From: Vitrella brassicaformis CCMP3155
Taxonomy: Eukaryota; Protista; Chromerida
Direction of reading: 5' to 3'
DNA: 64,000 nucleotides
Assembly: GCA_001179505.1 (NCBI GenBank)
Contig: CDMY01000770.1
Location: forward strand, 186,001-250,000
The notes beneath the pieces were generated by a model, which worked only from the letters and a program-made list of their open reading frames with translations, was not told where the DNA came from and searched no databases. Every line of letters starts with the position of its first letter. Position 1 is the first letter of the stretch. Of the stretch, positions 1 through 64,000 are shown one piece after another. Both the position numbers and the translations under genes were made by a program.

Positions 1-2855
1 ACAGCCCCACTCTGTTGGATTGCATGAGGCTAACGCTGCCGCTGGGGTCTGCCTCTCGCGCGTCATAGTACTCGTGCAGCGAGGTGATGTCTCGCCTCGG
101 CCGGTGGTGCAACACCAGCAGACTCGTCACCGACGGCTTGACGTTGGGCAGCACCACGTGCAGCGTGACGGTCACCTGCAGCCATTCACAGAGTGTGTGT
201 GGAATACAGCAGACGAATGCTCGAATCGGTCCATTCATGTTGCTGACCGGCCGCCACTCGGGGATGTAGGAGCTGAAACCGATGATGCTCTTGTAAGTCG
301 ACATGATCAATTCGCTGCCCTGCACGGGCCACATGACAGGGGAATCCACCCACCCGCCCACAGACTTGCCCTTGGTGCAGTTGGTCACCTGGCAAAGGAT
401 GGCGAGGTCGGAAACCGGCGGCGTGATGGTGAAGTTCCAGCAGCTTCCATATATCGACTCATCAGTGACCAGCAGCTCTCTCCGGCTCCCGCTGTCATTC
501 GCCACCGGCAGCTCCCGCAATGTCAGGTTGTACTCGGATGGGAAGTCGAAGACGATGACGTCGCCCCCCATGGCCGGCTGTGAGAGTGTGAAAGCCACTG
601 AGAGCAGCTCCACGTCGCCCCCGTGGTGGGTGTAGGCCGATCTGTTGCGCCAGTGGGTGAAGGCATCCGGCGCGTCGGGGGACACATCTGTCTCGTTGAG
701 GCCGGAGTAGGTCAGATTAATGCCCAGAGACGGGATGCTCGGCACGATGGGAAAGGATTTCTGATAAGCAAAAGACGACAACAAAAACGGCTACGTGAAG
801 CTTTATGTTTTTGTACTTTTCTCCCGGCCTCGAGGAGGACTTGTGGGTCGACACGGTCGACGTAGTTGGAGTATGTCTCCAGCTGCCAGTCGCCATCGTC
901 GTATTCCGATATGCCCGAGCTGGTCGTCACCGTCTGGCTCAACGCGCTGGGGTTCATCACCTGATGACACAATGATTGACAGCCAGCAAGGTCAAGGAGG
1001 GCTGTGTGTGTGTGTGTGTGTGTGAGTAGAGGTGTCGCTGACGAACATCAATGGAGAGCTGGTATGTGCCGGGAAGGAGCTCCTGGCGTGTGAAGAAGAA
1101 CTGGACAGCATCGAACCTGAAAGGATCCTCCTGGGACACCACACCGAGACACACAGAAATACGGACACAATATATATGCGGCCGAGCCGGTAGCTGCTGT
1201 ACGCACCAGCTGGCAGGTGGCTCCATCGACCTCATACTCTTCACCCAGGCCATAGTCGAGGTCTGCAGGGGCCGCATCGGGCACCTCATACGCGCCGGTA
1301 AAGCCCTGGCACCCACTGGAGCAATAAACAACACACACACACATATCCTTGCCGTCGATTAAATGAAGTGGCCAGAAAAGCCACTTCACTTACGTGAAGA
1401 ATGCGAACTCGGAAGCTTTAGGGGTCTTGACCCGTAGAAATGCCGTCCCGACCAAAAACGCCGATGTTGTGAACCGAAACTGATAGATGTAGAAAGGCCA
1501 AGACATACCCAGAGCAATTGCAGGCAAGGGATTCCTCTGGTGGCTGGGTGACGTACGGTGATTTTGTTTGTTTCGCCGGGGTTCTGGGTGAGGGGGTCGA
1601 TGTGGATGTCAGTAATGGCCGCTAGGGTGTACCCCTGAATGCCGTTGGCCTCCGCACCGCCAAATGACACACTCCACTCATAGGACACCTGTCCACACAC
1701 ACGGACACACGCGCAGAGAGACGGGCGTGCAGGTGTTCGGTGCAAGTATTCGCGTGACTCATGTCTGCATACAGGTGGTGATGTGGGGTTGGTGAGGCTG
1801 AATCCGATGATGTACGTCTGGTTGGACGGTGCCTCCGGTACTGGGTGCGTGAACACGAGCGACAGCTGACGCACACCACCCTGGCACCAGGCAATCGACT
1901 GAGGCTGCACACAAACATACACACATAAGACCGCTCATCTGGAGCATATTCGCGTGTCGCTGTTTGCTTGTTGGAATACCTGCGGCAGTGGTGTGTACTT
2001 GGCCGGCACAGGAGTGGCCTCATTGCCGAGGGGATACAGCAAAGACACGGCGCCGCTGCAGTCGGCCGGGAAGACGAAGCTAGAGGGGGCGGTCAACACA
2101 AACACATCACCTGTACCCATACATCCCCGCACACAACACAACCATGTGCACACAGATAGCAAAGGCACATTACATTCCTGCCTTCCTCTCTCACCAGCTG
2201 CAATTGTGTTGAGGGTGTCGAATGCAATGACCACCCTGGCAGGGTACCCTGGCCTGTTGTCGAAGAGCGAGACGGCAGGGTTTGGGTCGATGTCCGGGGC
2301 CGTCACGATGTGCGTCCGTGTCAGAGGGGCCAGGATTGCGTATGAGTCGATGCTCTGGTGGTAGTCGGCCACTACCGAGCTGCTCCCATCGGCTATGAAG
2401 GGCGATATGGAGTCGGCAACGAATTTGCTGTAGGATGATATGGTCCACCTGAGCAAGAGACACACATGGCCATGTGTGTATCCTGTCTCTGCCTTCTTGT
2501 GGTATACATGTTTGTTTTGCTGGGGGTAGGCGTGGTGGCCGGGTTGACAACACGCAAATTGACACCCGTGCGGCCGGAGAACATGGGCGTCGACGCCAAC
2601 TGCGATCAACAGACACCCCAAAACACACCAGCCAGCCATTCCATGACTGAAGCTCAGCTTCCTCCGTCCGGCTTTATTGGTTCTGACTGTGAACTTGAGG
2701 GCGCATAGCGTTTGGCCATCGACGGTGACAGTGGCACACTCAATTACGACGTCGCTGGGCAAGGGGGTGGTCTGGCCAACAATCGACACATAATCGGTCG
2801 ATAGCGTCAGGTACACTGAACAATGCTCAACCACAACCCCATTCGCTGACACACA

Positions 2856-2894
<39 letters not shown>

Positions 2895-5800
2895 GAAATG
2901 AGAATACAAGTCCCGGCATCTTTCTTAGATATCTCACCGTCACGGATGAGCGGCAATGTGAATCCGGGCGGGCTGTGGATGAGAATGGCTGCCGTGTCGT
3001 CGGCAGTGGACACGAGCGTGGTTGGGAAGCTGAAGGCGACCACGACTTGAGACGTGTCCGAGGCTGTCCGCTTCGACGGCACCAAGGCCAGGTTGTACAG
3101 ACGCCGCACAGCAAAGGGGGGGAAGACCACGCCACCAGCCAGCCTGCAGACACACAAACTCACAAGTTGACGGTGTCTGCCGTCGTGTCAATGACTGCAT
3201 GCTATCCAGACATATAGACAGACCTTTGATATGGCTCAGTGGCATCAGAGTAGATGACCAGCATCCACCCCGACGTATTTGGCTGGTCCTCGCTCCGCCC
3301 CGGCTCGACGTCAGGCACCTTCACCGAATGTCGAAACACACACGTGCCATAGGCGGCCAGGACGCCCGTCAACGTCAGCCGCAAGACGTTGCTCAGCGAC
3401 CCGCCCAGTGTGGTGGTGCCGGTGTTGACCACCAGAGGGCTCGGGTGTGTCTGTGAGGCCCCGCTGCTCGTGGGCATCACATCAAGGTCGGCTGTGGGTG
3501 ACAATTCGTAGCCGTATGGCGCCCATAGCTCAACAGTGCTGCCGACCTGAGCAGAGGCCACAGAACAGACAGAGGAGACGGGCATGTGGGGATGATGGGT
3601 GGGATCACTGTCTCTTGCGTGTCTGAGTCTGCTCACCACTTACTGCATTGATGGGGCTCTTGACGCCGAAAATGACCGTGACGTTGGACTCGCTGGAAGT
3701 CACGTTGTACGGCAATAAATCATCGGGGGCGATCGACACGTCCAGGAAGGCAAAGTCGTCGAGAAAGGGAGGCAGCACATAGGCCACGTCAGCGGCGGTG
3801 TAGGCGACCGGGTCCTCATTGGTGTTGAAAGAAGTCACCAACGGAATGGAGTCCAGCAAATCGCCATTGCTGTCGAGAGTGCCCACCGAGGCCACGAACG
3901 ATGCCAGTGGCGGCCCGGGGAACAAAGGAGACATGAACGGCAACACAAAGGATACCACCTTGTCTGAAACAAGCAGATGTGTACCAACCAATGTGCGGGC
4001 ATTTCGATCCACCTCACACTCACCTTGTGGCAGAAAGGTCTGCAGCAGCTGGATGGTGAGCTCATTCTTGCCAGGGTTCATCGACCCAGCGCTCGACCTC
4101 GCCTCACACACAGCCCCATCAAAGCTGGCCGCAGTCACCTCCGAGTGGTCCAGCATTTCCGTCTCCCCAGGCGGACAGCCGCTTGCCGTGACCATGTCAT
4201 AGCCCTCTGGAAACGTCAATCGAATGGATCCGAGCTGCGGAACGGCCTGCTGCGGCCTCAGGGCGACCTCTATTGTCGATTGGGTGGCAGCTTTGAGGGT
4301 TCGAGGGGCAACGTAGGCGTCACGTATGCGGCCCATGATGGGGAAGATGGTGGATTGCTCTATAGGAACGACAGACGTGGTGCGGGCAGGGCTGCCACCA
4401 ACACTGGGGTCCTTTGTGCCCACCATCTCTACCTGCACCCAGACAGAAAGATTGATGCGTGTCATGTTATGTGCTGTGTGTGTGCATCTTCATTACGTGT
4501 TCACGCACTTGCCTGCCACACATTGGAGGGGTCCGTCCTCTGTCTCGGCTTGACCGGGTTGTCAACCGTGATCTTGGCGCCATAACCCACCCCCGCGAGC
4601 AGCCGCCGGTCGGTCCGTAGCTCGAAGTGGCAGGTGATGTTGCCCGTGCTGGAGCAGATGACGTCAGAAGTCGGCAGCGTGCCCATTGTGGTGGGTGTGG
4701 GGATGTCGGCCGTGTTGGTGGCCTGGGCGATGGCGGATGTGATGTCATACGTGAGGAGGGGGCCGAATGATGCCACGGGGGGATCGGCCGTGAAGAAGGC
4801 AGGCAGAGTGAAACTCACCTTGCACAAGCTGCCTGACGCTGAGGGGACACAGAGACACAACAAGAAATATCGATGGGTTACTTCGTGAGGGACTGCTCCC
4901 TCCCTCGCCCCTGCTCCTACATGATCCCGACTGGCAGTTGAAGGGTGCTACGAAGGCAAGAAAGATCCCATTGTTCTCCTGGTCGTAGTGCCTCTCCGTG
5001 TAGCCCCTGCCGCATAGTATGTTGCCATGTCCAACCCCTTTCTGTTCGTGAATGAATCCTGTGTCTCACTCACTGTATGCGAGCCTTCATCCCGGCCATG
5101 GGTGTCTTGGACACCCGATACGGCTGGAACTGCCAGTCAGACGCGAGAAACGTCGCCCGATGCCTCAATGGCTGCCCCGGCGCAATGTCCGTCACAAGGT
5201 AGGCCTCCGCCGCCCACTCAGTGGGGAAGAAACCCCTGATGGGCAGGCGGAAGTTCTCGAGTGTGTAGACAGGGCACTGGAAGTTGTTCTCGATCGAGAG
5301 GTCTGCGCCGGGGCAGTCGGTGGTGGGCGAGGCCGAAGCATCCAGGTTGATCCGGATAATCGGCGCCGCGTGACCCACCTAGACACAGAACAGAGGTACA
5401 TGTAACGAATGCATAGACAAGTGCGTGCCTTCTGACCTTCTCGAATTGGCATGTTGGCCTGGGAATGCCAGCTAGACGCCGGATCGAACACGCCCTGCAA
5501 ATGAAATGACCAGGCAATGCATCTATCCACCACCCAGCTTGCATATCATATACCGCGTTCGTTCACCTGTCGAGGTTTTGATCCCAGTAGGTGAGCGGGT
5601 GCAGGATAATTCGGAGCTCAGCTGACGGCGGCAAACGATTGGAACCCCCATCGCGGGCGAACAGCCGCACCGACACCTCGTCTATCTCATTCGCAGTGGC
5701 GTTGGCCCCGTCCACCAGCTCCGTGTTCAGTATCTCCATCGTGGTAAAGATCGGGTTGTGGTCCTCATTGACGATGGACTGCGGCACGGCGCTTCGTGTG

Positions 5801-7086
5801 GGCCACAGAGAGGCGAACTGCAGGATGGTGAAGCCGTCGGACGACACGAGGCGCAGCTCCATCGGGTGGGTGTTGTTGGTCGGCAGGGAGGGGTCGGACG
5901 CGATTGGCAAGCCCTCGACGAACGATGCGTGGAAGACCACCTCGTGCAGACGGCCGACGGGGGGGCCATTGTAGGGGTCGAACTTCATGGTGAGGAGGCC
6001 ATTGGAGGTGTCGCTTGTGGCCTGCCACTCGCAGGTGGCAGGGTTGGGAAAGCCACCCTCTGACTCCGACCAGAACTCGAGAAACACCGCCCCACAACCG
6101 AAATACTCACTCGTCTGGTCGAGGGAGATGACCGGCCTCGCAGCAGAGTAGACGGCCATGGTGTTGAGGAGATCCTTCCACACAAAGACCAGAGACACCC
6201 CTTGCAGAGGCACAAATGCAGCAGGCGTGTCGGGATCGCCTCGAGGTATCAGTTCACTGTCAAAGGCCGGTCGGAAGCTGACGAGAGCGCGGGCCACTTG
6301 GTTTGCGACGATGGTCGTCGGGATGAGCTGAGACTCCTGGAAGGAGGGGACGGGAGAGCGGTCGATGGATATCGAAGCGACGTCTTGGTGCTCAACAGTA
6401 CCAGTGATGGCGCTGCTCGTCTGACACATGACGTACAGCGTACCCGTACCAAAGAGGGGCGGAATGCTCGATGCGTTTGCGGGAAGTGTGAAGACATAAG
6501 ACGAGGACGGCTGGAGGCGCGTCAACAATACGAAGGCAGCATGGGTGGCGTTGATGCTGTTCAGCACCACCGGATAGCTGGTGGGGTGGGACAGCAGCTT
6601 GTTGGCGTCGAAGATGTCTGCGGTGAAGTCGACGCCCGACGAGATGTGGAGCAGTATCTGGGTGTGGGTGATGGGGGGGGCGGAGTAGAAGCCGCTCGAC
6701 GAGGTGGTGAAGGAGATGCGGTAGGCATTGAGCTCAGAGTTTGAAAATACATAGCGAAAGGACACGGAAGCGCCGCTCAGAGAGCCCGTGGTGTAGGCTG
6801 ACACAGGCAGGGGCCCGCTGACAGTGAGAAAGAAAGCCACGCCGAGAAGAGCACCAACTCCCTTCCACCACTTTCCCGGCCACAGAGGCATTCGACTCTT
6901 TCTTCTGTGTGGATGCTGGGTGGATGGACGGCCGGGCTTCCCCCTTCGGTGTAGTGCACTGGCCGTGTTTTTCTGTTGATTCGTGCCAGTGCAATTCTCC
7001 TCTGCAGTGTTATAATCAGCGGAATCCCTCGCCTGAGGCGGCGCCTCGGACGCCATCGGCGTCGGGGTAGGATGACGTCTCACCAT
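1..7086 (-). CDS. Giant multi-exon secreted/surface protein with repeated beta-sandwich-like modules (5' portion; runs off the left edge)
   Basis: The long first exon lies in ORF 5563-7230 and has a hydrophobic signal-like segment WWKGVGALLGVAFFLTVSGPLPVSA. In-frame exons continue in ORFs 5070-5378, 4501-4863, 3605-4465, 3202-3639, ~2900-3130, 1935-2909, 1386-1922, 957-1340 and down to base 1 (e.g. VAFTLSQPAMGGDVIVFDFPSEYNLT), separated by GT-AG introns with CA/GA repeats. The start is uncertain: ATGs at 7086, 7056 or 6891. The product name is descriptive only. Confidence 0.75.
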
Positions 7087-7304
7087 TCGTCTCGGGCGAT
7101 GCCGACAGACGGTGGCTGCATCAGCCATAAAGTGATGAGGGTCTGCGTCGGCTTTCGGTCGGTTGTCCACGGGACGGAACAAAATAAAGTCGGAACGAAG
7201 CTGCAATATGGAACTAAGCTTGCAACGCATGCGGCCCCCACCATTGGGCCCCCAACAAGACGGCCCGGGGCCATCCCGTCTCGAATTTTGTCGGTTTTTT
7301 CATC

Positions 7305-8339
7305 ATGTACGTCTTCTTTGTCGCTCTCGCACTGCTGGTTCCCGCATTGTCATTCCATGTGGACACCGGTACGCACGAGACAAAGCATCCACCGATTGTC
7401 CTTCTCGAACAGGGCCCTGCTGCACTGTGTGTCCATTCAGGAGTGACGAACGCCGCCTATCACGAGGTGCGTCGGCACATCAAGGCATCGGACGGCCCAT
7501 CTGTCGAGCCCGCCTCAGCACCCAGTACCTATAAGGACTCCAAGGAGCGGTTGGCTGAAGCTTTTGCAAGTCCTTTTGATTTCACCGAGGAGGAGATCAA
7601 AGCGATGGCTGAGGTGCCACTCGAAGAAGCAGGAGCAGCCCCACCACCACCACCAACAGTAGCTGCGGATGAGCCAGAACCAGCGCCGGAAGAATCGGGC
7701 GGCGGCCCGGATGAGGCGCCGCAGAAGGAGGGAGACACTGTCGCACAGCCTGAGACACAGCCTGAGGGCGAGCCGGGGTCGGCAATCAACAAGGACAAGA
7801 CTGAGGAGGCTGCGCCATCGCCACCCACAGCACCCGAGCCCAGCAAGCTCACCGCCCCAAATGCCACGGGACCTGTGGACGACGCCACGGGCAACGAATA
7901 TGTCCTGGGAGAGCCAAGGTAAGAAGGGGGAGGGGGAAAGAAGGATCCACACTTAGAACACTTACAACAATGGATGGTGCTGCTTATGGGACACGGCCAA
8001 GACCCAAGCGTCGGTGGGTGAGCGTCGGATACGATGTAAGTCAGTCAGTCAATGCATTGGAGGGAGACACGCCGTCCATTCGTGACATCGTTCTGCTTCA
8101 ACTGTTGGTGCAGGCGCCCTGGAGCAGCTCCCCCGGCTTCGCCGACCCCATGGCGGCTGCCAAGAAGTCTGAGCCTGAGCCTGAGCCGCCCTTGCCAGCT
8201 CCCGTCCCCATGCAAGTGTCTGAGATCATCGTGACGCGCTGGAAGGACTACGAGGCCACAGAAGATTACGGAAACGTCGTCGACCTCTTTGAAAAAGCGG
8301 AGCCCTTCCCACAGTAAGCACCTAGATGGAGACACACTG

Positions 8340-8374
<35 letters not shown>

Positions 8375-9306
8375 AACATGCACCCCCCTTCCACTCCACC
8401 GCCATTGCCCGTCCGTGATTTGTATGTGTGTCTATGAATCACCTACACCTCTCCTCTCCAGGTGTTGTGCGTGCATCCAGTTCCCCGAGGGTCACACGGG
8501 CGACGACATCCGGACGATCCCCTTTGAACAGCGCCACTGCGTGAAGGTCCCCGAGCAGCTGCCCTTCCCCGGCAAGGAGGAGGGCACTGAAAAGCGCGCC
8601 TTCGCTGCTGCCGACTGCACCAAGATCTGCGAGGACAACTTCAGCAAGGAGGGCTTCACGGTCAAGGACTTCTTCTACACACGCGCTATGGCCCAAAACG
8701 ACGAAAGCAAGAACTTCATGAACCGATGCGAGACGGTCAGTCAGACGGTCAGGCAGTGAGTGAGGCGCCAAGCCCGCAGCCACGCCCGCCTCCCACACAC
8801 GTGTGTCTCTCTCTGGTTTGCCTGTCTCGTGTTTCCTTCCGGCAGGCCGGCCGCTGCATGCAAATCTACGTCGATCGCGCCCTCGACGACGACTTCAAGC
8901 CTTGCGAGACACTCGAAAAATGCCCCGAATGCACCAAATACGGCGACAGATCCTTCGGTGCGCGCAACGCAACAACGGAAACAGAGGGAGACACACATGG
9001 CTCTCCCATGGAGTCAATGGTATGTGGATGTGTATGGCGTCTGGCAGGTGCCAGTTGGTACTTCCGGTGCAAGGAGGCTGGGGGCGCTGTGCTCGATACG
9101 CTCCGTGAGGCCTACGAGGCCGAGAAGGTGCCCATCACCATCAAGGAGGGCGACCTACTCGTCTACGACTACCAGACACAAGTACGTAGTAAACGTGATT
9201 AGAGAAGCTCCTTTCTGCTCATTCGCCACCCCTTTCCTTTCTTGTGCGCGTTATTCAGCCCAAGACGCTTTATGCCCTGCAGAAGTGGCCTGCAGAAATG
9301 GCCTGA
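7305..9306 (+). CDS. Secreted protein: signal peptide, acidic Pro/Glu/Ala-rich stalk, Cys-rich C-terminal domain
   Basis: MYVFFVALALLVPALS signal peptide and E/P/A-rich exon 1 (7305-7918). Spliced exons give CCACIQFPEG..HC..DCTKIC..NRCET|AGRCM..PCETLEKCPEC..YFRCKE. The last exon and stop are ambiguous (9202, 9306 or later). Confidence 0.75.
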
Positions 9307-9683
9307 GGAGGGAACATGCAATTTTCGTCACGGGATAGCGAGCATCCCTGTCGCTTTCAGTGTGGAGACAGGCAGCCTGCCAGGCTGGCTGACGCGTGTG
9401 GGGCTCGTGCAGTGCATCTATGGATGGATGGATGGATGGATGGATGCTACACTGACTGACTGATAGAGGACATGACATGTAGGGAACAGAACAGACACAC
9501 TGAAAGAGACTCTTTGAAGGCGACGAGGCCCGAGAAGAATCAATCCATAACGATTGATATCCCTCCCCCACAGGCTCGGGTCACATTCACCCATGCGTCC
9601 AGCATCACACCGCAAGTAACCTCTTATCGTACACACGACACGACCTGCCGTCCGTCGCACATGCATCACAGCCCCGACACTTA

Positions 9684-10390
9684 CTAATCCACACTGACAT
9701 CCTTCTTCATCTCTTCATCGGCCTCCACCTTGGAGACCCTGCAACCACACGACAAGACACACGACACAACACCACGAACCACAAATGCAACGGGGCCTTG
9801 CTGTGCTGCCTGCGCATCCGTGACGGTACTTACTTTTCTTGAGCGGCCTTTCTCTCCCACAGGTGCAGGTACGACTTGAGTCTGGGGGCCAGCCGCTCCA
9901 GCTCAAACACCTCCTCCTCATCTAACCACATCAAACGCTTGTTCTGACTGTTGCATTGCAGTCACACACACACACACACACACAAACAGCCAGCCAAACA
10001 CAATCCATATCCATGCCATGCCTGTCTATGGTGGAGGGCCTTCTGCATGTGTTGGATCCAGTTCACCTGTCGACAAAGCATAGGACCGGCTCGGCCGCTC
10101 CGTCCTGGTCTCTCTTGGCGATGAACACAAAGCATTTCTTACCCGATGGAAGCTGCAACACAACCGGAGAGCGCAGTCGCTCACCTGCCTTGCTTGCGTA
10201 CCCGAATAGATCTTGATCTCTTGGATGGCGGCGGAGGCCAGTACACCGAGCGGCTTTGCTGCTGCAGCCAGGGACGCCCCAGGCTGCCTGCACAGGCAGG
10301 GCAGCCTCCAGAAGCAGATAAGGGGCCAGTGAGTGACACTGCTGTGGATGAAAAGAGGCGTGCCGCCTGGGATGGTATGTGACGCTGCAT
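9684..10390 (-). CDS. Small (~145 aa) putative mitochondrial protein, 4 exons
   Basis: Manual splicing with canonical GT-AG junctions gives one open frame: MQRHIPSQAARLFSSTAVS...KRSRSIR|LPSGKKCFVFIAKRDQDGAAEPVLCFVD|SQNKRLMWLDEEEVFELERLAPRLKSYLHLWERKAAQEK|VSKVEADEEMKKDVSVD*. The N-terminus is Arg/Ser/Ala-rich, has no acidic residues and contains RLFSS, as in transit peptides. Confidence 0.7.
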
Positions 10391-10431
10391 ATTGCGCCGA
10401 CGCGGGTCTGAGCCAAAGATCTGCAAACTCC

Positions 10432-10440
10432 AAGCTCGCA
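10432..10440 (+). promoter_or_regulatory. AAGCTCGCA candidate promoter motif between divergent starts 10390/10527
   Basis: Exact motif in a 136-bp intergenic gap; it recurs at other divergent promoters. Confidence 0.5.
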
Positions 10441-10526
10441 CATGGGACTCCGCCCCGTGTTTCTTGTGTTGTGTAATTCTTCCCGATCTTTCTCTGACGG
10501 CCTTGCATGGATGCGTCCATGGACGA

Positions 10527-12936
10527 ATGGAGGCTGAGAAGGAGAATGCAAGCACGGACCTGTCCTGTCGCCCGCCAGCGAGGAGCCTCAGCTCCCCGGC
10601 ACTTCAGCATGCGGCCACCGAAGGCCCTCAACTGCGACGGAGCAAGACGCGCGTCGATGCAGCTTCCCCACGAGGCCTTCGTCGCCAGCCGCACGACGTC
10701 ACGCTGTCACCAAGGCCTGATGATGTACGGAAGAGGGAGCAGAAGGGGAAGGGCCGCTGGCTGGAGATCGCCTGCTTGATGCTGAAGCTGCAATGCCTCG
10801 CGTTCATCGCTGCTGTCATATGTTTTGTGGTGAGGGAATCAGACCTCCGAGAAGCGAATCTCAATCTGTTGTGCGTTATCTGCGTGCCTCTATCCGCTGG
10901 CTGGTGTTCAGGCGCACTACGCATTGAATGGCGTCCAGATTCAGAAGGAAACACAGCTGCGATTTGAAGAGAAAGACTTCACAATCGCCGATTTCGTCTG
11001 GAGCGCCTTCTCGTACACAGGTGGGTCAGCCACCGACGCCGCAAGGGCGCCATCGGCTGACGCGGCTTCCCTCTGTGTGTGTGTGTGTGTGTGTGTGCAG
11101 TCTATGCCCTGGCTGAGTTCTTCTTGCTGCTCGTTTTGAATCAAGTACCTGGTTTGAACCCGACAGCCAAGGGACGCCGGCGTGTGACGATTGTGGTGCT
11201 GGCGGGCTATACCTTTGGTGTAGCAAGCATCGCATTCGACTTCGCATATCGATGGCAAGGGTAAGGCAGACAGGCAGGCAGGCAGGCAGGCACACACAGC
11301 CTGACCGACTCACAAACAGGCAGGCAGGCAACTTACTATCCGTATGCGGCTCTGTTGGTGTGTTCAGGATTCTGCTGGAAGACGCCGTCGGCAACACAGT
11401 TTGGACATTGCGCAGTGTCATCATTTGGGTGCCGATAATAATGTTTATCAGCTGTTACTGGAGCCCTCCTGGGCACGTCTGTGCGGTACGTTTGTATCTA
11501 TGCTGTACTGCACATGTGCCGTCAAACCGATTGACTCTTCGTGGGTCTTCTTACAGGCCTTCTTTTTCTTGGCAATCGCCACGTTCCTTCTCTTCTTGTT
11601 CTCGGTACGCACATCCGCACTCGCAGGCAGGGATGACCGAAGCATGCAGGCAAGCCACTCATTGCGCGCACGCCTGTGTGGTGCCTGTTTTCTCTCTTCA
11701 GTTAGTTTTGTTGCCTCTCGGGGTCGGCTACATGGACGCGGGGATGAGCTTCCTTGTCGTGCGCGTCGCTATCTTTGCCTTCGCTGAAGGCGGGCTGTTT
11801 CTCATGCGAATCAGCTGCCTGCGGCTGACGCACGTCAAGACGGAATTCAGACATATCCTCTATATCCCGGCCATCATCGGTGTCAGCATCATAACCAGAC
11901 TCTTGCAGGCAAGGCAACAATGCGTTAACGACACCAGCCGACGAGACAAAGGTTGTCCGTCTGTTGCAGGGCACTGTGACAGAGGTGTGGGTGGGTGCGC
12001 TTGCGGAGACGCTCTCGGTGATGCTAGAGATCCGCTTTCACGTATACTGCTACAGCGTCGACTGCCATCACATCAGACGCTTCAACAAATGGTGCTATGA
12101 GCCCGTCCGGCGCCTGCTGAAACGCTATTGTCACACTGACGTTGGGCCTCTGGAGATGGTGGCTCTCATCGAGGGGTCCACTGCTTTCTACCACACTGTG
12201 CCGATAGCGCATATTATGGCAGAGGCCTTTGCCGTCTGCGTTGCACCTATGGTGCTGCTGTTCTATGGAATAAGCGACGACGCCGGCAACTTTTCGCCAA
12301 AGGTGATCCTCACCCAGGCCGCCATCCAAGTCATGGGTACGTATGTGTCCCACATGCGATGACACAAACAATGACCGCTTAACTCCGTCTCGCATCCGTG
12401 TCCGTGTGCGTGTGTGTGTGCGTGTACGTGTGCGTGTGTGTGTGTGTGTGTGTGCCTCTTTAGGAGAGCTGGTCAGCGACGTATTCTGGGCGATGTTCCC
12501 CGAGACAGCCACAGACCGTTTGAAGCTTGGCTATTGGGCCAGCCTGGCGTGGAGTGGCGTGTCGCGGTTAATGCAAAGGCGCAGTGGCGAGCGCACCGTG
12601 CCAAGCTGTGATGCCGTGGTGGTTGTGAGAGGCTCTGCCCAAGGGCGTGCGGAAAAGGCGCACATCGCGCCTCTTCCCGAGGAGAGGAGCGGCATTTTTG
12701 TGAGTGATGTGGTGTCTGCTTGGAATTCGCAGTGCCCCCATTATTTTTGGTACTGGTTGTCAATGGCCTTGATCCTTGTGCTCTACCAAGTGTACGTGTT
12801 CTCACTGTACCTCAGCCAGTGCGTGGAGAGCATTGATGAAGCAAGTGGCTTCATCGTGCGCAGACGGTGCGGCGAATACTCCAAGGAATTTTATGAGTGG
12901 AGCCAGGAGTTCAGACTAGACGATAAGAGAAGCTAG
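10527..12936 (+). CDS. Multi-pass membrane protein of unknown function (~8-10 hydrophobic segments)
   Basis: In-frame exons carry hydrophobic helices: WLEIACLMLKLQCLAFIAAVICFV, YALAEFFLLLVL, VTIVVLAGYTFGVASIAF, VIIWVPIIMFISCYW, AFFFLAIATFLLFLFS, FLVVRVAIFAF, ILYIPAIIGVSII, AFAVCVAPMVLLFYGI, YFWYWLSMALILVLYQVYVFSLYL. Stop at 12936. Confidence 0.75.
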
Positions 12937-13649
12937 CTGACCAGACGCAGGTCAGACAGATGATAAGAGAGTGCGTGAGCACTCACTCTCACCCACTCTG
13001 CTGACTGACTGACTGATCGAGCCAGTCAGCCTGCACTATTGATCTCTTTTTCGTGTCGATATATGTCATGTGTAAGGCGAGCCGTCTATGCAGCGCCTGT
13101 CTGTCTGTCTCTCCCTCTTTTGTCGATAAGGGCTGCTGGGGCTCAAGTGCTGAATACATGTACATGTTTATCATGTGTTGGTTGATCTATTTTGCATGGG
13201 TGGCTGCTTAGCTGGACGCCACGTGATGTGCGAGACGAATGCATATGATGTTCGAGGACCCGATTGGACCTCACATGTTGGCTCCGTGTGGCCCGTCGAC
13301 TGCGTGCATGCGATTGATGAGAGACACATGAATTCAGCCAGCCATTGAATGCACCATGCAATGCACCACGGATGGATAGATGCGATTGCGGTGTCCAAGC
13401 CGCCATCCATCGCGTACGTCATTCACACCACGTCCGTCGATTTCAGCCTCTCTGTCGGTTTATTTGTTCCTTTCTCCCTCCTCTTCTTGATTGCCTCATT
13501 CCCCTCGTCATTGGTCGGACATCCGGTTCTCGTCCATGTCTGCCTGGCCCTCACTCGCCACGGGAAGCTCGCTGCGACTGTAACACATATACACATACAT
13601 ACAGGGCCGTCAATCCAGGAGACATGGCACTCTGTGTGCGTCGTCTTCC

Positions 13650-16600
13650 TTACACTGTTCGTTGCTGCTGGAAGAACGATGTGATCATGGGCGTTGTCTG
13701 ATGCGGCACATCAACAGGCGCCTGAGTCCTGAAGACAAGAGAACATCAGCTGTCTGGTGTCGTTCTCTCTGTCTGTCTCCCTACTTGACCCACACACCAT
13801 GGCATGAAGTCGCTGTGACTTGTCCTGCACAAAAGAAGAAGTGACAGCGAGGCTTCAAGATGGCAGTAAGGTGTGTATGTCTGTGTGTGCGGAGAAGCCA
13901 CCCGATGATCGGGAAGAACTTGGTGATGGCCTGCAGGCGAGTGGGCTTCTTGTCGCGACCAAATACCTTGCTGCACACAGCAAGCAGACATAGACGTACA
14001 GGCAAGTGCACTTCATGTTCATTGTGCTGGTGCAAGTGCAGCGGGGTGGTTGTCTAAGGTACTTGTCGGTTGAGTGATCTTCGTTGTCTCCGCCGTTGCT
14101 ATCCTCCACGCCTCTGGCCTCCTCGTCCCTCTCGGTGCAGGAGGCCGCCCACCGCTCCTCGATGCGGTCCTCACTGCAGTCACATAGATGCTATCCATGC
14201 ATCATTTCGTCTGTGTGTGTGTGTGTGTGTGTGTGTGCTGTGTTCCTGTCGTCCCACCTATCGGTGTCCTCGTCAATGAGTGTTTCCTCCTCCCACTCAT
14301 CCCGCCGCTTCCAGTGCGGTAGCTGCCACATCTCATGCTCACACACATAGCGAGAACTGAACCGCGACACCTGATGACACCCCGTACAGAGCAGGCCATT
14401 TCTGCCGTCTCGAGTCATATGTATCGGCATGTGATGTGTACGTGCGTACCTCTTGCTGTCGGTCGACGGGCACCAGCTGCTCGCCTGTCTTGCCGTCCAT
14501 CACACCCAACACGGAGACGTCGCCATGCTTCTGCTGCCCGTGCCGCTGAAATGCCCAGCCGTCGTTGTCATGTTCGTCATCCGAGACAATGCCACCCTCT
14601 GCATTCAGGTACATGCGGTCGAGCATGGATGCACCGCCGTAGAGGATGACCTCGCTCCCCGTCCACACAGCTGCTGCCGCACGGACAGGTGGGGCCTCGT
14701 ACGGCTCGAAGGCACGCTCGCGTGCGATCATGGAGGGGGAGCGAGGGGGCCGGGCGGGCATCTGTCGCTCTCTTGCGAAGGACGGGAGGCTGAAGCGGCC
14801 TGTGTTGATGTCGAAGATGACGGTCTGGGTGCCGCCGCAGAGGAAGCGGTTGAGGAGGAACCCGTCGTTCCCCTCAGCGTAGCCCGTCATCATGATGATC
14901 TTGTCACCTGCATGCAGTGTACCACAGACACGATGTAACACGCCCCTATATTGTTTGTTTTGCCTCATCTGACCTGCCAGAACGGCCGTGTGGCGCTCGA
15001 AGTTGCAGAGATATGGCTCGTCATACATGGACCTCGTGACTTCATCTGTGGAGGAGAGGGCAATCGGGTGAAATGAACACAACCCCCTCATCCACCCTCA
15101 CTGACCGTCTTGCGATGGTTTGATGCCCTCATCGACCCACGGCAGCTCATCAAATGCGATCCACCTGCAGCAAATGGAGACTATTGAATGGCGCCTCGTC
15201 TCGTCTCTTCCTCTTGTGTGCCTCACGTCTTTGTCTCGCCATCGAATGTGTCGATGCGGTTGAGTTGACCGAAATACATGGTAGATGAGCACCCACGCGG
15301 ACTGTCGTACTCCCACTCTGCATGAAGGAAAACGCGAGTAGAAGCAGGCAGAGTAGTGAGGCGACATCTGTCCGTCCTTACCATCTCCGCCGATGATGAA
15401 GACGTAGCGGTCCTTGACGAGCGTGGCGGTGTGGTTGACACGGCCGTTCGGTCGCTCGCCAAACACAGAGTCACTCCTAGACGAAGAAACGTATAACAGA
15501 CGCTTGGCCAGCGATAGATATAGCGACGTACCCGTCGAAAGACCACGTCGCTATATCAACAATGGTCGACATCGGCATGACATCCCTGCATAGTCGGACG
15601 CACTGTCAGGTGCATTCCACTTCAGGTGTCTGGGGTCACCTCATGTCGTGTGGGTCGTCAGGCCAGTCGTCTCGGCCATTGACGATGAAGACGTAGCCTT
15701 CTGGGTGCTCAGTCGACCGGATGGGCACGAACGTGGAAGTGAAGTAGCGCCTGAATCAACAAGGGCAAAAGCCATGCACACACATGGACACTGAAGGAAC
15801 CCCTTCTTAGCTTGTAGGTAGATTCACCTCTTGAGCGGCAGAGTGGTTCTCTTTTTCTTTGGCACACCCTCCTCCTGTCCCCACAGCTCACGTCTGGACA
15901 ACCACTCGTAGCGATACTCGATCTCACTCTGACTCACCCCCTCCGCCCCACCCGCCCCCTGCCTCTGTTGCTGCCCCTCCTCCTCTTTGCTGATCTCCAG
16001 CACACCCCACATCTGCTCGCGTGGTGTCCCGTCGTTGTAGTCGACTGGTCCGCCGCACACGAAATATCTCTGTGGGAGGTAGGGCTGCGATGTGGCTGTG
16101 GGGGTGTGGGGTGAGGGGATGTGGATGGATGTCAGGGTGAGTGAGTCCGATGCGTATGGGGGCGTGCCGTGGACCTCACACTCGTGCCACTCATACGTGC
16201 CCCTCGACAGCAGAGACTTGAGAGACACACTGACACACACACAGATGGAATGGGCGTCTCATACGGGCGACAGCATCAGTGTGAGTGTGTGTGTGTGTGT
16301 GTGTGTATTGTGCTGTTACCGCCACAGGTCGTTCTTGTAGTTGCCCTCATCAATCACACCACCTGTTGGTCAACACACAGACAACAATCCACACGTTAGC
16401 ACCACCCCTCGTGTTTCTCATTGACTCACCGAACACATAGAGAGAATCGCCCAGGATGAAGAGTGACGGCCGGCTCCGCGCCATCTCGGGACGCCACTTC
16501 TGACACTGGGCCTTGCCCCACCGCAGCACATCCACACCACCGCCACCCGTGCCCAGCGCCTCGATCTTCTTGCCGCGGCAGTACGCGTCTCGGTACTGGC

Positions 16601-17053
16601 TGTCGGGCAGTGGCTTGTATGCGTTGGTGTTTATGGTGGGGCTGGTGGATTGGGCGACGCTACGGGCAAAGGAGGGGCGGGGTGGCGGGGGGAAGTGGGC
16701 GGCGCCTTCGATGGGCCTGATGGTGCTCTTGTTGAACGAACGATGGTACTGCACACACACACGGCGGAAAGAGGCTGTCAGTGGCCGATCCATGGATCGT
16801 TTTTCTCTCACCTGTGTTTGCCAGAGGCCATCAGTGGAGCCGTCAGCCAGAAGGATGCAATGGAGATCTCTCACTGCCTGATGGAAACAGCAGACAAGCA
16901 AACAGCTCCGGTTTTGTCATGCTGATGGCCGCCATCTGTGCATCATCGCTGTATACCTCTGTCAGGCCCATTGAGCAGCTCAGTGCCCTCGAGGAACGGA
17001 AACACGAGGGAAGCAACATCAGCCAACTGCGGCGTCGCTTTGGCGTCCTCCAT
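13650..17053 (-). CDS. Kelch-repeat protein with N-terminal F-box-like segment
   Basis: Kelch-type blades: RPSLFILGDSLYVFG|GVIDEGNYKNDLWR, RVNHTATLVKDRYVFIIGGDG, AAAVWTGSEVILYGG. The N-terminus LADVASLVFPFLEGTELL..RVRDLHCILL..GLWQ has F-box-like spacing (weak). The spliced C-terminus ends PMITSFFQQQRTV* at 13650. Confidence 0.75.
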
Positions 17054-17152
17054 CACTCAAACTGGCAGAGAGGCTCGGCGAATGGATCCTTCGAGTGACG
17101 CGCGTCCTTTGCAGGCGAAAACACGAGGGGAGGTTTCCGTTTACACTTCTCT

Positions 17153-17161
17153 TGCGAGCTT
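17153..17161 (-). promoter_or_regulatory. AAGCTCGCA candidate promoter motif between divergent starts 17053/17179
   Basis: tgcgagctt on the + strand, within a 125-bp gap. Confidence 0.5.
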
Positions 17162-17178
17162 AGAATGGAGAGGAAATC

Positions 17179-19283
17179 ATGGAGAGCTCTTCAGCAGCAG
17201 CAAACGGCGTTCACTCTTCGACAGGCCCGGCAGATTCCCTTGCTGCCGTTCTCAAACCGTCTGACGCGCCGTCTGCCGAAGCAGTGACAGTCAAGGGCGT
17301 CGACTTCGATGAGAGGAGAGATCTGGACGGCCTGCTAGAGTCCTTCCTGACGTCTGGCTTCCAGGCGACCAATGTCGGGTTGGCCATCGAGGAGATCCGG
17401 CGGATGCTCGAAGGAAGGGAGCAGCAGCAGCAGCAGCACGAGAGTGAAGAAGCAAGCGAGAGGGAGGAGAGTGGAGATGACACAGATGATGCCGGCGATG
17501 GTGGGAGGGGACACTGCACGATATGGCTCGCATTCACGTCCAACATGATCTCGTCCGGTAGGCATGCACACACACACAAGTGTGCAAGGCAAGACACAAT
17601 GAAGCACCCACTGACTGGTTTGCGTGTTTCTGTCAGGTTTGCGTGAGGTATTTGTGTTTCTGGCTAAGCACCGGCTGATTGACGTGATCGTCACATCAGC
17701 TGGTGGAGTGGAGGAGGACTTCATCAAGTGCATGGCACCCACATTCATCGGTCACAAAGACATATGACGACCACACTCACCAAGCCAGCACATGATTGTC
17801 TCTGTCTGTCTGTCTGTCTGTCTGTCCATACACAGGCGATTTCACATGGCGTGGGAGGGAGCTGCGTGACAAGGGATGGAACCGCATCGGCAACTTGGTG
17901 GTGCCCAACGACAACTACTGTCGGTTTGAGGAGTGGCTGCAGCCGATTCTCGACGCCATGCTCGACGAACAGAGGACACACGGCACCATCTGGACTCCAT
18001 CCAAGGTGCGAACACATGAGTGAGAGCGGCTGGACCAGCAGTCCTGCCCACGTGTGTATTTGTGTTGGCAGATGATAGATCGTCTTGGGAAGGAGATTGG
18101 CCATGAGGAGTCCCTCTACTACTGGTGCCACAAGAACCACATACCCGTAAGCAAGCAGCTGGTGGAAGCCGTTCCGTCGACCTGCGCACGTGTGCGTCTG
18201 TCTTGTCTTTGTGGCAGGTGTACTGTCCTGGCCTCACTGACGGCTCCCTGGGCGACAACCTCTACTTCCACTCATACCGCAGCCCCGTAAGCCCACCCAC
18301 CCACCCACACACTCACTCAGTCAAGAGAACGACAGCTTTGCTCCACACGTTTGTTTGCTCTTTGCGATTGTGCGGCGGGTGCGTGCAGGGTTTGTTGCTG
18401 GACGTGATAGGCGACATCCGTGCCACTAACGACCGTGCGATCAAGTGCCGTCGGTCTGGCATGATCATACTGGGCGGGGGGCTGTCCAAGCACCACACGT
18501 GCAACGCCAACCTCATGCGCAACGGCGCCGACTACGCCGTCTACATCAACACTGGTACGCCACCAGGGGGGGGGGGGGGGGGGGATGANNNNNNNNNNNN
18601 NNNNNNNNNNNNNNNNNNNNNNNNNNNNNNNNNNNNNNNNNNNNNNNNNNNNNNNNNNNNNNNNNNNNNNNNNNNNNNNNNNNNNNNNNNNNNNNNNNNN
18701 NNNNNNNNNNNNNNNNNNNNNNNNNNNNNNNNNNNNNNNNNNNNNNNNNNNNNNNNNNNNNNNNNNNNNNNNNNNNNNNNNNNNNNNNNNNNNNNNNNNN
18801 NNNNNNNNNNNNNNNNNNNNNNNNNNNNNNNNNNNNNNNNNNNNNNNNNNNNNNNNNNNNNNNNNNNNNNNNNNNNNNNNNNNNNNNNGGGTGGATGATG
18901 GACGGATGGCATCTGCACGTCTGTGCGTATCGTCATTGCAGCCCAGGAGTATGACGGCTGTGACTCTGGCGCCAGGCCGGACGAGGCCGTCTCCTGGGGC
19001 AAGATCAAAAGCGAAGCCAAACCTGTCAAGGTCAGGACATAAATGCATTGCTTGCACCCACCAGCGTCGACGCGGGGAGTTTGTCTGATGCGCGTGTGCA
19101 CGTTTGCATCTGTATCAGGTTCATGGCGATGCGACTGTGCTGTTTCCCCTGATTGTGGCGGCCACCTTTGCCAAGCACCCCCATGCCAACAAGACGGCCG
19201 CGGACAAAGGGGAGGATGCGGAAAGCAGCAGAGAGCACAACCACCACCACAACGTGCCACTGCACGCTGTGACGGGGTGCTGA
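17179..19283 (+). CDS. DHS: Deoxyhypusine synthase
   Basis: Diagnostic motifs across exons: [28 protein letters not shown]|[103 protein letters not shown] (catalytic Lys present), [17 protein letters not shown]. Confidence 0.97.
18589..18888. other. Assembly gap (300 N) inside a DHS intron, next to a poly-G run
   Basis: N run follows ~19 G at 18566-18584. The flanking DHS exons join in frame (YINT|AQEY). Confidence 0.95.
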
Positions 19284-19380
19284 CGGGCGTGTGTGCTTGA
19301 TGCTACGTGTGGGGCTGGGCCTTTTCTGTCTGTGAATCGATGTTCTGATGTGGGGGAGTGCGTGCGTCGGCTTTATCGAC

Positions 19381-19467
19381 TTGATGGTGTGGACTGGTGT
19401 GTAATTATCGCTTGTGGAGTGGGAAACCGGGACGTCATGACTTCACGCATGCAGACATTCATTGACC
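19381..19467 (+). repeat. 87-bp direct repeat, copy 1 (left boundary of gene cassette)
   Basis: ttgatggtgtggactggtgtgtaattatcgcttgtggagtgggaaaccgggacgtcatgacttcacgcatgcagacattcattgacc; 86/87 identical to 21256-21342. Confidence 0.95.
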
Positions 19468-19629
19468 AATCAATGCACTCGTGCACAGTCAGCAGCTGGT
19501 GAATATGAAGGCATGTGTCAAGAGGCAAAACGGTGACATCCATTCCATTCCATTCCATGTAAGTGAATGCGATCAGCCACTTCACCACACACACAAACAC
19601 CCACAAACATCTGTCTTCTCCCTCGCCCC

Positions 19630-20754
19630 TCATCTCAGCGCCATCCCACTGTTGATGACACCGTCCGCCAGCTCGAAGTGGCTCAGCACGGCACGCCAGC
19701 GGGGCATCGACTCCGGGAACCGGTCGGCCAGCGGCTGAAACAAATTGCCATTCTCAGGTCGCTCGGTCGTCAACAGACTGATGTTGCGCCCACTCACCCA
19801 GAGATGGGCAGCGACGGTCTCGTTGGGCCGGAAGCCGCTCACAATCACGTCACGACGGTATGCTGGGTTGGCGTGATGCAGATTGCCGTCGTCCAAGCGG
19901 TAGTCGACAGCGATTCCCCCCTGCTGCTCGGTCATGGGCTCAGTCAGCAGACGGAGATAGCGGTCGTTATTGTGGCTGATGGCTTCACATAGCACCCTCC
20001 TGTCGTACCCCCCCTCCTCACGGCACCACCGCTCGAGCAGCGTGCGCAGGAGGAACGACGAGAAGAAGGGGAAAAGCAAGTGGTCCGATCGGATGACCGG
20101 ATCGCTCCGCTTGTAGCAGCTGCGATAGTCATGGTCGTCTGGCAGCTCACCCAACGGCACCACACGGAACGACTCATTGCCGATCCGATACGCCCCGTCG
20201 ATGCCTTGCTGCAGCGCCAGGTTGGTCCCCTGGTGTGTGAGGCTGTGGCCGATGGTCTTGTAGAGGGCCATGATGAGCGGCAGCTGGTGGAAGGCTGTTG
20301 GGGAGGGCAGCGCATTAGCCGACAGCCGCAGCGGCAGAGTGGCATTGGGTGTGAGCCGATGAATGGCGGCCAGCCGAATGAACCTCCCCATCGCTCGCCA
20401 CTCGCCGCCACTGCCCTGCTCCAGCACATGCAACACCTTCAAGCCGTTCCGCAGAGCTCGACGCTTGGCTCGACGGCTTGCGCACTGAAACACGTCGAAA
20501 ACCAGCACGTCCTCGAGCTCCAGACGACGGATGACCACCTCTATGCGCTGCTTGACGAGTGTGAGCATCTCGTCCACTATGGCGCGATTGCTGTCGTCGA
20601 TCTGTGCACGGAGCTTGTTTCGTCTGGCGGGGTCGGGTGACATGGCCATGTCTGCCGCCTTGGTGATGGCAAGGTCGCGCAGAGAGGGGACTGCCGGAGG
20701 GGCGGCGGGGGGCTGGGGAGTGGTGGGACGCATCTGATGCGATGACGACGCCAT
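19630..20754 (-). CDS. Intronless 374-aa protein of unknown function (probable lineage-expanded family)
   Basis: Uninterrupted ATG-to-stop ORF with protein-like composition and no microsatellite or intron signature, in a region where all other genes are spliced. It lies between the two 87-bp repeats. Confidence 0.8.
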   Translation of the reverse strand: MASSSHQMRPTTPQPPAAPPAVPSLRDLAITKAADMAMSPDPARRNKLRAQIDDSNRAIVDEMLTLVKQRIEVVIRRLELEDVLVFDVFQCASRRAKRRALRNGLKVLHVLEQGSGGEWRAMGRFIRLAAIHRLTPNATLPLRLSANALPSPTAFHQLPLIMALYKTIGHSLTHQGTNLALQQGIDGAYRIGNESFRVVPLGELPDDHDYRSCYKRSDPVIRSDHLLFPFFSSFLLRTLLERWCREEGGYDRRVLCEAISHNNDRYLRLLTEPMTEQQGGIAVDYRLDDGNLHHANPAYRRDVIVSGFRPNETVAAHLWVSGRNISLLTTERPENGNLFQPLADRFPESMPRWRAVLSHFELADGVINSGMALR

Positions 20755-21255
20755 CGGTGAGTGAGAGATCTGAATGAATCAAAAGTGGAAGGACACACAA
20801 ACGAGTGAATGGCAATCAGTCAGACGAGAGCCATGGGAGGGCGGGATGCTCTGCTCACCTGAGACAGGCACTGTGACAGCAAAGAGGCGGGGGGAGCGAG
20901 CCGTGGTGAATGAATGACTCTGCAGACAGACAGCACAGGCGTCCTGCAGCACCCGCCAGACTGATTGACACGCCGCTTTGCCTCACCGATGTCAGTCGAT
21001 GCGATGACGAGTGAGCCACCGACCGCCGCCAATCGATGGCCACCAGCACCTCAGAGTGATGCCCTCGCCGATGAGCGACGCAGCTCTGCTCAGACACACC
21101 AGCAGCAGCTGTGTGAAGCATTGTCAGTCGTCCTTTGTTTCTCTCGCTGCCCTCTCACCTTCGATGAGCGAACAAAAGCCTTCAAAATCTCACTCGACGA
21201 GAAGAGCTCGCTGTCGAATCAGTTCAACTGCCGCCGCCGTCAACCTCGAGAATGA

Positions 21256-21342
21256 TTGATGGTGTGGACTGGTGTGTAATTATCGCTTGTGGAGTGGGAA
21301 ACCGGGATGTCATGACTTCACGCATGCAGACATTCATTGACC
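21256..21342 (+). repeat. 87-bp direct repeat, copy 2 (right boundary of gene cassette)
   Basis: Same sequence as 19381-19467 with one C/T difference (gggacgtc vs gggatgtc). Confidence 0.95.
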
Positions 21343-21349
21343 GATCAGT

Positions 21350-24300
21350 GTACGCATAACCTCACAATGTGTTGTGTCCGTCACACGCAACCCATGCCAC
21401 ACACACACACACACACACACACATGCAGCCAGGCAGCCAGTCAGGCGGTCTCGCTAAGCACTAGCAGCACCACACACAGGAAGTGAAAACCGTCATCCGT
21501 CCATCGACATCTGCACGCACGTGTGTAGGTAGCCGTCCCGTCAGTCAGCCTCAAGGGCGGGTGCACTCATCCATCACATCGGCCATGAGCACGGAGGAAA
21601 GATCGAAGGGGTGACATTCTGACGACAAATATGCAGCAGCACCAGGCAACAACAGCACCAGGAGCAAGTGTCTCGACGTGCACGCAGACCAACGCCAGCA
21701 GCCAAGAGGAACGGGCAAGCAAAAAGTCGACCCGAGTAGCCGACACCAATGAATGAATGAGTGTGACAAGGGAAAAGCTCTTTCTTATCCTCACGAGTGT
21801 GCCCTCCGTGAGTGGTGTGTCGTGCCCCAGCACTCGACGAACACTCCTGAATCAGAGGGGCCGTCGAATGCAGACAGTCAACACACCACACACAGGTCCG
21901 TGTCTGTCTGTCTGTCTGTTGTGTTGCGTTGTGTCCGAATTAGCACCTCTAGACAAGGGCCAGCTACCAAGGACACCTCCCCTCCCTCTACCTCTCCCTC
22001 AGGCAGGCAGTCCAAAACAGTCGGCGGTCAAAAATGCTCCATCGAACACTCAAACGATGCCCTGCCCTGCCCGCCCTGCCGTCCATCCGGCCCCTCTTGA
22101 TTGCAAGTAACGTAAACAAACACAACACTACACAGAACACAACACAACACCAAACCACAACACGCACCTCCTTCCTCTGGGATCTCATCCACACATAGAC
22201 ACTCACTCACTCCATGGTCCATCCATCCGTCCGTCCGTCTATCGCTTTGCGTCAGGTCATTCACTCATCCGATGAAAAAACCTCAACCGATATATCAAAC
22301 CGCCGTTCGTCCATGTCCCTCTCTCCGTCCGAAGACACACGTGTTGCAGATGCACGAGCCACTCAGTCAGTCTGCAATGGTCGATCAGGCAGGCAGGCAG
22401 GCAGGCAGGCAGGGGAGAGAAACAACACACCAGATGAAGTGAGGCAGCCAAAACTACGATGGGTGGTGTGGAGTCTCAAGTAGGTATCAACGAGATCGAG
22501 ATGCATTCAGCAGGCAGGCAGGGAGCCACAATGAGCGAGCAAGTCATTAGGTGGGCATGATAGCATTAATGAAGGCAAGAAGCAAGCAGGGAGGAGCGAG
22601 CGAGGGACATCGGCAGACAGGGACGTAGGTGTGCTCAAGTGTCGCTCGAACAGACAGGACGGCTACGTGACGACAGTCAGCAAAAGATGTGTGCACTCAC
22701 ACCCGCCCACCCACGCGCACATGTCCGTCAGCACACACAGGCAGGGAAAAACGGCAAAACCACCACACACACACACACACGCACCCACACAGATGCAAAC
22801 TGTCGACACCGCCTCTCCTCTCCTCTCTATGCAGCCGACCAGCGATCCGCAGACAGACAGACAGACAGACAGACAGAAAGTCAATTCAGCCAATCTCCCA
22901 GGCAGTGTGGCAGCCACGCACTCATTCGTGCACACCCACACAGCGTGCCAGCCACAGCTGCCAGCAACCAATCTGTCGGTCGGTCGGTCAGTCAACAAAC
23001 ATACCTACCTACACTGCAAACACACGCACACAAGTACGTCCACACACACACACGTCGTCAGGCAACACGCAGTTTTTTGCTGTTTTTGGTCTTTTGTTGT
23101 TTTTGGCATCACCGGCCGGCTATTTAAATACCAACACCTCCCCTCTCCTCTCCTCTCCTCTCTCAGTGAGTCAGTTAGTTAGTCCCCTACACACACAGCC
23201 ACCTGGCCCTTAGTGCACGGAAAAAGGGGCCGCCTCGCTCCATCCATCCGGCCAGCCATCCGAATTCTCGACAATGACCGTGCGCGTGTATCTATCTCCT
23301 CTTCCTCTCCTCTCTGGTCAGCCAGTAAGTGCCTGTCGGTGACAGAAAATAGCAAGCCAGTTAGTTGGTTGTTCAAGGCAGACGCAGTACGCAGGTAGCT
23401 AAAGGCAGGCAGGGAGGCAGGGAGGTAGGCAGGCGCAAAAAGTCCGTCGCCCTGTGTGTGTGTGTGCGTTTCTTGTTGTTACGGTACGGTCGGCAGCTCC
23501 CATCATTGCTATACCTTCCACTCGGTACGTATCCCTCTCTGTCCCTCTCTGCTTGCCCGACACCACACACATGCACATGCACATGCACCCGGCACCGTCA
23601 TTAAAAAAGCAAACGACACAGCACATTCACTGGCCCCCATTTCCCGTTAGATAGACAGACATACACACAGGGAGAGACGTACGTGACATACGGCAGCAGG
23701 CGAGGAGAGACGAGACAGCCGAAGATGCTGTGCTGCGCTGTCCCCTGGTTGTATGCGCATGCAATGCACTCAACAACCACACAACCACCACACCACACGA
23801 CACAGACATGCACCGTACGTATCGCATCGCATCATGTTGTCTCTTTCTTTCTCTCTTTGTTCTCTTCTCTTCTTGAAAGTCAGCCTGTTGAAAGCTTCCC
23901 TTCCACCATCGCTCGCTCGCAGTTAGTCGGTCAGTCAGCATTAAATACCGCGCCACAGATAGACAGATACGTACTCAGACAGACAGACACACAGACACAG
24001 ACAGACAGACAGACAGACGTACGAACACAGGGAGAGAGACACACCCGGACGCACCGCATCGGGGGGGAGGATAGCACAGCACAGCACAGTACAGCAGTGG
24101 CCACTGCACTGCGCCAGTCCGCCTGTCCATCCCTCCATCGATCTGTGCGTGCGTGTGTGTGCTCCCTCTCTCCTCTCGCCATTGTAAACTACAAATAGAC
24201 ACACGCAGGCAGCCACGCAGCCAGCCAGACATCCCTCTCTCTCTCTCTCTCTCTCATGGTGTGCTGTTTGTGTGTCTTTTGTTCTGGAGCACAGCACGGA

Positions 24301-25780
24301 AGATAGAGTGCTTCACAGAGACAGACAGACAGCCACACAGCAACCACACACACACACACACCCCAAACATCACAACACGCAACGCAACGCAACGCACCAC
24401 GCTCGACGTTCGACGACGAGTCAGCAAACTCTCTCATATTCGCCCGACCCTCCTCTACCTGTGTGTGTGTGTCATGTGTTGGGAAGATGACTCCTTCACT
24501 GACTGTACACTCACTCACTGCAATGATGAAACAAAACAAAACAACACTCACTGCACGCCCCGCCCGCCCGTTGCCCCTTTCTGCCTGCCCTTCCCCCAAT
24601 GTGGTGTGTGTCTGCGTGTGATGTGCTCCCTCATCTGAGCAAAGACTAATCTACAAACATACATAAGAGACAGGCAGACAGACAGACAGGCAGATAGACA
24701 GCCAGTCGCTACGCATTGTCGGCAGCCAGCCAGCCAGCCATAAAATTACCAGCTAGTCAGTCAGTCAGTCAGTTAGCGGCGATCGACTCGTTCGGCTTTC
24801 CATCCATTCCCTCACTCCCAAACAGAAAGACAGAAAGGAATTCAATCAAAGTGTCTCTGTGTCCGTCCGGATGCTCACGCATAGCATGCAACACACACAC
24901 AGCATGGCATCTTATGCCCTCCCCAAGTCAGCATGGCATGCAACACACACACACACACACCCACACACACGAGCACAAGGAAACAAACATGCCAATGATC
25001 ACGTCACAACAGGCCCCCTGCCCTTCGCCCCCCTAGCAATGAAAGTCAACACAAGAGCACCATGCACCATACTGTACTTCTGTACGGTACGTATGCATGT
25101 GTCTGTGTCAGGGTGTGGGGTGGTGCATTGGGTTGAAAGGAAGGCCATTGCGAGAAAAACGAGCCCATGCTTCATGAAATCCTTTCGTTATCAAGATCAA
25201 CAAACAAAAGAAGCCACAGAAGGAAAAAAGAAACGATCGGTGTCTCCCTCTCCCCTTTCGTCCAGTGCTTACGGGCCGCCTGAGGCGCCCTGCCTGCCTG
25301 CTTGCTGCGCCGCTACCAACACCCGCCCGCCCGCCCGCCCGACAGACACACAAACCATTCACTGACTCACTAATAACGATAGATGGATGGAATGGATGCA
25401 CATATATGCGACAGCCCCCTCCCTCTTTCTGTCTTTCAAGCCCTTCGCTCCCCCGCTGGTGGGTTGGAAAAAGAAGGCACCACGTGTCGACCGTACGTGG
25501 CAGCGGGGCCCCCCCACACACACAGTCACGACACACGATCAGTGAGTGAGTGAGTATCAGAACACACCACGCAGCACCACGACATTGTTTGCCCTCTCTC
25601 TCCACTCCGCCCTTAGTCAGTCCCTCGCTCAACCAGAGTCATTGAATTACTCTCCTCTCCTCTCCTCCCCGCTCCCTTCCCCTCCTCTACGTACGGGCAA
25701 AAAAACAAACATACACTGGCCTGGCGGTATGGATGGGCATGGTGTGGTCAGAACCAAACCAACAAACACTCAATCAATCA
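21350..25780. repeat. ~4.4 kb microsatellite-rich non-coding tract (CA, GACA, GGCA, CAGT, CTCTC, ACAGC arrays)
   Basis: Dense simple repeats. The six-frame ORFs here are translations of repeats (THTHT, QTDRQ), and no spliceable coding exon chain was found. Confidence 0.7.
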
Positions 25781-25841
25781 GTCAGTAGGTGGGTCAGGTC
25801 GGGTCGGTGGGTCGACCCCTCCCCCCTCTAAACCACCCCCA

Positions 25842-27469
25842 TCAGCTCTCGGTGCCGCCCTGCTGCTGCTGCTCCTGCTCCTGCTGGAAGAGCTCCAGGG
25901 CCTGTGAGTTGTCCATGCTGTCGGTCGCGGTCTCGGGGCGGCCATTGTCGGTGCCACTGCCCTCTGCGGCCGACTGGAGAGCGTAGGAGGTGAGGGGAGG
26001 TGACGAAGAATCGAAATACGCCAGGTGGTGCTGCTGCTGCTCACTCTGGGGCGGGTAGAACATCTCGTTCGCCACACCAGCCGCCGCCGTGGTGTCGTGA
26101 GTGTGGGTGTCGGTGGATGGGGCGGGTGGGAGGTCCTCTGGCGGCGGTGGGAGGCCCATCATGCCCTCCACGCCCGGCACGCCGACGCCCATGGCCATGC
26201 CCCCCTCACCGAACCCCATCATGTGCATGGCGGCCGACTCATCGCCGCCCCACACGTCCACACCCACACCCACACCCACGCCCACACCCCCCTGCCCCAT
26301 GGCCATACCCATACCGCCCATACCGACGGCCACGCCAGCCATGTCGAACTCAAACGCAGCGGCCGGCGGTGGGTTGGGCACGAAGCACCCGTCCTCGCGA
26401 TAGTAGCCAGTCGACATGGCCACCATCTCTGCAGCACCATCGCCGCCGGCAGCACCAGCAGGAGCACTGGGCACGAACGCGACGGGGTTTGATGGGTAGA
26501 ACTCGTTGGAGAATGGGTTGAGTTGCGATGAGCATGGGCTGACGGTGGTGTTGGGGCCGTCCTGCTCCGATGCGGGTGGGGGGTAGGGGAAGGGGGGAGG
26601 GGGGGGCACGCCAGCCTGCATTGATTGCACACACACATGACACACACAGATTGTGAATGGATGTGTAAGGCAATCGACTGAGTGTGTTTCGTCATTACCT
26701 GTGCGTAGAAGCTGTCGGGGTCGTCGAAGGGTAGGGGTGGGGGAGGGTGAGCGGGGGCGGACGGGACACTGGTGAGCATGGGCAGGGTGGCATCGGGGGG
26801 AGGGGAGGGGGCGTGGACACCCAGATCCACAGACAGACCACTGAGCGTGCTGTCCTGCCACGTCTGATCAACCACGAACCAGTCACACACAGACACCGAT
26901 GATGCGAGTGCCGCCATCCATGCCTTGCGATGGCTGCTCACCAGTGTGCTCCCTTCGTATGCGGTGCTACCCGAGTCGAGAGGGCTTCCACACACCGAGA
27001 CACTCCCACCCTTGCCGCCCGCACCCATCCCCACCCCTTGCACACTGTCGTACGAACGCGGCGACTGCTGGTCCGCATCGCACGGAAACACCGTGGAGTC
27101 CACTGACGCACCGTCGCTGCTGACGTCATCCGGGTGGTGATGCGACCCCCCACCCGGCTGCTTCCCACTCGCCCGCACAGACGATCCCTTGCGACGCAAC
27201 TCGCTGGTGGCCGCCGCCGGTGGCTGTGTGGTCTTGTGGGTGAGCAGGGCAGGCGATGATCGGCTGCGTGTGATGGGTGGGAGGGGCTCGCCGATGTGGA
27301 TGAAGGTGTTCTTGACCATCCCGCTGTCCCGCCCCGGGTACGAGTAGATGGGGAGCTCCACCCGGGTGCAGACGAGGGTCTTCTTGGGCGTGGCTCTGTT
27401 GAGCGACACGTGTCTCGCCGGCTTGATGGGCAGTTGGCTCGCCGGGATGATGACCGGCGCTCCCGCCAT
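25842..27469 (-). CDS. Low-complexity, probably disordered protein with VKNTFIH / RSRSSP motif module, 2 exons
   Basis: Exon 1 27469-26699 (..DSFYAQ|gtaatg), intron, exon 2 26615-25842 (tgcag|AGVPPPP..GGTES*) joins in frame. Pro/Gly/Met-rich. Confidence 0.75.
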
Positions 27470-28168
27470 CCCTGCCGCCCGCGGATGGATGGTTATCCCC
27501 GCCGCCGGGGTGTCGTGCTCACGGTTGAACGGCGCCGTCTTGATCAGCTCAGCTATGACGATGATGACTCAGACAGAACAAGTCGTCCTTGACCAACACT
27601 CACAGGAACGATGAGCATGCGCTGAAGCGACGCGACAGGGTGGGAGGGGAGCTGTCAACGAGGGGGGGACTAGAACAGCGGACGATGTGTCGTAGGAATT
27701 CCTCCAGCGATGTCACAACCACCCCGAGCCAAATGAACGCCGGAATCAGCGCCCAGTTGACGAGGTTCTGATGGTGTGGCGATGGTCAAGCCACAGTGAT
27801 CCGAGAAGCCAGGGGAGGAGGTTTCACACGTCGATCATGCGAGTTTGAAACCTGAGCTTAGCTCGCAGGGAAAGAGAGGGGGGAAAAAAGGAGAGGGAGG
27901 GCAGCCTCGCTTGCTACCTGTAGTTGTCAGAGGTAACTGAGCAGCCCTGCATCAAGATCCTCATGTTTTGGTCACCGATAAACTCGTATGTCCTTTGCAG
28001 AGCCCTCCGGCTCTTCCCCCTCTTCATCTCGTAAGTTTAGGGAGTCCCAGATCCGTGAGAGCCCGCGCAGCTGTTTGTTGTGGCGCCGTCGAGGTGAGCA
28101 TGGACTGACACAAAGATCCGCATTTGGATGCATCTGTGTGTTCAGCACCTGCGGCAGATCTTGAAGAG

Positions 28169-31100
28169 ATGACCACCCGACTGTCTGATGAGGCAGCAGC
28201 TCAAGTGGACGCCCTTCTCGCGTCGACGGACAGGACGGCGTTCGAGCAGCGCCTCGATGCCCTTCATGACACTAACGCAGCCAGCGACGGCATCAACTCG
28301 GTGGCCATTCTCCTCCGTATCCGTGACCGGTGCAGCAGCCCCGCCACGCTAGCGCGTCTCGTGTGGACCTGCGTCATGGATAGCGCGGCGCCATCCCACC
28401 GCAGGGACACGGCGCTGTCCGTCGCAGCACTCCTGGCGAGCAACGACACCCAGCCTGCCGTTCGGGATGCCTTTATCCAGGAGCTGATAGTGCACAAGGC
28501 GTCGCCGCAGAGGCTGCTGACGGCTGCGGTCGGCCTCATACCGGCGCTTGGTGATCGCAATCCACTACTGGTGATCATCAGGACCACAATGCTCTGAAGA
28601 TCCTCCAGTACGGCAGGGCGATCGACAAGACGCAGGACTTCCACGGGCATCTGGTGGCCAACCACATGGACTTCCTGCACATGGTCGACGACATGGCTGC
28701 ACGCAGGTCAGTGCTCATGGGTGGACAGATGGACGGATGGACATAGGTCGTTGACTCCACTGGCCCCTGCTTTGCAATCTGTGCATTGTCAGGGATGCGC
28801 CCACAGCTCCCTTGTTTGCTCCGGATGTGGTGATGATGGAGTTCATCAGGAAGCTGCTGGAGGGAGCGACGCCGTCGGCCGCCCTGGTGTCCTTGAGGCT
28901 GGCGTCTTTCCACAGCCTGATGGCCATGCCGCCAAGCGAACGCTTGCCGACCTTTGAGCTTGCGTGGAAGATGTATGTGTTCGTAGTGGAGCTGTTGTCC
29001 AACGGTGAGTCAGTCAGTCAGTCAGTCAGTCAGTCCGTTGCTCGAGCGCTGACCAACGGTGGCGTTGGTGATCAGTGAAGCTCCCAGATGCCTGGCAATC
29101 ACATGTATGTGCCCATGTGTGTGACTGGTGTGCAGAGCGGGCGAGCGAGGCCTTCGCTGCGGTGTCGGGAGGGCTTGAGAAGCACGCCTTCGTCTATGCA
29201 GATCAGCTCGGGGGCGTCACGTCCACCAGTGCGACACCTGCAGACAAGTGGGGGGCTTCTGTCAAGTTGGGCGCCATCACCAGACTCATCACTCTGCTGG
29301 ACATTGCGGAAAGAGAATTCCCAGGTATGTGTGCCACGCAGGTACATGTGCACCAGGCCAGCCTCTCTCCCTGAATGTGTGTGTGTGAACAGAGGCGTCT
29401 TGTGAGCATGGCGGTGAAGTTTATGACTTCGTCGAGAGAGTGACCCAGCCGGCCGTCTTGGGGGGCATATCGAGTGTCCTCAGCGACGTGGCTCCCACTC
29501 TAGATGGCCACACAGCACCGCCGGAGATCAGCATCGCTCTCTCGACGCCAAAGCTAGCAAGTAGGTCACCTGACAGGCAGACAGAAAAATAACAAAGAGG
29601 GCAGTGAAGGGCGATGTTGTCTTGCGCTGCTGTCTGTTTCTTTGGCTGCCTGAGTGCAGGAAACACTCAGTCCCTCATCGAGTCGGGGCTGCCCGCGACC
29701 TTCGTCAAGCTCGTCAACGACGAGAAACTGATGCGCGGCGAGGGAGGGCTGATGGTGCTTGGCTTTCTCACGCGCCTAATGCAGATAATAGCAGCCTTCG
29801 CACCTCAGGTACATCTGTGGGCCGAGTGGGGTCCCTCTCTGCACATGTGTGTGTGTGTGCGCTTTGCTCGGCAGGTCGCCATCGGGGAGCAGTTTGCTCC
29901 TGTCGTGTGCAAGGCTTTGCTCCGCATGTCGAGAGGCTATCACGGCAGCATTCCAGAGCTCGAGGGCCCAGAGCTCGAGGGCCCAGAGCTCGAGGGCGCC
30001 GAAGAGAGTGTCGTCGACAGCGCGTGTGGCATCCTGCAATCACTCATCAAGTTAGTGGGTCACTGACACTGACTGGCGGCGCAGCGCGACTTTGTCTGCG
30101 CTCCCGGCATGCAGATATGGGGAAGAGCGGATGGGGCGGAGGGGGCACACCCGCAACAACATCGCCACAGAAATCCTACAAGTAATTGTGCACACACAAT
30201 ACGCACGCCAAGACAATCCCAACAAGGGGGCCATTCTTTCCCTGTCTCTGTGGTCAGCTCGACTCTGTCAAGGCGCTACGTGGAGTAGAACAGCGCAAGG
30301 GCAAGAGGGACAAACGACTCAACGTGCCCGAAAAGGTCAGCCGAGACGCACACCGCATCACGTCACGTACACACACCCCCAGGACTCTCTCTGTCGTGGC
30401 TATCCTGATCATTTCATGAATCGACATGCAGGTGCTCGCACTATTTAATCGCATCGAGAAGGAAGAGGACAAGCGCTATGACAAGGCCCTCGACAACATG
30501 TCCTTCGACGACCCGCCCCAGCCCGCTGCACAGCGCACCACAACCAGCACATCATCCGGCAAGAAGAAGCGACATAACAACAAGAAGGGCAAGGGCGGAG
30601 GACGGGGAGGCGGCCAGAGCACCTCGGCGGCTGCCAGTGCATCGTCATCGAGCGTCGCTGTCGAACACACACGGTGGCAAAATAGCTTGGGGACGGGGCC
30701 CGCTAATCGATATGTGACGTGTCATGTCCTGCCTTTGTTGCTCTGTGTGTCGGTCAGCGCTGAGTTGTCCGATGATGGTGGCGCGCCAGCTGATGGCGAC
30801 GATGGGCCGGATGGCGACGAGCAGCAGCCATCGGTGTCCGTAGGCGGTCTCCCAAATGATGTCGATCAGGGGTAGGCACAGCTCATACACACCACACACA
30901 AACTCAAGACGCCAGCCAGGCACATGAAGTCGTTCACTTCTCGCATCCTTCCATCGTCGTCTGTGTGCGGTCCTTTCTGTCAGTCGTCTGCCGTGTTTGA
31001 CCCCTCCACCGTCCTCCCCTCCCCCTCACCCGACGCTGCCCACACCTCCACCACCTCCACCGCCCTCTGACTGCCCCCAGCGGCACGACAAGGACAGCAG

Positions 31101-31258
31101 GGCCAAGACCGCTTTACAGCCAACCATGTCGCCCGCTCAGCTGGCATCCCAGGAAGCCGCGGCCAAGCGGACTGAAAGCCAGAAGGAGGGCAAAGGCAGA
31201 GAGAACCAGACGGCCAACAAAGGCAGGGGCAAGAAGACCAAGAGCGGCAAGGGCCGAC

Positions 31259-31290
<32 letters not shown>

Positions 31291-33612
31291 CGGAATGAGG
31301 CGAGCCCCTCTGATTCGGTGGCGGGGCCATCGGCGCCCTCCACTGCCGCATCCACCAGGTACAGCCGTGAGCCACCATGGTGACTGATGGACACCTCACT
31401 GCCTGTCTGCCTGCCTGTCTGCTGTGGTATGTCCAGCCGGGCGTCGGCTGCGGCTGATGAGGCTGAGGCGGGCCAGCCGGAGCCCTCCTCGTCCAGTGCG
31501 ATCGACATGTGAGCAATCAATCCACTTTGCCATTGCCTACCCATTCCCTCTGTCTGTCCTGTGGCTTCTCTTTGCAGGTCGAGTGTGGCCGCTGTGCCGT
31601 CCGTGTCAGCGTCGTTGGCGGACGGCGATCGGCCTGGCGGCGAGGCAGTCGAGTCGGCGGCTGATGCCATTGGAGGCGACGGCGATGGTGTGGTTGAGGA
31701 CGGTGAAGAGATGCTGCTCAATTCGGCATTCGCACGGCGCGCAAGAGAGCAGATGAGTGGGGGCAAGAAACAGAAACAGAAGGACAGTAAGAGCAGCACG
31801 AGGCCCACCCCAACGCCCACATGTCAGCTGAGCAAACCGTCCCTGCCGTCATTCCAGCCCGCGGCCGAGACCAAACAAGAGGAGCACTCTATGCCTGCCG
31901 CCAATGAGGATCGTCGTTGCGGCGGCATTCGGATGCCCTCACCCATTCCACTGTCGAGTGCTGCATTCTCTGCGGGCCAGTTCAGCAATGGGGGGGCGGT
32001 CTCCCGTCAGCCACCTGCTGCCATGCCGAAGCGTCCCTCGATCCGTCCGCTACTGTCTGAGAATGAGAGCCCGTCTGGCTCTTCGTCCCCTCCTCCCCGG
32101 CCTATGCGAGGTGGTGGGGCGGGGAGGGGCCTCATGACCATTTTCGCCCATGAGAAGCTCACCCACCCTCCCCCTCCTCCCGCCGTCCCCTGCCCCCGGC
32201 TCCCGTCGCCCCTGGAGCTGCGCAACAGACCACCAATGTACCACACCGGACAAGACGACCAGCAGCAGTCGACACCTGAGGAGTGGCCAAGGTAAGGCCA
32301 TCGCAGACAACTGCCGATGACGGCATGTATGTGCAGCCCCCGCCGGGCATTCCAGCGCCACCCGCACCCCACTCACCGGTCGACTCAAGGTCAGACATTA
32401 ACGACACACGTCAACGCCTGTATCGTCTGATTGATTGCTCTGTGCCTGCCATGCCATGTTGTGCAGCAGTCTCCCTCCAATGAGTCATTCGATTCCTGTG
32501 AGCTGCGGTGACGGCCCCCAGCCGTCGGGCGGCTCTCCTCTCCATTCATTCGGTTGTCCACATCCATTCCAGTCTGGCCCACCGGCTCCCGCTGCTGCTG
32601 CTGCTGCTGCTGCATCGTCATCATCTAAGGTGCATTCTATGGCAACTGGCCGGCGGGGCCGTATGCGGCCGCTGAGGGGGGCGACTATGGCGAGTGGCCT
32701 GACTATGGCCACAGTGATGGTGAGGAGCCTCCCTCACCACCGCCCCCGCCCTTCCCCATCTTCGAAGCGGACGAGGCTCACGCACCAGACAGCACGGGCA
32801 GTGGTTGGAATGCGCTGCCGATGGGGTGGCTGGGCGGCCAACAGGGCACCGACAGGGCCAATGCTGCTCATGGGTAAGCCAACGGAACAGGGCAGCCCAG
32901 ATGCTTTGGCGTATGCCCATCTTGGTGTCGTGTGTGTGTGTGGTGTTTGTAGGCCCTTTACGGGTCCGCCATCTGTTGCGACTGAATTGCAGCGAGAGAG
33001 GGAGGAGCGGCGGAGAGAGAAGGAGCAAGACGAACGCGAGAAGGACGAGCTGCGGCGCCAGTAAGGCAACACGCCGCACACACGGCAATCAACGTATGAC
33101 TGAGTCTCATTGACTGGTCGCTGTGGTTGTCTGGTTCGTTCAGGCTAGCTGCCCTGAGCTTCTATCAGCAGCAGCAGCAGCCCCCATCGTCCAGCAGCTC
33201 ATCCGCCCCACCACCACCACCACCACCACAGCCATACCCATACCAGCAGCAGCAGCAACTGCCGTCGGCCCAGCAAGAGGGAGATGGCCATGAGTGCGCC
33301 ATCTGCTTCGACGCGGCCCCCTCGGTCATGTACATGCCCTGCAGACACCTCCGGGTGTGCCGCCAGTGCTACGACCACCGCCGCAGCAAGCTACAGCAGG
33401 ACCTCCAGAGAGTGCGGGCGGAGAATGTGCGGCGGGGTAAGGAGAATGAGGACATCGAGAGGCAGAACCAGGGCCGCAAGAAAGAGGACCGGATAGCTTT
33501 GGTGGACCTGCTGGACGAGCCGGAGTACCTGTGTGAGCACTGCAAGGAGAGGGTGGTCTTCGCCGGGTCGCGCGAGGAGGTGCGGCAGTGGGCCGCGCGG
33601 GCAATCACATGA
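28169..33612 (+). CDS. Helical-repeat (ARM/HEAT-like) protein with low-complexity middle and C-terminal C3HC4 RING finger; possible frameshift near 28575
   Basis: The N-terminal exons are amphipathic helices, the middle is K/Q/P/S-rich, and the C-terminus reads CAICFDAAPSVMYMPCRHLRVCRQC..(54 aa)..CEHC. The first exon frame stops at 28597 while coding continues in the -1 frame (DHNALKILQYGR). (ELEGP)x3 15-bp tandem repeat at ~29955-29998. Confidence 0.75.
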
Positions 33613-34406
33613 CTGACCGTGCGCGCCGGGGTTGATACGACATCGCTGGATGGGGCCACAAGGGGAGGGAGGGAGGGACAGTGTTTTGTGGTGCCGGCTG
33701 CATATTGTGTGGATTTAACTTCATGCAGAGAGAGCGAGGCATCCGAGGGCTGTTTGTACGTTGGGGAGTGGGTGAGTTAGGTGCGTGTGTCTGTATTGCT
33801 CCCTGGATGGACTCAATAGTGTCTTCGTGTGTGTGCGTCCATGGCTGGCTAGGGCGGTTCCTCCCGACATGACGCACATATGGCGTCATGCGTATACACA
33901 TACATTTGTGTGCGTGGGTTTATCGAAATCGCTTCCACATGTGTGTGTGTCGGACCGTCAATCTCGCGGCTGCATCGAATCGCATTGAATGCATTTGTGT
34001 TCTATCGCGAGTGGTTTGTAGCACCTTGAACACTGAACGCCACGGCACACACGAAATGCAGCCGTATCAAGTCGACCCCACGCAGTCCATCCATCCATCC
34101 AGGCGACACTTGCCTCCTACACACACCTGCCGGCCCTCCCCTCTGCTATGAGGTGTCCGCCAACTCTGTACAGCTAGGCAGTCATCAAGACATCCACACA
34201 CACGTACACACGCATCAATGCAGGGATGCACCACACGAATGTCGCCAGCCACCGCCCGCTACTCACAGCAACTCCCCCAACTGCCGCTGTGCTACGATCC
34301 ACCACAATAGCCGGCCTGCCAAACAACCGCCAACACGCACAGCAGAGATGATCATCGTCACACGTACAATCGGACTGGCGTGTACACTATTGCCATCCCT
34401 CACCCA

Positions 34407-36568
34407 TCAGCCATTGCGAACTGCTACCACAATAGCAGCTCCACGCGTCAACAGATCCACGCGAGTGATTGTGAAGCCTCTGATGTTGGTGCCCTCGGGG
34501 AGGGAGTCGAGGATGGAATCATGCTGCTGGGGCGTCGTGGGGTCCACATCCAGCCTCACATGCTGCAGGCCCCTGACGTGGTCGATCAGCGATGAGAGGC
34601 GGGCGTACACGTGGCTGCCCACGTCCTCCTCACCAGCACCATCCGGCACTGAAAGAAGCCACACACACACGCACAGGACAGCAAGGGATGTTCGCGCAAA
34701 CGAAGACGGAAGGACACATCCCCCCCCCTCTGCGTACGCTTCATGATGATCCATAGGTCCTTGATCTTCGGCAATCCACCGGCCGCCCCCACCAGCTGGT
34801 CGACACCGACCTCAACCATCTCCACATTCCCCACCTCCCTCTCACTCCCAGCGCCGTCAGCACACCCACCTCGTCCTCACCACCCCAGCGAGTGTCCACG
34901 CCCCCCACCTTGTCAGGCATCTTGGCGGCCAGCAGCCGGCCCGCAGCACCACCCAATCTGCTGCCGATCCACAGGTGTGTGGCCTTTGGGAACGGCTGCT
35001 GCGGCAGGTGGGCGATGATGGAGGGATGGGGCGAGTCGGCGTTGGCGGGGGGATCGAAGTCATAGGCGTTGCGGACCTCCACCGAGCCGGCCTCGTCGAA
35101 TGTGAGTGTGTTGGCGATGTCGATGGCCGACTCGCTGGGATTGCGGAGGTCGTCAGTGAGGTCGTCCTGGGTGAGGGAATACTGCACCTGTGTGACCTGC
35201 CGAGCCAGCTGCTGGATGACGCTCTTGAGCCAGGGCGAGGGGTGGGTGGGGATCTCGCTGTGGTGGAACATGTTGAGGTCGAAATACGTGCAGACAGGGG
35301 AGCCAGGGGAGGTGAATGTGACGGGGGCGTCCTGTCGGCAGCACTCGGTGGCCAGCCGGTCCACGGCCAGCAGGACGGGAAACGTGCGGCGGCCAGCGTC
35401 GAAGAGATCACACGACACGTCCAACCGCTGGAGCGACCGTCGGCAGCCGCGCGCCAGGAGCACAGCCTGAAGGCAGGAACACACAAACGAGAGGGCACGA
35501 ACCAACTCACAGGCCCTGCTGTGCATTTCCTTTGTTGTTACCTGCAGCCGCTCGACGCCCAGCTGGTCGGTGCTATTACCACGGATCTTGATGGTGCCGA
35601 TGGCCTCCAGCTGGGAGAGTGGCCCTCCCTGCTGCCCAGGAGGGGTCTCAGGAATGCCCTCAAACACACCCGCCCACCCGCCCTCGTCAAAGCTGGAGCT
35701 GCCGCCCACAAACACACGCCGCAGGGAGCTGGATGTGCTGATGAATCGGCCGAGTGTGTCAGCATCCCACCCCTCCTGCTGCACGACAGCGAGAGAGGGC
35801 ACTCGCCAGCGGCGGTCGGCCAGTCCCTGATGGACGGGCATCAAACCGACGATGTTGGTGAGTGCCGGGAGGGCCGGGGGCGGGTCGGCAAGGGGTGGGA
35901 GGGGTGGGTGTGTCCTTGTGACGGTCTCCCTCTCCTTGCGGGTCAGCTGAATCCCCTCGATGGTGATGGTGTGCAGTGTGCCGCCCTCCATCTTGGCTGC
36001 ACGCCGCGCGGCGATATGACCCTCCACCATGGCAACGAAGACGTCAGAGCACCAAAGAGTGAAGCCAATGGGGTAGCAGAGGACGACACACGTCAGCTGT
36101 GTGAGCAGTGTCGCGAGCTGATTGACGAGGGTCATGGGCACTCGCTGCCACAACGACCGCTCCTCTCTGTGCTTGGCGCTGATGACGAGGCGATGCTGGC
36201 GGGGGGCCGCCTGCTGCCACGTCTGGTTGGACACACGGACCAGCAGATGGAGGGGGAGGGAGGCCATGACGATGCTAAGGAGGCCCGGCTGCACACAAAC
36301 CCACAGCACACATGACCGGAAGAGAAATCCATCAGTGCACACATGGCCTCAGTCTGTGGGCGGCTTACCGTGTCTGAGATTTGCTGTTTCTCTCCCTCTC
36401 ACTCACACCACCACCACCACCAGCGGATGCCGTTGAAGCCGCAGCAGCAGATGCAGCCTGCTCTTCGTCACGGCGAGACCTCTCCACCTGCAAACATGGC
36501 GCAACACAAACACAATCCACCAATGCAGTCAGCCATGGGCTGCGCCTCACCTGTCTATCGTTCTCCAT
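34407..36568 (-). CDS. LRR-like lineage-expanded family protein, paralogue 1 (frameshift near 34843; possibly a pseudogene)
   Basis: ORF 34741-36342 plus terminal exon ..VAVRNG* (34407). It shares blocks with paralogue 2: PALPALTNIVGL, WRVPSLAVV, GPLSQLEAIGTIKI, LLARGCRRSLQRLDV. The frame changes from ALGV to EREVGNVEM. Confidence 0.7.
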
Positions 36569-37080
36569 GGCTATCTGTGGTCGAGATGCTCTTGGCTGCG
36601 ATGTGATGTGATCTCGAGCGCCCTCTATGAGGCGGCTAATACCCGCTGCTCACGGTGTTACCAATTCCCTCCCTGACGCACACATACACAAAACCAGACA
36701 GACAGCAGGCACATGAGGGCGGCGCCGACGGGCGAATTTGCCTTCTCGCTGCCTGACTACCGCAGGGTGGACCGAGAAGGATGGCTCTCATTCAACCCAT
36801 CGATTTGAGGGTCAGCAGGCACAGTACGGGGCACCAGGCGCTCCTCGATGCGGAAGGCTGTCTGCGTCCATCTCCCGTCGTTTTCTGCGCTTCTCTCATC
36901 TGCGAGCTTAAGTTGGGGAGAGCAGAGGATTGGACTCATCGCAAATCGGCGAGAGAGCCTCCATATGGACTGCACATTCACACCAGCGCACGGCATGCAG
37001 TCAGCGCAGCCGTACGTATCAAGTCAAATGCATCCATGTGAAGCCGTTCCACTACATCCACCCATCAGGAGGCTGCTAAG

Positions 37081-37324
37081 TTGTGCAGGCACGGCAGACT
37101 CCAGCAGGCTGCGTGTGTCGGCGTCCAGGCCAAGCAGCTGCAGCACCACCGTGGTCGCACTTGAGCTGCAGCAGCGATCTCACGCTTGAGCAGACGAAGT
37201 CGACGAAGTCGGAGACGCCAGTGGGACCTAATGGGTTGGACACGCAGACATACGAACAGACAGACAGACAGACAGACAGACATTCACATGCAGGTCGACC
37301 TGCCCTCCCACCTGTGAGTTCGAC
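37081..37324 (-). pseudogene. Degenerate duplicate of the 3' exon and preceding intron of LRR-like paralogue 2
   Basis: Aligns with 37630-37898 (gcagactccagcaggctgcgtgtgtcggc.., gagctgcagcagcgatctca.., ggacacgcagaca.., cacctgtgag). A 1-nt insertion turns QLRCRAVFLQLLG into QLKCDHGGAAAAW. Confidence 0.8.
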
Positions 37325-37542
37325 AGCCAGTCTGGTGGTGTACGGGAGTCCATGATGCCTGACTGCATGTATGGGACCGTCTCGACACACGCGTCAACAA
37401 TCCTCACTTCAGCATGGACCACATAAACGTCTCACGCCGTGCAACATCTGCACATACATATACAAACGGCACGTGCACCAATTGATTCGAATGCAGGCAC
37501 GTCACATCAAACCGTCCCACTCAACGCAACGCCCGCAGCTAT

Positions 37543-39626
37543 CTATCCACTGTGGATGGCAGCGATGGCCAGCTTGTTGTCCTGCTGCATGCACACTATG
37601 AGCGGGCCCCCGACGCTGCTACATTGCTCAGGCACAGCAGACTCCAGCAGGCTGCGTGTGTCGGCATCCAGGCCGAGCAGCTGCAAGAACACCGCCCTGC
37701 ACCTGAGCTGCAGCAGCGATCTCATACTCGAACAGGCGAACTCGACAAACTCGGAGACGCCGGCGGGAACTGAGGGATTGGACACGCAGACAGACAGACA
37801 GACAGACAGACAGGCAGACATTCACATACAGGTCTCTCAGTGGGTCTGTCTACTCACCCTCCCACATACCCACCCACCCACCCACCTGTGAGATCGACAC
37901 CCAGTGTTGTGATGTGTGGGAATTCATCTGCATGGTCCCCTATGCTGATGACATCCCCGCTGCCCAACCCCCGGATAGCAATCGCAGTCACCATGTCAAA
38001 CTCCCGCTCCCACCCGATCGCCTTGATGGCCTCCACCGCCCACTCCTCGGTCATGTCACTGGTGTTGAGTCGCCGCAAGTTGGGCATCTTGCTGGCCAGC
38101 TGGATGCCGGCCGCCAATGCCGTGTGCTTGTCGAGTGACAAGAACGACGCCTGCGGCATGGGCTGGATCTGTTCGATGAGGGCGGGTGCAGGGTTGGTGG
38201 GGGCGGGCTGTGCAGGCTGGTCGCCACCGAGCACAGTCACACTCGTGGCCTTGTTGAATGCAAGGCCTCTGGCCATGTCGAGCATCGCAGGCGTGACCGG
38301 GGTGGCGAGGTGGAACTCAACGTCCACGAGCACCCGAGCCGCCTGGTCGGCCAGCTGGCGCAGGACAGTCTCGAGGATGAGAGAGGGGGCAGCGGGGAAG
38401 AGGGGGCAGTACAGGACGCTCAGGTGAAATCGCGGAGCAGCACTGGTGAAGCTGATGGGGACGTCTCCGATGCACACCGCACTGGCGAATGACTGGAGGG
38501 CCACGGCTATGTCGAACACCCCTGGGCCCACAATCGACTCGTCGACGAAGTTGACCTTCAGCGACCTGAGGGAACGACGACAGCCTCGTGCCACGAGGGT
38601 CGACCCCAGCTCCTAAGAAAGGAAAACAGACAGGAACATAGTAAGCATCATTGCATCTGTCGTCCATTGCGTGTTAGCAGCCTGCTGACCTGCAACCGTG
38701 TGCACCATACTGTCAATACCTCTGGATCCATCAGGTCGCCGGGGACCTCAATCGTCCCGATATCCTCCAAGTTCGCCAGTGGCCCCGGCTGTCCCTCCTC
38801 TGCTGCGACAGGCACCTCCTCCAGCACCTCGGCCTTCTGGTCGACCGTCGAGGGCACGTCGAACACCCTCAGGCACCGCGACGAGCCGACGAGTGGTCCC
38901 AGTGTGTCGATGTGCTCGTGCGCCTGCACCCGCTCCAGCGACGGGGCGCGCCAGCCGCGGTTTCCGATGCCGCGATGGTGGGCAGTGAGGCCGCTAATGG
39001 ATGTGAGGGCGGGGAGGGAGGGGGGCGGGGCACACACAGGGGGTAGGGTGGGGTTTTTTGATCCGCCCGACGGACAGCATATCGACCTCGCTGAGCTCAG
39101 CCGCCTCAAATGTGATTGCCGTGAGTGAGCCGTCAGGGATGTCGGCCGCCTCTCCCCGCCTCTCTGCCTCTCCCCTCTTCTCTGCGACCATCGCTGTGCG
39201 GCCCTCTGTGTGGCCTTCGATGAGCGCCGTGATGACGTTCAGACACCAGGCCCCCCCGCCAGCCGGGTGACAGCACCAGATGCGGGTGAGTTTGGGCATG
39301 CGGCCGCCCCACGTCTTGGCCACGTTGACGGGCATCGTCTGCCAGAAGGCCCTGTCGGCGGCCCTGGAGGAGTCGATGTCGAGCTGGCGGCACTGAGCCC
39401 CGGCCCCCATGGCGATGCTGTTGTTGAAGAGCGGCCACACGCCATAGCCCGAGATGTGAATGAGATCCTCACACGACAAACGCCTCCCAGCCTACAACAG
39501 CAAGAAGATCCAGGATTGTCGAATGCATCAAATTTGGCCTGCTGCCGGTCTTACCGGTCCTTCATTGATTGGTCGTCGTCCCGACTGATGGACCAAACGA
39601 AACGACGTGCCTGTGGCGCTACTCAT
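37543..39626 (-). CDS. LRR-like lineage-expanded family protein, paralogue 2 (frameshift in A6 run at 39054-39059; possibly a pseudogene)
   Basis: Exons in ORFs 38994-39479, 38648-39109, 37854-38594 and 37543-37821 are homologous to paralogue 1 (PSLPALTSISGL, WRAPSLERV, GPLANLEDIGTIEV, LVARGCRRSLRSLKV). Start approximate (MSSATGTSFRL). Confidence 0.7.
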
Positions 39627-40119
39627 CCTGCACGCACCGCATCCACAGGGCAGTCCAGTCCATGGGCAGGGAATGAATGGAGGCGCTCAACTCGCGAGTG
39701 AAGGCTGGGCTCACCTGCATACATTCTCACAGGGAGGATGACCGGCATTTCGTTCAAGTTAAAGAATCGCTCCTCCCACGACTCCTTGACGGGTCAACGA
39801 TAACAGATCACGCCAATGGTGTCAGGGAGGTGTAGCACCATGCTCGCGCACCGGTGAGCTCGAAAAGCATACAATGCGGGTTCGACCCGCCCCCTTCCGC
39901 CACAGCAGGCCTTCTTGCCTTCTTGGCTCATCTGCAGCGCCTTGATTCGTTGCTTCACGGCAGCAGCGGCTTCGTTGCTTCACCGTCTGCAAGCTTGGCT
40001 TGCAGATCGGGAGCTCGCAGAGAAGATGGCGTCGATTCCAAAGTTCTGATGCTCTGCTGGTGCTGGACTGAAGCCCCGAGTGGCTATCTCGCGAGATCTT
40101 GCTCCGTCACGCCGTGGTA

Positions 40120-40568
40120 ATGAGATCTCCTCCATCAGTGTGCTTGGCTGCCGTGTTGGCGGCGCTGCTGCGGCCTACAGGCGGTGCTGCCGTCACAGAG
40201 GTGAGGGCAACGCGACACAGACACACACACGCATGTGGGATGAATCAGACCGGCGCACGACTGACACGGCCGTCCGGAGTGGTTGCCTTTGTGTGTGTCT
40301 GCAGGTGTATTTGGCCACTGCAGAGGGCCTGGGGTCAGGCGAAACGCGCACCTACCAGGTGAACCAGTGAAATGCACGACAGAAGCGCACACACACCGCT
40401 ACACAGATGGTGCACCTGTGTGCGCCTGTGTGTGGTGTCAGTTGGCTGTGGGTGAGGGCGGTCAGCTGCCCTTCGGTGACGGTTATCTCGATTTGCGTGT
40501 GGAGATCGCCGTCACAAAGTCGAGAGACTGCGAAAGGGTACGCACACACACACGAGAGGCAAGTCGAC

Positions 40569-40599
<31 letters not shown>

Positions 40600-43500
40600 C
40601 ATTGGCTAGGGCGTGTGTGTGTGCGCAGGGCAACCCTCCTGTGTGCAGCAGAGCTCTGCTGGCACACGGCAGCTTAGTCCCGGCACCCGCCAAGCCCCAC
40701 AATGACACCACATTCGACACCAAGAGTGAGTTTGTGAAGAATATACCCCTCCTGCACTGCACACGCTCACACGCCTGTCCTGCGTGTGGGTCCCATTCGT
40801 CTGTATGTCTGTCTGTCTGTCTGTCTGTTTGTGCGTCACAAACAGGTCTGACGCGCCACGCTGTGTATCAGGACGACAGGTCGCTGGTCATCACTTGGAG
40901 CGCTTGCTCGTGGGCTCGCATGCAGGTCAGGCACATCAATCACAGCTGGGCGAGTGGAGACCGATCACTCCCGCGCACTTGACGCTTGTGTGTACTCCGC
41001 TGCACACAGGCGGGTCGTGTGGCGTTGCGAGTGGTGGTTGGCGCGTGGGGCGGCGAGCATGTCATCAACATCCGAGCCATGCTGGCTGGTATACAGAAAT
41101 CGATCCACAGGTGTGTCCATTCCATCCGCTCGATTCTCTCTCTTTGTGCTGTGCGTTTGTGTAGACAACCGTCCCTACTCGCTGCTGTGTCCCGGGCCGC
41201 TGCCGCTGGTGCGTCACTCGCACACCCTTGACGCCGTCGGCCCTCAAGTTATCGTCTTTGGCGGCAAGGATGACACAGGTGGGTGTGGTGTGGTGTGTCG
41301 TCTTGTGGTGATGAGCAATCGGATGCGTGTGACGATCGAAATGTGTGCGCAGGGGAGGCGACCAACGATCTGTGGCGGCTCAACTACACACTGATTGGTG
41401 TACGCACGTCAGGCACACACAGGCAGCGGTGGATTGGATAGGTGGGTGGGCATACCGTTGGTGTGTGCATTTCTTCACACCCAGGATGGTGCCCTGGCCC
41501 ATGTGGATCCGCTCAGCATGGTTTGGGAGAGCCTCGACGACGTGTACGGCATCTTCCTGAGACCACCGTCACGGTGAGGGAGGGAGGGAGGACCGCATTG
41601 CAGCTCAGCAATTGGGTGCATGAGATGGATGGATGGATGCAGGCATGGTCATGTTTCTGTGGTGTCTGAGCGTGGCGTGCTGCTCATATACGGCGGCAAA
41701 GCTGGTGCATACCCATAACATACATTTGCCCGCCTCTTTGTACTGTGTGCTGTGCTGTGTGTGTGCAGGTGACGTGGTGCTGGATGACATGTGGGCCATC
41801 CAGCTGCTGACGCCACAAGAGGGGGGCAACGGAGCAAGTCAGTCAGTGACCTAACCACAATGCAATCAACGGATGCAGACTTATCCACACGTGCGTGTGT
41901 GTGTATTCTGTGTGTGTAGCTCCCTTCAAGTGGTTCCCATTGCCGCCTCTGACATCCGCCCGCCCGCCACCGCTCGTCCACACCGCAGCCACAACCATCG
42001 GTACTCATTCATTCACACGCGCAAACAGAAGGTACCATGATGGACCGAAATGCAGGCCCCCGTCTGTATGTCTTCGGCGGCGAGGCCACCCAGCGCAACC
42101 TGACCAACCACCTGTGGACGGCTGACCTCAGTAAGGACGCACAATTGATACGCAACATCAGAGAGAGAGAGAGAGAGAGTGAGTGCCTTCTCAGTGTGCC
42201 TGGCTGTCTGTCTTGATGCACTCACTGCACAGGTACGGTCTTCGACGGCTGGTCTGCTGCTGGTCCGAAAGGCGTCGAGTGGGAGCTGGTGGCGGTGGAT
42301 GAAAGGCGCCCCACACCTGTGGCCAGAATGGGTACGCACACGTGCGTACAGTACATCCATGCCACGTGGAGTGGACACACTGCGCTGTGCTGTGCTGTGC
42401 TGTGCTGTGCGTGTCTCTCTGTGTGTGGATACATACATAATGTGATTGATATTGGCGTGCAGGTCACAGCATGGTGCCCGCCCTTTCCCCGCCACAGATC
42501 CTTTCCGCAATCAAGAAGCGCATCAACGACACACAGAGCCCTGCACACCAGGGGGAGGATCTGCTGCAGCAGAGTGAGTGAGAGACGGCGAATTCTCATA
42601 CCCATCCCATCCCATCGCATCGCGTCGATACGTATGTGCACATTCCGTCTGCTGCACTCACTTGTCGCTCGCAGAGGGTCTGTTAGTGTTTGGCGGCCGC
42701 ACGGCCAACACGATGGCTACGAATGACCTCTGGTTCCTCATGCACAACGACACAGGTACACACACCTGACTCTCTCATTTATGAAATAAATATGTCAGAC
42801 TAGACGTCTGTCTTTGTTTCCTGTGCAGGACCCTCTGTGTGGTTCCAAGTAAAAGAGCCGATACCACCGAATGCACGTGTACGTCACGTGCCCACAGGCA
42901 GATAGCTTAGACGTACACGAGAAGAAATCACCCGCACAGATGGATGGATGGATGGGTGGATGCAGGTCTCAAGCCCACCTTCATTGGCGTTCCACTCATC
43001 CGTGGCTCTCAACGAGCGGTCATTCACACTCATCGGCGGCATGCGGGGAGACAACGGCAGACATGGCGGCCGGAACCATGACGCAGGGACGGTCAGGTAC
43101 GGCCGTGCAGTGCACTGCACCTTGACGTCGGTGTGTGGCGTACAGTACAGAGTATTCTGTGTGTATGCACAGAGCAGCTCGCAGATGTGGGCCTACGTCA
43201 ACGGCACCTTCACGCTCACACACACATCAGCGCTGCCACCAGGTAGGTACCCGCGTCTATCAGACACTTCTCCGTACGTGTCCATGGGCTTGCAAGGGTG
43301 TGTGTTGTGTGTGTGCCACTCAGTGATTGCCCCCGACCAGTATCGCGTCAAGGCGGCAGCCGCGTACGTGCCGCCTATCGGAAAGGTGACCACCCCGACC
43401 ACCACCACACACCACACTTGCCGTGCCATACCGCCTCTGTGTGTGTGTGTGTGTGTCCAGGTGCTCATTCATGGCGGTGGGTGGACTGTTCCCTCATCAG

Positions 43501-46500
43501 AGCACTCGTCATTGTTGCGGCAGCTGCGTGGTGCTGACACCAGCCCAGGAATGGCCGACATGAGAGGTACCGATGCGCACAAGATAGAGTGTATCGTCCG
43601 TCCATCGTACCTCCCTCTTATACGTCCGTCTCTGTGTGTGTGCAGCGACCGTCGACCACAAGCATCCGCCTACGATGCACTCGTCTGTGCTGGTGGTGTA
43701 CCAAGACGCATGCACACCTGCGAACGATCAGGACTGCACTGTCTGCGGCACAGGTACACACACACACACACACACACGTACCGTACAGCACGTCAACGCA
43801 ACGCATGGAACACTCATCTGTCTACTGGCCTGGCGTCTTGTGTGTGTGTCGAGCAGGGTCGCGAGCCGTCCCATACCCAGTCTCAGATGCCAACGACACC
43901 TCATTCGCTGAGCACTTCCCCTGGGTTGGCAATACGTCCGATGCAAGTGCGTGTGTGCCGTGCCCACCCGGCCACTACCACAATCACAACCACAGCGACA
44001 TCAACAATGACGATGGCGATGGCGAGGTGGAGTGCGTCCCGTGTCCAGCGGGATTCTATCAGCCTTTCAGAGGGTACACGAACTACACACTTGTGTGCAC
44101 GACGTAAAGGTGTGTCCCCGCACCAATGTGTGAATGCCCTGTGTGTGTGTGGGGGGCGTGTGCAGGCAATGGTCTTCGTCGTCCTGTCTGCCGTGCCCCC
44201 GGGGCACCCACGCCAAGGAAGCAGGCACGGCAACCTGCAAGGTGTGAGGGATACAAAGATACATGCATGTGTGGAAAGTTCTGTGCATAGGATAGGCTGT
44301 GTGTGGGTGGATGGGCGCAGGCGTGTGGCGGCAACATTTGGTGTCCATTGGGCAGCAGTGAGCCGCTGGAGAAAATCGGTACACATGCATTGCAGTGAAT
44401 GGACACCACACATGACACCACATCTGGCCTGGCTGGGTGAGTCCCATCCGTCTGTGGTGTGTGTGTGTCGATCGGGTCCTGACGTGACGTGTCGTCAGAT
44501 CCCGCCAACAGCATCGTGTACCAGCACGACGAACCGCACGCGGCATCACTGCACGAGGTACGATACGATAGATGAGATGACACACTGGCACACACAGACG
44601 GGCATGGTATAATGCAATTCATGTGTGTTTGCTGTGTGTGTGTGGTCGGTTGGGTTGTTGATTCAGTCGCATTTGCTGTGGCAAGTGTCGACCTTCTCAG
44701 TGGGGCTAATCGTCCTGGCCGCCTCACTGTGCGTACTCAACCTCCTACACGTCAAGGCACCCAAACGGGTCTGTCAGTGAGTATGGTTGCTTCACTTCAC
44801 CAGACACACAGGTCTGTATGTCTGTATTGGATGTCATCGTGCAGGTGAATTCGTGGATGCGTCAGATCGACTCCCGGGCCATCACCGGGGTGATATTTCC
44901 CTCAGAGGCTGGGGGCGTGTGCACCCTCGTCTACACGGTCCTGGCCGTCTGCATCATACTGCTGGTCTTCATGCAACAGGTTGGGGCCGTGCCAACCGTA
45001 TACATACACCACACACACGCATGACAGACATGCTCGTGATGTGACGTCTGTGTGTGTCTCTGTGGTTGGTTGGCGTCACACCAGCTGTTCTTCAACTACT
45101 CGTTGGCGGCTCTGACCGCGCCATCCAGTGGCATATACAGGAACGCGCTGCGCTCTCCACCTGCACAACAGACAACACAACACATACACCCTGGCGCATT
45201 GGTCCTTGGCTGTCTGCCTGGCCTGTCTGTGTGTGTGCAGGTCGACGGACTTCGACTCGGACTTCCACGTCCGGGCCGTCTTTGTCGGTGAGTTAACGAG
45301 ACACACACTAGTGGCATGCGTGTGTCAGCCGTGTGTATGACTAAACCATGTAGGTTATCCCGGCCCGTGTGAGGCGTCCAACACCACTCGCGTGACGCAG
45401 TTGACAGACCAGGGGGGCGGCGGACACGCTCACCAACACCCGGAGGACCACAGGGCGAGAATAGGTCGGCGTGCATCCCTCCACTGCACGGATTCATCAC
45501 TCATCCCGCCTGTGTGTGTGTGTGTGAGTGTGCCCAGTGCCAATCCACTCTTATCTGACCTACAGAGCCCATGACGCCTCGTTCCGACTCAACCACCTGC
45601 AAACGGTACGGTGCACACGGATACGACACGTCTGTCTGTCTGTCACTCCGTCCATGTATAAATGAATGCACACCTGTGCTGTGCTGTGATGTGTGTGTCC
45701 ACACAGCAGCGGAAGTGGTCCATTCTGCCGGCGGTCCTTCCCTTTATCGTGTCCGTCGACACCAGGAGGCAGCAGAGAGACGATAACCAGGTACGGGACG
45801 CAGCCCAGCCACACCACACACACATATGCATTGATGTGTGTGTATTGTCTGTGCACACACACACATCGCATACAGGTTGTTGGTGAGGGCGAGGCGATTG
45901 ACGTGACGTCTGAGGATGAGAAGAGGCCGCCCAAGATGGAGTGGCGGTGCGGCCAGGAAGCCAGAATCACTGCCCTGTACGGCTACACAGACGTCTTGTC
46001 TTGGGCAGTGCGGTGCACGTCCCTAAAGTGCCTGCCTGCCTGCATACCTGCATACCTGCGTTATGTCATTTATGTCTGCAGTGGTTTGGTCCCCAAGAAC
46101 ATCAGCACGGCTTCATCCGTCTCGTGCGCACAGATCGGGCCGCAACAAGTGAGCCAAGCCTCACACCACCCACACGCGACCCGCCACACACACGTCCCTG
46201 GATGTGATGTGTTGTTCTTGGCTCATGCAGTGTGTGGTTGAGTGGTCTTGTCGTGACTGCGGTGTGTTCGACCAGCGGCTGCACCTCAACATAGCCCTCA
46301 GCCACCACACATTCGCCGCCGCACAGGCCATACAGGTTAGCTCACTTACACAGACATCCAGGGCACACACGCATTCGCAACGGACAGGTGCCTGTATGGA
46401 TGTGTGTGTGTGTGTGTGTGTGGATGTGCTCATACTGTCATAGTGGGAGGTGATGACTGTGTGGCGGGAGTCTGGCAGCAGCACCGCCACCACCAGCACG

Positions 46501-47911
46501 CCCGTGGAGGCCTTCTCCACACTCAACTCCACTTTCGTCGGCAGCGACCCCAACAATGTCAGTCGACAAGCCTTTGTTTATCTGGTCATCGAGGTGCTCA
46601 TGTGTGGAGGTACGTGTCATTTGTTCATTGGTTCAGGTGCTGCGTGGCGAGGACCCGACTGTGCTGCGGCTGACGCTTGTGCCGACTGACTACGAAAACC
46701 AGGTAAGTACCTCTGCGTCACACGCACATAGGCAGGCCACTCACTCAGTGGTGTGTATGTGTTGTGTGGGCGTGGTGTTGGTGTCTGTCATCCACGATGG
46801 ATGACACACGCCACACGACCATTCTTTGCAGCGTCTTGGGGTCCACGAGAACGGCTTCCTTCTGCAGTACATCGCCTCAAGGGAAGGCTCAGCGACAGGT
46901 AGGTGTGTAGGCTGCTGAAATCACACACACATGGGTGTGTATGCGAGTGTTGGTGTCTGTGTGTGTGGTTTGATCACATCATGATCAGATGGGGTGCACT
47001 TCCACTCGTCAGGCGACGGCCCGTCGACGGTGCAGTTCCGCATTGAGCTGACGGTGTCGCCCTTTCTCTACCGCCTGCTGCTCACACAGACCAAGACATT
47101 CTTCGACTACCTTGCACAAGTACCTAACCCTTGCACGCACACACAAACCGAGCAAACACACACACATACACACACGACCTGGCTGTGGTGTGCATCCTTC
47201 CTATCCTATCCTGTGCTGTGCTGTGCAGGTATTGGGTCTGCTGTCTGGCATGTCGCTCCTGGTGCGCGTGTTGGTGTCCTTCTGGCTGTCGATCCCACGA
47301 GAGAGGAGGAAGACAATGACCAAATACTGGGGAGAGGTACCACACCGTACCGCACCCGAACACACACACGCAGAGAGCTGGTCTGGTCCATGACGTACAC
47401 GACGTGTGTGTCACTTGTTTGTGCGTCCGGCCCGTCCCCACAGAGCAACTCGCTGATGCTGTGGCTGGTCCGGCGGCTGTGCGCGTGTGTGGACGACGTT
47501 GACCGGACCGACCCCAGCGCAGAGACCCCCTCGCACCTCTACCAGCTTTGCCCCTCGCCCTCATCTCCACCGCCACCCCTGCCAGCCCCTCCCGCCATCA
47601 TCACCATGGCGAGGTCACACAGCGACCCAGCCATGGAGACCCCACGAGCCACAGCCGCCCCAACCAATGGGGTCACGCACAGGCAGACCACAGGACGAGA
47701 GCAAGAGCCGCTGATCGAGCATAGAGCGGGACCACAGTCGAAAGCAGCGATGGCTGGTGGGAGTGCGGGTGGGTGGCTGAGTGTCTTTTCCTTTGGCCGC
47801 CAGGGCCAGCAGGGAGAGGGAGGGGGGAGTTGGCAGCGTGTGACGCAGAGAGAGGCGGCAGAAGAGGATGCGGCGGTGCGGTGTGCAGAGGGAGAAGGGA
47901 CGGCTGCCTGA
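40120..47911 (+). CDS. Large membrane protein: signal peptide, Kelch beta-propeller, Cys-rich GCC2/GCC3 (ephrin-receptor-like) repeats, three TM helices
   Basis: MRSPPSVCLAAVLAALLRPTGG signal peptide. Kelch blades: RHSHTLDAVGPQVIVFGGKDD, GVLLIYGGKAG|DVVLDDMWAI, PRLYVFGGEATQRNLTNHLW, LLVFGGRTANTMATNDLW. Cys repeats: CVPCPPGHY..CVPCPAGFYQ, CLPCPRGTHAKEAGTATCK. TMs at ~44670-44750, ~44905-44980 and ~47230-47290. Stop at 47911. Confidence 0.8.
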
Positions 47912-48530
47912 ATGAGTGGACGCGTAGCCGACTTGTGATACGGATCGTGTGTGGGGCTATTCTCGGGAATGCGAGAGAAGCTCTGTTCGTGTGCACATTG
48001 CCACACCGGTGCCATATGGTGCGCCACACACATTCATCGATGCAGTGAGCCGTGCTGTGCCACTCGAGCGTCGCACTGAGTGGCTCTGCTTCCCCGGGTC
48101 GGAAAGAGCGCACGCAACAGGTTCACAGCTGGTGGCCAGGTTGGATCTGCAAAGCTTGAAATCAATCTCGAGAGACTTGAAGATGACCTATGGATCTTGA
48201 TCCGATGTCTGTGCTATGCTCGTCTCTGTGTATTTATTCCATCGACTGAAGCATACGTAACGTCCACTTGAGCACGGAAATCATAGGAATCGATGGGCCC
48301 ACACTGCACAAATGCGCCGCGCCCACATCCATCCATCCATCGGTCAGTTAGTCAGTCAGTCAATGCATTGAGTATCCAGGCAAACGGCCGGCAAACAGAC
48401 CCCACTCCGTCCCGTCCAGCGTGCAGCGCAGCGCTGTGCTATTCACACCCCACCCTCCACTGTGCTAACTCACCCATATACATATCCCAAATATACACGC
48501 CAATGCCAACAGACCGATCCTATGGATGAT

Positions 48531-51346
48531 TCATTGGTGGCATTGGTCAGGGACGTCCGCCACCGACAGACCGGCCAGCCAGGGATGACGCAGCGCGGCC
48601 TTCGCTGCACACGCACACACACACACAGGCAGGCAGGCAGGCAGCCAGAAACAGGCAAGCGACATATGACGACACTTGGTTCACACACCCCCGCCGACCT
48701 GTGATGCGCTTGCTGGGGTCCAATATGAGCATCTGCTCGATCAGCTGATACGCCTGGCGCATGTCCCCGTCAGCCCCATCGGGCAACTTCACCTCCTGAA
48801 GACACAGCAGGCACCCAAGGGCAATCGTCTCGTCGTTGTCTGTCTGGTCTGTCTGGTCTGTCTGGTGTGTGTGTGTGTGTGTGCGTGAGGTGTTTCTTTC
48901 TACCAGCTGTCCGTTCAAGCAAGCGTTCAAGTATGCCTTCTCGACTTCGTCAGCGGTCAACCTCTTCTTGTCGATGTCCTTGAAGGGGCTCTTCCCGCTG
49001 AAACACACCAAGTACCTACACCCACCAGGCAGCCAGAATCTCTGTGTGTGTGTACGTGCCTTCGGTTGCTTACAAGCTAACTCCAGCCGCCCAGATGTCG
49101 CTAGCAGGGCTCCATTTCCTCGCCTTATCCGTCTCTTAAGTGCACCTCTGGGGCCTGACGGACGCCATCCAGCCAATTGAGCAAGGACAGGCAACACACA
49201 TCAAAAGTAGTTCCGTTCTGCGCCGTGCAGTCACTTGTCGGCCGACCGACTTACCCGGAAAACGCCAGTACCCGGGAGGAAGCCCTCTCTCTCGGCTCGT
49301 CCTGAAGCGGTCGGCGGCCGACCGACGAACATGCACTCGTCGAAGTCAATCAGCTTGCAGCCCTGCGGGGTCCACCTGATGTTGTTGGGCTTGACATCTC
49401 GGTGCACCAGCTGCGGCACACACACACACACTAACGGCTGCCGCTGTCCATCCAGAGCACCCACGTTGGCTGTGTGCAGTCGGTCGAGTGCCTCGAGCAG
49501 TCCGAGTGCGATCCACTGGCACTGGTGGTTAGGCACCGACCGCTTCTGGTCGATATACAGCTGCACAAGAGCGGACACGTCGCGGCCCGCAACGTCCTCC
49601 ATCACGATGAAGAAGTACGACGAGTCATACAACACCTGCACGACACACACACACACACACAGATGGGCCGCCCACCCCTCCCACCCCTCCCACATCCCAC
49701 CCACCTCGATGACCGTGGCCAGAGAGGGAGAGACGATTTTGCAGATGGCTCCATACACCTGAGCAGTCTCAACGGCATCCGCCACGGCCCTGATTGATGA
49801 ATGGATGGTGGCACGTGACACAAGTTACTCGAACAGATCGCAGGCGTACTCTTGTTTCATCTTGCACAGCCGTTTGATGACGATAGGTCTCTTCGTGCGT
49901 TTCTGAGTGCCCCGCCACACATTCCCAAAGCTGCACACACACACACACACACATACACAAACGAACGTGTGCAGAAGTTGTCTATGTGTGTGTGTCTGTT
50001 TCGTACCTGCCACCGGCCATTGGCATGGCTTGTACTTCGTATCGGTTCCGCACACGTGGATTGCTGCACGGGTTGCCCTCCACCATTGGCACACTAGGGC
50101 CGACCTCAACGGTGAGCAAGGACGGCCGCACGTTGACGCCCTGCTCCTTGGACGCCACCTCCGTCTTGGTTTCCATGGCGCAGAGAGATGCGGACTGATC
50201 GCCTACGGCCGTGCTGGTTCCCCCCTCCACCACATGTGGGTGCACTTGCATGCCATTGGCCTTGCCGTGCGGGTGCGCCTGGACGCCGGCGTCCTGCAGG
50301 CTGTGGGGCTGGGGAGAAGGCGAGGACGGGGCGAGTGAGGGAGGGGGCGGGGAGGCAGTCGACCGGGCCAGCTGTCAAACCACACGTGCATATTTGTGGT
50401 TGGTGATGTAAACAGTCCTTTGTGTGGGCTGGCTGGCTGTGGTGTCGGTACGTTGATGTGACATAATTAATGTACCTGCTCCTGCAGCTCGGCTATCTTG
50501 GCCCTCAGCGCGGCGATCTCGCTCTCGACCTCTTTGGTCTGCTTCTGTGGCCAAGAAGGGACAGGACGCACAGACACAGACAGACAGAATAAGCGAGATG
50601 AATCATAAGTCACATGCTTCCCCCGCCTGCCTCTCTCTCTCTCTCTCTCAGCGTGTGTGTGTGTGCGTGTGTGTGCGTGTGTGTGCGTGTGTGTGCGTGT
50701 GTGTGCGTGTGTGTGTGTATTCCAGAATACTGACCCTGGCGGCGACGACGGCTTTGACGAGTTTGGCCTGCGCACACGCATCGTACAGCCACCCACAAGC
50801 AGGCAGGTAGGCAGATGAGCAGGTGTGCCGTTCGGGCCGTCGACGCCTCTTCTCTCGTCCGACATATGCACCGTAGAAGTAGCCCACCTGATTGGACTTG
50901 GCGATCTCCATGTTGTTTCGTAACGCATCGATGCGCTCACTGTCGTACTTGCACCGCGCCTGCAACCACTCGCACTCGGCTGCACGCCATAAAGCCCACA
51001 CAGACGGACAGATGTGTGTGTATTTATTTGTATATCAATCGCATGAACGACCACGTTCGTTCTCACCCTGCAAATGCTCCCTCTCGCTATAGAGCTGAAG
51101 AAGCTGGATGGCATCATACTTGGCCAGATCTGCAACACACACAAACGCAGCATGCCCAGAACGTATGGATCAAGTGGAAGCAGCCTGCCCGCCCCGCCCG
51201 CCTCTCTCATGTGTGCAGGTCGGTGCTCTCAATGCATCCCCACCTGCGGCAAACTGGAGCCGCTTCTCAATTTCCTGACGAGCAATCTCCTCCGTCTTGT
51301 CAAGGAACTCGCGGTCCCGCTCTTCCCGACTGATGCTCTTGTCCAT
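48531..51346 (-). CDS. Ser/Thr protein kinase with N-terminal coiled-coil region; +1 frameshift just after APE (~49135)
   Basis: AGG|SFGNVWRG (Gly loop), IVIKRLCK, YFFIVMEDV, LVHRDVKPNN, LIDFDE, GTGVFR|APE, SDIWAAG, GKSPF, LIEQMLILDPSKRIT|AKAALRHPWL. N-terminal exons MDKSISREERDREF.. and KQTKEVESEIAALRAKIAELQEQ. Confidence 0.85.
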
Positions 51347-51628
51347 GCCGGGGCGTGACGTTACCGAGAGAAAACGGAAGTCGCGCCCTCTCCTTCGCCG
51401 TTGGCGTACAAAATTTACGAAGTTGCCCTGGATCGCGGGGGAACGCATCTTCTCGCTATGGTCCCTCTCGTCAGATCTTGCTCAGCCAATGAATCAGGTT
51501 GACACACTGCGCGTTGAGTCTGTGAGTGCATTGGAGAACCACGGTCACCAATCTTTCTTTCGCGCTCTGCCGAGTGTCTGCCCTGATGGACCAGCCGCCG
51601 CCCATCGACTTCACCAATTACTTCACCA

Positions 51629-52133
51629 TCATCGGCGCTTCCCGCCGATTCGTGATGACTTCCTGGCCTTCATCGAGATGACCAAGTACAGTCTGTACTG
51701 TCGTGGGCGGCAGACATGTACCTCGACACCAACGAGGCGCCCCAGCAGGGCGTCGATGGTCCTGCTGCCTTCATGAGGCAGTGGCCAAGGCCCGCAACAA
51801 GATGGGTGGCCGGCCATTGGACATCTGACATAGGTGCGCACACGACACATAAGGGCAGGGGAAGCCATGCATTGCTGCCCACGTCTATTGCCTTTTCTCT
51901 TTCCCGTCTGTCTGCGTCGAGAGGCGTCGCGAGGTGGCTGTCGACCGACTGGAAGGGTGGTGGGTGGGGGGACGGGGGGTGGTGAATCGGCATTGGGGGG
52001 CGGCTGGCTGACTTGAATCGTCTGACGGACAGATGAATCAGTGCAAGGATGCATGGCGTGTATTCACTGTTTTTCACTGACGAGATGAGTGGCGGTCACA
52101 CCATCCAATCATTCCAGCCACGGCACACACAAC

Positions 52134-52168
<35 letters not shown>

Positions 52169-54402
52169 GGGTAGAGACAGACAGAGAGGGCAGAGGATAG
52201 TATGATACACCCAGAAACCCAGTCACCACCGTTCAGGGGTTATCAGCATTGCCGTGTCACCAAATGCACTTTGCGGCTTTTGTCATGCACACAGACAACC
52301 TGTTCCTCAAGTTTGGCGATCTTTGCCTTCAGTGCGGCATTTTCGTTTGCCAGCCTCTTGGCCTCCAGCTGTGGCCAGGAAGGGACAGCGCAGACACAGA
52401 CAGACTGAAGAAGTGAGATGAATCATAGGTCACATGCTGCCCCCGCCCTCTCTCTAGGTGTGTGTGCGTGTGTATGTGTGTGTGTGTGAGCATTTTGTCC
52501 TTCAAGCGCTAACTTGTGTGGACAGGCTTGTGTGGACATACTGACGTGTGAATGCAGGTGCGTTCGGCATCAACATCATCGAGTAGCTGTGAGTATCTTC
52601 TCGACCGACTGATTCATTCAGACCTGACTGACCCATCGATGACCGATACAAACGGAACATTAATATTGCGTGGCTGCTGTCTGTCTGTCTGGCTGGCTGT
52701 CTGTCTGTATAGTGAGTGCATGTGTGCGTTAATGGCTATATACGTCTAGTACATGTGGTGTGATGAATGGGTGTGGGCGTACGTACATGTTTGTCTGCGG
52801 GACGAGTGAGTGTATCATACGCTCGATGGATAGATAAACTGACTGACTGTGATCGCTCGTTCAAGGTGCTTGCCAAAACCACACGAATGAAACCGTTACA
52901 CAAAGAGCCGGTGCAACGTCGTGATGCAACAAGAGTCTCCGGGCAAAGCACGTGTGGTCACACGAGCACTCAAGCAAGGGAGACGGATACCAGAAACACA
53001 AACTAAGGCAGACATCGACAAGCCTGTCAACCTCTTTGTTTGCCGAAGAGACTTCACGATATAAAATGCAAGCAGCGATAATGAATAGTCTCTCTGCCCG
53101 TTGATCGATAGCTTGGCGAAAGGGCAAAACAGCCGAGAGGCCAGACAGACAGACAGACAGTCAGACAGTCAGACAGCCAAACAGCCTAGCCCCACATCCA
53201 TGATATCCGATCCAAAAAACATAATGCAGGAAGGATGGTGGCATAGGCAAGATGGCATGGTGGCATAGGTGGCATAGGCAAGAGGTCGTGTATGGTATGC
53301 ATGTGTTGCGGTGTGCCTATGTGTGTATGTGTGTTGCTCCTGCTGGGCTGTCTGCGTAAGGTTTGAGTATGCCTCGTCAATATCTACGTCTATAGTACCT
53401 CCTGGATACACACCTGACATACACGTACGCCCCGCCCCACACACAGACAGAGTGTGTCATGTGTGTTGTGGAACAAGAGATATGTAGCGCTCACCGTGAG
53501 CTCTTGGGTCCCCGCGGCGGCCTTCTGGAGTGTGTCAGCCGCGATTGTCAGCAGATTCTTGATGCTGAATATGTTGGCCCATACGGCGCACACCTGCACC
53601 ACACACCCACATAGACACACACACGCGGTCGCACGTGTCTGCCATCCATCCATCCATCCATCCGTGTGTCTGTGTGTGGGTGCTCACCCACCTGATTGTC
53701 AGTATCGATTGTTAAACTCCTTGGCCTTCTCGGTCACCGGCCCCTCCACCTCTTTGATCTTGGTGATGAGTCTATATACACGCTGGACCTGGCATCCCCC
53801 CCCCCCCCCCNNNNNNNNNNNNNNNNNNNNNNNNNNNNNNNNNNNNNNNNNNNNNNNNNNNNNNNNNNNNNNNNNNNNNNNNNNNNNNNNNNNNNNNNNN
53901 NNNNNNNNNNNNNNNNNNNNNNNNNNNNNNNNNNNNNNNNNNNNNNNNNNNNNNNNNNNNNNNNNNNNNNNNNNNNNNNNNNNNNNNNNNNNNNNNNNNN
54001 NNNNNNNNNNNNNNNNNNNNNNNNNNNNNNNNNNNNNNNNNNNNNNNNNNNNNNNNNNNNNNNNNNNNNNNNNNNNNNNNNNNNNNNNNNNNNNNNNNNN
54101 NNNNNNNNNNCCCCCCCCCCCCCCACACACACACAACATGGCCGGCGTCGTCTGTCTCTCTCTCTCTCTGTGGGTGTGTCTGTGGGTGTGACTGTCTGCG
54201 TGCGGTGCTCTGATCTGCGTTTACCATCTTGGCGACCATGCGGACGGCCGTTGTGCTGCTGCACGTGGCCGGGTTGCTCGATCTCACCGCCGCGGCGCAT
54301 GAGTTCAGGGTTCGCACGGTTGGCTGCGTGGTTGTTGTACTCGATCCTCGCCGGGTGCGCACGAATCTCCTGCTGGACTGGCAGGAGAGAGAGACAGACA
54401 CA

Positions 54403-54438
<36 letters not shown>

Positions 54439-56770
54439 CACACAGACACAGATACAGACACAGACACAGATACAGATACAGACACAGACACAGACACATG
54501 TATGCTTCTTTCCAACCTGACGCACTGACTGCTTTGCTTACTGTGGATCTGACGCGGAATGATGAACGCCGACGGTTTCATGCCCATCATCTTCTTGTGG
54601 TGCAATCCGCCGAGGGATGGCTGTGCGACCCAGGCGCCCGCATGGCACACGAGCTGCAGTAGCGCGAAGACACGACCAAAGGGCAGGCAGATTTGCGCCA
54701 GTTCGGGTGCCCTCCAAGCGTTCTAGCCCACAGTACATATCTCGGAAAAACCAGGTGATGTGTGTCACGCGTGTGATGTGTGTGACGTGTGATGTGGATT
54801 CTGTGTAGTGAGGGGCATCTCCGTGTGTGTTCCTATACGTCTCCCCCCAGGTGTTGAGCATATCCGTGATGCATTCCTGACACACACACACATGCAGACA
54901 GACAGACAGACGGACGGACGGACGGACAGAGAGAGAGAGAGAGAGAGATGCATGGCCGCTGTCGACCCAACTCCTGGCTGTGTGTGATGTTGTGTGACAG
55001 CTGATGCTCACCTTGAGCTCCTCGGCTCCTTTGCTGGCCTGCTCTGCAGTCGTGTTTGTGGCGGCGAGTATTTTCTTCATGACGCCCAAGTTGGATACGA
55101 CGGAACAAAGCTGCACCACACAAACACACATACACACACACAAACACACATACACAGACACATACACAGACACATACACAGACACAAATGCACCAATAGC
55201 CATCCACACGCCCGCGAGTGTCGGCCGGCCGTATGTGTGTGTGAGGGGTGGGTGACTGGGTGGGTGAGTGCTCACCGGCTCCGTGAGCAGTGCAGTGGTG
55301 GCGCCACCGCGTTCCTTGACCTCGTTCTCGGCCATCTGCTGGGCTGTCTGCATCAGATCCTCCACCTCGGCAGCAAACCTGTACGTACACACATGGCCAT
55401 ATGGCGACAGCGGCAGAGCAGACACGTGTGTGTGTTGTGTGTTCCGTTCTCCTAGCTGTGGGGTGGCTGCTCACTCACTCACTTAGGCATCTCAGTGGTG
55501 ACCTACAGGCAGCACACGCACACAAACACAGAGAGAGGATGGCGCCGTCCACAAGTGCATATGGGTAGGTTGCGTGTGTGTGTGTGGTGGGCGTTGGGTT
55601 CGTTACTCACCCTCTGGCACACCCTCGAGTAGTCCTTGAGCGCATCCACGGCCGCCTTGACGTGGCGGTCGTCGTTGAGCGCATCGACGGCGGCCTCGAC
55701 GTGCCCATCGACGCCCTTCGACATCACACCACGTTCTCGTCTGCACATACATGCGTCAACACACACAGCTCACACATGACGTCTGCGGCCCGCCCCTCAA
55801 GGCTCATTGAACACCTATCAAGTCGATGGTGATGCTCTTGTTCTTCGCCGCAACTGCACACACGAAACACACACACACACACATGTGAGTTGCTGTGGGT
55901 GTCATGGTGTGCGCGTCATGGTATGTGTGTGTGTCACGGTGCCGGTCACTTACGCCTTCGGTGAGTACGGGAGCCGCTTGAGCCAGCAAGGCGCATGAGG
56001 CCTCCTGCAACATACACACACACACACACACACATATTTGTGTGTCCGTCGGTGTGCGCGTCATTGTGGTCTGTCTGTGCTGTGTACCACGACTGTGCAA
56101 CCGACTGCGAACCTGAGGACCACACAGTCAGTCCATAGAGAGAAGGAGGGTCATTCGTGGACTTGAGGCGATGCATGGATGGATGGATACGGCCTATCTC
56201 GAGCTCACCCGTCTGTAGCTGATTGCCGAAGAGACTTCACAATATAATATGCACGCAGCGATAACAAACCGCCCCCGAAAAACACCCTTGGCTGCAGCCG
56301 TTCGGCCGCCTCCTGCAATGCGGACACACAGACCGACAGGAACGGACGGAATCGGTCGGGGACGCCGCTCGGAGGACACCTGCAGGTGCTCTGCACTCAC
56401 TGACCTTGGCGAGGCGCTGGTCCCTCTCGGCGCGCCGCCGCGAGTTGCTCCCTTACGCAGCTCTTGTGTGCGGGAATGATGGAGGGGTGCTGTGCCACCG
56501 TCAGGTTGTTCTTGAACGCCGCCTCACTGTAGTCGGGCATCATGGCCTGGAGCTTCGCCGTCCCGCCATTGCCGAATACGGCTTCTCGCTCGGCGGCATT
56601 CTGCCGCTGAATCGTGAGCTGCAGCTGGTTAGTCGCCTGCTGTTTGGCTTTCTTGGTCTTGCCGCCCTTGCAGTAGGGCTGGCTGCGGCCTGAGGCGGGT
56701 TGACGTCAATGATATCATCGAGGAGCTCCTGGAGGTCGTGTCGGCCCTTCAATCTTCTTGGCAGGCATTG
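51629..56770 (-). pseudogene. Multi-exon, internally duplicated alpha-helical gene(s) of unknown family, partly degenerate
   Basis: Spliceable helical exons (QATNQLQLTIQRQNAAERE, FVIAACILYCEVSSA, RFAAEVEDLMQTAQQMAE, LCSVVSNLGVMKKILAAT, VQRVYRLITKIKEV, VCAVWANIFSIKNLLTIAA) with duplicated exons and frame breaks (e.g. near 56680 and 53710). A gap interrupts it, so gene boundaries are uncertain. Confidence 0.45.
53811..54110. other. Assembly gap (300 N) flanked on both sides by poly-C
   Basis: A C run ends at 53810 and another resumes at 54111. Confidence 0.95.
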
Positions 56771-57190
56771 GGAATTCGAACGACAGTTGAAAGCACATTT
56801 TTCGTCCCGTCTCGGCCGTCGAGAATTCTCGTCTCCTCGCGAGGACTATCACGGTCTACATATATAGTGCGCCTGTGCCACTGCTCTGTTTTACGCATGG
56901 TGCACTGCACCTCACGAAGACGCAGGACCGAAATCACACAGTCTGTACGCAACGCTGTTTACACAAGGTGGCTGGGCGCCCAGTCATGACATAAGAAATA
57001 GTCTGCGGCAGTGCCCTTTCGTCCAGACAACGCATGGCAGATGAGAAAAAGCCGTCTATACGAAAACTCAGGCAGGGCTGCATCAATCACTCAAGCCATC
57101 CATATCCACACACGCAGCACAATGCAGTCTCCGCCCCCTCCCTGTCCATCCATATACGCTTCAGCCAGCCAGGTACGCATGACCCCTGTG

Positions 57191-59752
57191 TCAATCGATC
57201 TCCATGTCCACCACGAGAACGGTCCGGGTGAGGTCCACTGGGGGCCTCGTTGGGTCGAAGTCCACAGCCGTGAACCGCAGATGCCGACCCAACATGGCCT
57301 GGGGACGACGCAACACGTCAGCGAGGGGCACTTCCACCTTGCCTGTGACAGACAGACAGACAGACAGACATGAGATTCTCACGTCTGTCATGTGGTGCCG
57401 CCTTGCTGACCGATTGGTTGGTGTGCTCGCAGCATCTCATAGTCCATCAGAGTGAAGCGGAGCACGAGATCCTTCACGTCGGCTGCCCCAACACGACGCA
57501 GACGCGCCTGATTAATTGATGGATGGATGGACAGCACAAGGCACACATGACACATGCAGTGTGTGGGGCCGTGCGGCGTCGTGTGTGTCATCCGTACGGC
57601 TTTAACGGGCAGCACGAGCTCCTCCTCCCATCTTGGCTGCAGTGTGTTGTACCGCACTGTCGTCTTGGCCACACAGCCCTGACGAGACGACACACGTGCG
57701 GACGCACAGTAAGCCGGCCGTTCGTTTGTGCCATTCACCGATCCATCTCACATCCATTGTCGTTGCCTCGTCCTCCTCCTGTTTGCCCCGATAGCCACCA
57801 TGAAGTGAAGGCGCCTTGCCAGGCTGATTGATGAGGGAATATACATCACACACGCACACCTACATGTCCACCCACACACACTTTCCTGCTCGCTCACCCC
57901 CACGACGCGAATCTCCACGTAAGGGTCACTTTTGCCTAGCCAGTCAGTCTTGGGCAGATGCATCGCCTCGACAATTCGCACTCGGACTGTCACGTCATCG
58001 CTCACACGCTGCGCGGCCGTCGGTGCAGACGACGACGTCTCTTTTCCTGTGGGCTTGGCGGGCTCGGCAGCGGGAGGGCTGGATGGAGTGGATGGGGGGA
58101 GCCCGACGGGCTCAGCTGGCCTCTCGTGGAGATCGGGAGACAAGGTCGTCTGCGGCGACGCCCGAGAGGCAGCTTCCTCCTGTCCAACACAGCACCACCA
58201 CACACAAGCGGAGACAGATGCATTTGTCCCTTTGCACCGGAAGGTGTGTGTGCTGACTGACCGGTTGCTGTGACGCTGGCGACAGAGTGGGTGGCGTCGT
58301 CTCGCCTCGTGCCTTGAGCTTGGCGCACACTGGCCACTGGGAGGGACTCTTGGGACGGCAATAGGCCAGAGGTAAGGCGTTCTCACATGAAACCGGGGAA
58401 CCAGCAGCCTGGATGGACACACACAGACGCATCGGACGCAATGTGTACTGCTCTGGCTATGTGTGTGTTGCCTTCCTCACCCCTCCACACTTGATGCGAT
58501 GGAAGTGGTGCGCCTCTTCGGTTTCATAATCGCCGCCACCGATGGCCTCAACCTTCCCGCCCACATCTGCGTTGACAGGCATCCCCACCGGGAGCTCCTG
58601 CACGCTGCTCTCATCCGCCGACACCTCAGGGTCTTCACACGCGCAAAACAGCGACCAAAAGGCCCCATACAGCCCGCCAGCTTTGCCCTGCTTGGTCTCC
58701 CTTGTCTGAGGCAGTCGGGGCAAACGCGCCACCCGCTCAGGACCAAAGCGATCGATCAGCTTCTGTTCGTTCTTCTCCCTTTCTGACGGCATTAGAGCGT
58801 CCGGCGAGAAGGAGACCTTGACGTGCAGCCGAGAGTCGCTGATGTAGAGAGGCGGCCGCCTCTTGCCCTCCTGCACATAAGCGTAGCCGTCATGGTCATA
58901 GCTGCCGCTGTCCGGCGGGGGCCGGAGGGACAGTGCCTCGGGAAGGCTCCCCCCATGCTGATAGAAAGGGTCCATGACTATTTTCAGGGGCAGCCACACC
59001 TCGCCCACAGGGCATGCGGCCGCGTTCGGGTCGTAATGCATGACTCTGAAGTGGATGAAGAGTGACGTTGGGTGGACGGGGAGGTCGGCCAAATGAAAGA
59101 AGAGGTGCTCGTGCCACTGCGGGTTGATGGTGGAGGGCCTGTAGTCTGTCCTCCTGGTGCTGTTGGTGACTGTTTGGCGGGCCAGGTTGAACGCCGGATG
59201 GTCTGGCCGAGGCGGTACTTGCACTAAGCGCACCTGAAATGGCATGGCACAACATCGGAAATCACCTCATTGATTCTGTATTGGGTTGTGTGTGCGGTTG
59301 GTTGGTTGGTCTGCCTGACGTACCTCTACATAAGGATTGCATGTGCCGTCCCACTCCATGACGGGCAGCCGGATGCCCCGCTCGACCACCACGCCCAACA
59401 CACCCTCCCCCACCCACTTGCCGGTCACCTCACCCACAGCATAGCCCTCCAGCCGCCCCTCAGCTGCCATCCTGACCTGCCACTCCTTGACCCGCGCCCT
59501 CAGCTCATGCCTCATCGCCTGCAGCTGCACCAGTTCCTCGTCGAGCCGCTTGCGCAGGACAGTTGCCTTCAGAGACCTGGTGTCGTTTGTCAGCTGCCGA
59601 ATGCGGTCATCCAGGGCTGCCAACTGATCAGGGGCGCTGTCGTAGCCGCTCGCTGTGCTGGGGGGGGCACCCCAGTGATGTGAGTAGGCCCATGGCAGTG
59701 CAAGGCTGTGGTCTGCGGGGAGCCGACTATATTGCAAGGCCTGGCCGTGCAT
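57191..59752 (-). CDS. Protein with N-terminal coiled coil and two C2 domains
   Basis: C2-1: VLGVVVERGIRLPVMEWDGTCNPYVE|VRL..TINPQWHEHLFF..IHFRVMHYD..VGEVWLPL. C2-2: VRVRIVEAMHLPKTDWLGKSDPYVEI..KTTVRYNTLQPRWEEELVL..LRFTLMDYE..I|GKVEVPL. Stop at 57191. Confidence 0.9.
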
Positions 59753-59852
59753 CTTCTTTCGCCAAACAAACAGTTTCGATTTCCCGACGGTCTCGTGGCG
59801 TAGTGTCGTGCCTGTCGTGCCTGTCTGCTTCCCTGCTGTTTCCTCTTTCTCT

Positions 59853-59878
59853 AAGCTCGCGAATTCGCTGAGCTCGCA
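59853..59878 (+). promoter_or_regulatory. Two motif copies (AAGCTCGCG, GAGCTCGCA) between divergent starts 59752/59894
   Basis: ctaagctcgcgaattcgctgagctcgcagg. Confidence 0.5.
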
Positions 59879-59893
59879 GGTGGAAGGGAGAGG

Positions 59894-61493
59894 ATGGCAA
59901 GAGCGCGTCACATCAGGCCTGCTTGGTTGCCGCACATCGCCTCGACATTGCCGCGCTGCAGTCTGCCGAATCGACGCTTCTCGAGCGCTGCAGCGGCATC
60001 CGTCAGACAGACGGCGTCGGCTACGCCACCTGCGAATCTGCGATTTGCCGTTGGCGGCGACCATGTGAAGATATTTCCAGCTGGCGCTGAAGATTCGTCC
60101 GTATCACTCTCCCACGAGCAACTGCGGGAAAACTGTCGATGCTCTGAGTGCTACATCGGCCTGGCGCATCAGAGAAAGGGCGTGGAGATCGGCCAAGGCG
60201 TCAAGGTCGAGTCCATCCGTCCCCTGCCGGCCGTGCCCGGGACTGGTCATGAGGTGTGGGTGGAGCTGACATTCTCAGACGGTAAGGAAGGAACATAAAA
60301 GAGACCACACGCACACGGATGGATAAGCAGGCTGATGCGCGTACGTCGATTGCTGCAGGTCACCATGGCATCCTTCCCATCGACCTGACCCCGCCCTTGC
60401 TGCCCACAAGAATCGCAAAGACCCTCTGGCAACACACCCCACAGGCAGCAGACCCCATCGACTACACGACCACTCTGCATGACGACGCCCACCTGCTCGC
60501 CCTCTATGAGCAGCTGGAGAGGAACGGCCTCGTGAGGGTCTTCAACGCGCCCAGGACAGCGGGGGCGGTCAAGACTCTGGCTGAGCGTCTTGGCGGCATG
60601 GTCCGGCCCACAGTGTATGGCGAGACCTTTCACGTGACGGCCAACCGTGCACCAGACAACCAGGCTTACACAAGTCTAGCGCTGCCGCCGCACACCGACC
60701 TGCCCTACCTTGACTCGCCGCCGGGTGTGTTCCTCTTCCACTGCCGCAGCCCTGCTCAGCAGGTGATCACACTGCACAGACCACTCATGCATCGCTGTCC
60801 GTGTGTCGACGTCGTGTGTATCTGCGTGCATGTGCACAGGGCGGTGGTCTGTCGACCTACGTTGATGGCTTCTATGTGGCGGAGAAGATGCGCCGAGAAC
60901 ACCCGGAGGAGTTCGAGACCCTCACGCAAGTCAAGGTAGGCGTGCCCGACCACTGCGCTGCAGCGATTGGCGAGCACATACACTACAACTCTGTGTGCTG
61001 TTCAGGTGCCCTTCCGTGACGTGCCCGAGCACCACGAATGGGACCTCATGGCAGGTACCAATCAGCCGAGAGGGCGACAGCACCTCATCCATGAGCGGCG
61101 CCCTTCATTGATTGTCTACCTGCTGTCCTTTCAGAGCACAGCACCATTGCCGTGGAGCACCGCATCATCAAGAGGATCACTTTCAACGAGGCCGCCAGAT
61201 ACTCACTCCTGGCCTGGGCCGTCACCACGCCACAGATGGACGCCTTCTACTCGGCCATTCGGACCTTCAGGCGGCTCGTGAGTGACCCTTCACACACGCA
61301 CCACATCGCCATGGGTGCGGGGGAGATCACCGTGTTCGACAACCACAGAGTGCTGCATGGGCGGACGGCATTCACTGGGGGAGGGCGGGAGATGGAGGGC
61401 GGGTATTTGGAGTGGAGCAACGTCAGGGGGTTCATGCGACGGATCATGAGGCGCCACATGGATGGAACAGCTGGTGGGTACATGCACACGTAG
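59894..61493 (+). CDS. Gamma-butyrobetaine/trimethyllysine dioxygenase family (TauD-like Fe(II)/2-oxoglutarate dioxygenase) with mitochondrial-type transit peptide
   Basis: N-terminal LRENCRCSECY plus DGHHG (Zn-binding GBBH N-domain pattern). Catalytic motifs: AYTSLALPPHTDLPYLDSPPGVFLFHC, STYVDGFYVAE, RITFNE, ITVFDNHRVLHGRTAF. Arg/Ser/Ala-rich leader with RRFSS. Five exons join in frame. Confidence 0.92.
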
Positions 61494-62466
61494 ACCACTG
61501 CACACCAGGACTGGGGAGGGGCATGGCATGGCGAGGGTGATACTGCATGCTGGGGCACTGATTGGCACGCCGACAGACATCTCATCGCTTTTTGGATGCA
61601 CGGATGTCAGCCGTGTTGGGGGTGGAACCACTGCATGTCTGTGCGTGAGGGGTGTGCGTGTACAAAGAAAGATCGATCGGCTGGCCGGCTCGGAGGAGCG
61701 ACGACACGATCGCTCTCTCCCCTGCCTGCACAGCCGATGTACATTCCATGTCTGGCCCCTGTCACTGCTGCGGGACGTGGACGAAATATTCATGAGAATG
61801 TTGTTTGTTTGAACCATGTGTGTGAGTTGAATTGCGTGTGGTGGGGTACGGAGGGCACAGTGGTGTTTGTTCACACGGATATATGATGGACTATGGCGAA
61901 GGGCTCGAGTGAACGAAAGCACCAGTGACTTTAATCGATCTATCCGCTGACGTCCGTGTCTCATCGTCATCTCACAAAGGCATACACGAACAATCATTTC
62001 ACCACTCTACGCTCTCTAGTAAAAAAGCACAGACAGCAGAGGATGTACCCACACGCACAGAGACTCACATCCCCGCCCACGCAGGCATCAAGACGCCACG
62101 CCACGTGAAAGCAGTAAACGTAACTAGGTCTGACTGCACAACACAAGAAACGAATCGACAAAGGCACTCCAATGGCTGCATAAACACGGCACAGGGAGAG
62201 CACCCATCCCTCAAAGCATGCATCAGACAGCATTTGCCCTCAATGCACTGCGCACACGCATCACCAGGCACCACGTACGTCGCATGTGTCCCATCAACAC
62301 CGTCAAGAAGGCCTGCGACACCAAAGGAGAGATGGTTGCTGGCATCCCTCTGTTGGCCGTCGCGAATCGTCATGACGAAGTGGAAGAGAAAAGATGCGAC
62401 TCAGGTCAAAACACAGTCGATGCACCCCTCCCCCCATTTCCCGCCTCAGCAGCTGACCAGATAAAA

Positions 62467-63561
62467 TCACTGGATGGATTCGTGCCTCTTGGCCTTCGGC
62501 GTCTTGACGCCCTCTTGCTTCAGGTAGCGCTGCACCACTATGTCCTTGCCGCCATTCTTCGGACGCAGCCTGTAGACAACCATACACACAAACCACAACA
62601 CACAAGACAACACAGCCATGTGCACACGCATCGCACCCACTCAGCTGTCGTTCGTTCCTCGCCAGATTGACTGACTGACCTGTATTCGATGTGGAGCATG
62701 TTGCCGTAGGTCTTGTCGGCGATTATGCGCCTGGTCTCGATCATGCTGCCCAGCTTGTCGTGCTCGCGCACATTCTGGAGGGCCATGTGTGGTCGTTCAG
62801 AGCCGTCGATGGGGTAGGGGCCCGCCTGGCATTTGGCGGTCCATACGCCGCAGTCGGGGTCATCGCAGGGGAAGGTCTCGCCGTCGAGGCGCCACACCAT
62901 GAGCCGCTCGCTGACCACCGGCAGGTGGGCGATGATGTGCAGGAAGCGGGCGTCGTCCTTCTTGAAGTCGATCGAGATGGGGAACACCGCGCTGTTCATG
63001 ACCTTGCGCTTCATCCACGCTATCCCCAGCGCCTTGAATAGCTCCTCGAACGGGTCCGATCGCTTGATGACCACCACCCAGCGGCCCACCAGCGCCTGAG
63101 CCAGACGCTGCAGAGTGGCCAGGTCGGTGACGGGCGGGGTGCGGGGGTCCACGACGGATGCCACGGGTGAGGAGGTGGGGGAGGCGGACGTGACGGAGGC
63201 GCCCTGGGTCGTGCTCGAGGCCGTCTGGGCGGGCGAGAGAGCTGCACGAACGCAACACAGGGTGGTGAGGTGACCGGTGTCATCGGCCTTCTCTCTCCTC
63301 ACCATCGTTGGAGATGGTGCGATGGAGGCGATTGATGGGGGAGGTAGCACGGACGACCACACCGCCGCCTGAAAGACGCACACGGAACAAGCCCTGTGTC
63401 GGTGTGTGCCAGTATGTGGTGCCGACATGTAATCTCTCTCACTCACCCTCGTTGCTGTTTTGTCGGAGCTCTTCCAGCGTCCGCGAGAGCTCCTTCCTGA
63501 GCTCGGGCACATCCTTGGCCACCTCCTCGAGCAGGCAGACCGGAATATCACACGGTGCCAT
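62467..63561 (-). CDS. Protein with N-terminal helical/Ser-Thr-rich region and C-terminal FABP/calycin-like domain, 4 exons
   Basis: Spliced: MAPCDIPVCLLEEVAKD..|GGGVVVRATSP..|ALSPAQ..LVGRWVVVIKRSDPFEELFKALGIAWMKRKVMN..ETRRIIADKTYGNMLHIEY|RLRPKNGGKDIVVQRYLKQ..*. This matches the iLBP G-x-W..F-E-E-x-x-K-A-L-G..RK N-terminal signature and the terminal strands. Confidence 0.7.
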
Positions 63562-63673
63562 CTCTGTAAACGTTGGGAGATATCAAGACCGATGCGAAAC
63601 GATGAAAAAAGGCAGTAGAGAACTGTTTGGCCTTCCCCGTCGTTTGCTTGTGTTGAAGACACAGACGCCGATG

Positions 63674-63696
63674 TCTAGGGTCTAGGGTTTAGGGTT
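63674..63696 (+). repeat. Three telomere-like heptamers (TCTAGGG, TCTAGGG, TTTAGGG) in a divergent promoter
   Basis: Sequence tctagggtctagggtttagggtt; TTTAGGG is the plant/apicomplexan-type telomere unit. Confidence 0.6.
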
Positions 63697-63701
63697 GAGA
63701 G

Positions 63702-63710
63702 AAGCTCGCA
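63702..63710 (+). promoter_or_regulatory. AAGCTCGCA candidate promoter motif between divergent starts 63561/63777
   Basis: Exact motif immediately after the telomere-like repeats. Confidence 0.5.
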
Positions 63711-63776
63711 ACGTGTTTCACGCTACCCTAAGGCCCCAGGTCGCCTGCGGGGTGCTGCCTGAAACGCTGGGGGAGA

Positions 63777-64000
63777 ATGGAGATGCCATATTCGTCGGCG
63801 CGAGCATCCCCAAGATCTCATCGTTTCATTCGGCATTTCTTCCTTCTGCTGTCAGCATCTTGGTCGCTGTTGCCATCTGCAGCCTTCACACATTCAGGTG
63901 GCGTTCTACGCGACAGGAGTTCGCTCTCCATCTCCCGCCGGTGTGATTATTCACGATGCGATGAGTCAAGGCGGCTCCTCCTGAGGCGGCAGATATCACG
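63777..64000 (+). CDS. 5' end of a gene with signal peptide plus Ser/Arg-rich transit-like peptide (candidate plastid-targeted protein); truncated by the window edge
   Basis: Frame open from ATG 63777 to the window end: MEMPYSSARASPRSHRFIRHFFLLLSASWSLLPSAA|FTHSGGVLRDRSSLSISRR.. Confidence 0.5.
   Translation, partial: MEMPYSSARASPRSHRFIRHFFLLLSASWSLLPSAAFTHSGGVLRDRSSLSISRRCDYSRCDESRRLLLRRQIS

What the first reader, a model, noticed from the sequence alone, without database searches (positions are those of the whole stretch)
19381..21342. Intronless gene cassette bounded by an 87-bp direct repeat downstream of DHS
Seen: two 87-bp copies (86/87 identical, 19381-19467 and 21256-21342) enclose 1.79 kb holding one complete intronless 374-aa ORF (19630-20754, minus strand) and ~500 bp of its upstream region, including a GAGCTCGCT variant of the promoter motif at 21204. 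Every other gene here has introns. I found no TIRs, poly-A tail, PBS/PPT or transposase/RT motifs. Inference: a recent insertion of a gene-plus-promoter module with an unusually long target duplication, or a short-terminal-repeat (TRIM-like) unit. Either could be the route by which this orphan family spreads, i.e. a possible undescribed gene-mobilising system.
Basis: partly seen in the sequence, partly recalled or inferred. Interest (0 to 1): 0.8.

Follow-up and report, generated by a model that had tools for sequence, protein, structure and literature searches.

The report
Gene copy inserted with 98-base duplication
In the alga Vitrella brassicaformis, a 1.8-kb piece carrying one member of a large, fast-evolving, alga-specific gene family was pasted in just behind the deoxyhypusine synthase gene, duplicating 98 bases of the target; it looks like DNA-break repair, not a new jumping element.

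Summary
Two copies of a 98-nt stretch (19381-19478 and 21256-21353; 86/87 over the first 87 nt, 94/98 overall) occur nowhere else in the 72.7-Mb Vitrella brassicaformis genome. They enclose 1,777 nt holding a 374-aa ORF.

The enclosed DNA matches a paralogue on contig C1028 from 19476 to about 21244, so homology stops within 3-12 nt of each repeat. That fits an inserted segment with a target-site duplication. The left junction also occurs in a separate JGI contig and an MMETSP transcript, so an assembly error is unlikely.

It is not a TRIM, TIR transposon, Helitron or retrocopy. The repeat is single-locus. There are no TIRs, PBS/PPT or poly-A. The insert carries upstream DNA with two GT-AG introns in the deposited gene model, and its upstream end is a breakpoint inside a head-to-head paralogue pair.

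The protein belongs to a family of at least 116 loci, seen only in Vitrella. It has dN/dS near 1, no nuclease, recombinase or RT fold, and a weak SUKH-like middle domain.

Of 46 family genes tested, one other (contig C929) has the same layout: a 129-nt locus-specific repeat around an in-frame coding insert. Earlier notes of this scan list similar cassettes on other Vitrella DNA.

Best reading: break-repair or template-switch insertion, occasionally recurrent.

The parts
19381..19478 (.). Repeat copy R1 (target-site duplication, left). It lies 97 nt after the DHS stop and is transcribed.
   Evidence: An 86-aa ORF spanning 19376-19633 is found exactly in a JGI contig and an MMETSP transcript.
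21256..21353 (.). Repeat copy R2 (target-site duplication, right). 94/98 identical to R1; all four differences are transitions.
19479..21255 (-). Inserted segment X (1,777 nt): one family gene with 152 nt of 3' flank and 501 nt of 5' flank.
   Evidence: Homology to the C1028 paralogue locus (L006/L025) runs 19476-21189 and 21210-21242, about 21244 by eye.
19630..20754 (-). 374-aa uninterrupted ORF of a Vitrella-only family; dN/dS about 1 against its closest paralogues.
   Evidence: The AF2 model has pLDDT 92.7.
20755..21244 (-). Upstream region (5' UTR and promoter) shared with paralogues at 83-95% identity, which is more conserved than the coding sequence.
20770..20858 (-). Intron 2 of deposited model CEM33084.1 (GTGAGC...CAG, 89 nt).
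20920..21023 (-). Intron 1 of the deposited model (GT...AG, 104 nt). Exon 1 is 21024-21121 and exon 2 is 20859-20919.
21245..21255 (.). 11-nt filler between the end of paralogue homology and R2.
   Evidence: and reading.
19476..19478 (.). 3-nt overlap (CAC) shared by the end of R1 and the start of paralogue homology; junction microhomology.
19119..19283 (+). Last exon and stop codon of the deoxyhypusine synthase gene, the host locus of the insertion.

Best explanation
A 1.78-kb DNA segment was copied or moved from a paralogue locus of a large Vitrella-specific gene family and inserted about 100 nt behind the DHS stop codon. It was not a processed RNA copy and not a transposon. The insertion came from repair of a staggered break or from a replication template switch (MMBIR/FoSTeS type). 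The 98 nt of target between the two strand breaks, or the stretch re-copied after the switch back, ended up on both sides of the insert. Shown: the repeat is locus-specific, the insert's limits match the limits of paralogue homology, there is junction microhomology and filler, mobile-element hallmarks are absent, and the left junction is independently supported. Inferred: the repair mechanism itself, and that the donor copy has been lost, is unassembled, or has diverged fast. The gene stays under selection: the ORF is intact despite dS of 0.2-0.4 and dN/dS near 1. It most likely encodes a fast-evolving binding or adaptor protein with a weak SUKH-like middle domain. The same kind of event happened at least once more in the family, at C929, where it made an in-frame fusion. 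It is therefore an occasional route of dispersal and domain shuffling, secondary to local cluster duplication.
For: - The repeat is 94/98 identical and occurs only twice in the genome.
- X is homologous to the C1028 copy from 19476 to about 21244, that is 3 nt inside R1's end and 12 nt short of R2's start. There is a 3-nt overlap at the left junction and an 11-nt filler at the right.
- The C1028 and C679 loci stay homologous for about 600 nt beyond the point matching X's upstream end, because they are head-to-head gene pairs. X's end is therefore a breakpoint, not an element terminus.
- X carries upstream DNA with two GT-AG introns in the deposited model and has no poly-A, so it is a DNA-level copy.
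- No TIRs, tRNA or Rfam RNA. No nuclease, recombinase or RT fold.
- The A/R1/X junction is present in a JGI contig and an MMETSP transcript. The longest exact stretches shared by R1 and R2 are 52 and 34 nt, below the assembly k-mer of 75 (PMC4501334).
- A second case exists at C929: a locus-specific 129-nt repeat around a 1,041-nt coding-only, in-frame insert. Its cassette limits and duplication length differ from this one.
Against: - Age mismatch. The repeats differ by 1-4% (95% CI up to 10%), but X differs from every assembled paralogue by dS 0.17-0.46 and sits on a long terminal branch. A simple copy-and-paste with a surviving donor would predict about 20 differences in 98 nt (P about 7e-7).
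- This needs a lost or unassembled donor, a cut-and-paste relocation, faster change in the gene than in its flanks, or homogenisation of the two repeats.
- No empty site could be examined.
- The right-hand junction (X/R2/B) has no independent support.
- Target duplications near 100 nt are unusual for plain end-joining.
Confidence: 0.6

Rival explanations
1. A dedicated, still undescribed trans-acting activity in Vitrella inserts gene cassettes with target duplications of about 100-130 nt and drives dispersal of fast-evolving families. It could be an endonuclease that nicks the two strands about 100 nt apart, as the R9 non-LTR element does.
For: - Two independent family insertions have locus-specific duplications of similar size, 98 and 129 nt.
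- In both, the repeats are far less diverged than the insert is from any paralogue, as a conservative move would give.
- Earlier first-reader notes of this scan list over a dozen cassettes between 35-850-nt direct repeats elsewhere in this genome. These are unchecked leads.
- R9 elements make a 126-bp duplication (cited in PMC6895275).
Against: - The cassette ends differ: gene plus 500 nt upstream here, coding sequence only at C929.
- There is no shared terminal motif, and X's upstream end is a mid-intergenic breakpoint.
- Only 2 of 46 family genes show the pattern.
- The other bracketing repeats are multi-copy or part of the family unit.
- No enzyme is linked to the cassettes.
- Follow-ups of the other notes each judged them repair products.
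Confidence: 0.13
2. Pseudo-target duplication. The gene has long been at this site, and one 98-nt copy arose later by a separate local event, such as a templated insertion during repair. Alternatively, the two copies are old and kept alike by gene conversion or by cycles of pop-out and re-integration through the repeats.
For: - The repeats are 5-20 times less diverged than X is from its nearest paralogue.
- A 'pseudo-TSD' model has been proposed for long duplications flanking HERV-K (PMC5488345).
Against: - A later, unrelated 98-nt duplication would have to land within about 10 nt of both limits of paralogue homology.
- The same architecture recurs at C929.
- Homogenisation of 98-nt repeats 1.8 kb apart is possible but untested.
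Confidence: 0.15
3. Assembly artefact: a small contig wrongly placed between two overlapping contig ends, near the 300-N gap at 18589-18888.
For: - This is a short-read velvet, SSPACE, GapFiller and IMAGE assembly (PMC4501334).
- There is an N gap 500 nt away.
Against: - The A/R1/X junction is reproduced exactly in a JGI contig of 2,935 nt and in an MMETSP transcript.
- R1 and R2 differ at four positions and share no 75-mer.
- There are no Ns at either junction.
Confidence: 0.04
4. LINE-mediated retrocopy of an mRNA with an exceptionally long target duplication.
For: - The ORF is uninterrupted, as in most family members.
- Long duplications occur with some retroelements.
Against: - No poly-A or A-rich tail at the 3' end.
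- The insert contains about 490 nt of upstream DNA, including two GT-AG introns of the deposited model.
- The whole family is intronless in its ORF, so an intronless ORF says nothing here.
- The C929 insert lacks both UTRs.
Confidence: 0.05
5. TRIM-like or LTR-type element whose terminal repeats are R1 and R2.
For: Direct repeats of about 100 nt enclose about 1.8 kb.
Against: - R has only two copies in the genome.
- No PBS or PPT, and the 5 nt outside the repeats differ.
- The internal region is an ordinary family gene whose paralogues lack R.
Confidence: 0.01

Closest known systems
Templated or ectopic insertions made by break repair or replication template switching (MMBIR/FoSTeS, staggered-break fill-in)
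   Same: A non-mobile genomic segment is inserted at an unrelated site. Target sequence is duplicated on both sides. The junctions show microhomology and a short filler. Insert limits and duplication length vary between events.
   Different: A duplication of about 100 nt around a complete, still-selected gene is not the usual description, and no donor of matching age survives. The mechanism is inferred, not shown.
R9 rDNA-specific non-LTR retrotransposon of rotifers (126-bp target duplication; Gladyshev and Arkhipova 2009, as cited in PMC6895275)
   Same: Target duplication in the 100-130-nt range, created by distant nicks on the two strands.
   Different: R9 is an autonomous, site-specific RT-encoding element. 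Here there is no RT, no element termini and no site specificity, and the insert is a host gene with upstream DNA.
HERV-K (HML-2) insertions with 111-250-bp target duplications (PMC5488345)
   Same: An unconventionally long duplication flanks an insertion, and the same question arises of true versus pseudo target duplication.
   Different: Those inserts are proviruses or solo LTRs; this one is a cellular gene copy without LTRs.
TRIM (terminal-repeat retrotransposon in miniature)
   Same: Short direct repeats bracket a small internal region.
   Different: A TRIM has multi-copy terminal repeats, a PBS and PPT, and a 5-bp duplication. None of these is present.
Lineage-specific, fast-evolving SUKH or F-box-associated adaptor families (for example FBXO3-type SUKH, Smi1/Knr4, bacterial SUKH immunity proteins)
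   Same: Large species-specific expansion, clustered arrays, dN/dS about 1, a middle domain weakly SUKH-like by fold, and two distant members that UniProt labels as F-box proteins.
   Different: No Pfam SUKH or F-box match for this protein or 39 relatives. The structural Z scores of 4.1-5.3 are below a reliable level.

Membership tests
TRIM / LTR-type element | Terminal repeats belong to a multi-copy family | tested here: not met
   R has exactly two copies in the genome, both at this locus.
TRIM / LTR-type element | PBS after the 5' repeat, PPT before the 3' repeat, and a short (about 5 bp) target duplication outside the repeats | tested here: not met
   Reading: there is no tRNA-complementary site after R1, and the outer flanks differ.
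TIR DNA transposon / MITE / Pack-type gene capture | Terminal inverted repeats and a short fixed-length target duplication | tested here: not met
   No inverted repeat at the ends of X. The duplication is 98 nt here and 129 nt at C929.
Helitron | 5'-TC...CTRR-3' ends with a 3' hairpin and no target duplication | tested here: not met
   A 98-nt duplication is present, and the ends do not fit.
Processed retrocopy (LINE-mediated) | Poly-A tail at the 3' end; no promoter or intron sequence | tested here: not met
   No A-run next to R1. About 490 nt of upstream DNA with two GT-AG introns of the deposited model lie inside the insert. Splicing itself was not verified with RNA-seq.
Insertion with true target-site duplication (any mechanism) | Insert limits coincide with the inner edges of the repeats | tested here: met
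   Paralogue homology runs from 19476 to about 21244; the repeat inner edges are at 19478 and 21256.
Insertion with true target-site duplication (any mechanism) | An empty site with a single copy of the duplicated sequence in a relative or another haplotype | not testable with these tools
   No second Vitrella genome is available.
Insertion with true target-site duplication (any mechanism) | Repeat divergence matches insert-to-donor divergence | tested here: not met
   4/98 differences in the repeat against dS 0.17-0.46 to the nearest paralogues.
Transposase / recombinase / RT-encoding element | The encoded protein has a nuclease, recombinase or RT fold or domain | tested here: not met
   No Pfam match, no PDB sequence match, no Foldseek match, and VIA best Z 6.8 on partial generic matches.
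SUKH superfamily | SUKH alpha/beta fold or a Pfam SMI1_KNR4/SUKH match | tested here: inconclusive
   Residues about 116-248 align to 2icg (Z 5.3, 112 aligned residues), 2prv (4.8), SKP1-FBXO3 9kbf (4.9) and Knr4 5j1b (4.1). No Pfam match in 40 members.
F-box proteins | F-box motif detectable at the N-terminus | tested here: not met
   No F-box match in this protein or 39 relatives. Only sub-threshold matches in distant members P0163 and P0170, outside the region shared with this protein.

The most novel reading that the evidence does not exclude
Vitrella may have a recurrent, mechanistically specific way of relocating gene cassettes of fast-evolving families. The cause could be paired nicks or a template switch of roughly Okazaki-fragment size. 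It would leave locus-specific target duplications of about 100-130 nt and sometimes build in-frame fusions, as at C929. That would be an undescribed route of gene dispersal and domain shuffling, not scattered repair accidents.
Probability: 0.13. Interest if true: 0.8.

Novelty: new member of a known kind. Interest (0 to 1): 0.4.

Why it matters
On its own this is a tidy example of how a non-mobile gene can be dispersed by break repair, with the target duplication still readable. It becomes more interesting for three reasons:
- A second family member shows the same architecture and has produced an in-frame fusion.
- The shared roughly 270-aa module of this family sits behind many different N-terminal modules in Vitrella (CBM25, TPR, cyclin, weak F-box-like), as repeated insertions of this kind would produce.
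- The scan has flagged many other cassettes between long direct repeats in this genome.

A genome-wide census could show whether chromerids use an unusual duplication pathway to build their lineage-specific families. The family itself, with at least 116 loci, a confident predicted structure with no clear match among solved structures and dN/dS near 1, is a candidate adaptor or immunity-like repertoire in a close free-living relative of apicomplexan parasites.

Tried and rejected
- **Independent contigs.** Both metagenome scans, one with a 30-mer of R and one with the protein, returned nothing; records of the window's own genome may be left out there. An exact look-up of junction-spanning ORFs worked for the left junction only.
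- **Donor or excision scar.** The only extra matches to the upstream region, at C251 and C40, are short promoter-like pieces. No donor was found.
- **Mosaic or gene-conversion test.** No 120-nt window of X exceeds about 94.5% identity to any paralogue in hand, so there is no sign of a recent conversion tract.
- **Other bracketing repeats in family loci, rejected as target duplications.**
  - C510: a 45-nt hairpin motif that also occurs at two other loci.
  - C868: a 209-nt repeat that is part of the family's own flank, with 13 matches.
  - C406: a 1.05-kb repeat with three or more copies on its contig.
  - C1000: a 0.9-kb repeat at 75% identity, ambiguous.
- **Protein function.**
  - The ESM Atlas gave only scores of 0.88 or lower to unrelated multigene families.
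  - There is no Pfam or PDB sequence match.
  - An F-box in the N-terminus is not supported.
- **Spliced model.** No search was made with a joined (spliced) sequence. The deposited model P0084 was only mapped back onto the window in a script to find its exon borders.

Full report
**Source.** The window is Vitrella brassicaformis CCMP3155, contig C770:186001-250000, from the 72.7-Mb, 1064-scaffold assembly (PMC4501334).

**Observation.**
- Two direct copies, 19381-19478 and 21256-21353, are 94/98 identical. All four differences are transitions.
- A whole-genome search finds only these two copies.
- Apart from microsatellites and one 540-bp tandem duplication, this is the only complex direct repeat of 50 nt or more in the window.
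- Between the copies lie 1,777 nt holding a 374-aa ORF at 19630-20754 on the minus strand.
- The neighbouring gene is deoxyhypusine synthase. Pfam DS matches exon 18341-18559 at E=2e-18, and the stop codon is at 19281-19283, 97 nt before R1.
- One correction to the finding: only the ORF is intronless. The deposited model CEM33084.1 (432 aa) joins two short upstream exons through GT-AG introns of 104 and 89 nt. I mapped that model in a script only. No search was run with a joined sequence.

**Assembly check.**
- An 86-aa ORF covering 19376-19633 spans the last bases of the DHS flank, all of R1 and the first 155 nt of the insert. It is present letter for letter in a 2,935-nt JGI contig and in an MMETSP transcript.
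- That JGI contig has the same length as the one encoding P0085, the C-terminal 339 aa of the ORF.
- R1 and R2 share exact runs of only 52 and 34 nt. The assembly used k=75, so the two copies were never confounded in the graph.
- The right-hand junction has no independent support.

**What the enclosed DNA is.**
- The ORF belongs to a family with at least 116 matches in this genome. Many sit in clusters on contigs C350, C240, C377, C292 and C274.
- All hits in the word search are Vitrella, unnamed JGI contigs or unnamed MMETSP transcripts.
- A profile search of 1.84 billion representatives gave 129 hits. Nine of the ten most distant ones I looked up are named Vitrella; the tenth is an unnamed JGI contig.
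- The insert matches the paralogue on C1028 from 19476 to 21189 and again from 21210 to 21242, about 21244 by eye.
- Homology therefore starts 3 nt inside the end of R1 and stops 12 nt before R2. The left junction has a 3-nt overlap (CAC). The right junction has an 11-nt filler.
- This coincidence at both ends is the main evidence that X is an inserted segment and R its duplicated target.

**Not a defined mobile element.**
- C1028 and C679 carry head-to-head gene pairs. They remain homologous for about 600 nt beyond the point matching X's upstream end. That end is a breakpoint in an intergenic region, not a terminus.
- There are no TIRs, no tRNA or Rfam RNA, and no poly-A, PBS or PPT.
- The upstream 435 nt, which includes the model's introns, is shared with paralogues at 83-95% identity. 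The copy was therefore made from DNA.

**Age problem.**
- Against its closest relatives, X has dS of 0.17-0.23 in the N-terminal half and 0.28-0.46 in the C-terminal half. dN/dS is about 1 in both halves.
- No 120-nt window of X exceeds about 94.5% identity to any paralogue in hand.
- X sits on a long terminal branch in a quick, unfinished tree.
- The repeats differ by only 4/98. At 22% divergence that has a probability of about 7e-7.
- So the donor is lost or unassembled, or the segment was moved rather than copied, or the gene changes faster than its flanks, or the repeats are being homogenised. I cannot tell which.
- An ORF that stays open at this divergence implies selection. This is an inference.

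**Is it a family habit?**
- I tested 46 family genes in 45 loci for bracketing repeats.
- One other clear case exists, at C929. A 129-nt repeat at 91.5% identity, with only two copies in the genome, flanks 1,041 nt that are coding sequence only.
- That insert lies in frame near the end of a 784-codon ORF, so the host's 43-residue basic tail appears on both sides.
- Its insert is also far more diverged from any paralogue (66-70% nucleotide identity) than its repeats are from each other.
- Four other bracketing repeats are not target duplications, or are ambiguous.
- Earlier notes of this scan list many cassettes between long direct repeats on other Vitrella DNA. Two of them are the C510 and C929 loci I re-found. 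The follow-ups on the others judged them repair products. These are leads, not evidence.

**The protein.**
- AlphaFold2 gives a confident model: pLDDT 92.7 for the whole protein and 92.8 for residues 115-374.
- There is no Pfam, PDB-sequence or Foldseek match.
- VIA-align gives only middling scores.
  - The C-terminal part (residues 250-374) resembles generic TBP-like or phosphoglucomutase domain-4 alpha/beta folds, with Z of 5-6.
  - The middle part (about 116-248) aligns to several SUKH structures: 2icg (Z 5.3), 2prv (4.8), SKP1-FBXO3 (4.9) and Knr4 (4.1).
  - All of these are below a reliable level.
- There is no nuclease, recombinase or RT fold.
- A profile comparison shows that the module shared with distant members covers residues of about 100-374.
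- That module follows different N-terminal modules elsewhere in Vitrella: CBM25, TPR, Cyclin_C and sub-threshold F-box-like.

**Comparison with known systems.**
- Target duplications of about 100 nt or more are known for the R9 retrotransposon (126 bp, cited in PMC6895275).
- They are also known for some HERV-K insertions (111-250 bp, PMC5488345), where a 'pseudo-TSD' alternative is discussed.
- Unlike those, the insert here is a cellular gene copy without element features.

**Verdict.**
- The long-target-duplication insertion is supported, and the TRIM reading is refuted.
- A dedicated mobilising system is not supported, but it is not excluded either, given the second case.

Noticed in passing
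L046 = G000:C929:77090-84112, locus coordinates 2858-4156: A family coding sequence of 1,041 nt is inserted in frame near the 3' end of a 784-codon ORF, between locus-specific 129-nt direct repeats at 91.5% identity. The host's 43-residue basic tail is duplicated on both sides, giving a natural fusion gene.
   Followed up: partly
window 20755-21244 and the matching regions of L004-L010: The upstream non-coding region of this subfamily is 83-95% identical between dispersed copies, while synonymous sites of the ORF differ by 0.17-0.46 and dN/dS is about 1. So the promoter and 5' UTR are conserved or homogenised next to a diversifying coding sequence.
   Followed up: partly
L011 = G000:C510:189575-193675, locus coordinates 1054-1097 and 2790-2834: A 45-nt hairpin-forming motif lies on both sides of a family gene. 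It also occurs at C309:66432 and C335:98154, so it is a dispersed hairpin element, not a target duplication.
   Followed up: partly
proteins P0002 and P0001 (JGI contigs): P0002 is identical to the window ORF over about the first 166 residues and identical to the C679 paralogue (P0003) over the rest. P0001 equals the window ORF except for the last five residues, which follow another paralogue. These are either assembly chimeras at shared stretches or true recombinants.
   Followed up: no
window 18567-18888: A poly-G run is followed by a 300-N assembly gap inside the DHS gene, between the exon ending near 18559 and the next exon.
   Followed up: no
window 37069-37820: A tandem duplication of about 540 bp; the copies are 84-87% identical.
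   Followed up: no
L027 = G000:C406:17030-23947 and L036 = G000:C1000:201226-208326: Family genes here are bracketed by about 1-kb direct repeats: 93% identity with three or more copies on C406, and about 75% identity on C1000. The C406 gene carries a CBM25 domain upstream of the family module. The origin of these repeats is unresolved.
   Followed up: partly
L006/L025 = G000:C1028:108000-117999; also C679 and C292: The closest relatives of the window gene are arranged as head-to-head pairs: a full-length member and a member matching only residues 105-371, with about 1.3 kb between them, duplicated as a unit.
   Followed up: partly

Follow-up and report, generated by a model that had tools for sequence, protein, structure and literature searches.

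Gene structure and transcription of the locus

The DNA analysed here (the window) is a stretch of 64,000 nucleotides from Vitrella brassicaformis CCMP3155, contig C770, positions 186001-250000. The gene of interest occupies window positions 62467-63561 on the minus strand and has four exons. Its model was read from the sequence together with the table of open reading frames, and the parts are listed below in window positions.

63562-63669, minus strand: 5' untranslated region, extending at least this far (a spliced contig of the X1 run reaches 63669)
63447-63561, minus strand: coding part of exon 1, residues 1-38 and the first base of codon 39; a predicted helix, unconserved among homologues
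63369-63446, minus strand: intron 1, 78 nt, GT..AG; the joint has CT..AC ends on the plus strand and was seen in 4 runs
63303-63368, minus strand: exon 2, 66 nt, linker (gene model, P0001 and spliced contigs)
63242-63302, minus strand: intron 2, 61 nt, GT..AG (spliced contigs)
62680-63241, minus strand: exon 3, a Ser/Thr/Pro-rich linker followed by most of the FABP-like domain (P0001, model and spliced contigs)
62570-62679, minus strand: intron 3, 110 nt, GT..AG, phase 2, located inside strand I between Arg248 and Leu249
62467-62569, minus strand: coding part of exon 4, in which strand I is completed and followed by the I-J loop, strand J (ending near 62515) and a basic tail; stop codon at 62467-62469

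The start codon ATG is at 63561-63559 (minus strand). The domain part of exon 3 begins at residue 98 (63131) and contains the N-terminal helix, strand A, helices I and II, and strands B to I; the span 62467-63130 singled out in a preliminary description of this DNA coincides with the domain. All three introns were spliced out in contigs from four public runs belonging to three studies. The splice model is identical, residue for residue, to the 281-aa database protein P0001, which is listed as unnamed or uncharacterised in the NCBI, UniRef, MMETSP and EukProt sources and was used for the full-length protein analyses. Since the spliced contigs have three GT..AG introns removed and their product is identical to P0001, the gene is real and transcribed, and Vitrella brassicaformis expresses it as a gene of four exons.

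The two strings on which the preliminary description had based its comparison with fatty acid binding proteins (FABPs), LVGRWVVVIKRSDPFEELFKALGIAWMKRKVMN and ETRRII...GNMLHIEY, are really present in the minus-strand translation of the exon at 62680-63241. The C-terminal string crosses intron 3, with HIEYR on one side and LRPKNGGKDIVVQRYLK on the other. Its continuation from R into LRPKNGGKDIVVQRYLK is also genuine, and requires the removal of the 110-nt GT..AG intron at 62570-62679, as found in the spliced contigs and in P0001. The N-terminal ~97 residues of P0001 consist of the unconserved helix and the Ser/Thr/Pro-rich linker, and similarity ahead of the domain was not found between P0001 and the Chromera protein P0005. 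Judged by inspection alone, P0001 has an acidic N-terminus, MAPCDIPVCLLEEVAKDVPELRKE, with neither a hydrophobic core nor a signal-like stretch. P0001 thus appears to carry no secretory signal peptide, which fits an intracellular lipid-binding protein (iLBP).

The telomere-like repeat tctagggtctagggtttagggtt lies at window 63674-63696, just upstream of the 5' limit of the spliced contigs at 63669, and may be an interstitial telomeric or a 'telo-box'-like promoter element. On the stop-codon side the spliced contigs run on for 0.8-2.1 kb, below window 62300, which reflects either a very long 3' UTR or convergent transcripts merged with the neighbouring dioxygenase gene. This convergent neighbour (window 59894-61493, plus strand) encodes, in three ORF pieces, a GBBH-like N-terminal domain and TauD/TfdA dioxygenase domains. 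It resembles the gamma-butyrobetaine or trimethyllysine hydroxylases of carnitine synthesis, which would be curious company for a putative fatty-acid binder.

Sequence similarity of the domain to animal iLBPs

Residues 95-281 were compared with all PDB chains by phmmer. The 59 sequences matched were all iLBPs (CRABP, FABP and myelin P2), with a best E of 0.0026, and the alignments were in register at chain residues ~5-51, which comprise strand A, both helices and strand B. The likeness of the N-terminal part to FABPs, noted earlier by eye, is therefore better than chance. When a profile of the family was built from a 31-sequence alignment of the domain (A1) and compared with the PDB, 135 sequences were listed, and the best 60 shown were all iLBPs (best E 9e-6). 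The profile aligned to intestinal FABP over profile positions 15-127, and the profile-level relationship to calycins that had been anticipated is in this way borne out. A profile of the C-terminal half alone found no FABP in the PDB, and sequence similarity to FABPs is limited to the N-terminal half. The by-eye match proposed for the C-terminal part is accordingly not significant as sequence similarity, but the fold upholds it, as does a transitive alignment of the final strand, both described below.

Neither PF00061 (Lipocalin / cytosolic fatty-acid binding protein) nor PF14651 (Lipocalin_7) of Pfam matched the exon, the protein, the domain or the 31 family members up to E 10, and Pfam scans of ten long and ten short homologues gave no lipocalin/FABP match. 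The identity to animal iLBPs is 14-23%, below Pfam detection. A link across this distance is offered by P0042 (L007; 146 aa, JGI metagenome 3300030738), which was a weak match of the Vitrella query (E 1.9e-5 among 1.84 billion proteins). P0042 matched squid FABP over its full length (E 5.6e-7), and also Schistosoma FABP (E 1.6e-5) and Drosophila FABP (E 3.8e-5). It has the canonical FABP size and no Pfam match, and of the FABP triad described below it retains the two Arg positions as well as the aromatic one. On these alignments, P0042 can be taken as a transitive sequence bridge from the Vitrella family to the animal FABPs.

Predicted fold and structural neighbours

The structure of residues 98-281 was predicted by AF2 with alignment A1 (model m34c182186878; mean pLDDT 93.8, pTM 0.86). 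This alignment-based model was used in place of a single-sequence AF2 model of the full protein, which was discarded (pLDDT 36.9). In domain numbering, the model consists of a helix (4-14), a strand (16-20), two helices (29-34 and 39-47) and nine further strands (51-57, 60-68, 76-81, 87-91, 95-106, 115-124, 128-139, 143-154 and 161-169). As modelled, the order of the elements is exactly that of an iLBP with one extra N-terminal helix. In agreement with the FABP-like barrel proposed in the preliminary description, the predicted structure is a barrel of ten antiparallel strands in which a helix-turn-helix separates strand A from strand B.

When the model was searched against the PDB with Foldseek, the top 50 matches were all FABPs (E from 2.8e-7, probability 1.00), with target-normalised TM of 0.71-0.86 and identity of 16-23%. 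A structural Z comparison of the model was also made with 48,161 chains, the 50 best of which were examined. The scores were as follows.

Human CRBP IV: Z 17.2, rmsd 1.7 Å over 131/133 residues
C. elegans LBP-8: Z 17.2
UnaG: Z 16.4
Drosophila FABP: Z 15.1
Tardigrade SAHS: Z 15.0
Bile-acid-binding protein: Z 14.5
Intestinal FABP: Z 14.4
Oplophorus luciferase subunit (nanoKAZ): Z 13.8
OlmO, nitrobindins, phycobilin lyase CpeS, Rv0813 and Rv2717c: Z 9-10.5
Lipocalins: Z 8 or less

Superposition of the modelled domain is better on solved iLBPs than on the other calycins, and solved FABP, CRBP and CRABP structures are far better matches than any other fold. The ESM Atlas has a model of the protein of its own, and clusters of FABP12 and of cytosolic FABPs are among the neighbours of that model (target TM 0.83-0.87). 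Its neighbours also comprised unnamed clusters without Pfam domains from Myxococcota (170 aa), Chlorophyta (201 aa) and Ascomycota (195 aa), and a cluster of Basidiomycota LCCL-domain proteins (706 aa). These unnamed clusters match the model over 149-162 residues with TM of 0.70-0.78 by query, and FABP-shaped barrels of the longer type may be widespread outside animals.

These neighbours raise the alternative that the domain is an independent FABP-like calycin, or that it is kin of bacterial, plant or fungal barrels (nitrobindin/THAP4, Rv0813, the unnamed fungal and algal families), and not a relative of iLBPs. The haem-binding barrels of nitrobindin and THAP4 and the Mycobacterium proteins Rv0813c and Rv2717c are likewise 10-stranded calycin barrels found outside animals. 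The alternative also draws on the missing Pfam match, on the domain being ~35 residues longer than iLBPs, and on the fact that the ESM Atlas neighbours covering more of the model (149-162 residues) are the unnamed Myxococcota, Chlorophyta, Ascomycota and Basidiomycota clusters. However, there is a gap of 7 Z units, and the sequence matches are exclusively iLBPs. Because of these two results, convergence and membership of the nitrobindin/Rv0813 group are both considered very improbable. That the domain has the iLBP/FABP fold and is homologous to the animal iLBPs can be stated with high confidence; residues ~98-266 form a divergent homologue of these proteins.

Several differences from the animal iLBPs (FABP1-12, CRBP and CRABP; the cytosolic branch of PF00061) set the family apart. 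The Vitrella domain is ~35 residues longer, the extra length over FABPs being the N-terminal helix and a long F-G hairpin, and the family has its own DPDCGxW and ETR motifs. The 'comparable length' given in the preliminary description is only roughly right, with ~165-170 residues in the domain and ~132 in FABPs. The classical small single-domain size of iLBPs (~127-140 residues) was not observed, since the domain of ~165-170 residues is one part of a 281-aa protein and is C-terminal, in relatives, in proteins of up to ~1,100 aa. The host lineage of the family is Myzozoa, not Metazoa.

A bearing of the domain on the origin of the dinoflagellate luciferase fold had also been suggested. The dinoflagellate luciferase or luciferin-binding barrel, which belongs to another alveolate lineage, is said to be FABP-like. 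However, dinoflagellate luciferase was not matched by sequence or profile against the PDB, and by structure it was outside the best 50 of the 48,161 chains. No dinoflagellate homologue was among the named family members either, and the suggestion is left without support.

Distribution and phylogeny of the family

An exhaustive phmmer search of 1.84 billion cluster representatives yielded 54 proteins at E <= 0.001, of which 26 were at <= 1e-10. The named members come from Chromera velia, Voromonas pontica, Cyclospora cayetanensis, Eimeria stiedai, E. flavescens and E. media, from Rhytidocystis, Siedleckia, Polyplicarium, Trichotokara, Blabericola and Platyproteum, and from several Cryptosporidium species, whose proteins are called 'fatty acid binding protein' in NCBI records. 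This picture of the phyletic range comes from the one single-sequence exhaustive search together with word-index searches. The latter used the family alignment and the Cyclospora domain as queries, and all the members that they found were from Cryptosporidium and Eimeriidae. Dinoflagellates, Toxoplasma and Plasmodium were not represented among the named matches of the exhaustive and word-index searches, which is not evidence of absence. The earlier statement that the host is a non-animal eukaryote is correct, Vitrella being an alveolate, and its relatives constitute a distinct, unnamed iLBP-related family in chrompodellids and Apicomplexa.

In the Vitrella genome, a paralogue (P0009, 375 aa; L002/L004, G000:C297:51326-51995) has 39% identity and an intron at the same position as intron 3, after ...QYR. 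A third, more divergent copy (L005, G000:C385:307883-308020) carries a long extension at its C-terminus and has no DPDCGxW motif. A maximum-likelihood tree of 31 domains, calculated without outgroup, contained three supported clades, which were a chrompodellid clade, a clade of Eimeria plus Rhytidocystis, and a gregarine-type clade. Cryptosporidium formed a long branch, and the Vitrella rows were not resolved. This unrooted tree fits vertical descent within Apicomplexa and chrompodellids.

The homologues are from 159 to >1,100 aa long. Many of them are longer proteins (313-1,137 aa) that have the domain as a C-terminal module and no Pfam domain in the remainder. Two long homologues gave matches to unrelated Pfam domains: the repetitive P0002 to HTH_CHD1_Hrp3 and FliH, and P0032 to FYVE. 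In P0032 (1,444 aa, from a Logan assembly) the FYVE zinc finger occurs alongside stretches that partially match the N-terminal half of the family's domain. The FYVE zinc finger is of the PI3P-binding type, and the combination hints at a use of the domain in endosomal lipid biology.

The family data also bear on the possibility that the locus is an artefact, i.e., a chance by-eye likeness, a non-gene or an animal contamination of the assembly. Such a reading could appeal to the missing Pfam match and to the poor single-sequence AF2 model mentioned above. It is contradicted by the spliced transcripts in several runs, the location of the gene on a 267-kb Vitrella contig, the two paralogues in the Vitrella genome, the orthologues in Chromera and Voromonas, the clades of the family tree, which roughly follow taxonomy, and the high confidence of the alignment-based model. 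Artefact and contamination are excluded by the introns, paralogues, orthologues and transcripts, and the probability left to them is negligible.

Conserved residues and family-specific features

The residues that characterise the family were located from the sequence, alignment A1 and the model, and the main ones are listed below (window positions; counts refer to the rows of the alignment covering the residue).

63078-63086, minus strand: G113-x-W115 in strand A, conserved in 30/31 and 31/31; corresponds to the N-terminal GxW of FABPs
63006-63011, minus strand: K138-R139 in helix II, 29/31 and 30/31; in the alignments they match the basic pair in helix II of CRABP2
62841-62861, minus strand: D188-P-D-C-G-V-W194 in the E-F turn, family-specific (sequence, A1 and model)
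62730-62738, minus strand: E229-T-R231 in strand H, E in 30/31 and R in 30/31; candidate equivalent of FABP Arg106, register +/- one residue
62527-62529, minus strand: R262 in strand J, 27/28; aligned via P0042 with the carboxylate-binding Arg126

G113, W115, K138, R139, E229 and R231, as well as D188, D190, G192 and W194 of the DPDCGxW turn, are each present in >= 90% of the rows covering them. Also nearly invariant are S122, G133 (between the helices), G181 and G225. The PxG turn between strands C and D has G170 in 28/31 and P168 in 27/31, and R219 is well conserved (27/31). In FABPs, the ligand portal is framed by helix II, the C-D turn and the E-F turn. It follows that the best-conserved loops of the family correspond to the portal.

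In FABP3/4/5/7 and the CRABPs, the carboxylate of the ligand is held by Arg106, Arg126 and Tyr128 (FABP4 numbering). In the alignment of P0042 with squid FABP, R142 of P0042 pairs with the position of Arg126 and F144 with position 128, and in alignment A3 the Vitrella residues R262 and L264 pair with R142 and F144 of P0042. From these two sets of pairings it follows that the strand-J Arg is conserved and the Tyr is not; Tyr128 of the Arg-Arg-Tyr triad is Leu264 in the Vitrella protein. The assignment of R231 to Arg106 is less settled, because two alignments disagree by one residue and such a shift would move R231 from the inside to the outside of the barrel.

Proposed function

Taken as a whole, the results are probably best explained by an expressed protein of the iLBP fold, belonging to a distinct family, that serves as a binder or chaperone of carboxylate lipids. 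The ligand enclosed in the barrel would be hydrophobic with a carboxylate head, for example a fatty acid or a lipid of similar kind, and the conserved strand-J residue Arg262 (corresponding to FABP Arg126) would anchor this head group, perhaps together with Arg231 of strand H. The ligand would enter through a portal bordered by helix II with its conserved Lys138-Arg139 pair, by the conserved PxG turn between strands C and D, and by the DPDCGxW turn between strands E and F, which is specific to the family. The Vitrella protein would thus serve as a lipid chaperone in the cytosol, and the domain of the long homologues as a lipid-binding module at the C-terminus. Because the conserved Arg of strand J aligns with the carboxylate-binding Arg126, binding of the fatty-acid type is the likeliest function we can infer from the sequences, and the source name 'fatty acid binding protein' of the Cryptosporidium homologues counts in its favour. 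As to the ligand itself, the odds lean only slightly towards a fatty acid or similar carboxylate lipid.

The serious rival is that the same fold, with the same homology, does another job. The ligand would then be a bilin or a tetrapyrrole, as with UnaG, or a carotenoid, a retinoid, a sterol or a molecule resembling a bile acid. Otherwise the protein would have a role without ligand and would protect against stress, as tardigrade SAHS does, mediate protein interactions, or work as an enzyme in the manner of the Oplophorus luciferase subunit. Its attraction is that the top structural matches include UnaG, which binds bilirubin, the tardigrade stress protein SAHS and the Oplophorus luciferase subunit. 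However, the strand-J Arg, which binds carboxylate in FABPs and CRABPs, is kept in 27/28 members, and the family also occurs in non-photosynthetic gregarines, Cryptosporidium and Eimeria. Given this occurrence in parasites that do not photosynthesise, a photosynthetic pigment is not a likely ligand for the family as a whole. We regard another ligand or role as rather improbable, and carboxylate-lipid binding remains the preferred explanation.

Relation to known iLBPs and to the Cryptosporidium proteins

It has been reported that the iLBP family 'appears to be confined to metazoans' and is not reported from protists (PMC6646235), that iLBPs arose after animals split from fungi and plants (PMC3796463), and that Toxoplasma has no FABP (PMC8929637, PMC6199492). 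A restriction to metazoans does not hold for the present domain, whose host is Vitrella and whose relatives are in chrompodellids and Apicomplexa. A described FABP from an apicomplexan, Cryptosporidium or a chromerid was not found in the searchable literature. What is rated as new here is a branch of the iLBP superfamily in Myzozoa that is invisible to Pfam, longer, marked by its own motifs and often fused to other sequence. The novelty is tempered by the name 'fatty acid binding protein', which some annotators of Cryptosporidium genomes already use.

More tentatively, and with a chance that we put a little short of even, iLBPs/FABPs would not be an animal invention. A sister family would have been present in the ancestor of chrompodellids and Apicomplexa, would serve the parasites as a fatty-acid chaperone and would be a C-terminal lipid-sensing module in the long proteins. 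As a part of the same proposal, the family may be tied to the unnamed ~170-200-aa FABP-like families of fungi, green algae and myxobacteria. A chaperone of the parasite's own in Cryptosporidium, Eimeria and Cyclospora would contradict the idea that apicomplexans depend only on ACBP, SCP2 and host FABPs. Independently of this proposal, the well-supported occurrence of the family in chromerids and in early-branching or eimeriid Apicomplexa moves the origin of the lineage of the fold, or a transfer of it, outside animals. For the lipid-scavenging pathogens Cryptosporidium, Eimeria and Cyclospora it provides a candidate for a fatty-acid carrier encoded by the parasite. It also defines a family that Pfam does not see, with a conserved portal motif of its own, which is now open to modelling and testing.

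The Cryptosporidium proteins annotated as 'fatty acid binding protein' (C. felis, C. canis and the chipmunk genotype; P0037 and P0060-P0062) belong to the same family by profile (E 1e-24 to 1e-37). They share the GxW, KR, GxW-turn and ETR motifs with the Vitrella family and are only 24-27% identical to the Vitrella protein. As annotated, they and the further Cryptosporidium-type protein P0045 end at ...IRYR, without strand J and its Arg. Either the last strand and its Arg are absent from these proteins, or their gene models miss a small last exon. The end at ...IRYR is the exact point where intron 3 of the Vitrella gene splits strand I from strand J.
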